From Eledone cirrhosa (lineage: Eukaryota): a stretch of DNA of 64,000 nt. Under the pieces are notes generated by a model. The model did no database searches. It saw only the letters and a list, made by a program, of their open reading frames with translations, and had not been told where the DNA came from. Location: contig OZ024746.1 of assembly GCA_964016885.1 (NCBI GenBank), positions 27,218,001 to 27,282,000 on the forward strand, in the 5' to 3' direction. This document shows positions 1 to 64,000 of this stretch, piece by piece (position 1 is the first letter of the stretch; every line of letters starts with the position of its first letter). The position numbers and the translations under genes were made by a program.

Positions 1-322
1 TTCTTTTTTTCTCTCTCCCTTACATATCATCTTCTTCCAACAGTTTAATTTAAATAAACCGTTATCTTTTCAACTTTTCTGACACTCATTTGCATATTCA
101 CTGATAACTTTATATTACCCTCAATAAAATTTTAACTCCACTATCCAGGAAGCTCCAACCGTTAAGGTTGTCTTTTTTTCCGGTTATGTCAATATTTATT
201 TATAAAACAAATCTGTATTGTATCTGAGGAAAGCGCACCATAATTTGCCTTGGTTGCCCTTGAAATATATATAATAAAATAAATATGGTTTTATAAATAT
301 AGTTTCCATTTATTAATATATT
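1..322 (+). mobile_element. 3' end of HHR-bearing Penelope-like/retrozyme element, family A (truncated by window start)
   Basis: Similar to 19600-19905 (ctcatttgcata, cactatccagg, aaccgttaagg) and shares the tail ataaatatggttttataaatatagtttccatttatt with 60496-60531; ends at (TA)n. Confidence 0.65.
216..281 (+). ncRNA. Type I hammerhead ribozyme motif (family A)
   Basis: Stem I TATTGTAT/ATAAAATA; core CTGAGGA 224-230; stem II AAG..CTT; GAAA 262-265; short stem III TATATA; AUA cleavage triplet. Confidence 0.75.
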
Positions 323-601
323 GTATATATATATATATATACAGTATTTTCCGTAGTGTTGTAATATGAATATTACACACAGTAGATGGACAGCTCACGT
401 AGAGTTTGCTAGACGGTTCCAGTTTAATACGTTATGTAACTGTTATTGAAACACGTGTCAATAAATTCCTTTTAACTGAACTGTATCCATTTAAATCCTT
501 CTATATATATATATATATATGTATGCATTTCTGTATATATGTATGTATATATGAATGTATGTATGAATATGCGATTGTATATATGTATGTATGAATATAT
601 G

Positions 602-713
<112 letters not shown>

Positions 714-806
714 CATATATACATGCGTACATACATATACACATGCACACACACGCCTAGATACATACACACATACATATACATACATATATACATACAT
801 ACGTAT

Positions 807-1190
807 ATGGTGGCTGCCAACTGGGTTTTCGAGTATGGCCACTACTTTATATCCATGTAGGAGAACCCCTACCCATGCGCTGAACAAGTGTGACTTTTTA
901 GTCCAACCAGCGACTTGAAAACTCTGGTACAAACACTACTCTTGTGACAATTATTGACACATAGTGCTGGGCCCATGGTATGTGACGACAAGTGCAGAGA
1001 GATCTCCAGATATAAAGCAATGCCTGTGCCGTAAAGCTTTTATAGTGAGCAAAGGCACTGCACAAAGCCAGTCCCACTCTCTTAACCAAGATGATATTTA
1101 CCCAAAAGAAGAAGAAGTCAACATCATTGGATATCATCAGGGTTGCAGGTGTTATATCAGAGTTTTCCTTCTCCTAGAATTCTGCGTTGA
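807..1190 (-). mobile_element. Non-autonomous retroelement (RTE-related family), 5'-truncated copy
   Basis: Near-identical to 26623-27015 and, inverted, to 10997-11239; flanked by ATAC/TA microsatellite. Confidence 0.7.
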
Positions 1191-1251
1191 CATACGTATA
1201 TACATACTTACTTACACACATACATATATTTATACATACACACACACATAA

Positions 1252-1294
<43 letters not shown>

Positions 1295-1556
1295 CGGAAA
1301 AAATGAAACGAAATTTCATTTCCCACTCTTAGTACGGCTGTTACTTGAATATAAGTATGTATACGTACATACATATATGTATACAGATGTAGAGTAGTAT
1401 GTATATATATATACATAAATGCACACATATATATATGTACGTATGGATTCACCGAACATTTATTATAATGCTCGGTGTGTTTGTAAACAAACATCCCGTA
1501 TTAAGCTGTAGTGTCTAGCAACCATCGTTGCTCGTTTGTTCAACACTGACAAAGGA

Positions 1557-1599
1557 ACGCTGTACTAGTTTCAAGCTTATTAGCAATCGTCAGCAACGT
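1557..1599 (-). ncRNA. Type I hammerhead ribozyme motif (family 1)
   Basis: Reverse strand reads ACGTTG-CTGACGA-stem II-GAAA-CTAG-TA-CAGCGT. Confidence 0.8.
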
Positions 1600-1841
1600 A
1601 TACCTTCCTGCCAGATGATTGAATGTCTGAAAGTATATACTTTCCATATGCATATTAACGGCTGAGCAGCCTAATCTGCATATCGAGTGGGCAATGAAAT
1701 TTCGTTTCATTTTTTCCGTTCATCGTTTTCGGTGCACCCAGCCGATTAACCCACTCGATATGCAAACTAGGCGGCTCAGCCGTTAATATGCATAAGGAAA
1801 GTATATACTTTCAGACGTTCAATCATCTGGCAGGAAGGTAT

Positions 1842-1884
1842 ACGTTGCTGACGATAGCTAATAGGCTTGAAACTAGTACAGCGT
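1842..1884 (+). ncRNA. Type I hammerhead ribozyme motif (family 1)
   Basis: Stem I ACGTTG/CAGCGT; CTGACGA 1848-1854; stem II AGCT-AATA-GGCT; GAAA 1869-1872; palindromic CTAG; GUA triplet. Confidence 0.85.
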
Positions 1885-2087
1885 TCCTTTGTCAGTGTTG
1901 AACAAACGAGCAACGATGCTTGCTAGACACTACGGCTTAATTCGGGATGTTTGTTTACAAACACACTGAGCATTATAATAAATGTTCGGTGAATCCATAC
2001 GTACATATATATATATGTGTGCATGTATGTATATTTATATACATACTACTGTACGTCTGTATACATATATGTATGTACGTATACATA

Positions 2088-2172
<85 letters not shown>

Positions 2173-2191
2173 ATATATATATATATATATA

Positions 2192-2383
2192 TAACAAAGG
2201 AGTTATGGTAAGCAACCAGTTGGACCATAACGCATCAGAGTACTCAATACTTAGGGTAGTAGAGTGGACAATAAGAAAATGTATGACCTCGACAGCAGAG
2301 CTCAAGCCGTTTGGACGGCTATTTCTGGTCCAGAAATAGCCGTCGAAACGGCTTGAGCTCTGCCGTCGGGGGTGATACATTTT

Positions 2384-2388
<5 letters not shown>
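2192..2388. mobile_element. TA-inserted hairpin element, family H (carries the 3' half of an HHR)
   Basis: Palindrome centred at 2329; related copies at 18398, 28486, 58685, 59481, 60015; GAAA-CGGC-loop-GCCG-TC stem III. Confidence 0.75.
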
Positions 2389-2458
<70 letters not shown>

Positions 2459-2486
2459 GAGTGTGTGTGTGTACAGAGCGAGAGAT

Positions 2487-2519
<33 letters not shown>

Positions 2520-3165
2520 AGAAAGGGAGTGAGAGAGTGAGAGAGAGAGATAGATAGTTAGAGAGAGAGAGATAGAGATAGAGAGATATTGAGAGAGGGG
2601 CATAGAGACAGAGAGAGAGAGAAACGTAATATAGGCAAATATAAATAAACCATAATATACTATGAAGTTTATCTATGAAAGTTATTTTAGGTAAACTGAT
2701 GTATAATTCTTTTGTATCAATTTTACTTGATAAAACTTTCCAAGTAAATTATGTCTATATTGCGAACGTTCATGTCTGCTGCATCAGCCTACATACACTG
2801 TATGTATGGTAATGTGTGGTTTGATACTCTCTTTCGAACGAAGATTCAAGATGGAAGGCGTCCACATCTGCCGCTGTCACACACTAATGAGTGATGCACC
2901 ATCACTAAAGACAGGTTTTATACGAGAGAAGCCTCAAGTGAATTACCGGTTAATGATATAAACTGGAGTTTCTCAGCTTTTCGTTTGTCTTCTTACTGCG
3001 TTTCATATTTGTTATCTGATAGTTAATATTTTCTTTTTTCAAACAAGGAATTTATATGTTCAGGTTGATAATCATCGAATCGTTGGCTCGTGTTATCCAA
3101 TTGCAATGGATCTTCCGTTGGTTTCGACGATGAGCCTTGAACTGAACATCTCATCTATTAAATCA

Positions 3166-3352
3166 GTGGAGGTTTGGCAGTATCGGTAGAGCGTCAGACA
3201 CCATGTTTTGCAGCATAGTTATGTCCGTTTCCATTCTGAGTTCAAATCCGCCGAGGTTAACTTTGCCTTTCATCCTTACGAAGTCGATAAAATAAAGTAC
3301 CAGTGATGCACTGGGGTAATCGCTGGTCTTGTGCCAAAAGTAGAAACTCTAT
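3166..3352 (+). mobile_element. tRNA-derived SINE (~190 bp, main family)
   Basis: A-box-like TGGCAGTATCGG, B-box GAGTTCAAATCC, body ctttgcctttcatccttacggggtcgataaaataaagtacc; many copies in window. Confidence 0.85.
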
Positions 3353-3796
3353 TAAATCAGCATGTAATTGGTTGAGTTGGACCTTTTAATTGCATTGCAG
3401 GTACACTCCATCTTGAATTATAATATAAGTGGTTGAGTATTCCATAGACACGTGTAGCTTTAATGTAATTCTCAAACCAAATTAATGTGACATAATATGT
3501 GATAAGGCTGGACCACTGCATTACAAGTTGAGTCTTTCAGACGGGTTTCCCCATGATATCCGTCTATCAAATGTCACACACATAAAATGGGTCAATCCGA
3601 GTCTATGATAAAGACTCTTGCCCAATATACTATGCAGTGGTATTGAAATGCCGACCTCATGATTGCGAAATGAGCTTATCAATTACAATAATTGCAGTAA
3701 GAGTAGTAGTTGCACATAGTGGCAATGAGGAAAAATATATATGTGAGATGCTAAAAATATCATTCTTATACCGTAATGTCTACATGGATACATTGA

Positions 3797-3989
3797 ATAA
3801 TTGTTTCTACGTTAGGCACAAGGCCAGAAAATACCCAGTACATTACTGGTACTTTATTTTATCGACCCCCGTAAGGATGAAAGGCAAAGTTAACCTCGGC
3901 GGGATTTGAACTCAGACTGGCAAGGGCCGTAACTCTTTGCGTCAAGGCATGGCGTCCGACCCTCTACCGATACTGCCAATCCACCGCCT
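3797..3989 (-). mobile_element. tRNA-derived SINE (main family)
   Basis: Reverse-complement full-length match to family consensus. Confidence 0.88.
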
Positions 3990-4644
3990 TGAGTAATGTC
4001 GACCTCGGTATACTAAATGATGGAATGGTCACGACTGGAATGACTTTCTTAATAGTTTCTTTGCAATATTTCAAAAGACAGAAAAGAAAGAGAAGACCCG
4101 CAACTAATTCAATATACAGCGAGGCGTAACGAACAGAAGCTCAGCTGGAACCTCTCGCTATAAAATATCATTCCTAAAACTTCGAGTAAATTAAAACTCG
4201 TCCCAGTTCACAGAAGATAATTAAAATTTGGTCGTAAATCTAATATCGTTTAAGAGAATTACAATAATGATTCATCGTGACTGACTAAAATTGTTCTTAC
4301 TTCTGTCTTAGTTAAACAAAGAATGTATCTGGATAAGATAATGAGTTCATTCTGAGAAAAGCTGAACAGACAAATATTTTATTACTTCAAACATATTGAT
4401 TTTCTATCATGTAGACTTTCTATTTGGACATAGATAAATGATAGAATGAAGGATTTATGATGTTCATGATGTTACTAAGGATATTTAACACGGGCGAAGG
4501 ATGCGAGTGAGTGATAGCTTACCTCTTGTTAAAATATACCAGTCAACTCAGATAACTGTTCTAATAGAAACGTTCTTTCGCCCATGCTTGCACAGATTAG
4601 AAGTCCAGAACGTATCGCCCTCTTCATTGGTCTTAAGCCACTGT

Positions 4645-4960
4645 CAGTAGCAGGGAGGTGACATCAGTCCGTTACAGGGCTAACCCTTTACTCCTCAACT
4701 GATAGAGCGGGGACAACAATCGGTCACAGAACTAACCCCTTATTTCCGCTGGTAGGGAGGGGACAATAGTCGGTCACAGGGCTAACTCCTTATTCCTCAA
4801 CTGATAGGTAGGAGACAACAGTTGGTTACACCACAGGCTACCAAACATTGCTCTGGCATGAAATTAGACCCACCACAGGGTACAACATATTGATCTGATC
4901 TAGATTTAGAGCTCTTACATGAGTAGAACATATTGATCTGACATGGAATTAGATCACCTC
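4645..4960. repeat. Degenerate minisatellites (~51-bp then ~42-bp units)
   Basis: Repeated gggacaacaatcggtcacag.gctaac motif, then aacatattgatctga motif. Confidence 0.6.
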
Positions 4961-5747
4961 CTTATGATCGTTGGTGAAAACACGAGGCAATGTGTCATCG
5001 TCATCACATAAGATCTAACAACAACAGCAGCAAAAACGAAGTAAAAATTATATAATAAATAGAATTCCCGAAAGAGCCCGATGATATAGAAAGGTTATAA
5101 ATCTCTCGCCATTGAAACTATCAGGTGGTATATTATTTGTTATTTTTCATTATATTTGAGTAATTATCACCGTTGAGAATGTGTTTTAAAAATATTGGCT
5201 CTAGCAAACAGTGTGGTCACGAAGAAAGGTGATTAATTACAACGAATGGAAAACGAAAAACATTTGAAAATATATAAAAACAACAACAACAACGACAACA
5301 ACAACATTTAATTAGCTGGCAGATAGATACTGTTAAGATACGTATCTCTTTCGTGTGCAATCACCTCTTAGGTTCAAAATTATGAAGAATTACAGTTTAT
5401 ATAGTGAGAGGCGTGATGGGATTACGTTAAGTAGGCAAGGAAACGGTAATTTTAATAATAATAGGACAGAAACACATACACACACACGCACACAAACACC
5501 CACACACCCACATCCACACATACACATATATGTATGTATTACCATCAATAAGATTTAATGAAACACAATGGAGCCAAGCAGGGATGAATAACATGTACTT
5601 TAAAAGTACAGGTCACTGTATTAAAGTTGTGTTTATATAAGGACAGCTACTGCATAGCACTAACCATCATGTTTCATCACGTGGCCTTGTGTGTGACCGT
5701 GCACAAATGCAGATAATACATATATATATACACATACGTACATTTAT

Positions 5748-5834
<87 letters not shown>

Positions 5835-6458
5835 AAAGTTTGTCCTTCATCAGTGATCTTCCAACCATCATAGGCATTTCATCGCTTTAAAGACCATATA
5901 CCTCCGGTTGGTGCGAGCAACGGCTAAAAAAAGTCGTTGGGACACGTAAATAAAGGGGACGCGAGGGTAAACAAACAAAATGGTGAGGCAACAGAAAGTG
6001 AGGAAGAAAGAGACAAGTCCCAGATTTCTATGAATTTAAGTTCGGTGAAATCGTGAACGAGAGAATAAAGACCATCAAACCTGGTTGAAATGTGAGCAAG
6101 GAAGGAATTTCGCACAGGTCTAACGGGAGGAAGAAGGGGTCTGGTCTGCGAATTCGGTAAACATAAGTTCTGTGAAATCGTAGACGAGAGAGAGAAAAAA
6201 TTCCGACCAGCTTGGCCGAGAATGCGAGAGAAAAGAATTACTCACAGGTCAAACGGGAAGAAAGAGGAGGAGGAGAGGTAGTGACAGAGAATGAGTGAGT
6301 GAAGGGTGAGGAAGAGGCTAACAGAGAGAGAGACTGCTAGAAAGGGTAAAGATACATAGAACGAAAAAGACGTGTAGCAGCAGAGGGAAAAATATGTGTA
6401 AAAAAAAATATGATAATAAGGGCGCTGCAAATGGGTTACATATGAAAAAAGTTTGTCC

Positions 6459-6517
<59 letters not shown>

Positions 6518-6561
6518 TAATACAAGGACGATTTGTTAAGCCTTCATTACTTTTATTGGTT

Positions 6562-6648
6562 GGTGAAGCGCGTTTCGCTACTGATCAGATCAAGGACGAT
6601 CTGTATCGATCTAGCTCGACTCTGGAATCAAAAGCTCGTCGGCCCTCT
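6562..6648 (-). ncRNA. Degenerate hammerhead-like motif
   Basis: CCGACGA-GCT...AGC-GAAA-CGCG on reverse strand near (TA)n; cleavage triplet and stem I imperfect. Confidence 0.35.
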
Positions 6649-7213
6649 GTTATAGATGCAGTGGCACTAACATAGCATAGTTAATAAAATGGGTGTATAT
6701 GAAGGCATATACGTTATGCTTACGTACAATAAACATACAAGTGTCTCTCTAGGTACGTTTTAATCAGTAATCATGTCACAGCTATTTCAGTGACCGGTGA
6801 GAATGCAAGTGTGATATTTTTCCAGCTGAACATATTAGAGCAATGTAAAATAAAGTGTTTTATTGGAGAATACAGCATGCCAACGGCAAAGCAACTCACA
6901 ACTTTACAATCGCGAACCGAATACTCTAACCACTAAGCCACGTGTCGTCATCACAAAGAGAGTATAATTATCGTAAAATAAAGAAATATTTTCTCCTTAG
7001 AAATACTCTGACAACCAATATGAATCAAGGGTGAGGTTTGGGTGTTTTGTTCATGAGTAACACATTCTCCACAAATAGATCTTAATGAAGGATTGAACTG
7101 TAAAGGAGATCAATAATATTTTAATAATATAATTCATAATCTTAATCTAAAATAATTATGATAATTCGAAACTTTAGAGAAAAAATGAAAACTAAATGAC
7201 ACTATTCTTAACA

Positions 7214-7400
7214 GGGTGGTGGTTTGACAGTATCGATAGAGCATCAGACACCATGCTTTGCAGCATAGAGTTATGGCCCTTTACTTTCTGAGTTCAAATC
7301 CCGCCGAGGTTAGCTTTGCCTTTCATCCTTACGGGCTCGATAAAAGAAAGCACCAGTAATGCATTGGGGGTAATTGCTGGCTTTGTGCCAAAAGTAGAAA
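7214..7400 (+). mobile_element. tRNA-derived SINE (main family)
   Basis: Match to family consensus. Confidence 0.85.
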
Positions 7401-7479
7401 GAGTATTCTTAACGTTTTTGTTGGAATTAATCAAGTTCATCCTAGAACTACAGATGTAGAAATACCTGGGAACACAGGT

Positions 7480-7770
7480 CATCAGTGTCGTTTCCTGGGG
7501 TCACTGCGTGCTTTGAAGATGGGGGTGTTTCAGCATAGTCACCCTCATCGAAGTGACCTGACTACAGGACACGTCATCATTGTTTTATCCTAGAGTCTTT
7601 GGAGAGGAGGGTCTTACAACATACTCCCTCTCATCCAGGTGATCCAACTGCACGATACATCGTCAGTGTTGTATCCTGGTTTGACTGGATGTTTAGGGTC
7701 TTACAACATAGTCACCCTCATCCAGGTGATCCAATCAGTGTTATATCCTGGAGTCACTGGACGTTCAGTG
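7480..7770. repeat. Degenerate ~78-bp tandem repeat
   Basis: Repeated catagtcaccctcatccaggtgatcca and tcagtgttgtatcctgg segments. Confidence 0.6.
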
Positions 7771-8302
7771 TCACATTTCGTTTTCCAGAAACATTTGTGT
7801 GTCCTATCTGCTGCTTCCACGTTGTTCTTCATGGCTCACCTCTTCTGAAAATATTATCATTGGAGTACACTGGAATAATGAAGTTCCAATAATATTTCGT
7901 TACTCTAATATAATCCTGGATTTATCCGTTATATACAATTTTCATCAAAGAACAGTGAGAATAGAAACAGAGATGAGAAAACAAGAATGAGAAATACACC
8001 CATAGAAGAAAACATCACACCCAATATTATTTCTTGTATGTAAGAACGAAAACTTGAAAATAGAGATATTAAAGGTAGTTGGTACAAGACCTTATGCATT
8101 ATAAACTTAGGTAACTAAAAGAAATAGCTTTTTGACGTTGAGCTGTTCAATCTAATCAGAAACGTCATATGAACGAAAAAAAAAAAATTCAACAGAGATA
8201 TGCCAAGAGAATTGAAAGTCTTTTCGCAATTCAATGAACATTCGGTCTATTGGGGCGACATTAAAATAACATGTACAATTATTAGAACGTAATATAGATT
8301 CT

Positions 8303-8492
8303 TGGTGGATTGGCAGTATCGGTAGAGGGTCGGACGCCATGCTTTGCAGCAAAGAGTTACGGCCCTTTATGGTCTGAGTTCAAATCCCGCCGAGGTTAAC
8401 TTTGCCTTTCATCCTTACGGGGTCGATAAAATAAAGTACCAGTAATACACTGGGATAATTGCTGGCCTTGTGCCAAAAGTAGAAACAATTAT
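8303..8492 (+). mobile_element. tRNA-derived SINE (main family)
   Basis: Match to family consensus. Confidence 0.88.
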
Positions 8493-9170
8493 TAATACGT
8501 TTACCAGATACACTTAAATAAAAAGAAATATGTTCAGCTCTAACGACTAACTTCCAATATATATATGAAAATATAATTGCCACGATGCAGTTAACTATAA
8601 TAATAGTTGAATAAATTGGATAAAGTACCTATTGAGATGAAATAAAGTGAACAAAACGCCGACATAGAATCGAACCAGACATATCTCAGCTACCGAGCAA
8701 GCACGTTTAACCATTAAGCTAAAGGCTCCTTGGTTGCAAAATTTCCTCTTATGGGCGAATCTAGTGTGCATTTGCGTGTATGTTTGTGTGGATATGTCTG
8801 CGGCTGCGTATGTTTAATATTTTATTCAGCTTTTATCTTAATTGTTTGTTAAATACACGTATATTTGTATGTGTTTATAGAACGGGGAGATCTTCTTTTG
8901 TGTTATGTGTCATTCTCATTCTAAGATACTTTGAGGAAAATAAGTGACTTATTCTGACCACAAAACCACAATAAAACCACGATTTTCCATTGCGTTTGCA
9001 ATATTCCGAGCTTTCACCTTATTACTATGTGGCTTCTTTCTCCCATGAACTATTACTCGGAGAAATTTCATTATTTCATTTAAGCACAAATTATTCACTT
9101 TAGCACATCGCAGCAGAAATTACTTCCTTGCATATCTTGTTATCAAAAAGTACAAACTGCAGAAGCCCAT

Positions 9171-9212
<42 letters not shown>

Positions 9213-9366
9213 AAGAGAGTGAGTGTCTGTGGTGGTGGGACAGGGGAGATAAATGATCATGGGAGTACTCAATAAATGAGGAGATGCAGAGATAGGTCAG
9301 ATCCTGACCGCTTGGCAAGGCAGTCGGGATTTTACCCCCTCTCTCTCTTTGTACACACACAAACAA

Positions 9367-9407
<41 letters not shown>

Positions 9408-9964
9408 CAGATATGTATTAATATGCCAATGTTTACGTTTCTGTCGCTGATTATGTTCCATAACTTAGCTGTTCGAGAAAAAGACATTAATAAAATAACT
9501 ACCAGACCTTTCCAAAACGAACTGGAGTCGATATTATCGGTTAAATCCCTTTAAATCGATTCTCCATCATGGCTGCATTCTAAAATAAAAGAATAAAATG
9601 ACACATCTTGTTATTTATTTTTGGCATGGTATTATTTTTCTTTGTGTCAAGCATCAACTTTCAATCTATCAAAACCCATTGCTTGAGGACAGAGCTGCAG
9701 CCTACCTGCTTCCGTCTTTTCTAGTCGGAGGTCAACATATTTTCATCTCTAGTAATTTCCGCAGCCACCGGTTAATACTGTGTTTAGAGAGTTTTCTCTA
9801 TATGTGATCACGGAATGTAATGGACTTGCGTCGTTTTGAATGATTAGTGTTATAGTTATTCGTTCAACGGAACAGTCTGCATGTGAAATCAACGTTATAT
9901 GTGTCTAAGCATTTCACACACCTGTATACTTAATGCAGTTCTCAGAGAGATTCACACAACATCC

Positions 9965-10720
9965 TCGATGTAAAACTAGACACACTGAAATAATGATAAC
10001 TTATGCTGATTTTGCAGATGATATCACACTCTTATCAGACACCTGCGAAAAGCACAGCTATTGTTACTGAGGGTGGAATTAGCTATTGAAACAATTAGAC
10101 ATCACATGAATGAGAAGACGGGATATATTGCATACAATCAGAAGTGGGGTGATATTGTGTCACAAAATGGAAATTACCCGAAAAGAGTGGAGAAGTTTAG
10201 GTATCTTGGTTCGTGGATCAACATCTCAGAGAAAGATATGAGCACTAGAATCAACTAAAACTGGGCAATTGAAGACGAAATGTCATTTGGAAATCAAAGT
10301 TGAACACTAAACTAAAGATTAAGTTCTTTCGATCAACAGTTGAAAGAGTGCTTGTGTATGGAGCGGAGTGTTGGACACTTACAAAAGAGATGGAAAGAAA
10401 ATTAGACGGCGTATCTACAAGACTACCGAAAGAAGTGCAACAAGTATCTTGGAGGGAGCACAGAACAAACGAGTCTCTATAAGGTGACCTAAGACCGATT
10501 ACAGATGTCATAAAGGCTACAAGACTCGGACTCAAGTGTGGCCAAGAGACAAGGCAGAGACATTACACCTGTTACTAATATGGGAGCCCACACATGGTAG
10601 AAAGAAATGCGGTTGAACTCATGCCATGTTTCTGGAGCGGTCTTGAAAAGACAGGAATCTTGGAAAGAATGAACTCGCTGAAGCCATGCTACATAAGAAG
10701 TGGAGAAGTATAATTATCAA
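9965..10720 (+). pseudogene. RTE-clade LINE reverse transcriptase C-terminal remnant
   Basis: FADDITLLS motif, FRYLGSWI, KFFRSTVERVLVYGAECWTLTK, with stops and frameshifts. Confidence 0.85.
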
Positions 10721-10783
10721 CGTTGTCCGAGAAAACGAAATGATGATGATGATAATGTGTATGTCTTGCCTATTCTTCAACAA

Positions 10784-10943
<160 letters not shown>

Positions 10944-10996
10944 ATATATATATATATGTGTGTGTGTGTATACATATATGTATATATATATATATA

Positions 10997-11371
<375 letters not shown>

Positions 11372-11858
11372 ATATATATAATATATAAATGTGTGTGTGT
11401 ATATATATATATATATATACACCAAATAACCCATGCTATTGTACTCAGATAGATATACATCAGTTCGAAATACAAGTTTCATGTTATTAAGTTTTACATA
11501 TACATTTCTTAAACAATTAATCACTCTCCAATTCATTTTCTTTCCTTCTATTAGATATCGTGCTCTAAAAAAATGAAGAGAATGGATAAAGAAAGATGAC
11601 ATCAATGCATCCGCCATATTTTTCATATTAAATAAATACTTGCTAAGTTGCGATAATAGAATGTATTAGAAAATTAATATAAATTCTTTGCAAGCACAAC
11701 TGTTGACGTTCATATTTCTTCCCTGGTGTGTGGAATAAATGCTGAGAATGCTGAATATAATAGTTGAACGGAGGAAGAATAGAATACAACACACACACAC
11801 ATACACATACGCACACACACACGCGCGCGCACACACACACGCACACACAGACACGCAC

Positions 11859-11994
<136 letters not shown>

Positions 11995-12178
11995 ACAAAC
12001 ACACGGACACACACACACACAAGTGATAATATGAAATAAATTGTGGTTTTATATTATAAATGGACAATCTGCCGAGCTTTGCAGAATATAATTAACATTT
12101 GCGAAGGGAAGTACATACGTACACAAATCTATGTATATACAAACACACACAATCTACACCGTAACACCCTCCACACAC

Positions 12179-12235
<57 letters not shown>

Positions 12236-12271
12236 GAAATTACATGAATCAAAGTTCTGTTCAAACCATTT

Positions 12272-12323
12272 ATTCGCTTACAATTGTTTCTTCCAAACCG
12301 AGGTTTGGAGTCTTCGGAGCAAT
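12272..12323 (-). ncRNA. Type I hammerhead motif, U4C core variant (family C)
   Basis: ATTGCT-CCGAAGA-CTCCAAACCTCGGTTTGGAA-GAAA-CAATTG-TA-AGCGAAT on reverse strand. Confidence 0.72.
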
Positions 12324-12817
12324 ATTTCAATGATTGTTTACATACATGATCTCCTTTCCAACACAAGAGACATACAGAAACATATGTATATATGTACATT
12401 TTTAATATTTTAAATATTTCTCTGTACACAAGCTTCTATATCATACATATTAAAAAAATACTTTACCAATACAACCCCCATAATACTCTTGATTGTCCGC
12501 TTAAAGTGCTTGTATTACATATAACACCCTGTCGCACTATAATCTTATATAAATAAGACACACGTGCATGCCCCACGTGTAACTATTGCATACACTAACC
12601 ACTTCTAACTATCCTCTTGCATTATCTTCGTAAACTGCCAATGTTGTATTTTAACTTTAATTTTGTTTTCTTTTAATATGACTTTAATCTTTGAATGTAA
12701 ATTGCCATGCTGAAATATTATAATGGATGTCAACCCACTGTGCATCAATATATACATATGTTTCTGTATGTCTCTTGTGTTGGAAAGGAGGTCATGTATG
12801 TAAACAATCATTGAAAA

Positions 12818-12869
12818 ATTGCTCCGAAGACTCTAAACCTCGGTTTGGAAGAAACAATTGTAAGCGAAT
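12818..12869 (+). ncRNA. Type I hammerhead motif, U4C core variant (family C)
   Basis: CCGAAGA 12824-12830; stem II hairpin; GAAA 12851-12854; palindromic CAATTG; GUA triplet. Confidence 0.72.
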
Positions 12870-13066
12870 AAATGGTTTGAACAGAACTTTGATTCATGTA
12901 ATTTCTATATAACTGCTCTGTAGAACAACTGATGTTATTACATTGAGCTATTTATCTTACTGGTAATAAGGTAGTAATAAATTACTGTCTTTCACTATTT
13001 AGGGTTTAAAATATATATAACTAGAAAAGGTTTTAGTATATACATAACCATAAATAGTATCCTTAA

Positions 13067-13163
<97 letters not shown>

Positions 13164-13183
13164 CATATGAATATATATATATA

Positions 13184-13701
13184 TAAGTATGTACACGTAC
13201 ATACATATATGTATACAGACGTACAGTAGTATGTATATATATATACATACATGCACACATTCGTTTTATTTTTTCCGTTAATCGTTTTCGGTGCACCCGG
13301 CCGATTAACCCACTCGATATGCAAATTGGGCTACTCAGCCGTTAATATGCATAAGGTAAGTATATACGTTCAACAATCTCACAGGAAGGTATACTTGCTG
13401 ACGATAGCTAATAAGCTTGAAACTAGTACAGCGTTCCTTTGTCAGTGTTGAACAAACGAGCAACGATGGTTGCTAGACACTACAGCTTAATACGGGATGT
13501 TTGTTTACAAACACACCGACCATTATAATAAATGTTCGGTGAATCCATACGTACATGTATATATGTGTGCATGTATGTATATATATATACATACTACTGT
13601 ACGTCTGTATACATATATGTATGTACGTGTACGTACTTATATTTAAGTAACAGCCGTACTAAGAGTGGGAAATGAAATTTCGTTTAATTTTTTCCGTTCA
13701 A
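13184..13701 (+). mobile_element. Family 1 HHR element: ~420-bp terminally redundant monomer plus short inverted 5' piece
   Basis: ttcgttt.attttttccgtt at 13260 and again at 13679; 13184-13259 is an inverted copy of the tail; (TA)n on both sides. Confidence 0.82.
13393..13434 (+). ncRNA. Type I hammerhead ribozyme motif (family 1)
   Basis: CTGACGA-TAGCTAATAAGCTT-GAAA-CTAG-TA-CAGCGT; one stem I base deleted relative to 1842. Confidence 0.78.
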
Positions 13702-13896
13702 TATAAATATATATATATATAACTGAATAAAAAAGAAAAACGAACACAGACATATACATATATGTATTTAAATCGTATGTGACCAGATTCGCTAAGGTGA
13801 AAAGAATACTAACTACAGACAATAGGGTTTGCTAGACTCAATTTAAGAATAAATCAAGAAAAATAAATACAAACCAGAATTCTGGTAACTACCAAT

Positions 13897-13976
13897 CACC
13901 CGGACAGTTTTGATAATACTGTTTCGCAATATTAATTGTGAAGTGGAATACCAAAATTCTTGCTCATCAGCGGGTG
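13897..13976 (-). ncRNA. Type I hammerhead ribozyme (family D)
   Basis: CACCCG-CTGATGA-GCAA...TTGC-GAAA-CAGT-loop-ACTG-TC-CGGGTG on reverse strand. Confidence 0.9.
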
Positions 13977-14175
13977 TAGAATTATTAGCATCCTGGTCAC
14001 TTCTAAGTATATTAAAAAACTGGATAGTGTGCGTATATATAACGCACATGGTGCCAGAACTTAGCGTGTCTCGCAAACTCACGCCACTAAAAATAGCAGC
14101 CGGGTTTACTCGACATTTGAATTAGCTCGACAGTTTTTTAATATACTTAGAAGTGACCAGGATACTAATAATTCT

Positions 14176-14257
14176 TCACCCGCTGATGAGCTAGAATTTT
14201 GGTATTCCTCTTCACAATTAATATTGCGAAACAGTATTATCAAAACTGTCCGGGTGA
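14176..14257 (+). ncRNA. Type I hammerhead ribozyme (family D)
   Basis: Stem I TCACCCG/CGGGTGA (7 bp); CTGATGA 14183-14189; GAAA 14228-14231; 5-bp stem III; GUC triplet 14248-14250. Confidence 0.9.
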
Positions 14258-14520
14258 TTGGTAGTTACCAGAATTCTGGTTTGTATTTATTTTTCTTGAT
14301 TTATTCTTAAATTGAGTCTGGCAAACCCTATTGTCTGTAGTTAGTATCCTTTTCACCTTAGCGAATCTGGTCCCTTACGACTTGAACACATAAATGTATA
14401 TGTCTGTGTTCGTTTTTCTTTTTTATTCAATTATATTATACGGCTCGGAAAAACGTCTTTCCTAGAGGTAATTTATTATTGTAAGAGACCATTTTGAGTT
14501 TCTAACTCAATACATGCCTT

Positions 14521-14560
<40 letters not shown>

Positions 14561-14562
<2 letters not shown>

Positions 14563-14655
14563 GCAAATTTAAGCTCGACGGGATTTGAACTCAGACCGTA
14601 AAGGGACGTAACTATGCTAGAAAGCATGGTGTCCAACCCTCTACCGATACTGCCG
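14561..14655 (-). mobile_element. SINE 5' fragment (main family)
   Basis: gggatttgaactcag...ctctaccgatactgcc. Confidence 0.75.
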
Positions 14656-14729
14656 TTAATAATAATTATTAGCATGCTTCTTTAAATAACATTCGAGACA
14701 CTTCAAAAAACACGTGTTCAGGAGAAAAA

Positions 14730-14796
<67 letters not shown>

Positions 14797-14804
14797 TATA
14801 TATT

Positions 14805-14835
<31 letters not shown>

Positions 14836-15997
14836 TTTTTTCTCTCTCTCTTTCCCTCTCAATCTCTCCTTGAATTTCTCACGCTCTTTCTCGCCTCTGA
14901 GAATTTTCACCCTCTCTCCCTCTCTTTCTCGCTTTAACCTTCTCCCCCCCCCCTCTCTCTCTTCCTACAGCGAAATGGACTTCATGCAAGGAGGAAATGC
15001 AAATAGAAGCCAACGAAATTGGACAAAGATAGAACTGGAGGTGATGATCAAAAGATAGAGTCTGGCTGATGGGTCACCGCCAGGCAAAATAATTGCGGAG
15101 ACTTTGAAGAGGCATGGCTTTCTGAGGATTTTGGCGCAAATAGAGAGGAAAAGGAGAGAAATTGAGAGGGCCTGTGCCCTCATAGCGCCACACATGGCCT
15201 TGCTAAGCTGTGTCTTCAAGGAGGAAGAAGACAGAGAAAAAGAAAAGGAAGAACATATAAACACTGACCACAAAGGGTCTACGGAGAGACAGAAGCAAAG
15301 AATCGCTGCTTTCACGGGATCTCCTGAAACTTTAATCTGTTCTTATAATAAATATTTGCTCTACGGGCTTATATATATATATATATAATCCTTATCGAGC
15401 CCTCTTCGGATTTTAGTCTTCACATTTATTATTACTATATTTATATATTGATTTTTTTTAGTTGCTTCTATTGACTGTTGAATAGCTCTGTTATATTTAA
15501 CCATTCTGTCGAGAGCTTTATTCGATTTGTGATATTCTGCATTCTCGCAATATTATACACAACTGAATTCATTCGCCTAATATAAGTGTTGCCTCCCTTG
15601 CTGAACTCCACGTGGGTTCAGTAATAGCCACACTTATGTATAGCATTGGAGCAAAAACCCGTTGATAACACGGCTTCCTTGTTCAATCATCTTACCAGAA
15701 GCCCAACATTCTTTATGTAGGCGGACAGTACCCGATTTTGGAGTCGCAGAAACCAATACTGGATTTTACCAACAGTCCAGGGTCCGGGTAAATTATCAAT
15801 CACATATATTTTTATTGTTTGACCCGAATTACTTGGTCGTTTGTTTTGGCTGTGCGGATGATATGTTAACCATCATCTCAGTGTGTTTGGCCCTTAACGT
15901 ATGTTGTAGCTCTGATTCACATGAATCATCGAGCGCTTGCCACACATATCGGACGTTGATTTTCGTTAATTCCTGAGCTGAAATACGATTCTCGCTA

Positions 15998-16047
<50 letters not shown>

Positions 16048-16486
16048 GTGTGTGTGTGTGGAAGCCACCCCGATTTCATCTAAATGTAATTACTAGTTGA
16101 ATAAAAAAGGATAATCAATTGATAAGATCTCAGACCTCATTCGCTTATCGAGTGGAGTGGAATTCGCCAAATCGGACCAAGAAAACAATGTTTCACTGAT
16201 ATTTCCATTGCTGGTACTATCTACCGCAATTCTTCGCAGTTGAATACATCGGATAAAATACTCCTAGAATTTGATAAGATTCGACATATCCACAGGCGTG
16301 ATTCAAACCACGCCATGGCCGTATGAAGGATGACAACATTTAACCATTACACCTTAATACCATAGTGCATCTAACCGATAATTACTGTCTATTAGAAACT
16401 TTGTTTACTCGACTTAGTCAATTAATCTATCTAGTTATCTGCATTGTGGAGGCTTACCAAAAGGCGAAGCAAATATAGTACACACA

Positions 16487-16555
<69 letters not shown>

Positions 16556-16593
16556 AGGAGGTTATAGTTCACTTGAAGCATTGTGTAATGAGG

Positions 16594-17033
16594 TATAAAC
16601 GCTAGAATATGTGTAATAAGGCCAAGACAATGCAGGTATGGACATAGAAAAAAGAATGCAATAGTGAAAGTGAATAGTGAATTCGTCTTTCACCTTGAAT
16701 TTATTTAGATGTCCTTAATTTTCGAGATAATATCTCTTCTTCGGAGGGAAGTAAAGGTCTCAAACCAGCGTCTTAAAATCTCTAATCAATCCATGCTGAC
16801 CGGAAATAGTATATACTATTTCCGGTCAGCATGGCTTGATTAGAGATTTTAAGACGCTGGTTTGAGACCTTTACTTCCCTCCGAAGAAGAGATATTATCT
16901 CGAAAATTAAGGACATCTAAATAAATTCAAGGTGAAAGACGAATTCACATCAATATCTTTCACTATTGCATTCTTTTTTCTATGTCCATACCTGCATTGT
17001 CTTGGCCTTATTACACATATTCTAACGTTTATA
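16594..17033. mobile_element. Spacerless palindromic element, family E, in (TA)n
   Basis: ~220-bp arms with centre at 16812/16813; HHR-like CCGAAGA-AGAGATATTATCTC-GAAA-ATTA at 16877-16913 (+) and 16712-16748 (-). Confidence 0.8.
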
Positions 17034-17235
17034 TATATATATATATATATATACATCAAATAGTTCCGTGGTTATATTCACTTCAGTTGTAACTGTCCGA
17101 TTTTTTCTGTCTCCAGGGTTAATTTGCCCTAATTATTTCAACTATTATTATAGTTATTTACATTATAACAATTACAGTTTCAAATTTCAAGTTGTGCAAT
17201 GCTTCGTATGTCAACCAGTCACATTTACATGCACG

Positions 17236-17342
<107 letters not shown>

Positions 17343-17475
17343 GCACGCACGCACGCACACATACATACAGACATATATGCCTGCATACATGCCCTGTATA
17401 TGATTTACAGCGTCTATCCACCACACACAACTCACACCAACTTCTGTATATTATATATACACAAATTGCGAAAAG

Positions 17476-17662
17476 GTGGTGGATTGGCAGTATCGGTAGA
17501 AGGTTGGACGCCATGCTTTGACGCATAGAGTTACGGCCCTTGCCATTCTGAGTTCAAATCCCGCCGAGGTTAACTTTGCCTTTCATCCTTACGGGGTCGA
17601 TAAAATAAAGTATCAGTAATGCACTGGGTAATTGCTGGCCTTGTGCCAAACGTAGAAACAAT
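17476..17662 (+). mobile_element. tRNA-derived SINE (main family)
   Basis: Full match to consensus. Confidence 0.9.
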
Positions 17663-17794
17663 TATATATACACAAATTCAAAAATATACAGTTACACAAA
17701 CTATACACAAGGCATGTATTAGCGATTGCAGGCCAACAGAAACTAACACGTATAACAAATTATATATACAACATATAAAACATTAAATATTCAC

Positions 17795-17841
<47 letters not shown>

Positions 17842-17969
17842 ATATATATATATATTATAGGTGAATATTTAATGTTTTATATGTTATATATACACACATA
17901 TATATATAAAAGAAAATTTCGTTCTACATGGCTGAATACAATAAATGTAATGAGTTTTTCGAATATTAA

Positions 17970-18146
17970 TAATTGTTTCTACTTTTAACACAAGGCCAAC
18001 AATTACCCAGTGTATTACTGGTACTTTATTTTTATCGACCCCGTAAGGATGAAAGGCAAAGTTAACCTCGGCGGGATTTGAACTCAGAATGGCAAGGGCC
18101 GTAACTCTATGCGTCAAAGCATGGCGCCCGATACTGCCAATCCACC
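17970..18146 (-). mobile_element. tRNA-derived SINE (main family)
   Basis: Reverse match with small deletion; forms an inverted pair with 17476-17662. Confidence 0.88.
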
Positions 18147-18303
18147 AATAACATTCGATTCGTTTGCAATCATACAAACAAACCTCAATTTTATGGCCAT
18201 GTCAGTAGAATGAACACTTCATTCTTGCTCTTATGTTAGCATGCGAACAGAACTGCAGACACTAATGTTTCTGGGTATCACCCTTCATCAGTACAGCTCA
18301 CTG

Positions 18304-18385
<82 letters not shown>

Positions 18386-18397
18386 CATATATATATA

Positions 18398-18532
18398 ACA
18401 AAGGAATTGTGGTAAGGAACCAGATTGACCATAACGCACCAGAGTACTCAGTAATTAGGGTAGCAGAGTGGGAAATAGGAAAAAGTATGACCCCGACGGC
18501 AGAGCTCAAGCCGTTTCGACGGCTATTTCTGG
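18398..18532. mobile_element. Family H element, single arm
   Basis: Matches 2192-2328; (TA)n both sides. Confidence 0.72.
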
Positions 18533-18625
18533 ACGCATATATATATATATTTATATATAAATATAAATATATATATATATATTATATATAAATATATATG
18601 TTATATATATATATGTTATATATAT

Positions 18626-18680
<55 letters not shown>

Positions 18681-19837
18681 CCAAAATTCATATATATATA
18701 TATATATATACATCACCAAAATTCCACGTTCAGAACTATTTTTAATTTATAATATCCATTTAAACCTTCAAAGTGATCCTATTTTTAAAAAAATTTAATT
18801 GTAAATTTTTTAATATTTTTAATATTTTAAATATTTTTTAATATTTTTTAATATTTTTAATATTTTTAATATTTCAAAATGTTTTAATACCTCTAATATA
18901 TATATTTAATATTTTAATTTCCTACATTATTTTAATTCTGACCTTATTTTTGTAAGGACACCCCTATAAATATATTTTTAGATGTAGATTGATAATCTTT
19001 AAATGACATTCTGAAAATATATCCTCTTTACGATAGTTCTTCGAAAAACACATTACATTTTTCCTCTCTCTTTTTGTTATTCAAACATTCACACATCTTT
19101 CGACTAAAATAATGGATCTCACACAAAATAATATATAATTTTTCTCTAATTTAAATGGTTAACAAACAAAATTGGAGTTATCTTTCCTTTCGCAATCGTG
19201 TAAACATAAACATCAATCGTGCAAACTTAAGCATTTTACGTTTGATAATCCGTATAGCTTCGCTAAATTAGCAATATTCTGAAAACATTCTCAATGTTAA
19301 ACAAAACTTTTGAATCCACAAATTGTTCTACTCTCACAACTTGAACCACCTATTTTTAAAGTAAAATACAAATTCAACTTCCTTCGTAACTCATAATTGA
19401 TATATAAACAACTAATACATAAGCAATTTATTAATATATATATAGATATTTATATACATATAACCTATCCTAATGTAATAAGATAAAAATACTTACAACC
19501 ACAATTCTTCATATAATTCTAATTGATTATATATACAATATTATAACTCATAATATAGGTAAATAAATCTTTTCCCCCAAATTAACGTAAATACTAGCCC
19601 TTCTTCCTTTCTCTTCTTTGCTACGCATACAATAACTTATCATAATTATTTAAATTTTCCATAACGTCTAAAATAACGTTTTTTCAGCCCTTTTACATAA
19701 ATCTCATTTGCATACTCATCTTAATAATTTGAAATATCTGACTTTTCTTTCTTCTCTTCCCTTCACTATCCAGGGATAACTTGAACCGTTAAGGTATATT
19801 ATCCTTGGTTATGTCAAAATTTATAAAACACACTTCG

Positions 19838-19899
19838 TATTTTATCTGATGATAGCGTACCAAAATTTTTGGTACCCTTGAAATATATATAATAGAATA
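19838..19899 (+). ncRNA. Type I hammerhead ribozyme motif (family A)
   Basis: Stem I TATTTTAT/ATAGAATA (8 bp); CTGATGA 19846-19852; stem II with GTACCAA/TTGGTAC; GAAA 19880-19883; TATATA; AUA triplet. Confidence 0.82.
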
Positions 19900-20045
19900 A
19901 ATATGGCAAATAAGCGAGAAAGTAAGTGTTGGTAAAATCCAGTACTTCAGTATGCGGATAGGGAGCACTCAACGAAGATATAAATTCCGGAGTTATTATA
20001 GTGACGAAACATAAGTCAATTGCATGAACTCATAATCCTTTATTT

Positions 20046-20101
20046 ACTGCTATATATATTTCGATGATAGCCATTGAATGGCTATGACCTCATCAGGCAG
20101 T
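20046..20101 (-). ncRNA. Type I hammerhead ribozyme (family B)
   Basis: ACTGC-CTGATGA-GGTCATAGCCATTCAATGGCTATCATC-GAAA-TATATA-TA-GCAGT on reverse strand. Confidence 0.88.
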
Positions 20102-21385
20102 TAGTCAGTTCTTAGATATGCCAGCTCTGTTTTTATAGTGTTGATGGTATCAGAGCCTTGGGACATATGAGCTTGTTAGGAATAAATTAATGTTGTCAGC
20201 AGGAATAGTCTTGATTCTCATTGGTCAGTTTGTAGATGGCAGACACCTAACGACGGGAACTTTCCTCAAGCTATATGGATAAACCCCGGTACGGCCTCCC
20301 ACAACGCCTCCCCCCTGTAGGTCCCCTACACCCCGTACCAATGACCATTGGACAACAACAACCACCCATAGTTTGTGGTCCCTATGGTGGATGATCCACC
20401 GGATCCTCTACTGGTTAGGAGTCATCTAAACCACGTTTTATTGAACCTGATTTTATATATATTTATGTATGTATCATGTGTATATTTATGTATATTTTAT
20501 GTGTGTATATATGTGTACTTTATATATATGTATGTATATATATGTATATATTTTATATGTATATGTATATGTGTGTGTATTTTATATATATATATGTATG
20601 TATGGTTTATGTGTGTATATATTTTATGTATGTGTGTATTTTACGTATATATATATTTTTTAATATTTTTATATGTATATATTTTATATATATGTATGTT
20701 CTGTGTATATATGTATATATTTTATATATATATATGTATGCTTGTGCGTACATACATGCATACGTGTATATATATGCACACCTGTATGGATTTGTGTGTG
20801 TAGATGTGTGAGTGTCTGAGGGGGTAGGTGTGAGTGTATGTACAAGTCAACCAGCATAAACCTTTTATTTCTAAATTTTCTAACCTATCTAAGTATTGGA
20901 CTCTAACCATTATATTAAGTATTACCACCCAACATTTTGTATGTGTGGATGTGTGTGTGTGTGTCTGTGGAGGTGGGTGTGAGTGTAGTGCAAGCCAACC
21001 TACATAAGTCTTTTTATTTGTAAATTTTCTACTCCAACCATAAATTTCAGTAGCACCACTCCACATAAATTCCTCAATTTAAGAATGACCTGTAGTATCT
21101 ATTCATACTATTAACATTAATTGAATATATATCTGACCAGGAATGCCTTTTATGAAAATCAGTCATATGGAACTATTGTCATCTTGCCTGATGGTTTGAA
21201 CTTTACAAAACCACCTGCCTCTTTGAGGTCAAATACCAACCCTACTACCATCTACAAACTGACCAATGAGAATCAAGACTATTCCTGCTGACAACATTAA
21301 TTTATTCCTAACAAGCTCATATGTCCCAAGGCTCTGATACCATCAACACTATAAACACAGAGCTGGCATATCTAAGAACTGACTA

Positions 21386-21441
21386 ACTGCCTGATGAGGT
21401 CATAGTCATTCAATGGCTATCATCGAAATATATATAGCAGT
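21386..21441 (+). ncRNA. Type I hammerhead ribozyme (family B)
   Basis: Stem I ACTGC/GCAGT; CTGATGA 21391-21397; long stem II; GAAA 21425-21428; AUA triplet. Confidence 0.88.
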
Positions 21442-21482
21442 AAATAAAGGATTATAAGTTCATGCAATTGACTTATGTTTCG

Positions 21483-21540
<58 letters not shown>

Positions 21541-21574
21541 TAAGTATGTTTTGAAACAGTAAGCGAGTTTGAAA

Positions 21575-21897
<323 letters not shown>

Positions 21898-22211
21898 ATA
21901 TATATATGGAATATATATAATATAAAATATGTATAAAACATATAAATGTCATCTTATAAGTTACTTACACTGTCGTCTGACAGCATTTCTCCTCTGCCTC
22001 CACTCTGCTTCTTGCCTCTCACGATTAATAATAAACATTGTTTTGTTAGTTAGATATCAAGCACCTTTTGACTAGTGTATTTTCATATACAATTATTTTG
22101 TCAATGATATCTCCCGCTGTCATCAGCTGCCATGTTTTACACACAATATTATTTTTCTGTCAGGTCCAGGCACGACTCTGTATACGCACACATATCACAT
22201 AAGTGTATCAG

Positions 22212-22243
<32 letters not shown>

Positions 22244-22528
22244 TCTCTCTCTCATTGTCGAAATGTCACGCACGAGATTTAATTATTAACACTGTCACAT
22301 TACAAAAGATTGGCTTTTCTGAATGGCTTTCGACTGGCAATAATATGCGTTAAATTTCCTCTAGGAATTCCTTTAACTGTAGTTAGGCTTCCTAAATTTA
22401 AAATGAAAGTTTTTTGTCATTATTGAAATATGAAAAAAAGAAATAGCAAAAAAGCAACAACAAAATAGCTTAGAATGTACTGTCTTGAATAACCAAGTCA
22501 TATGCTTAACAATATTAAATATATGGCG

Positions 22529-22698
22529 TTGTTGTTGTTGTTGTTGTTGCTCTTCTTCTTCTTCTTCTTCTTCTTCTTCTTCTTCTTCTTCTTCTTCTTC
22601 TTCTTCTTCTTCTTCTTCTTCTTCTTCTTCTTCTTCTTCTTCTTCTTCTTCTTCTTCTTCTTCTTCTTCTTCTTCTTCTTCTTCTTCTTCTTCTTCTT
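22529..22698. repeat. (TTG)n followed by (TTC)n microsatellite
   Basis: Direct observation. Confidence 0.95.
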
Positions 22699-23709
22699 TA
22701 TATTAAATATATGGCATTCTGCGTTTTACTTATCATTGCACGAGACTTGAAATGAGTTAGAAAAGAGAGTTAGTAACCATCTTGAATTGGGAAGTCTCAT
22801 ACATGCTTAACAATATTAAATATATAGCACTCATTTTATTAATTCTCGTATCTCCTATCTTAGATTTCGTTTTGTCTACTATTGTATAATTGTGACATAT
22901 ATACAAATGAAACCATTAATTTTGAAATGTTTTACCAATACTTGGATCTTTTGTAATATTCCCCCACCATAATCTTAACTAGATTTCAATTTCCATCTAA
23001 CTTAACAAAAGGATGACAAGATGCTTCTAAATTTATTGTTTTCTATTTTCCTTGTCGACATTAGTTTAACGTTGGTGTACATTCTTGTCCACTGAAGTAT
23101 TCGTTTATCTATATATTAAGAATTTACACATGACCTGTTAGACTTAATATATTTCTCAAGAATGAGAGTTTGATTTTCTATACATTTGGAAGACAATTAA
23201 TTGAAATACATCATCGTTCTTACATATAACACATACAGAGAAATAGGTTCACAATATACTTCAAATTATATTTGCAAGTCTGAAACTGCTGTAAAGGAAT
23301 AATAAATAATAAGCGAAATCGCTGTTATTATCTTTTAGATCCAAAATTGTAGCTCATACACAAAGTTATTATCAATTAGTAAATCATCTCCGAGCTAAAA
23401 TCATAGTCAATAAATTCGTTTATAATACCATAATAACAGTAAGAAAAAAAAAGAAAAAGAAAGAAAAAAAGAAAAATAGGTAGGAAGAAATGAGGAGGTG
23501 AAACTCTACACCCTTAGCTAGAGGTTATATGGCAGCTGCTCAGTAATGTACCCACCTGATGTCTGTGTCTTAAGCGGACTCCTAGCTGGCATAAAGGTAG
23601 TGCCTGTCTTGAAGACACTAGTTGTCCGGACCAATTAGAATACAGGAAACAATGATTCCTGGACAGAATTGGTAAATGATGGATGTAAGATCAACTGCAT
23701 AATGAAACA

Positions 23710-23975
23710 ATGTGGAGACGCGTTCGTCTCATGATCGTATGGTCGTGAGTTCGATTTCCGGTTGTGCGTTGTATCCGAAAGCAAGACACTCATGCTGCTC
23801 CAGTCTTGTTCTAATGATTCAAAGGATCAGTTTGTCACAGACCGTGTCACGCTCAATTTCTCTGAGAACTAGGATAAGGGTACTCGTGTCCGTGGTATAT
23901 CAAGCTACTTACACGTTGATTTCATGAGAACACAGTCTCGTCGATCGAACAATTGGAACACTCATCGTAGAAACC
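23710..23975 (+). mobile_element. Second tRNA-derived SINE family, diverged copy
   Basis: B-box gagttcgatttcc; body gtcacgct.aat.tc.ctgagaac shared with 55220-55505 and fragments near 3440, 9870, 36790, 37090, 39590. Confidence 0.65.
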
Positions 23976-25175
23976 CTTAAAACAGAACGAAGTCTACTGA
24001 ATGGGGAAAATGTAAAATTATTTCGCTTGTTAATAGTAAATGTTAATTCGGGGTTTTATATTGAAAATGAAATTGTTCCATCTTCATCTCCTCACGCACA
24101 CATACACACATACACACATACGCACATACACACATACATACGCACACACACGCTCACACAAAGAAAAAAAACTTATACAGACACACACGTACATACACAC
24201 ATACATACACTCTGTCACACACACAAAGGCGAAACAACTCATACAGACAAATACACACAGAGGGCTCGAACAGGATACCTTGTGACTGTGAAGTAGATTT
24301 CTTAACGTTTCAGTTAAGCTACATCCATTATCTAATTCCATTCGTTCAATTTTTCAGTTGTTATTTATTTTTCATCGTTTCATCCCAGTCAGCGTTTACC
24401 TTCCCAATAAACCTCACAACCTTTTCTCTTCCTACATATCCCCCATACACACACATTATTTTCGTCTAATGTGCACACATGTATGTTTTCATTGTTTTAG
24501 TTTAGTATTTTCACAGTAATGTCATCTGGGTTACGCTATTTTCTTTTCAATTTGTCATGTTTTCTCTCTACTATGTTAGCTATTATTTTACAGATTTTCC
24601 AATGATTGCATATATCGATTCCAAGTTAATTAGAATAGCTGAAGGATGCCACTTTCTCTACCAGAAATTTGATGAAACTGACTGATCAGGAACATTAGAT
24701 AAAAATCTATCATGGGTTTCTTTCTTTAAGAATGTTAGCAGGTCACCATATTCAGGTGTCGATAACATGAAGATAATTTAACAGATGAAAAACTCTAAAT
24801 GCAAAACTATTCTAATACAATGCCTTCTCAAAATTATATCATCAAGTGAACATTTTTGTTATATATTTTCAGTTGATGATATATGCTAAATATTAAATTT
24901 GGTTTATCAAATTATACCAATATAAATATTGGTGGTCAGATGATTTCGATCCGTTCCGCTAACTGTGATGTGATTGTCCGGTCTACCAAAGAGGCGTTGT
25001 TCAATTTGCCTCAATCAAGCTTAGTTTTATCAGTATGAAAATATTAAACATTTATAGACACACACACATACACACAAACCACTGTGTACACACACACATA
25101 CATACACACATATATATATATACACACACATACACACACATATATATATATATACACACAGACCACCGTGTACAC

Positions 25176-25207
<32 letters not shown>

Positions 25208-25619
25208 GTGTGTGTGTGTACAATGGTCTAGCTAGGAGTTAGGGCTCTAGGGATTAGAGCTGTACTTTGTAATTTAAATGGTTAACTAAAGTTGGCGACA
25301 AAACTTTGAAAATAATCCTCTTTGGGAAGTAAGGGAAGGAAGTTTGGAAATCGATAATCGATTAAACTCAAGACCAAAGTACCCCGGAGAATAAACATCA
25401 TTCATCGATCTGTAGTTGAGAAAATAATAAAGAATCTCACGTGATCATTTTCGATATGTAACAGAAGTTTAAAACGATAATATATACCCATATTATCGAT
25501 AATTCTACATCATTATATACGCAAGCTTTATCCGTCGCCAGGGGAATTTGCTCGAGATGTTCGATTATTTCGTGGTTAATATATGAATAGTGGCAGCTAT
25601 CCACGATAAGACCGTGTTA

Positions 25620-25662
<43 letters not shown>

Positions 25663-25931
25663 TTCGATTTTGAGTTTGTTTTGCAAGAGATTTCTTATCT
25701 GAAAACGTGTGTTGAAACAGATATTGTTATACTTTGGGAGGGTCATACTGCCAATAAAAACACAAAAGCTGTTAGTTTTCACTTCAATTTATTTTGAATT
25801 TCCGGTTGGTTTGTTCAATAATCGGACGATTGTTTATATATTGTCAAGGCTCTTTCGTCACAGAGATTGTTTCTTATTTTGTGTCTCTTTCTTCTTTCTT
25901 CTGTCCTACACCATCTTGTTTTGGTGTGCTT

Positions 25932-26010
<79 letters not shown>

Positions 26011-26093
26011 GTATTTGTGTGTACATGTGTGTGTATGTATATACATGTATAAGAAAAAGAGAACAGCTAAATATGGTATTCAATACATGTGTA

Positions 26094-26259
26094 ATAATTG
26101 TTTCTACTTTTGGCACAAGGCCAGCAATTATCCAGTGTATTACTGGTACTTTATTTTATCGACCCCGTAAGGATGAAAGGCAAAGTTAACCTCGGCGGGA
26201 TTTGAACTCAGAATAGCAAGGGCCGTAACTCTATGCGTGAAAGCATGGCGTCCGACCCT
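26094..26259 (-). mobile_element. tRNA-derived SINE (main family)
   Basis: Reverse match to consensus. Confidence 0.88.
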
Positions 26260-26622
26260 ATGTGTAATAATATATTTAATATAAAAAGGATCTTTCTATG
26301 AATAGAATTGGATGGTTTGAAATAAATAAAACAGTTCTAGTCCTGTAGAACTCATTTCTATATGAAATAAATTATATATATAAAGGTGGTTATAGTCATA
26401 CAAGTTTAATGGCAAGATCTTTCAAAAGAGCAGCGAAAGTATTTCTTGAAAATAAAACTTAATGATAAAATACAATTGCAATCAAACATGTACATTCCGA
26501 GTTGATAGGTTTAGAGAAAGCAGGTGACTAACGAATGACGAATGATATATGCAGCAGAGGCTATAGTTGTAAATGGACAGTTACTGAAATCTCTCTCAAT
26601 ACATACATACATACATACATAC

Positions 26623-27231
26623 ATGGTGGCTGCCAACTCGTTTTCTAGTACGGCCACTACTTTATATTCATGTAAGAGAACCCCTCCCGATGCGCTGAAC
26701 GAGTGTGACTTTTCAGTCAAGCCAGTGACTTGAAAACTCTGGTACAAACACTACACTTGTGACAATTATTGACACATAGTGCTGGGCCCATGGTACCATG
26801 TGACGACAATTGCAGAGAGATCTCCAGATATAAAGCAATGCCTGTGCCGTGAAGCTTTTATAGTGAGCAAAGGCTCTGCACAAAGCCAGTCCCACTCTCT
26901 TAACCAAGATGATATTTACCAAAAAGAAGAACAAGTCAACATCGTTGGATACCATCAGGGTTGCAGGTGTTATATCAGAGTTTTCCTTCTCCTAGAATTC
27001 TGCCTTGACAAAAGCTAAGGGGTCATCTCTCCCGGTGATTTTGGATGGCCATTGACTCTTAAGAGCTCCTTTGGCCTTTGACAGGTTTTGTTTTTAGTCC
27101 TGCAGGATGTCCAAAGTCACCCTCCTCACCAAGAAACCTTGGTGGGGTTGCCAGTTTAGTCGCCAACGACCCGACTATGAGACAGGTTGTACTGGGATAC
27201 ATGTTACCAGTAGCACCAACTGGTGACCTGA
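26623..27231 (-). mobile_element. Non-autonomous RTE-related retroelement, longest copy (~610 bp)
   Basis: Contains RTE-5'UTR-like ctaggagaaggaaaactctga; (ATAC)n flanks; 5' part similar to 57688-57875. Confidence 0.65.
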
Positions 27232-27907
27232 CATACATATATACATACATGCATACATACATGCATACATACATACACACACATACATACAATACATACA
27301 TACATGATGATGGCTACAACTCGATTTCGAGTAGAGCCATCGCTTGATACTTAAACACGAGCATTACAGACGTGACTTTTTTTTGTCATGATCGGAAGAT
27401 TCCTATGGCCAGCAAAGCCATGCATCGCAAATATTCAATGTCACATATCAAGCGATGCCTATGCTTGAAGCTTGAAAATTGCATTCGGGAATTGCTCCTA
27501 ATACAACAGTGGTTTTACAGGCAGTCCCCAAATCGAATTTTCAATTTTCAATTTCCTATTCTCTTTTCCTTATCTTCCATATATTTGGGTTCGATGTAAC
27601 CCTGTTACGTAATTCGGTCGAAGTTGCCTGATGAGATAATCCTGTCTTGCATCATATTTGGATGATGGAACTGGGCCATCTAAATACGTATAGTGATTTC
27701 ACAGAATTAAAATTTTAAAGCATATTTTCCAGTCCGCCCTTCTATTGTCGTTTAATAAATACTTTACCCCAATTGTGCACCACTGGATACTACATCTACG
27801 ATGGATGGCCTGCATAACGTTGAGTGCTTTGATTGATTTGTTACATCATGATTTGCATACCCAAACCACTTTGCTATATATATGTATATATATATACATA
27901 TATACCA

Positions 27908-28345
27908 TTTACTTCATTGCTGTAGTGGAGTCTGTGCTGCTGTATGGGTCTGAGACTTGGACACTGACCAAGACCTCACTCAGATGGTGGATGGGTGCTA
28001 CACGAGAATGCTGAGGATGCCTCTGAACATTAATCAGTATACACTGAGGGTGAAAAACTCAGAGCTGTATGGGAGCATCCCAAAAGTCAGCTCAAAAGTG
28101 ACACAGAGGAGACTGAGGTTAGCTGGACATGCTCACCGACATCCAGAGTTGACATTGCACTCAGTGCTCCTTTGGGAGCCCCTACATGGACACACTAGAA
28201 GAGGAAGACCAAGGTTAACGTATGTTGATTCCCTAAGGACAGACACTTGTCTGTTGGAGACGCAGGACATGGCAGCGATAATGAGGGACAGAGACCGCTG
28301 GAGAGAACTCGTCTATGGATCTCAGGAATTTTACCCGCCTTAGAT
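27908..28345 (+). pseudogene. RTE-clade LINE 3' remnant
   Basis: VESVLLYGSETWTLTK; DGCYTRMLR; RRLRLAGH; RRGRPRLTYVD; short repeat tail. Confidence 0.88.
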
Positions 28346-28485
28346 AGATAGATACCATTTAAGTTATTTTGATTATCAATGGGTAGAACTGGTGATTTGT
28401 ATACCCAAACCACCAGTTCTACCCATTGATAATAAAAATAACTTAAATGGTATATATGTATATATATATATACATATATATATAG

Positions 28486-28676
28486 CAAAGAAAGTGTGGT
28501 AAGAAACCAGGTGGACCATAGCGCACCAGAGTACTCGATACTTAGTGTAGTAGAGTGGGTAATAGGAAACGAGTCAGGACCTCGGCGGCTGAGCTCTGGC
28601 CGTTTCGACAGCTAGTTCGGATCTAACTGTCGAAACGGCTGGAGCTCAGCGGTTGGGGTTCTGACTATTTTCCTAT
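28486..28676. mobile_element. Family H hairpin element
   Basis: Diverged copy of 2192-2388, (TA)n flanks. Confidence 0.7.
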
Positions 28677-28684
28677 ATATATAT

Positions 28685-28767
<83 letters not shown>

Positions 28768-28906
28768 CATACATATATACATATATATATATTAATAAAA
28801 GGAATTCCAACTTTGTCTGATTTACTCGTTTTATTTACAATCCTTTAAAATTATAATGATATTATAATGAAATAGTATGGTAGAATATTAAATGTTAAAT
28901 GTTAAT

Positions 28907-28945
28907 TGAACAAGTACTTTCATGCTTTCACAATCTTCAGGTTCA
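28907..28945 (-). ncRNA. Minimal type I hammerhead (family F)
   Basis: TGAAC-CTGAAGA-TTGTGAAAGCAT-GAAA-GTAC-TT-GTTCA; CUU triplet. Confidence 0.82.
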
Positions 28946-28986
28946 TATTCAGTGGTGACAGTCAAGTTTGCAATTTTCAACTGAAA

Positions 28987-29025
28987 TGAACCTGAAGATT
29001 GCGAAAGCATGAACGTACTTGTTCA
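28987..29025 (+). ncRNA. Minimal type I hammerhead (family F), core mutated GAAA to GAAC
   Basis: TGAAC-CTGAAGA-TTGCGAAAGCAT-GAAC-GTAC-TT-GTTCA. Confidence 0.65.
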
Positions 29026-29164
29026 ATTAACATTTAACATTTAATATTATACCATACTATTTCATTATAATATTATAATTTTAAAGGATTGTAAATAAAA
29101 CCAGTAAATCAAATTTAGAATTCCTTTTATTAATATAATCTTCTATACACAATCATACACACCC

Positions 29165-29252
<88 letters not shown>

Positions 29253-30317
29253 GTGTGTGTGTGGTTGTGTGTGTATATGTGTGTGTGGGTCTGTGTGTGT
29301 GTGTGTGTGTGTGTGATGTAAATGTGTGGGATTTTTTATGCTCATACATATAACTTACATGTAGAATCATAAAAAAATCCCACACATTTACATGAAGAAA
29401 CAAAAACTGCACACATATGCAGTAATTGAAAAGTGTACATTCAGCAGTTCCGCCGATCTTTCTTCAAACCGTTTCACATATACAAAATACCAAATATAAG
29501 AAAACAACAGCAGTAACTATGGAAGACCATCAATAAGAAAAAATAGAAACAAATCGATAAATCAAAATACAAGGCACATATAAATGTGCTACAGCATTCT
29601 TCTTTACAATATATGGAAAAATAAATTTATGCAAATTACGTTAAAAACATCAACGATAATGATAATAATATTAATAATAATAATACCGATAACGATATTA
29701 TTCATAATTATAGTAGTAAATAATAAATATAAACATAATTATGATAACGTTAATAGTAATAATAATATTAATAGTAGTAATAATAATAATAATGTTAATA
29801 TTGATAATAATAAATAATGGTGATAAATTTTTCTTTTTTCAATTTCTAAACTCGTTTTTTTTTTAAATACTAACTTTCGATGTTCATTAACCAGAAGACA
29901 AAATAAATAAATAACTAAAAAAAAAAAAAAAAAAAAAAATAAATAAAAATCAAATTTTGAAAATATAAAAAAACAAAATAAAAAAACGTTAAATTCTATT
30001 GATAGAAAAATTTCCTTTATGAAACGGGTCAAATATAATTCTACTTCAGTAATTTCTTTATCGTTTTAGCTATTAACAATCTAACAGCAAAAAAAAAGAC
30101 AAAAAGAAAACTATTTTTAAAAAATAGTCAAAAAAAGAAACATAATAAAAGGGAAATATTATTTGATAAAGGTCTATTGAATTTCCTAAATGACTTCGAC
30201 ATTTTTCATTTTTTGTTTTTTCAAACTTAATTGATTTTTCAATGAATTCCTATATGTAGCAACATTATATTTCGATATTTTCTATATTTTCTTTACTCTC
30301 TACAGTCAAATTTATCG

Positions 30318-30360
<43 letters not shown>

Positions 30361-31271
30361 TATTATTATTATTATTCATTGATTATGTTACTATTAATAT
30401 TATTTGATTATGATTATTATTATTACTTAATTATTTATTCATTTATTATTTAAAATATTTTTTTATTATTACTACTGTTATTCTTATTATTTATATTAGT
30501 ATTGTTGGTATTATTATTAGTCTTATTATTATCATCATATTCATCATCTTTTTCCTTTTTCTATTATTATTGTTGTTATTATTATTAATTATCATGTCGA
30601 TATTGAATTCGTTAATTTAACTGTACGAGCCATATTTACTATATTTCTATGCTCTGTAGAGCGGCCTTTTCTCTATGTTACACAAATTAATTTCTTAAAG
30701 AAATATTGTTTAAAACATTAAAAATTCTAACCATTAAATATCTAAATGAAGTCAATTAAAATTACAAAAAAGAAAACAAAAGCAATGAAACGAATTATCA
30801 TTAGCAACGACAAACATAGCAGCGGTAGCAACAACATTAGCAACAATAAAAGTAGTAGCGGTGACAACAACAACAAGATCAACATGAATTGTTGCCATAG
30901 TGAAAAAATAAAATAAAATAAATATATAAACATTTATAGAAAAAATCAAGCAACAAACAAGTTGAAACGTAGTAACAGCTGCCAAGCTGAAAACTAATAA
31001 AAATGATAAAGTTTAATTTAGTGGCATCGAAATAAATTTAAATAATAATATTTTATTTAGATTAGGCATGAGGCCAATCAATTTTGTATGTATGCAACAT
31101 GTAAAAATTAATGTATTTATTAAAGTACGAAATTACATTACAGACACTTCTGGGATGAAAAGAATATTTAAAACAGTTGGGATTTGAACTCACAACATAG
31201 CAAGATACAACTCTATACTGTAATGGAACTCTCTACAGTTTTTAGTTACTCCACATAATTGAGGTTTTAAT

Positions 31272-31461
31272 AAATGTTCCTACGTTTGGTACAAGGCCAG
31301 CAATTACCCAGTGAATTACTGGTACTTTATTTTATCGATCCCGTAAGAATGAAAGGCAAAGTTAACTTTGGCGGGATTTGAACTTAGACCGCAAAGGGCC
31401 GTAACTCTATGCTGCAAAGCATGGCGTCCGACTCTCTACGGATATTGCCAATCCACCGCCT
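31272..31461 (-). mobile_element. tRNA-derived SINE (main family)
   Basis: Reverse match to consensus. Confidence 0.85.
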
Positions 31462-31749
31462 TTGAGGTTCTGATAATAATAAAAGATTTTGAATTAGGCA
31501 CAAGACCAACAATTTAGGGGAGGTGGAAAGTCGACTTAAATCTACTCCACTACATGACTGGTAATTTATTTTATCGATCCCAAAAGGCAATAAGTTCCAA
31601 TTAGGTACAAAGCCAAACATTTATGAGGAAGAAAAGGGTGATTGAACTTATTTGATCGATTTTCAAAGGTTAAATGGTACATCTAACCGCACTTTTATGT
31701 AAAAAAATCGTAACTAAATATTGCCAAGCATTTTGACCGCTATTTTGTC

Positions 31750-32125
31750 TATTTGAGGAAACAAGGACAATGATTTAAGGGTACAAGGCCTACTATTTGA
31801 GGGTAAAAAAGAAGCTATTTGAGAGTACAAGGCCATCTATTTGAGGGTACAAAAGAAGTTATCTGTGTGTACATGACTAGCTATTTGAGGATACAAAATA
31901 AGCTGTTTAAGAGTAAGAGACCAGCTATTTGAGGGTAGAAAAGCAGCAGCTATTTGAGGGGACAAAAGGAAAAAAATCCGCTATTTGAGGGTACAAGGCC
32001 AGCTATTTGTGGATACAAGGCCAGTTATTTAAGGGTACAAGGCCAGCTATTTGAGGGTACAAGGCTAGCTATTTGAGGGTACAGGGACAACTATTTGAGT
32101 TGTACAAGGTCAGCTACTTGATGGT
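31750..32125. repeat. ~22-bp minisatellite gctatttgagggtacaaggcca
   Basis: About 15 degenerate units. Confidence 0.8.
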
Positions 32126-32170
32126 AAAGGAAATGTTTGATTAATTGCAGTCATATAATACTTTTTCAAA

Positions 32171-32330
32171 GGCGACGAATTGGCAGAGTCGTTAGAACGC
32201 GAGATAGAATGCCTTGCGGTCTTTGTTCTGGCTCTCTGTTTTCTGAGTTTAAATCCCATCGATGTCAACTTTGTCTTTCATCCTTTTGAGGTCAATAAAA
32301 CTGTACCAATCTAATTCTCGAGTCGATACG
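32171..32330 (+). mobile_element. Older SINE copy related to main family
   Basis: ggcgacgaattggcagagtcgttag...gagtttaaatccc...ctttcatccttttgagg. Confidence 0.7.
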
Positions 32331-34164
32331 TCCTCTATATCTTTCTCATTTCCCCTCTCACTTTCTATCCTTCTCTAAAAGAAACCTGTTGTGTTCAGAC
32401 CTTGAAAGGGATGGGCTCTGTCAGGCTTAAAATGCCGTAAGCCACTACCGCGCCCCTACAACTCCATCACGAGTTAAGGGACCATGTATGCATACAATAT
32501 TTTCCCACTTTTATATAGCTTGCTCTAAATGACAGCTTAGAAAATCGAGTACAATACTCCTATGGACGGAAAAAGTGGTTAGCTGCGACTACGCAGAATT
32601 GAACTCTGTATCTCTCAGATACAAGCTGCCTGCTCTCACCATTAAGCTTCATAATGTCTCAGCGCTTCTCTTCGAAAGTTTGATGCTTTACATACAATGT
32701 AAGTTTTAGTATTCTAATTTGGACGGGGTTGCTGTGAGAGGTTAGAGCAGGGAGCAAGCAACTGCTATCTGAAAGATATGTAGTTCGGTTCTCCGAAGTG
32801 ACAGCTGTTCGTTTTTTTTTCGTCCACAGGAATATTTTACCCGATCTTCTAAGCTATTATAGCGATCGACCGTATTTGCAGTTATTTCTGTGTCTGTGTT
32901 TCTTATATTTTCTTTGGGTTTCGTAATTCCCAAGGGCTTCCCTTCGAAAGTTCAATGTTTTACATACGATGTATGTACAATAGTCAAGTGCTGATTCCTT
33001 CCCTCTTCAATCACCTATCATTCCGTCTTATTTATTGCTATTCTCATAAAAAAATGTTTTTGTACATCCCTGATCACCGTCATTTATTTTTCAATGTCGT
33101 CCCTCTATTTTCTACACTGTCTGCCTCGTAAATATATTTACAAATACGCAATAGGTAAAATAATATACTACTATCACGTTAAACACAGTTAAGTAAGTTA
33201 AACCAAACATAGACTTACAAATACTTAAGAATTAATGAACTTGATGGTGTACAGCACGCATAAATGATAGAAAGGTTTTGGCAGGGATAATATAAACTGA
33301 TTAGAATAATACTAAAACAGCGATAAATGCCAATACAAGGTAATATTATAACTGTTCCAGTAATAATTTACAATTACATTATTCTCATCTGCAAGTTAAG
33401 TGAATTAGTAAGACTGTTCAATAAAATAAAGCTATAACTTTATCTAGAATACATCATCAAAACTGCTAGACGAAATTACATTCATCACAAATACAGTGAA
33501 TTATTGTTTTTGTAACTTGATAATTATTTAAATATCTACTGAATGACTATAAAAAATATCGAAATGTCTAGTAAAGAATAAGAGGGACTAAAATGAATAG
33601 TAACAAAAATACGAACAAATATACACTGCTTTTCATTGTTAAGGAAGCAACTGAGGAAATATATATATCTATGAGGTGGACAGAGAAAGGACCACTAAAA
33701 ATAGTTTTAATAGTGTAAAATGGGTTTGCAGAATGTCATATTAAGGGGTTGATAAGAACAGGCCTAACATGCCAAAACACGATACGGTAGATTTTCTTAA
33801 AGAAAATATTCAACTCTGGATGAGACGTACAGGACTACGACCTGAGGCCAAAGGATTTTTGATAGCAATTAAAAAAAAGGGGAAGTCCTTTCATCAGACA
33901 TTACCAAAACACACACAAAACGCAACAACATGGAGCAGAATATAAAAGGTAACTGGCGTATATGTTGGATGGACACCAAGAATCAATCAATGACAGGAGG
34001 AATCGATTATCTTTAGACCGAAAGTCTGCAACAAAGTGAATTGTACTAAATGCACCAAGGACCAAATTAAGGTTTCTATATAGACTTAAAGTACGCATTT
34101 ACCAAAGATCCCTACCAAGGCTTTCTTTAATAGACCAATGTTTTGGTAGAAGACAATTGTCGGT

Positions 34165-34400
34165 GATCTAGAGTCATCATCATGCTTAAAGCCGACCAGG
34201 TCCATAAGTGCCCTCCATCGCTGGTGGTCCCATGCCAGTCTTTCTGCATCCTCAAAGGTGAAGTTGAGCCTCTGGAGATCTTCCATGATTACATCCAGCA
34301 ATCTGGTGTGGGTGCTGCCACGGGACCTCTTCCAGCATGTAGTTGCTTCATCGAATGAGAGTAAGGCCCTGGTAGGATGATCTGGTGACAGGCGGAGGAC
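34165..34400 (-). pseudogene. RTE-like LINE 3' remnant
   Basis: GRGPVAAP and LDVIMEDLQRLNFTFEDAERLAWDHQRWRALM resemble RTE ORF C-terminus. Confidence 0.65.
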
Positions 34401-36855
34401 ATGTTCGTACCAGCGACATTTAACGATTTTCCTGATATGCCCAAATTGCTGAGCTTGTGCGTAAAATAGAAATGTTTTTTCAATGAGTCATTAACACACT
34501 AACCATCACTTTTTCTTCAAATAGCGAGGAGAAGTAAATTGTAATGTGTGAAACAAATAGTATGCCTAGTAACTAATCTCGGTCAGATATTAAAATTACA
34601 AGAAGTCTGTGAGGCTTAAAGTGGAATCGGGTCTTTAATGTTAACTTCATTTATTCAGATCTTACAAATGTATTAGATTTTCTGTGTTATTTTATATAAT
34701 GCAAACACGTATGTTGAATCAGTGAGCAATGCATAACATATATAAATCATAACCATAATAATTATTTCTATCTTTATCGATACGAATACATCAAAATCAA
34801 ATGATTAAGGAAGTGAATAGTGAGTAGTGAGTTGGGACATTTGAATATATTATCAATCATGATTCGATTATAAACTCCTGCATTAAAAACTACATCACGT
34901 GACATAAAGCAATTATAATGAGATTAATAATAAATTAGAATAAAGAAGGAACAAATGTGTGAGATCAAAAATGGAAGAAAAGAAATCAGAAAATTAATAT
35001 TTAATCTCATGTGTTTTGACACAACAATTAGAAAGTATTTATTTCATTATATCCTCTAGACGTTGCCAATAGTGATATATGGAAATGATAAATAAATAAA
35101 CAAAACAGAAATAGACAAATAAAGAAATAATCCATCATAACACACTTTCTAGTAATATTGTTATCTAGTTCAAAATTATAATAATAGGATGTGTGCACAG
35201 CTATAAATCAGAAGCCATCATTACAGGATGTAAAACGGAAATGTTTGCAGCCACATACATACGCGTCAACACACTGAAACAAAAAAAAAATTATATACAT
35301 ATACACACATATTGTACTAATATAATCGATTTTCTTTCCTGCTATTTAATTGGTGTGCTACCAATATATTTACAAATATCGAATAATAATAACATATAAA
35401 AAATTTGAAAAAGAAAAAAAAAAATCTTTGCACGGCTATAGAATGTAGGTCAGCGTTTGATAGGCTTAGGCCGACTCACTATTTAATAATATGTTATTGA
35501 GGAACTGTGTAGAATTTATTTCTAAAATTGTACGTGGATGTTTTCAGATTTTCTTGTAAGTAGTATTTAAGCTGATTATCCAAGTTCCATGGTAATTTAA
35601 CTTGTATTTGGATTATGGAAGTGATGTAAACTATATGTGTAACGTACATTCACATCACCTGAAGATAATTAAATGTCGTTTTATCGCAAACATATTTGAA
35701 CTAAATTCACTCTTAATACCGGTCTCTACGATATTTAATAACGAACCTGACGTCCAAGATATAATTAATGCTGGAAAGTATTTATTGGCCTTCTATAGTA
35801 ACCAAACTCTCCGTGTGAGGGGGCAAAGGAAGTGTATATTTACATTGTCTACCATAGATAAATGTTTTTTTTTTTTGTTTTCATCGTGAAAAATCTAAAG
35901 AATCACTTTTAAGTCTTAATGATATCTACAGAAGAGAAATTCCCTACGTTTGGAATGCACATCGATGTAAACAATACAGTTACGTTAATATTCATTGTTT
36001 TCTTAAATCGTGGCTTTAAAATAAACACGTCACACTTATATTTTCTTCGATCGCAACAAGATGAAGAGTTACAAATAAACCAAGCAGGAAAAGAAAAGAA
36101 GCCGATGGTCAAATTGTACAAAGAAGCCGATGGTCAAATTGTACAAAGAAAACAATGTTCTATTAGTCTTTCCAATACTGATACTCTTTGCCTGAGACAG
36201 AATTTGAAATCGGAACGCACATAGCTGTAACAGATACCATTCAATTCTTTAAAGTTTCCACAAATCCACTGCTCTTAGATTTATATTTTATTTATCGACC
36301 ACGAAAGGAGGAAAGGACAAGTTGTTATTGATGGGATTTCAACGCAGAGCAGGTGGGTTGTGTCAATAACATTTTAGGGTAATGTTAGAACATTGCTCTA
36401 AAATTTGTAATTTTTCTGATCAGGGCACTAGGTTTGCTCTAAACGTTAGATATTTATTCTTACAGTATTAAAACGTATCTCATTATTCTCTGTACAATGT
36501 GAGAACTCAACTCATGTGTGTGCCTCCACGTGTTCACTTTATCTGCTAGAAAGAGTAAAATATCCTACAAATTACACCTTACATTCTTACAAATGAACAT
36601 TTTGGAGTACGCTATGCCAAGGAAAAATGCAATGATTACAGTTGGAATCCTTTGATAAAATGTTTGCTCAATGAAAGCAGGCTTGGAATTAAAAAAACAA
36701 CATCTATTGTATCTTAAGCTGAATAAAATATTTAAACACTCTTATATACATATTGGAATGTTTGTTTGAATTTAATAGTGACTGGTATCCTTAACGTAAT
36801 TCTCGGGGAGATTCAGCGTGACACAGTGTGAGATAGCTCGCCATTTGAATTACAG

Positions 36856-37045
36856 CGGACCTGTCAACTCTCCCCGTCCGACGAGGAGATCTCCCACCCA
36901 CTTTGGGGTGGTGAGTGATGTCTTCTCTTGTGAAAATGGGTATAGTTTTCATTATGTAAAATCTCCCCATTTTACCTCATTTCTCCCCGTTTTGGGGCAC
37001 CTTTCATGGTACTCCCGTTTGAGGTTTTAGAGGCTAGCAGGTATG
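36856..37045. mobile_element. Putative MITE inserted into a SINE
   Basis: Imperfect TIRs (acctgtcaac / gctagcaggt); TTACAG duplicated at 36850-36855 and 37046-37051. Confidence 0.5.
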
Positions 37046-38698
37046 TTACAGGTAAATACTATTTCGTGTTATAGTGTACGTGGCTGCACATTCCAAAGAC
37101 ACGTGTAGCCTTAACGTAATTGTTAGAGAGATTCAGCATCAACAACTCGGTGTTAAGGCTACAGTCCATATGGCAAGCTTCCAAAAAGTTTCCATCTATT
37201 CTATCTCACTGAGAAGGATTTGGTCAACCAGAAGTTATAGTAAAATTTGTTTATTGTCTGGGATCGAACCATAAACAATTTAACCATAGTGCTATTAGAT
37301 AATGACGGAATTATTGAAGCAAAATGTTGGTGGCACTACATAGTCATTAGTGATATTTATATTGCAGGGAAAGATGCAATGAAGACAACTTTTGACTGAG
37401 CACGCTCGAGGGATTTCACATCATACGTGTTTAAGTATTTACTTAGTTGCTCAAGTAATTATCGTCGATATATAATTAATTTCATTTCGTTTTTCTCCTT
37501 CGCATAAACATCTATAGCATTTATGAAGGTTTCATGCAGCATGATTTCCGCTGAAAAGAAGCCACAAAAGTTTTCTGAAATCTGCCTTATTTGTAATTAT
37601 GGAATAATAAGTTCAATTAGACTGAATATATGGTGGATGGTTGACAGCGACATTTTATATTTCTTGAGATATATGTATTTTTTTCTTAATATTTACCGGA
37701 GAAAATATTTATTCAAAATTCGGCATAAGACCAGAAATATCTGCAGGTAATAGTTGGGAGAAGAGGGGAGAGGAAATGTGTGGATAGGAGAGGGGTGGTG
37801 AAAGGAGAGATGGATAGTGTGAGGTGAGAGGGATAAGAGAGAGAGGCGGAGATAGGAGAGATAGAGGAGGGGTGAGAGGAAAGGTATATGAGAGAGAGGG
37901 ATGAGAGAAGGTTAAGAGGAGAGAAAGGAGTGGTGAGAGGAGAGTGAGGGGTGGAATTTATTCTACTGCCTTACTACATACACACACGCAGTGATTCTAA
38001 CGTACATACACACACACACACACAATAATACCGACGTATACACACATACATACACACAGTGTGATACTGACGTACAGAGACATACTTATACACTCACACA
38101 CACGCGCGTATACACGAAATATATAATAAGGTGATAATGGTTAGAAGCTTACTTCGCAATCATATGATCACGTGTTTGATCTCACTGAACAGTATTTTAG
38201 GTATAGCCTCGTGTCATTCTAAATACGAGTTGAGTTAGTCGAAATAAAGTTAAGTTTAAATGAACATGCAAATTTAGGGGCGGCGTAACTGGGGGGAGGG
38301 GCAGGCACCCTCCCCAATAATTATATTTTTCTCCCCAAACTACCAAAACACACATCTATTTGTATATGCGCTACAATTTATGTACATGTTATGTTTATCG
38401 TATATCGACATTTTTTATATCTTGGTTGATATTTGATAATAACAGTGTAACATATGTTAACCTTCATAGTAAATTCTTTTGTCGTGTCATAACTTTTTTA
38501 CCACACATCCCTATTTACCAATTGCTAGTATTTGAATTCAGAGGCAGATTTCATAGGTCATTTTGCTATTATCAATTTATAATTATTGAAAGCTGTAAAT
38601 GTGATATGACCTGCTTGGACTCAAATTGCATTTTCTGACCATTTTAGAGTCCAGAGCTAAAGAGTGTATTGTTGAGGATTGTAAGGGAAAACCGTGAA

Positions 38699-39500
38699 GT
38701 AGATATATAGAGATGGAGAGTATAGTGGTAATTGATATAGAGAGGGTTATTGAAAGAGAGTGTTGTATGGTAGATATATATAGAGGGAGAGTATAGTGGT
38801 AATTGATATAGAGAGGGTTATTGAAAGAGAGTGTTGTATGGTAGATATATAGAGATGGAGAGTATAGTGGTAATTGATATAGAGAGGGTTATTGAAAGAG
38901 AGTGTTGTATGGTAGATATATATAGAGGGAGAGTTTGTTGGTAATGTATAAAGAGAGCGGGATTCAGGGTGTGTTTTGTATGGTAGATATAGAGAGTTGG
39001 AGAGTGTAGTACTAATTAATATAGGGAATGAGAGCCGTGTGGTAGATATAGAGAAGGGAAGATGTAGTATTGATTGATATAGAGAGATGTTGTATATTAG
39101 ATATAGGGAGGGGGAGAGTTTGGTGGTTGTAGATATATGGAGGGGAATAATAAGAGAGTCTGGTGTAGTAGATATAAAGAGGAGTAGAGATTGATGTTAA
39201 TGGATGTCGAGAGAGGAATAATAAGAGTGTACCGTGTGGTAAATATAGAGAAGGGGGAATTTGGCGGTAATGGATATAGAAAGGAGGATAATGAGAGTGT
39301 TTTGTATGAGAGATTATGTATAGAGAGTGTTGTATGGTAGATAGATATAGAGAGGGGTATTGAGAGAGAGTGTTCTAAGGTTGGTGTAGAGAGGGGGAGA
39401 GTTTGTTGGTAAGGAATAGAGTGAGAGGATTGATAGAGATATGTATTTATAGATATAGAGTGGGGAGAGTTTGCTAGTGATGGATAGAGTGATGGGAATG
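38699..39500. repeat. 71-bp tandem repeat (about 3.3 near-perfect units) decaying into GA-rich repeat
   Basis: gtagatatata restarts at 38699, 38770, 38841, 38912. Confidence 0.85.
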
Positions 39501-40203
39501 AGAGAGAGAGAGAGAGAGAGTGTGTGTTTAGATGCTTACCTGATGGACAGACCCTGTAATTTAAAGTGTCAACCCTACCACACTCTGTGTTATGCTGAAT
39601 CTCCCTGAGAATTACATTAAGGGTGCACGTGTCTGTGGAATGCTAAGCAATTTACACTTTAATACAATATGGACACTATGGACTATACATGTAATTTAAA
39701 GTCCTAGCTTTGTGAAACATTGTGCCACGCTAAATCTCGCCTAGAATTAACGTGACATCATCACGCGCTTCCACGTTCATTCCATGAGCAGCTTGTTCCA
39801 CTCATCGAACAGCTGGGAAACTCATCGTAGAATCCGACAGAGGCCCCTTCAGTTCCAGTATCTAATGATGCACCATATATAATGTGTCCCTTGCTATTAT
39901 GTGAAATCCGACACAGAGACGGAGGAAAACGACAAAAGACATCTATATATATTAATCCACGTATATCAGATAACATATCAGGTGATGACAAAAAATGTGT
40001 CCTATTACTCAGGACATAAATTAGTATACATTTTAGATTATGATGAATACATCATTAATTAATTATCTTTGTGCATCCACTCCACGCCTCCCAGGACAAG
40101 TTGCAAGCCCATCGCCAGTTCTTGTGGTGTAGGATGGAAACTGCAATATATTTTTCGAACAATGTCCTTTACCTAAAGCCTGAACGCCTCCCTTGCTATC
40201 ACG

Positions 40204-40254
<51 letters not shown>

Positions 40255-40264
<10 letters not shown>

Positions 40265-40515
40265 TGTATATATAGTGTATTTTGCAATACACTGTACGCT
40301 TAATTAAAAGCACTTCGAAGACCTTACGCTATTGTTTTAGAGTAGTGACAGTCTCACTTACTTTAAATTTTCCGCAAACAGGGGAGACTGTCATTACTCT
40401 AAAACAATAGCGTAAAGTCTTCGAAATGCTTTTAATTAAGCATACAGTGTATTTCAAAATACACTATATATACATTTATATATATATATATCGCTATTTC
40501 AGAGCACCAATTCTA
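40255..40515. mobile_element. Fold-back fragment of family G (no HHR retained)
   Basis: Inverted arms tgtattttgcaatacactgt...gtgacagtctc; same family as 60812-61450. Confidence 0.78.
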
Positions 40516-41276
40516 ATTTTTATATATATATAAATGAAAATATAGAAATTAATGTGAGCAAGAAGCCAACAGTATTTGATAATATATAAGTGACTATAAC
40601 GTCAAAATGGAAAATAATTAACGTAAGATATGGGAAAATAATTCAAACTCAATTCAAAAAAATCAAGACAGAGATTTTATCCACAGATTTTGTGAAATCC
40701 AGGGAAAAAACCAATAGAATCTTAACTCAGAATAAAATAAAGTTTAAATACTCATCCTTCAATTTAGAAAAACTACAAATGCTCTATATAGTCTTAAAAA
40801 GACTATTTCTCGAAACTTTTCAGTGGTATTAGTCACGGTAGGAATCGTTCCTCAGTAGAGCTCTACACGATAACCAAAATACCACTGCCAAAATATGCCA
40901 AAAAGGGAATTTAAAAGTAGGCTAGTTCACCTCGTGCGGAATTATGAAAATAAACACACATGGAGAAACATGGCTGGTGACGTCAGAATGAGACGAATGT
41001 CTATTTACAAGAAACAGCAGTCAAAAACATTCCGAAAAAGCTCTACAAAATGTAAGGAGTTCAGCAAAATAGCAATAAAAAAAAATAAGACCGGGATTAT
41101 TCACAAATAATTTTAAGCACTCTAGGAAAAATTCCGAGTATAAATATAAAAATATATATATATTTCCAGTTCCTCGTAGGACTAACAACACACCCAGGAG
41201 CTGGACATATCGATGAATTGACAGAGTGGAACACATTTCAATACCATGTTTACCTGTTCTCTCTACATTAATTCGT

Positions 41277-41332
41277 ACTGCCCGAAGAGGTCACAGCCAA
41301 TAATAGCTGTCATTGAAATATATATATAACAG
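41277..41332 (+). ncRNA. Hammerhead motif related to family B, U4C variant
   Basis: CTGC-CCGAAGA-GGTCACAGCCAATAATAGCTGTCATT-GAAA-TATATATA-TA-ACAG, ~45 bp before (TA)n. Confidence 0.65.
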
Positions 41333-41375
41333 AGAATTTATAATAAACGAAGCCAAATTTAACATGTTTGACTTA

Positions 41376-41463
<88 letters not shown>

Positions 41464-41522
41464 GATGAAATCGAAAATGCAACTGGAGTCTTATTAAAAA
41501 AAATATATATATATTTATTTGG

Positions 41523-41564
41523 TTCCTTTACCGGTTTCGCCGTTCTTCTGCTTTTCAAAAGTAG
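41523..41564 (-). ncRNA. Hammerhead motif with U3-A8 core (family I)
   Basis: CTT-TTGAAAA-GCAGAAGAACGGC-GAAA-CCGG-TA-AAG on reverse strand. Confidence 0.62.
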
Positions 41565-41598
41565 ATGTGAGAAAAACCACAGACCCTCCATCTCAACT

Positions 41599-41640
41599 CT
41601 ACTTTTGAAAAGCAGAAGAACTGCGAAACCGGTAAAGGAA
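41599..41640 (+). ncRNA. Hammerhead motif with U3-A8 core (family I)
   Basis: TTGAAAA 41605-41611; stem II GCAG/CTGC; GAAA 41625-41628; palindromic CCGG; GUA triplet; stem I only ~3 bp. Confidence 0.68.
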
Positions 41641-41794
41641 CCAAATAAATATATATATATTTTTAAAAATAAGACTCCAGTTGCATTTTCGATTTCATCT
41701 TTTTTTCTTTATACTTTCACTCGTGTAGGACACCTCGGTTATTTTTCATTTTGTAAAAAAAAACCTCACTTTCTAATATATATATATATATATG

Positions 41795-41825
<31 letters not shown>

Positions 41826-42491
41826 AATTATGTATGTATGGACCCGTATCTCCTGATCGAGTCGTAGGAGCGCGGTATTGACATACGGGTTTTCTTGGGC
41901 ATTTTAAGCTTGGGGAGCTCATTCCTTTCCATGCCTGAGTACAGTAGAAAAATAAAAAGTGAGATAAAGAGGGGAAATGAGAAAGGGATACAGAGGAAGA
42001 ATCCACCCCAGTACTAGACTGCTACTTTTTTTTTTTATCCATCTCGAAAGAATGAAAGGCAAAGTTGCCCTCGGCTGGATTTGAACTCAGAGAGCAGAGT
42101 GAAGGAACGAATACCATTAATCATTCTAGTGTGTGTGTGTTGTGTGTGTGTGTGTGTGTGTATAACATCGACCATGTAGAACGTAGTAAATGTCTCTGCC
42201 ACTGAGGATGTAGTGGGTGTATATAGTTATATAGATTACATATCGGGACAGCAGACGGAAAGAGCTGTTGATGAGGCCAACAGAAAGCTTGTGAAAATGT
42301 TAGTTGGCATATATGTGATTTTATTGTTTGGTGCTCGTCAAATACACTGACTCTTATTGTTGTTTCTATTCCTTTCATTTTTCGGGAACATTAATGAACA
42401 GGCTTTCTGCATCGTTGCCAAATATATCGCTTTCTCTTGTAGAATTTCCAAGAACTTCTCAGTTATATGTATATGAGTAAATAACCATGCA

Positions 42492-42572
<81 letters not shown>

Positions 42573-42637
42573 TATATACATTCATACACACATATATATA
42601 TATATATTATGAGATATATATTATGAGATATATATTA

Positions 42638-42725
<88 letters not shown>

Positions 42726-42795
42726 ATTAGAATGTAGTTGTGAAATATATACATATGTTATACCAGTTTATCAGTTTATGAAACTGAAAGATAAT

Positions 42796-42832
<37 letters not shown>

Positions 42833-42920
42833 GTGTGTTGTGTGTTTGTACATGAGTGCAACATTGTGACTATGTGTAAATTTACGCATCACATACTTAT
42901 ATAAACATGTTTAGTATAAA

Positions 42921-43190
42921 TAATTGTTTCTACTTTAGGCACAAAGCCAGCAATTATCCCAGTACATTACTGGTACTTTATTTTATCAACCCCGTAAGGA
43001 TGAAAGGCAAAGTTAACTTCGGCGGGATTTGAACTCAGGTCGTAAAGGGACGTAACTCTATGCCGTTAAGCATGGCGTCTGATCCTCTACCGATACTGCC
43101 AATCCACCGCCTTATAATTGTTTCTACTTTTGGCACAAGGCCAGCAATTATACCAGTGCATTACTGGTACTTTATTTTATCGACCACCGC
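42921..43190 (-). mobile_element. Main-family SINE plus adjacent internally deleted copy
   Basis: Full copy 42921-43111; partial copy 43115-43190. Confidence 0.85.
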
Positions 43191-43244
43191 CTTATCTTCT
43201 TATAATATATAACCAGCAATTTCTCTGTCTGTCTGTCCGACAGT

Positions 43245-43490
43245 GGAAACACGTGTGCGCGTGCGAATGTTTTTTGCGCACGCGTAGAGAGAGAGTGAGA
43301 GTGAAAGAAAGAGACAGACTACGAGAGGGGGATAGCGGGAGAGAGAGAGGGAGAGAGAGAGTGAATAGACGCTAAAACACGTGCGCGCGTGCGAATGTTT
43401 TTTGCGCACGCGTAGAGAGAGAGAGAGTGAGAGTGAAAGAAAGAGACAGACTACAAGAGGGGGATAGCGGGAGGGAGAGAGGGGGGAATT
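43245..43490. repeat. ~128-bp tandem duplication
   Basis: aaacacgtgtgcgcgtgcgaatgttttttgcgcacgcgtagagag occurs twice. Confidence 0.85.
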
Positions 43491-43574
43491 GAGGATTGCT
43501 ACAGAAACATATATACATTTCTGTGTGTGTGTAATATATATATATATACACACACAAAAATATATATACATTTC

Positions 43575-45070
43575 TGTATATCTACGCACTTGTTGCTGTG
43601 TGTGGTGTGTATATATATATACGTACGTGTTGCTGTGTATGGTGTGTATATATATACGTACGTGTTGCTGTCTATGGTGTGTATATCTACGCACTTGTTG
43701 CTGTCTATGGTGTGTATATCTACGCACTTGTTGCTGTGTGTGGTGTGTATATCTACGCACTTGTTGCTGTGTGTGGTGTGTATATCTACGCACTTGTTGC
43801 TGTGTGTGGTGTGTATATCTACGCACTTGTTGATGTGTGTGGTGTGTATATCTACGCACTTGTTGATGTGTGTGGTGTGTATATCTACGCACTTGTTGCA
43901 GTGTGTGGTGTGTATATTTACGCACTTGTTGCTGTGTATGGTGTGTATATCTACTCACGTATTTCTGTGTATGGTGTGTATATCTACGCACGTATTGCTG
44001 TATATGGTGTGTATATCTACGCATGTATTGCTGTGTATGGTGTGTATATCTACCAACGTGTTGCTGTGTGTGGTGTGTATATCTACCAACGTGTTGCTGT
44101 GTATGGTGTGTATATCTACGCACGTGTTGCTGTGTGTGGTGTGTATATCTACCAACGTGTTGCTGTGTGTGGTGTGTATATCTACCAACGTGTTGCTGTG
44201 TATGGTGTGTATATCTACGCTTGTGTTGCTGTGTATGGTGTGTATATCTACCAACGTGTTGCCGTGTGTGGTGTGTATATTTACGTACGTATTGCTGTGT
44301 ATGGTGTGTATATCTACCAACGTGTTGCCGTGTGTGGTGTGTATATCTACGCATGTATTGCTGTGTATGGTGTGTATATCTACGCATGTATTGCTGTGTA
44401 TGGTGTGTATATCTACCAACGTGTTGCTGTGTATGGTGTGTATATCTACGCACGTATTGCTGTGTATGGTCTGTATATCTACGCACGTATTGCTGTGTGT
44501 TGTGTGTATATTTACGCACGTATTGCTGTGTATGGTGTGTATATTTACGCACGTATTGCTGTGTATGGTGTGTATATCTACAAACGTGTTGCTGTGTATG
44601 GTTTGTATATCTACCAACGTATTGCTGTGTATGGTGTGTATATCTACGCACGTATTGCTGTGTATGGTGTGTATATCTACGCACGTGTTGCTGTGTGTGG
44701 TGTGTATATCTACGCATGTATTGCTGTGTATGGTGTGTATATCTACCAACGTGTTGCTGTGTATGGTGTGTATATCTACCAACGTATTGCTGTGTGTGGT
44801 GTGTATATCTACGCACGTATTGCTGTGTATGGTGTGTATATCTACGCACTTGTTGCTGTGTGTGGTGTGTATATCTACCAACGTGTTGCTGTCTATGGTG
44901 TGTATATCTACGCACGTATTGCTGTGTATGGTGTGTATATCTACCAACGTGTTACTGTGTGTGGTGTGTATATCTACGCACGTGTTACTGTGTATGGTGT
45001 GTATATCTACGCACATGTTGCTATGTGTGGTGTGTATATCTACTCACTTGCTGCTGTATGTGCTGTGTAT
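43575..45070. repeat. 33-bp satellite, about 45 units
   Basis: Unit gtatatctacgcac(t/g)tgttgctgtgt(g/a)tggtgt; explains the long periodic ORFs. Confidence 0.95.
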
Positions 45071-45607
45071 ATGTGAGCCGTCAGCCTTATAGATGTTTTG
45101 ATGTTATTGACGCCAAAAGGATAGGAACATAGGAATGACCGAAGCTAATTAGGTAAGCCTGTTAGTATTATCTTACACACACATCGAGTAGAATTGCCAA
45201 CTGGGCGACTTTACGTCTTTTTATAGCTATCCATTACAGAGTCAGTGTGTATACACATGTTCACATGTTCATCAGTTATACAGAAATCAATATCCTAGCG
45301 CTAAGTTGTAACGTACTTTGGAAATGCAATATGTTAAGTGAAGTATATTGGCTAAACTACGGCTTCATCTGATATACATGTTCAGGTAAATTTTGTCGTT
45401 TGCTAAAATTAGTGATGAGAATATCCTAGCAAGCCTTATGAAAATGGCTATTGGCTATTAGAAGATTATTAATCATTCCGTAATCAAATTTTCCGTCTTT
45501 TCTTACATTATCATGTACATCTGATGTTGTTCCAGAATGTTAACCTCTATCCCCTCCTTGCATTTCCTCTCCCCTTCTTCCTATCAATTCGATTGCAGCT
45601 TTCCTTC

Positions 45608-45609
45608 CT

Positions 45610-45692
<83 letters not shown>
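45608..45692. repeat. (TTTC)n microsatellite
   Basis: Direct observation. Confidence 0.95.
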
Positions 45693-46119
45693 GTTGTGTT
45701 ACATTTTCTCACTCATTTTTATCTGTCCATCTATCATTTTTCTATTTGCTCCTTATGTCTCCCTCTTTACAACAAAGCTAATCATATATTTGTATTAGCC
45801 GTGTCTCTTAGCTGTAGATATACCATTAGCCTTTTGATCTGTCTAGCATATATCAGCGAATTACTTAATATGGAGAATGGAAATGAAATTATCGAAAATT
45901 TATTTCGTCTTCTTAATTCCATTTCAAGTTTTATATTGCTATATTATCAGTTTAAAAGCATTAGTCACTAATGCAATCCAAGAGAAGATAAAACCTAATT
46001 TAATGAAATATTTCAGATATATTAAGTTAGAATTAGTTGCTGAGAATGAAATATATTTTCAAACACACATTGAAAAAGAATCATGTTGTCCTACTTGGTA
46101 GTTAATAATATCAGGATCA

Positions 46120-48715
46120 TCAACACCACTACCACCACCATCAACACCACTACCACCACCATGACTACATCAGCGCCACTACCACCACCATCAACACCAC
46201 TACCACCACCATGACTACATCAGCGCCACTACCACCACCATCAACACCACTACCATCACCATTAGCCCCACCACCATGACTACATCAGCACCACTATCAC
46301 CAGCATCAGCCCTACTACCACCACCATCAACACCACTACCACCACCATCAACACCACTACCACCACCATGACTACATCAGCCCCACTACCACCACTATCA
46401 ACACCACTACCACCACCATCAACACCACTACCACCACCATCAACACCACTACCACCACCATGACTACATCAGCCCCACTACCACCACCATCAACACCACT
46501 ACCATGACCATCAACACCACTACCACCACCATCAACACCACTACCACCACCATGACTACATCAGCCCCACTACCACCACTATCAACACCACTACCATCAC
46601 CATCATCACCACTACCACCACCATCAACACCACTACCACCACCATCAACACCACTACCACCACCATGACTACATCAGCCCCACTACCACCACCATCAACA
46701 CCACTACCACCACCATGACCATTACCACCACCACCATCAGCACCACTACCACCACCCCACCACCAGCACCAGTACCACCACCATCAACACCACTACCACC
46801 ACCATCAACACCACTACCACCACCATGAATACATCAGCACCACTATCACCACCATCAACACCATAACCATTACCACCCCCACCATCAGCACCACAACCAC
46901 CACCCCACCACCAGCACCACCACCACCACCATCAGCACCACTACCACCACCATGACCACCACCACCATCATCACCACTACCACCACCACAACATCAACAC
47001 CACTACCACCACCACAACATCAACACCACTACCACCACCATAACATCAAAACCACTACCACCACCACGGCAACATCAGTACCACTACCACTAGCATCATC
47101 ACCACTCCTACTACCCTTATCACCACTACCACCACGACAACATCAGCAGCACTACCACCACCCCAACAACATCCTCACCACTACGACCACCACCACTATC
47201 ATCACCACTACCACCACCACAACAACATCAACACCACTACCACTATCATCATCACCACTACCACAACCACGACAACATCAACACCACTACCACCACCACC
47301 ACCACGACAGCATCATCACCACTACCATCACCTTCAACACCATTACCACTATTATCAGCACCACTACCACGATCACCAGCACCACCACCACGATCACCAC
47401 CACTACTACCACGATCAACACCACTACTACCACCACCATTACCACCACTACCACCACAATCACCACCACCACCAATACCACGATCACCACCACTACTACC
47501 ACCACCACTACCACCACTACCACCACAATCACCACCACCACCACCACCAATACCACGATCACCACCACCACCACCACCACCACCACCACCACGATCACCA
47601 CCACCACCACCACCACCACCACCACCACGATCACCACCACTACTACCACGATCAACACCACTACTACCACCACCACTACCACCACTACCACCACGATCAC
47701 CACCACTACTACCACTACAACCACCACCACCAACACCACCACTACCGCCACCACGATCACCACCACTACCACCACCACCACTACCACCACTACCACCACT
47801 ACCACCACCACCACGATCACCACCACTACTACCACTACAACCACCACCACCACCACCACCACCACGATCACCACCACTACCACTACTACTACCACCACCA
47901 CGACGATCACCACCAATACCACCACGATCACCACCACTACCACCACCACGATCACCACCACTACCACCACCAGCACTACCACCACTACCACCACTATCAC
48001 CAGCACCACGATCACCACCACTACTACCACTACAACCACCACCACAACCACCACCACGATCACCACCACTACCACCACTACCACCACCACCACGATCACC
48101 ACCACTACTACGACTACAACCACCACCACCACCACCACGATCACCACCAGTACCACCACCACTACCACCACTACCACCACCACGACCACGATCAACACCA
48201 CTACTACCACTACAACCACCACCACCACCACCACGATCACCACCAGTACCACCACCAATACCACCACAACCACCACGATCACCACCAGTACCACCACGAT
48301 CACCACTACTACTACCACGATCACCACCACTAACACCATACCACCACTACCACCACCACTACCACCACTACAACCACCACTACCACCACTACAACCACAA
48401 CCACCACCACCACCACTGCCACCACTACCACCACCATCACCACCACTACCACCACTACAACCACCACCACCACTACCACCATACCACCACTACCACCACC
48501 ACTACCACCACTACCACCACTACAACCACCACCACCACTACCACCATACCACCACTACCACCACCACTACCACCACTACCACCACTACAACCACCACCAC
48601 CACTACCACCATGCCACCACTACCACCACCACTACCACCACTACCACTACTACAACCACCACCACCACCACCACCACTGCCACCACTACCACCACCATCA
48701 CCACCACCATCAACC
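46120..48715. repeat. ~2.6-kb (ACC)n-derived compound repeat
   Basis: Variants catcaacaccactaccaccac, atgactacatcagc, acgatcaccacc. Confidence 0.95.
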
Positions 48716-48716
48716 A

Positions 48717-50380
48717 AGCTAACCTCGGTGGGATTTGAACGCAGCAACAACAACATCAATAATAGTTCTGAATTTAGACACAAGATCAGTAATTTGAGGG
48801 GTGGGTGGGTGTTATCGATTAAATCGACACCAATATTTAACTAGTCTTTCATTTTATCGATCGGTGTAGGATGAAAGGCAAAGTTTACCTCAAAGGGTTT
48901 ACAACCCAGAACATAAAAAGTCCGTAACGAAATACCACATAACAATATTAATTATGGTTTCTAAGTTAGGCCCAAGAGCCGCTAAATTAACCTCCCAGGG
49001 ATTTGAACTCAGAACCTAAAGAGCTGTAAATAAATACTACAAAACATTTTTCCCCGATGTTCTAACAATTCTGCCAATCAATCACCCACAACATTATTAT
49101 TAATAACTATAAAAAGACGATAATTTTGTTTACTAGAGATATATAATTGTTTTTAAGGCCAGCAATTTGAAGAGGATGGGAAAGTCGATTAAATCGGACC
49201 AGTGTATCACTGGTACTTTATTTTATCAACTAGTAAGAATGAAAGGCGAAGCTAACCACGTTTGTAACTGAACTCAAAACGTAACTCTGTGGTGCAGTGC
49301 ATATTGTCTGACTCTCTACCAACCTACCGCCCAACTAAAAATGATTGTTCCTACTTTAGGCACAAGGCCAGCAATTACCCAGTGCATTACTGGTACTTTA
49401 TTTTATCGACCCCGTAAGGATGAAAGGCAAAGTCAACCTCGGCGGGATTTGAACTCAGATCGTAAAGGGACGTAACTATGCTGGAAAGCATGGCGTCCGA
49501 CCCTCTACCGATACTGCCAATCCACCGCCCGACTAAAAATAATTGTTTCTACGTTAGGCACAAGGCCAGCAATTACCCAGTGCGTTACCGGTACTTTATT
49601 TTATCGACCCCCGTAAGGATGAAAGGCAAAGTTAACCTTGGCGGGATTTGAACTCAGAATGGCAAGGGTCGTAACTCTATACGTCAAAGCATGGCGTCCG
49701 ACCCTCTACCGATACTGCCAATTCACCGCCCAACTAAAAATAATGCTTTCTGATTTAGGCACAAGGTCAATAATTTTTTGGGAGGGAAAAATCGATTAAA
49801 TCGACCACACTGCACTATTGGTATTTTATTTTATCGATCGGTAAATCACCACCACTACTACCACGATCACCACCACTACCACCATCACCACGATCACCTA
49901 CCACTACAACCACCACCACCACCACCACCACAACAACAATCGGCGGGATTTGAAGACAACGTAATGGTCTGTAAGTATATGCCGCAAAGCAGGATGTCTG
50001 ACGCTGTACCGATACTGCCAATTCACCGGCCCTAAAAATAATTGTTTCTACTTTTGGCACAAGGCCAGCAATTACCCAGTGCATTACTGGTACTTTATTC
50101 TATCGACCCCGTAAGGATGAAAGGCAAAGTTAACCTCGACAGGATTTGAACTCAGATCATACAGGGAGGTAACTCTATGCTTCAAAGCATGGCATCCGAC
50201 CCTCTAATGATTTCTAGTATAGGCACAATGCCAGTAATGTGGGAGGAGGGGAAAGTCGATTGAATCGACCCAAATCCTTTACTGGTACTTTATTTTATCG
50301 ACCCCATGTGCGATGAGATTTGAATTCAGAACGTAAGGAAACAAAAGATAATTTGTCCGACGCTCTAACGGTTCTGCCTT
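48717..50380 (-). mobile_element. Cluster of co-oriented SINE copies (tandem array)
   Basis: Young copies 49344-49530, 49540-49731, 50039-50205; older or chimeric copies flank them. Confidence 0.85.
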
Positions 50381-50656
50381 GCAAAAATAAGAATAAAAGA
50401 AACTTTGCAGTTTAATTATTGATTTCGAACTTACTTTAGCTTCACACTATATTTATGTAAGATAACAATCCAATTAAGGAAGCTGTGACAAGCGTTTGCA
50501 ACATCATTCCATCTCTTAGTTTAATAAGGCTAATCTATGAATGATTAGCAAATACGAAACCATTTGCATGCAGCTACCGATTCACAGAAAATAGTAGTTC
50601 ATATTCTGGTAGTTCATATTCTTAGTAGGTCTAATCTATAAAGATTAGAATATATG

Positions 50657-50731
<75 letters not shown>

Positions 50732-50785
50732 CGTTTCTGAATTTGTTTAGCAAGATTCTTTATCTGAAATCGTGTGTTGAAACCG

Positions 50786-50952
50786 ATATTGTTATACTTT
50801 GGGAGGGTCATGTTGCCAATAAGAAACACACGCACCAGAAATTTATAAGTTTGTAGATTTGTAAATTTATAAATTTATAAATATATAATAAATTGAAGTG
50901 AAAGCAAGTGGTGCGTGTGTTTCTTATTGGCAACATGACCCTCCCAAAGTAT

Positions 50953-50960
<8 letters not shown>
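50786..50960. repeat. Fold-back element between (TA)n tracts
   Basis: ~52-bp arms atattgttatactttgggagggtcatgttgccaataagaaacacacgcacca; related to 25662-25800. Confidence 0.75.
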
Positions 50961-50994
<34 letters not shown>

Positions 50995-51124
50995 ATAATA
51001 ATAAATTTGAAGACTAAAATCCAAAGAGGGCTCGATAAGGATAAATATATATCAAATATATAAGAACCGTAGAGCAAATATTGATTAAAATAACAGATTA
51101 AAGTTTAATCTGTTATTTTAATAA

Positions 51125-51191
<67 letters not shown>

Positions 51192-51262
51192 TATCCTGGG
51201 TTCAATCGCGGGTAACAACAGTCAGTAAGGTACTCAATACAAAGCAGGAGTATAAATATTTA

Positions 51263-51368
51263 ATATAGAAAAGGCTTCTACAGGACTAGAACTGTTTCAT
51301 TCGCGAGAAATCATGATGATTTCTCCCGAATGAAACAGTTCTAGTCATGTAGAAGCCTTTTCTATATA
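51263..51368. repeat. Palindrome centred inside a truncated hammerhead core
   Basis: Centre 51315; arm reads TGATGA-TTTCTCCCGAAT-GAAAC-AGTTCTA-GTC. Confidence 0.65.
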
Positions 51369-51369
51369 T

Positions 51370-51402
<33 letters not shown>

Positions 51403-51433
51403 GAAGTAGTAACACAACATTTAGTTCACCGTA

Positions 51434-51473
51434 CCGAGAACAATTGTTTCACCTTAGCGGATCTTCAGCTCGG
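51434..51473 (-). ncRNA. Minimal type I hammerhead (family J)
   Basis: CCGAG-CTGAAGA-TCCGCTAAGGT-GAAA-CAATTG-TT-CTCGG; 5-bp stem I; GUU triplet. Confidence 0.85.
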
Positions 51474-51539
51474 ATATTACTTTCCAGTGTTCTAACCCCC
51501 CCCCCCCCCTTCCCCCTCTCTCTCTCTGTATATATATAT

Positions 51540-51740
<201 letters not shown>

Positions 51741-51741
51741 T

Positions 51742-53203
51742 CAAAGGTCTGCTGAAAGGTTCATGGGCTGACCAAGATACTCTCAAGGATTGTGACCAAA
51801 TGAGATATATTTTTCAACATAGTCCCCTTTGCGATCCACACACTTCTTCTATCGAGGTTGCAGTGCTTGAAACCATTGGTGAAGAAACTTTCATCCTGTT
51901 GCTAAAAAAGTCATCAACAGCAGATATGACGTCATCATCACTGCGATACTGGTTCATAGCCAATTGTCTTTTATGCTGGAGAACAGATGATAGTTAGATG
52001 GAGCCAAATCAGGATAATAGGGAGGGTGATCAATCAGTTAAAAGCTACAGTCACACATAGAAGGCATTGAAACCAATGTCTTGTATGCTGGAGCATTCTT
52101 CTGATGAAACAAGATCCCCTTCGCCAGTGTTCCTGGGCGTTTGGTTTTGATAACCGTTCGTAACTGCTTCAGCAGGTTAGCATAGTACTCCCCTTTAAAG
52201 GTGTGACCCTTTTGAAGATAGTCAATAAACACAATGCCTTTTGCATCCCACAAAACTGAGGCCAGCACCTTCCCTGCAGATAAAACGACCTTGGCCTTCT
52301 TTGGTGCAAATCAGGAGGGTTGTTTCTACTGCATGGATTGTCCTTTTGTCTCTGGTTTAAAGTGATGAACCCAAGCTGGATCTGCTTCAAACAATGTCAG
52401 ATTTTACCGTGATGTGATCAACCTGGTGCGCTCTTGATTATGTGTCAGAAGACGTGACACTAAGCAGAAACCTTCGGCATGCCAAGTCCATTGTGCAAAA
52501 TATTCACAACTCTCTAATAATTGTTTCTACTTTTGGCACAAGGCCAGCAATTATCTCAGTGCATTACTGGTACTTTATTTTATCGACCCCGTAAGGATGA
52601 AAGGCAAACTTAACCTCGGTGGGATTTGAACTCAGAATGGAAAGGGACGTAACTCTATGCGTCAAAGCATGGCGTCCGACCCTCTACCGATACTGCCAAT
52701 CCACCGCCCTCTAATAATGTTAGATATTTGATTTATTGTCAATCGCCTGTCATCACACACCATGTGGTGAACACGATGAATGTTATCTTCCGTAGTGGCA
52801 GTTTCAAGACATCTAGACCTTGGGACATCTTCAAGACTTTCTCTTCCTCTCCTAAAATCAGCCGCCCACTTTTGTACTGTTGGTATAGCTGGTGCGTCAT
52901 CTCCTAGTCTAGCAACTATATCAGCTTGAATATTCTAGAGGTCTAAACCCTTTGTTTCCAGGTACTTGTTACACCATCATGCCAAATTGTGACCATTTTC
53001 AAGAGAAGTCGCTACTAATTACTTTTGAAGTCCACTTTGAACAGTCAGATACCAGTTTACTTGAAAAAAACCCCACAAAACAAAACTAACAAAACAATAA
53101 AGTTATTAATAAGGAAAGTTGAATTAATCGATGCAAGATTTCACAGCTCTAGCATCACTCCTTCATAGTATAGTCAACCTATGATCTTTTCAGCGCACAC
53201 TCG
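51742..53203 (-). mobile_element. Decayed mariner transposon
   Basis: Transposase remnants MLASVLWDAKGIVFIDYLQKG, GEYYANLL, LFHQKNAPAY; ~32-bp imperfect TIRs at 51742 and 53171-53203. Confidence 0.9.
52517..52708 (-). mobile_element. Main-family SINE nested in mariner
   Basis: 10-bp TSD ctctaataat at 52512-52521 and 52709-52718. Confidence 0.92.
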
Positions 53204-54565
53204 TATAGTGGTAAGAAACTCTTAGGGGAGCTGGACAGCAGAAGGTCTTCAGAGAAGAAACCTCACACAAGGAAGTGTTTCGGCCCTTAACTTTTACCAT
53301 ATATCTGGAGATCTTCCATTTACATATAGTCAACCTACAAATTTACAAATGCGCTAAACTTTACCAAATTATAGAGTTAGGTTAACGTATTTGAGTATAG
53401 GATAAGATCAGTTGATTTTACAAGCTTCCATTATAAATAAATAAACGTTCGTTGATTAAAATAATCTAAAAACTCTGTACTACTTCCCCCATCGTATTTA
53501 ACCGTGTATACATCTCATCAGGGAGCTCTTTGTGCTTTTCTTTACGTTTCAAAACATTATTTCATTGCACAAACTATTGAATTATCTTGGCTGAAAACTA
53601 CATTTCATGTATCGATTTTTCAGAACTTTTGTCGATGTATCCAATATTTGACAGCTGTTATAAAGCCCGTGTCATGGTTCATAATTTATAGAGAGGGGAT
53701 ATCTCTTTGTTGTCCCTTTTTACTTATTGAAATCTAATTTTATCATCTCTGCTTAATGTCTTAACGTACATAGATAAAAATCTCATTCGTTTATTCGTTT
53801 GTGAGTAGCTTGACAAAACTCCCCTGTGATTTCTCTATGAGAACGCAATCACACATACTTTCTGTTGTATGTATTTTAATGTTTGTTCACATTTTAGTGA
53901 AGTTAATCGCTAAAAGAAAAGAAAAAAAAAATCATCATAGAATAACTAAAGGATGATTGAAAGCCGAACTGTCAAAGTGCTCTCACAAAATCTGAAATGA
54001 TTGTCATAAATTAAGGAATGAAATTCACTGAGACTCTTGGATGCAATGCATAATTCCTATATCAATGTCATTCTGAAAGAACACACTTGTAAGGAATTGG
54101 TTTATGCTATGTTGGAAAAAGAAACCTTAGCAATTGTAAATGTAATTATATGATGTTTGTGTGTGTATGTTAACAAGTAGTTTGAGTTGTATTGAAGTGG
54201 TGAAAAAATGTCAGTCTTCTGATGACGATGGAATTTATCTTGTTATCCTATTTGCTGGCGGAATGTTCATTCAAATTGATGCGGGAAGTAAAACGAAAAA
54301 AATAATTTCTTTGATTCTGAAATGACATATACAATTCTGCAAGATGTCATACCGAGTTTGCAATCATCTCACAATTGTTAAAAATGAAAATGAAAATAAA
54401 ATTCTAAAATTACAATTAGTTTCCAAACTCACTCCCCTTTGGATGCCCGGTTTCAATGTTATATATTTTAGTTAAAACAGAAGAGGAAATACTGTAAAAT
54501 CAGAAAACAGGTAATTTCTATATGCTTGATATCACGCTGTTCTTTTTTTTGTTTTAGCACTAGGA

Positions 54566-54728
54566 TTAGATAAACTTGTTGGGTGCTATACATAACCCGT
54601 CTCTCTGTTTATCACCACCACCTGGTTCTTGGGTGCCTTTAAAGTCGTTCACTGTAGAGGTGCAAATATTGAGACCAGATATCAGATGTGATGATGACTT
54701 CCTCCTACGCCTCACTGGTTTCGGAGAC
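54566..54728 (-). CDS. Candidate last coding exon of unidentified host gene
   Basis: Acceptor tttttcaag; open frame SPKPVRRRRKSSSHLISGLNICTST...KFI*. Confidence 0.45.
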
Positions 54729-54835
54729 CTTGAAAAATAAAGAGTTATGTTTTTCTCTCCATGATTACGCTGTAAAATGAAGTCTTATTATATAAAAAAA
54801 CTACATTATTCAATGTCTTTCATCGTTTGACTCAC

Positions 54836-54872
54836 CGTAGGATGGCATTTAACATAAGTTTCATTGCTATAT
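54836..54872 (-). CDS. Candidate 37-bp exon
   Basis: AG acceptor, GTGAGT donor; (D)IAMKLMLNAIL(R); phase matches both neighbours. Confidence 0.45.
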
Positions 54873-55219
54873 CTAATAGGTCGCAGGTATACTTATAGGT
54901 TTCCTTATTGACTAAATATGGGAAAGTAGACTATAGCTAGAATGTTTTGTATTATTTGTTCCGGTTTCACTTTGCCTTTCATCCTTTTGAGGTCAAGAAA
55001 TAAAGTAACAGCCCAGTACTGGATTTGATTTTACCACTATCTCTACCGTTTTCCGTCCGTCTGTCTCTTTCTCTTTAAGGAATCATTTGTGTTCAGAAGT
55101 GGTTTAAATGTCCAAGACACACCGTATGACCTAATGGCGTCCCTATGACCCTCTCAGGGCCCATAGATGAATAGATGAAAGGGTGGATGTTATATTTTGT
55201 CTATTGTTTTTGAGGTTAG

Positions 55220-55505
55220 GGCATTCCACTCATGGTTGTAAGGCCGTGAGTTTTATTCTCAGCAGCACGTTGTGTGTCCTAGAGCAAAACACTTTGCTTT
55301 AGTTCATTAAAGTGGCAAAAATTAGTTGTATCTGCAATTCGAAGGGCCAGCTTTGTTATATTCTGAGTCACGCTGAATCTCCCTGAGAAGTACGTTAAGA
55401 GTAATGTATCTGTGGAATGCTCTGCTACTTGCATATTTCACAAGCAGACTGTTCCGTTGATCGCATCAACTGGAACACTCGTCGTCATAACCGATGGTTG
55501 CCACA
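55220..55505 (+). mobile_element. Second SINE family copy
   Basis: gtcacgctgaatctccctgagaag...ctgttccgttgatcgcatcaactggaacactcgtcgtc. Confidence 0.7.
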
Positions 55506-55644
55506 TGATATTGTAATGAATCATTTATCAGGCAGGGCATCAAGTATGTAAAATTCTATGAATAAGCATTCTGATGTAACTCTATGCTGTAATAAATCTG
55601 GTTTGAAATTTGATTTATCTCAATATCTTTTATCTAATAATTGC

Positions 55645-55718
55645 CTATTAAAACCGATGCAATTTCCTTTCTTGTACTGAACATAAAGTGGTTATTCTTG
55701 CTGTTTCTTGATAATTTA
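55645..55718 (-). CDS. Candidate 74-bp exon (GC donor)
   Basis: AG acceptor; KLSRNSKNNHFMFSTRKEIASVLI; donor AG|GCAATT; phase-compatible. Confidence 0.35.
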
Positions 55719-56027
55719 CTACAATATAATTCCTATCCTTTCATTTTTTCAATGAATTATATAGTTGCTGCTTTTGTTGTTGTTTTTGTTGTTGTTGTCT
55801 TTGTTGTTGTAGTTGTAGTAGTTGTTGTTGTTTGTGTTGTTATTGTTGTTTCTGTTGTTGTTTTTCTGTCGAGCTAAGCTGCTAGAATAACATTATCGTA
55901 TGTGGAAGAAAACGAAAGAAAAGACGACAGCTATAATAGGAAATAAACGCAAATACATAAATATTAATACAAGTAAACGAAAGTGTAATTAACAGAAACA
56001 CAGACACACACACAGACACACAGACAT

Positions 56028-56062
<35 letters not shown>

Positions 56063-56986
56063 ACGTACAGGCTTGGTTGTGTGGTTATGGAATTCACTTT
56101 GTAGCCACGTGGTGTTTAGTTCAGCCCCACTGTGTGACACTTTAGCAAAGTCTTCTAATGTATTTTCTTGATGAAATCAAGAATTGGACTTTCTGAAGAA
56201 GCAATACCCATAAGTTACTCCAATCAAAATATCTCTTTATACGAAGATATTTAATTAATGTTATATCTTATATTTTAAAGTTATAGCTTTAAACGCATCC
56301 TGACATTTTCAAGTTGTAGTCAGAAAACTGGGTGGCAGAAGTTATTTAGACATTGACTATGAATCTACTATCAACACATACACAGCTAGATGCTTATGCC
56401 ATACTATTTATTAAGATAGCTTCTTATAAGAGTTCAGAACTGTTGGATTTCTGATGACTTGTCTGGCGGGATCAACATTTTACAGTCTTTGACTCACTTA
56501 TATGAAATATCAATGTAGGTGATGCTGTTTTAGTGTTAGAAATATATCAGCCGAAGACATTAAGAACTTAGAAGAAGTAGTTATTTAGTATGAGAATTAT
56601 AGGGTTTAGGATGCAAATTTCTAAGATCTCAAATGTGTCCAAGATTTAGAATTAGTTCATAATCAGTTCTAAAAATGTAAATTCAGCTGATTTGATTTAT
56701 CGTTTCTAAGGAACATCTGTAGAAAAGGAAATATATTGCCTGATTCTCAGAGATATTGTCCGATTCTGAGAGATGTGGTGTGATGTTGGGTTCATCTGCT
56801 TGGAAAGTCCCCAAAACATGACCGTTACATTGGGTTAATTGTACATTAATTGAAATGGATAAACATTTTGAAGCTAAACAATATTACCGTTTGCCATTAT
56901 TGGTCAAATGTTTTAATGTAATTAAGGAACTGAAACGATTGTTGCGGTGGCTCATTACCTGTTGCGACGCCTGATTAACTACTTAC

Positions 56987-57022
56987 TGTCGAAAAAGATC
57001 TCGAACATCAATAGATTCTGTC
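56987..57022 (-). CDS. Candidate 36-bp exon
   Basis: AG acceptor, GTAAGT donor; TESIDVRDLFR(H); phase-compatible with 55645-55718. Confidence 0.4.
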
Positions 57023-57422
57023 CTAACATAAATAGACAGCTAATTATCTTCTATTCGTATAGATTAAATGATAATGAAATGAAATGACCTACTGTATAGT
57101 AAGAAGTCTTTGTAGCAGTTGAAACAGATGAAAATAAAATATGACATTAATTATTGACACAAAAATCAAAATTGTAACAAATTAAAACACTTTCTATTGA
57201 TAGTTGACGTAAGTTTGTGAGTAAAAGTTCTAAATTGTATTGTTGGAGAATTTAACCCTCACAGTTCTAATATAACATGCAATACCGCATGAGAAGAGGG
57301 GAGCTGGTTGTAATTGCTACAGATAAAAGAGGCTGGCATCTCTGACTAGTTAAGAAGTACTTTTCGCAATAGTAACATCTAAGTTCAATTCTGCTGCATA
57401 GTATCTACGTGGCATATGCGTG

Positions 57423-57680
57423 CTATCTTCGTGGTATCTGCGAGGTATCTCCACATCCATACATGATGATCATTCTCCATGAAGTATGGCCTTCAACCAG
57501 TCTCTCCCAGTTCTCCATATCAATCTTCAGAGTTTTAAGATTGCCTTTTATGACATCCCTAAACCACTTCTTTGGTATATGCTGTGGCCTTTCCCTGGTT
57601 AGCTCCATATAAAATAAGTGTTTAGGCAACCTTCCATCTTTTATCCTGACCACATTACCAACCCAGCACTTCTGGTTCAC
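57423..57680 (-). pseudogene. RTE/BovB-like LINE 3' remnant
   Basis: WVGNVVRIKDGRLPKHLFY...KKWFRDVIKGNLK...WERL. Confidence 0.82.
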
Positions 57681-57687
57681 ATTAATG

Positions 57688-57875
57688 CCAGGTCACTCAT
57701 GAGTGTTACTGGTAACATGTAACCCAGTACAACCTGCCACATGGTCGGGCTGTCGATGACTAAACCGGCAACCCCACCAAGCTTACTTGATGAGGAGGGT
57801 AATTGGGCAACCTGCGGGATGAAAAATAAAACCCACCAAAGGTCGGAGGAATACATGAAAGTCAACGGTCATCCT
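57688..57875 (+). mobile_element. RTE-related 5' end fragment
   Basis: Similar to reverse complement of 27045-27231. Confidence 0.65.
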
Positions 57876-58347
57876 ATAATGTGTATATATGTATATATTG
57901 TGTGGCTGTGTAAATATGTATATGTGGTTATGTGTGGGATTGTTTGAGTTCACGTGTGTATGCACGTTTTAGAACTCTTAAACTTTTAAAGTTTAAACTT
58001 TTAAATTTTAATTTTTAAGCTTTTAAATATTTTATTTCATTTTATTTCATCGTATTTATTTATTTAATCTATTTATATTTAGCTGGGAAAACCTACGGCT
58101 GATGCAGCTACCGATATCTTATATACATACACACATATATAAAATCAAAAAGCAATCAAAATGGTAAAAACCAAATGAGCATGAAATTAATAATGATGAC
58201 GATGATGACGATGATGACGATGATGATGATGATGCCGTTGAGGAAGATGGAAGGGGGATGTCGAGACGGATAATGACAGTTCCATGAATTAAACATAGGA
58301 AGAAATCATTTCCTTAATAATAATAAGTGAATAAATATATACAACTT

Positions 58348-58560
<213 letters not shown>

Positions 58561-58652
58561 TATATCACGGCTCTGTCCTCAGACATCGAGCTAACCTTAT
58601 ACTGCCTGCTGGATAAGTGGAGTGTTATACACCCCTGATCCTCTCCCTAGTA

Positions 58653-58684
<32 letters not shown>

Positions 58685-58686
<2 letters not shown>

Positions 58687-58877
58687 CGACGGAAGTGTGG
58701 TAAGGAACTAGATGGACCATAACGCAGCAGACTACTCAATACTTAGGGTAGTAGAGTGGGTAATAGGAAAATGTTCAAGATCCCGACGGCAGAGCTCAAG
58801 CCGTCTCGACGGCTATTTCAGTCCAGAAATAGCCGTAGAAACGGCTTGAGCTCTGCCGTCGGGGTCTTGAACATTTT

Positions 58878-58881
<4 letters not shown>
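58685..58881. mobile_element. Family H hairpin element
   Basis: Matches 2192-2388; fold-back near 58820. Confidence 0.78.
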
Positions 58882-58932
<51 letters not shown>

Positions 58933-59032
58933 ACATACATATAAAACATTCACAAACACATACACACACACCCACATATATATGTATGTATGCATACATA
59001 TAAAACTTTCACATACACGCACACACACACAT

Positions 59033-59102
<70 letters not shown>

Positions 59103-59434
59103 AAAACAACACAGATAAAAGCAACACAAAGGCACATATAAAAGCAAAACACAAAAATAAAACATAATACAGAAAAGCACAAACAAAAACGGTATCAGAC
59201 ACTTTTAGAAATAATGATTAAAATTTTCACATAGAAGCCAGGAATGGGTTGATCACAATATTGTAATAATGTATTTACTCTGATGCAGACGATTTGTTAG
59301 GCGTGGATAGATGGTGGAGAAATATTTGAGGAAAGAGATAATTGTAAATGAACTGAATGTTAATAAAATATTATATCAAACATAATATAATTGAGAAAAC
59401 CAAAAATGTAAAGAGGAAAATGACCAAGATCAGA

Positions 59435-59480
<46 letters not shown>

Positions 59481-59481
<1 letters not shown>

Positions 59482-59614
59482 CGAAGGAAATGTGGTAAGG
59501 AACCAGGTGGACCATAACGCACCAAAGTACTCAATACTCAATACACCAAAGTACTCAATACTTGAAATTAGCCGTCGAAACGGCTTGAGCTCAGCTGTCG
59601 GGGTCTTACTGGTT

Positions 59615-59618
<4 letters not shown>
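59481..59618. mobile_element. Family H element, internally deleted
   Basis: Family H left end joined to agccgtcgaaacggcttgagctcagctgtcgggg. Confidence 0.7.
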
Positions 59619-59657
<39 letters not shown>

Positions 59658-59744
59658 AAAGCACAGACGGGGGACAATCCCTTCTTCAGTTGTCTGCTGG
59701 AGATCACGGGAATTTCAACGCATTAAAGACAAAATTTCTCTCAA

Positions 59745-59831
<87 letters not shown>

Positions 59832-59982
59832 ATACATTAACAGGGAAAGCTTTAAGCAATACTCCGACCGACATCCATCTCACTCAACAAACATTAGGAT
59901 ATACCTCAGTATAATCCCAATTATATGTTTGGGGTGCTAACTATATTGTATTTTTCAGATAGCCGGCTGTATTATTTTATAT

Positions 59983-60014
<32 letters not shown>

Positions 60015-60017
<3 letters not shown>

Positions 60018-60171
60018 CAAGATTATACCAGTTTTAAACTTGTAAGACCATTATTCAGCAGACTACTCGATACTTGGGTTAGTAGAGTATATTTCAGGCC
60101 GACGGCAAAGCTCTTGCCGTTTCGACTGGAATTTGCTGTCGAAGTAGCAAGAGCTTAGCCATCGGACCCAG

Positions 60172-60176
<5 letters not shown>
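60015..60176. mobile_element. Family H element, diverged
   Basis: gaccatta..cagactactcgatacttggg...ccgacggcaaagctcttgccgtttcgac. Confidence 0.55.
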
Positions 60177-60233
<57 letters not shown>

Positions 60234-60432
60234 AAAGTTATATTTAAATTGTTGGGTTAACAACGAGTAAATATTTATAACTGATATAAAAGCACTCAAC
60301 AAGTATTTGGAGTATATTTATGATATTAAATAAATGGAAACTATATTTATAAAACCATATTTATTTCACAAATGCAAGGTGATTGAAAGGTATGTCGTAT
60401 CTATTTATTTATTTATAAGACTGTTTATATTG

Positions 60433-60498
60433 TATTTTGTCTGAAGATGGCATAACATATTGTTAATATGATATCCCTGTAATATATATAACGAAATA
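60433..60498 (+). ncRNA. Family A hammerhead motif with GAAA to GTAA mutation
   Basis: Stem I TATTTTGT/ACGAAATA; CTGAAGA 60441-60447; inside fold-back 60323-60540. Confidence 0.65.
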
Positions 60499-60535
60499 AA
60501 TATGGTTTTATAAATATAGTTTCCATTTATTTAAT

Positions 60536-60597
<62 letters not shown>

Positions 60598-60908
60598 GGA
60601 AAAATTTGAACAGGGACAAAACAGAGAGGCAGTACAACAAATGTTTATTAATTTCACGCTCTGGAGAGTGGGGTGTTATATATATATAAGAATTGGTGCT
60701 CTGAAATAGCTATATATATATAGCACAGGTTGCAAGCCCATCGCCAGTTCTTGTGGTGTAGGATGGAAACTGCAATATATTTTTCGAACAATGTCCTTTA
60801 CCTAAAGCCTGAATAGTGTATTTTGCAATACACTGTATGCTTAATTAAAAGCATTTCGAAGACCTTGGGCTATTGTTTTAGAGTAGTGACAGACTCACTT
60901 ACTTTAAT

Positions 60909-60999
60909 TTTCAGCAAACAGGGGAGATAAAGCTGACAGGGTCCTGTTTCGCATTTATTGATGCTTATCAAAGCCAACTACTCCTCCTGTTTGCTGAAA
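60909..60999 (-). ncRNA. Type I hammerhead with U3-A8 core and extended stem I (family G)
   Basis: GGCT-TTGATAA-GCATCAATAAATGC-GAAA-CAGG-AC-CCTG-TC-AGCT (60931-60975); stem I extended by TTCAGCAAACAGG/CCTGTTTGCTGAA. Confidence 0.85.
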
Positions 61000-61249
61000 T
61001 CATGGATGTTTGGTTCTTATAGAATTCTAGTAAATAATCAGGAACTGATTATACAGAGCGGTTGCCGGTCAAGCAGAAATTGAAAATTAAAATTGGTGTT
61101 CTGAAATAGCTATATATATATGAATGTATATATAGTGTATTTTGCAATACACTGTATGCTTAATTAAAAGCATTTCGAAGACCTTAGGCTATTGTTTTAG
61201 AGTAGTGACAGACTCACTTACTTTAATTTTCAGCAAACAGAGGAGATAA

Positions 61250-61294
61250 AGCTGACAAGGCCCTGTTTCGCATGTATTGATGCTTATCAAAGCC
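61250..61294 (-). ncRNA. Second U3-A8 hammerhead (family G)
   Basis: GGCT-TTGATAA-GCATCAATACATGC-GAAA-CAGGGCCTTG-TC-AGCT. Confidence 0.82.
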
Positions 61295-61451
61295 AACTAC
61301 AAGGTCTTCGAAATGCAGGGCCCTGTCAGCTTTATCTCCCCTGTTTGCTGAAAATTGAAGTAAGTGAGTCTGTCACTACTCTAAAACAATAGCATAACAT
61401 CTTCGAAATGCTTTTAATTAAGCATATAGTGTATTGCAAAATACACTATAT

Positions 61452-61596
<145 letters not shown>

Positions 61597-61760
61597 TATA
61601 TATATATATAGTTATTTATTGAAAATTAACATATTTGTTTTACTACGAAAAATAGTCTAACAAATGGTACATAAACAACCCCGGTGGAAAAGAAGTTGGC
61701 AGCGTCTAAGTTAATTTTCAATAAATACATAATATCCGCTCAACACTTGCATTAAGTAGA

Positions 61761-61900
61761 TAATTGTTTCTACTTTAGGCACAAGGCCAGCAAATACCCA
61801 GTGCATTACTGGTACTTTATTTTATCGACCCCGTAAGGATGAAAGGCAAAGTCAACCTCGGCGGGATTTGAACTCAGATCGCAAAGGGACGTAACTATCT
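61761..61900 (-). mobile_element. Main-family SINE, 5'-truncated
   Basis: Reverse match to consensus. Confidence 0.85.
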
Positions 61901-62254
61901 GAGTTCAAATAGATAATATATATAAATATATTATGTAGTGTAGTTTGGTAAAGTATATCCATAGGTTTGAGTGAACTCAATCTGTTCGGGGTATACTCTT
62001 TTACTCTTTTACCTGTTTCAGCCATCCGGCTGAGGCCATGCTGGGGCACCGCCCTTCATTGGAGTGTAGTGGGCTCATTTTATACTTTTAGCGCTGTAAG
62101 TATATAGATATTTATTTAACTATGTTGGCATCTAGGTACAATTGTTTTGCCAGGGGTCTGTTTCAGATTTTCACTGTGACAGACTTATTTCATCATCCTA
62201 TATTATCTTGTAAAAATCTGAAACAAACGGCTAGTGACACTATAGTAGGTATAA

Positions 62255-62349
<95 letters not shown>

Positions 62350-62380
62350 TTCTATCTAGCTATCTATCTATTCTCTCTCT

Positions 62381-62908
62381 AGCCGATTCGATTGACCGCC
62401 GAGTCCGTGATGACAATCAAGCCGCCTCCCCTCTTCACAAAGGAGGCAAAGGCGGTTTTTCTGTGCGTAATAGCCATGTTGAAAGAGGTTGTTTGGTGGA
62501 CACGATTGAAAGCTCTGAGGTCAGGCAACTTCCTCTCTGGCCATAGTCTGGTCTACTTCTTCCGATATCACTTCGGAAGAAGGATAAGAATGGAGAGAGA
62601 GGTGTTTGGCCACAGGCAGTTTTATGAAAGACGGGTGATAGTGACGAGAATGGCTCGTGTAAATGGGCCTTCTCTGTATACCATCCTGTAGGTAAAGAAG
62701 TGAAGGAGAGGGGAGCACCTTCTCCATGTGCTCCCCGGGCAAAGGATTGCACACTTTTTCGGGGGTGTGTGCAACCCCCATCACGTCCCCTCTCTTTTGA
62801 GGTTGTTTTCGATTATTTTCATTTTATACCCTTTTTACTCGGTTTTATGTAAACTCCCCCTTTGTATTTGTCCCTTCTTTTTATGCCTTTATGGTAAATA
62901 AAGAAATA
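62381..62908 (+). mobile_element. 5'-truncated L1/Tx1-like LINE (ORF2 C-terminus plus 3' UTR)
   Basis: ORF 62392-62691 with LKEVVWWTR...FFRYHF...RMER; AATAAA near end; 20-bp TSD tatctatctattctctctct at 62361-62380 and 62909-62928. Confidence 0.72.
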
Positions 62909-63337
62909 TATCTATCTATTCTCTCTCTCTTTCTTTCTCTCTTTCTCTTTCTCTCTCACTCTCTCTCTGTCTGACTGTCTGTCTGTCTTTCTCTCTCTCT
63001 CTGTATATATATATATATTCATGTGTGTTGTGTGTGTGTATGTGTGCGTGCGTGTGTGTATGTATGTGTGCGCGCGCGTGTGTGTGTGTATGTGTGTGCG
63101 TGCGTGTGTGTGTGTATGTGTGTGTATGTGTGCGTGTGCGTGTGTGTGCGGGCATACACATACATACGCGACTCTAGACCGGAGAGATAGAGGCGGCGAA
63201 AAACCAATTTCAGAAGAAATACCGGATATATCGAGCGATTGTACGATCGACAAATCGCCTGGATTGTATGGTCTACTCTACGAACCGGCGGTGGTGGAGG
63301 TGGTAAAAGTGATGGTGATTATGACGACGGCGACTAC

Positions 63338-63374
<37 letters not shown>

Positions 63375-64000
63375 GTGGTGATTAGGATGGTGATGATGAT
63401 AGTGATGGTAGAAATAGTGAAAGTGGTCGGTAGGAGGTTGATGGTAGGGTTTTCTGATGGTAATAATTGCAGGAATCGATAGCTAAATTAGAGAATATTA
63501 ATGTTAATTAAGAAACGAGGCCGTAGTTGTGATGTCAACAATTTCAAAGAGATATTAGAGAAAAGAGGAACTAAAGCCACAATAGTGCAATTTTAAATAC
63601 ATTATTGATTTCTAGCTTAAAGAAAACCTAACAGCTGACGACCTAGAGAAAAATATCCAGGGACACGTTCTGTAGGAAAATCGAACGGTAAGTTTCAATG
63701 CTGATTAGTTTAATGTAGTAAGTACGTCAATAAATCTTAATTAATATTTGAGATAGTCACTTCTAAGTTTCTTTAACAGAATTGCTCATTCAACTGATAT
63801 TACTTTCTCCTCGCCACTAATTAATTAAAATGTCTTCGTTTATTACATTAAATGTGTAAATACTTACATTGCCGGACAGAAGATAGGCGATTTCATAGTG
63901 CTTGTTTTCCATAACATATCAAGGTGTCAGTAGATCTCGTGAGATCAAGGAGCTACACATGAGTACTGCTGGTTTGGGTAAAGTTTATATTCTTATTTCT

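Follow-up and report, generated by a model that had tools for sequence, protein, structure and literature searches.

RESULTS

Anatomy of the insertion

The window (the whole 64,000-nt stretch of Eledone cirrhosa DNA that was analyzed) contains an insertion with two co-oriented type I hammerhead motifs on the minus strand (Table 1). The earlier note had described these as lying 319 nt apart, with UUGAUAA cores, a 4-bp stem II, and GUC sites, and all of this was confirmed from the sequence: the C17 residues of the two GUC sites are exactly 319 nt apart, both cores read UUGAUAA with a Watson-Crick U3-A8 pair, and both stems II are GCAU/AUGC (4 bp with a 6-nt loop). The other residues of a type I core are in place as well (U4 G5 A6 N7 and A9; G12 A13 A14 A15.1; U16.1; an NUH site). 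The internal loop and long stem I noted for copy 1 also hold, with a 4-bp proximal part, a 5x4 internal loop, and a 17-bp extension, and the 91-nt fold has a z score of -5.8. Copy 2 is without the extension through 5' truncation, the extension being a family feature. An origin of the long stem I of copy 1 as a by-product of inversion was ruled out, as it is present in nearly all family copies.

The 5-bp stem III proposed earlier was rejected because five pairs would leave a 2-nt loop; in the monomer, stem III is 4 bp plus a tetraloop. The stem III sequences are ACAGGACCCUGU in copy 1 and ACAGGGCCUUGU in copy 2, 12-nt near-palindromes that are drifted versions of the family palindromes ACAGGGCCCUGU / ACAAGGCCUUGU. 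A motif scan matched the window 5 times and 20 shuffled windows once in total, and the window hammerhead motifs are beyond chance. Rfam returned a weak HH9 match for copy 1 (21.6 bits against a gathering threshold of 52; E value, 0.084) and did not report copy 2. Three further hammerhead motifs in the window, at 18291 (-), 13970 (-), and 1848 (+), have canonical C3-G8 cores and belong to other families; two of them recur in other genomic loci examined.

The sense sequence of the insertion is 488 nt long, or ~1.5 units. The ~319-nt tandem spacing claimed in the earlier note stands, but there is only one full cleavage-to-cleavage monomer, and the direct repeat at the locus measures 169 nt (97% identity). 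The inverted arm, the tail, and the foreign piece listed in Table 1 were absent from that description. No ORF of at least 110 amino acids was found at the window insertion.

TABLE 1 Features of the window insertion and of a second insertion of the same family
Feature	Position in window	Strand	Size, composition, or basis
Inverted 5'-truncated arm, from stem III palindrome to tail-less 3' end at TA/CA microsatellite	61316..61456	+	141 nt, 94% complementary to 61125-61265
15-nt junction snippet, an inverted piece of the unit (template jump)	61301..61315	+	Direct sequence reading
Upstream hammerhead (copy 2), stem I truncated	61254..61300	-	Core U3-A9 61290-61284; stem II 61283-61270; GAAA 61269-61266; stem III 61266-61255; C17 61254
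Full cleavage-to-cleavage monomer, non-coding	60935..61253	-	319 nt, 34% GC; family monomers 314-323 nt, 24 distinct tandem pairs
Downstream hammerhead (copy 1), complete, extended stem I	60910..60998	-	Core U3-A9 60971-60965; stem II 60964-60951; GAAA 60950-60947; stem III 60947-60936; C17 60935
3' partial unit; its three conserved hairpins mark a candidate region for protein binding and for the start of reverse transcription	60813..60934	-	Double changes at 2 of 22 predicted pairs across 8 sequences of subfamilies A-F
Foreign piece in place of part of the TA tract	60722..60812	-	91 nt, 97.8% identity to window 40093-40183
TA tract and 25-nt Penelope-type tail, ending in (TA)n	60686..60721	-	Sequence reading, repeat comparison
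Second insertion of the same family: inverted pair without ribozyme, one arm tailed	40251..40520	.	Window comparison

The source of the foreign piece sits just past the (TA)n of the second family copy, 20 kb off, and gene conversion or local templated repair between these copies probably accounts for the shared 91 nt. Related hairpin relics with inverted arms and adjoining (TA)n lie at window positions 58783-58868, 59566-59607, and 60099-60160; these are perhaps another decayed family of the Penelope-like element (PLE) type. A splice-donor-like motif (GTAAGT/GTGAGT) lies at window positions 60901-60896 (-), ~33 nt past the cleavage site, and is kept in 6/6 subfamilies; PLE repeats are known to carry introns.

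A dispersed family of non-coding units

A DNA search of the 3.0-Gb genome returned 1,906 candidates, and the best 40, which were scored, had 96 to 98% identity. Units are arranged head to tail and measure 314 to 323 nt (24 distinct tandem monomers), with six in a row at one locus; copies are often 5' truncated and often have an inverted partner. Subfamily A is the window type. Subfamily B (211 matches) has an additional A before GAAA, subfamily C has GCUU/AAGC as stem II, and subfamily D has ACAUGUCAUGU as stem III; all four carry U3-A8. Subfamilies C and D together gave 1,065 pattern matches, with a strand imbalance (699 forward versus 366 reverse) that suggests one or more large C/D tandem arrays. 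Across disjoint searches, the whole superfamily exceeded 2,000 pattern matches, and the window monomer, at 34% GC, lies under the 45% expected of non-LTR retrozymes. The cleavage site triplet is GUC in subfamilies A to D and F and GUU or GUC in subfamily E. On sequence grounds, the locus is thus a dispersed copy of a non-coding family with the tandem ~300-nt units and type I hammerhead of non-LTR retrozymes.

Covariation of the 3-8 pair

Exact patterns in the A/B context matched 495 U3-A8 sites genome-wide, and no site with C3 was found in that context. With the C/D pattern, which is disjoint from these, 99 of the first 100 matches listed of the 1,065 were U3-A8. A wider A-D pattern yielded 12 non-U3 sites with A8 (6 C3, 4 A3, and 2 G3) and 23 sites without A8 (15 G8, 5 U8, and 3 C8), all of the latter U3, and no C3-G8. 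In clade A-D, therefore, ~1,550 U3-A8 sites stand against 35 mismatched ones (~2%), an approximate ratio given that the patterns differ slightly. The comparison of genomic copies that had been proposed in the earlier note accordingly establishes U3-A8 as the fixed state of the family. This pair retains the Watson-Crick character of the 3-8 interaction, which positions residue 8.

A homologous sister clade, EF, is 70 to 75% identical to A-D; the locus that revealed it holds a relative with 74 to 80% identity and a canonical CUGAUGA core. Unit and anatomy are the same as in A-D. The clade gave 486 pattern matches, and of the first 100 in the list, counted by eye, 77 were C-G, 11 U-A, 5 U-G, 1 C-A, and 6 other (Fisher P = 7e-10, with copies that are not independent). 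Subfamily E has the canonical C3-G8 core (CUGAUGA) and subfamily F has U3-A8, which makes U3-A8 the state of 5/6 subfamilies. In a tree with positions 3 and 8 masked, EF and A-D fell on either side of a fully supported branch (length, 0.325; support, 100%), and the U3-A8 group F had 94% support. For this tree, 154 rows were extracted, and 68 of 128 rows with genuine upstream sequence were used, each class being limited to 9. Three subfamily A copies whose stem II is mutated carry the label E in the tree and group with A.

The helices vary together in the hammerhead register. Among 34 distinct rows, 94.6% of cells in the hammerhead structure were paired and 12/30 pairs had double changes, compared with 40 to 51% of cells paired for slid controls; because the rows were picked by class, these counts should not be read as frequencies. 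Stems I, II, and III all covary (stem I being open), and pair 15.4-16.4 of stem III is G-C, A-U, or U-A with the palindrome preserved. Where stem II usually begins with G10.1-C11.1, subfamilies E and F (L143-L192) often have mismatched U·U or A·A. It is important to note that the 3-8 swap requires at minimum one double change and that few events, in masters related to one another, underlie the covariation counts. The ten core positions invariant in the six subfamily majority sequences have a chance probability of ~0.013, and the extraction patterns required most of them.

Because the sister clade has the canonical C3-G8 and the helices covary throughout, the U3-A8 swap is, judged from alignment, a real compensatory change. 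Helix covariation and the fixed U3-A8 would fit selection on the hammerhead fold. The earlier note had drawn its argument for selection from the paired change in the two window copies; these are not independent evidence because the U3-A8 core is inherited, both copies having it from one master. The swap would have arisen in a master lineage and then been inherited by all copies.

A profile search for an outgroup with which to root the tree, run over the genomic loci examined and the window, gave only rearranged A-F copies. One tentative polarity is that U3-A8 is ancestral and that the C3-G8 of subfamily E is a reversion by way of a mobile U3·G8 wobble, C3·A8 never having spread. Parsimony favors it because it needs one double change, not two, if the root lies between A-D and E/F, and we regard it as possible rather than probable.

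The U3·G8 lineage and probably decayed cores

Within subfamily B, a clade of ten units (97% support) has U3·G8 in 9/10 and occupies five separate insertions, two of them multi-unit. The U3·G8 sample was enriched by the search for G8, the tree includes the upstream signature site, and one locus (L194) was unmatched. As the clade occurs in five insertions, the wobble template was copied several times, and a Watson-Crick 3-8 pair is then not strictly needed for mobilization. Unpaired 3/8 combinations, which the earlier note had named as evidence against a compensatory core, do exist in this sense as a lineage in at least five loci, but the consensus stays U3-A8. At the C3·A8 loci that have a second unit, the partner is U3-A8 in 4/4, and C3·A8 looks like decay after insertion.

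G8 and A8 units are mixed within single insertions at L035 (G000:C2:83.74 Mb) and L040 (G000:C4:296.0 Mb), and L040 combines a B-type and a C-type unit that are both U3·G8. U3·G8 was rejected as a mark of subfamily B as a whole, being present in 7/100 of the first matches listed and marking a small clade. A-to-I editing of an RNA intermediate was likewise rejected as the source of G8: sense A>G changes numbered 32/7,984 and T>C changes 33/7,472 (P = 0.71), and in clade A-D alone there were 25 A>G and 14 T>C (P = 0.15).

The spreading wobble bears on whether the ribozyme matters to the element at all. The same element could carry a ribozyme that is dispensable or nearly inactive, its fold kept for protein binding or RNA stability and its U3-A8 merely inherited, which would qualify our preferred explanation. 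The U3·G8 lineage, tandem units included, and the frequent stem II mismatches of E and F would both be expected in that case; moreover, in vitro insertion was unimpaired by hammerhead mutants (PMC11167929), and minimal PLE hammerheads are poor at cleavage (PMC4209133). We nevertheless consider a dispensable ribozyme unlikely, for all large subfamilies have a Watson-Crick 3-8 pair, the three stems covary in the hammerhead register, and the C3·A8 mismatches resemble decay after insertion next to U3-A8 partners.

Folding and state of the window copy

The hammerhead fold of copy 1 has a predicted energy of -36.2 kcal/mol, compared with -37.9 kcal/mol for the minimum, whereas that of copy 2 is -7.5 kcal/mol against a minimum of -21.4 kcal/mol (91 nt). 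When the insertion is folded in full, its inverted arm is predicted to cover the copy 2 cleavage site with a 141-bp hairpin. Folds with both hammerheads lie 31 to 38 kcal/mol above the minimum and, with the arm removed, still 15 to 17 kcal/mol above it. The window double hammerhead (-100.2 kcal/mol) is less stable than the two separate hammerheads (-102.4 kcal/mol; minimum, -117.3 kcal/mol) and is disfavored at this locus because both stem III palindromes have drifted.

Elsewhere in the family, stem III is palindromic or nearly so in all subfamilies, with self-duplex energies from -6.9 to -24.3 kcal/mol; hairpins are weak or absent. For 7/7 tandem pairs of other loci, the double-hammerhead fold was more stable than two monomer folds, by 4.5 to 15 kcal/mol; it was the minimum-energy fold in only 1/7 dimers.

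The earlier note expected cleavage at both sites of the locus to release a ~319-nt monomer. Such release is unlikely here, given that the upstream ribozyme is predicted to be caught in pairing with the inverted arm, and the window insertion is probably dead; a 319-nt RNA is instead a prediction for intact master copies. That the locus is a live source, transcribed and releasing a 319-nt linear or circular RNA, is accordingly quite improbable. Both cores are intact, a full monomer lies between two GUC sites, and copy 1 folds within 1.7 kcal/mol of its minimum, but these points are set against the missing stem I extension of copy 2, the arm over its cleavage site, and the drifted palindromes with their unfavorable double-hammerhead energies.

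Insertion marks and a putative Penelope-like partner

The marks of PLE insertion were all found in the family: 5' truncation, partial tandems, inverted arms, (TA)n targets, and an optional tail. Insertions stop at (TA)n in one of two places, the internal TA tract or a point ~25 nt beyond it; the 25-nt tail is shorter than the 30 to 40 nt in print. Inverted head-to-head pairs made up 65 of 102 distinct insertions, and the tail was present on exactly one arm in 57/65, on both in 1/65, and on neither in 7/65 (P = 1e-10); a few near-duplicate loci are among those counted, and the window was scored as "neither" because its tail is displaced. This one-sidedness suggests that each DNA strand was primed once, the two starts lying at different internal sites. 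The three hairpins of the 3' region are kept across A-F.

The genome is rich in PLEs, with 10,594 GIY-YIG candidates (150 scored) and long ORFs that carry reverse transcriptase (RT) and GIY-YIG domains. In one autonomous PLE (L123), a 938-amino-acid ORF lies between two repeats 4,979 nt apart (- strand, 670 and 5649); each repeat has a U3-A8 minimal hammerhead, and the (TA)n end is at a similar distance from the hammerhead as in the retrozyme. Loci L123, L124, L128, L131, and L134 form one autonomous PLE family with a long ORF; the minimal hammerhead of its terminal repeats is U3-A8, with A7 and a 4-nt palindromic insert in stem III. A second PLE family (L111, L113, L138, and L142) has a U3-A8 hammerhead-like motif with GCAA for GAAA in all copies seen. 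We found no DNA homology between the retrozyme and autonomous PLEs in 40 PLE loci (of the 150 scored among 10,594 candidate sites).

The anatomy of PLE insertion and the U3-A8 hammerheads in PLE repeats of the same genome might also be expected if the sequence were a pLTR, the terminal repeat that remains when an autonomous PLE is 5' truncated, and not a stand-alone retrozyme. We consider this very improbable: the units stand head to tail at 314 to 323 nt without an ORF between them, and they lack homology to the 40 PLE loci compared. The reading of the locus as a satellite or local DNA duplication whose hammerhead-like motif arose by chance, which AT-rich and repeat-rich surroundings and an Rfam score under the gathering threshold might evoke, is refuted by the genome-wide dispersal, the canonical-core sister clade, the covarying helices, the PLE insertion marks, and the shuffle control.

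From the observed family with its core states, helix covariation, and manner of insertion, the locus is very likely a retrotransposed copy, probably inactive, of a non-LTR retrozyme. Such an element would be a non-autonomous Penelope-like element with a ~319-nt unit and one type I hammerhead per unit. We propose the following cycle for such a retrozyme. Intact tandem master copies would be transcribed, and neighboring hammerheads would pair through the palindromic stem III into a double hammerhead, possibly aided by a PLE protein. Cleavage past GUC would then give unit-length RNA, which could circularize. The PLE reverse transcriptase/GIY-YIG protein would nick (TA)n DNA, and reverse transcription would start at one of two internal sites ~25 nt apart, 130 to 165 nt downstream of the cleavage site. 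The expected products would be more-than-unit, 5'-truncated, and often head-to-head insertions.

DISCUSSION

Relation to known systems

Neither the chemistry nor the element class is new, and the U3-A8 variant is not surprising. Several natural U3-A8 hammerheads have been described, with in vitro activity known from earlier work (PMC3088659), and the Cercyon PLE elements of Schistosoma mansoni carry the variant in ~1,300 matches (PMC4209133). Non-LTR retrozymes of ~300 nt yield circular RNAs in coral, mussel, and axolotl (PMC7229834), and retrozymes have been tied to PLE repeats in a study in which 1/9 dimers was cleaved and 8/9 were not (bioRxiv 10.64898/2026.07.22.740005). Dimer cleavage through a palindromic stem III has been reviewed (PMC6765202).

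The family resembles the metazoan non-LTR retrozymes in its non-coding ~300-nt tandem units, low GC content, one type I hammerhead per unit, dispersal, and presumed dependence on PLEs (PMC7229834; bioRxiv 10.64898/2026.07.22.740005), and it resembles those of axolotl in a short stem III that favors dimers. It differs from the metazoan retrozymes in having U3-A8 in 5/6 subfamilies, a longer palindromic stem III of up to 12 nt, and strongly PLE-like inverted insertions with a one-sided tail. With the Cercyon hammerheads it shares the U3-A8 covariation, the palindromic stem III, a dimer-dependent design, and nearby opposite-strand motifs. The Cercyon motifs, however, are described as minimal, heterogeneous, and mostly single (PMC4209133), whereas the unit here has a 4-bp stem III, an internal loop, a long stem I, and a 319-nt ORF-less tandem arrangement. 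The hammerheads of Perreault et al. (2011) show the same core covariation but in scattered examples (PMC3088659), and here it occurs in one homologous family, as C-G, U-A, and U·G.

For insertion, the closest parallel is PAc, a Poseidon PLE of Anolis. PLEs generate inverted 5'-truncated copies whose tail is often one-ended (PMC8557442), and the tail has been traced to two internal reverse-transcription start sites (PMC11167929); PAc has the two start sites that are proposed for the family and shares with it the optional tail, the AT-rich targets, and the tandem and inverted insertions with an often one-ended tail. In contrast, PAc is autonomous and C3-G8, with a ribozyme that depends on protein for cleavage (PMC11167929), and the element here encodes nothing.

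The literature search, which covered main texts, found no account of the family or of a spreading U3·G8 lineage, and the word "ribozyme" is absent from the main text of a recent octopus repeat annotation (PMC13282606). The element class and the core variant are already known; the family, in which C-G, U-A, and U·G lineages occur together, seems to have no earlier description.

Implications

The family adds a U3-A8 retrozyme superfamily to the animal catalogue. It also offers, free of engineering, a natural set of homologous ribozymes (with U-A, C-G, and U·G cores and three kinds of palindromic stem III) for the study of the 3-8 pair, dimer folding, and the role of cleavage in PLE-driven mobility. 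If U3-A8 is ancestral, the family would be a fossil record of the two-step swap of a catalytic tertiary pair in a ribozyme, and retrozyme surveys with descriptors based on C3-G8 would miss whole families, here of >1,500 copies. Further, the one-sided tails of 57/65 inverted pairs put a number on a known PLE trait.
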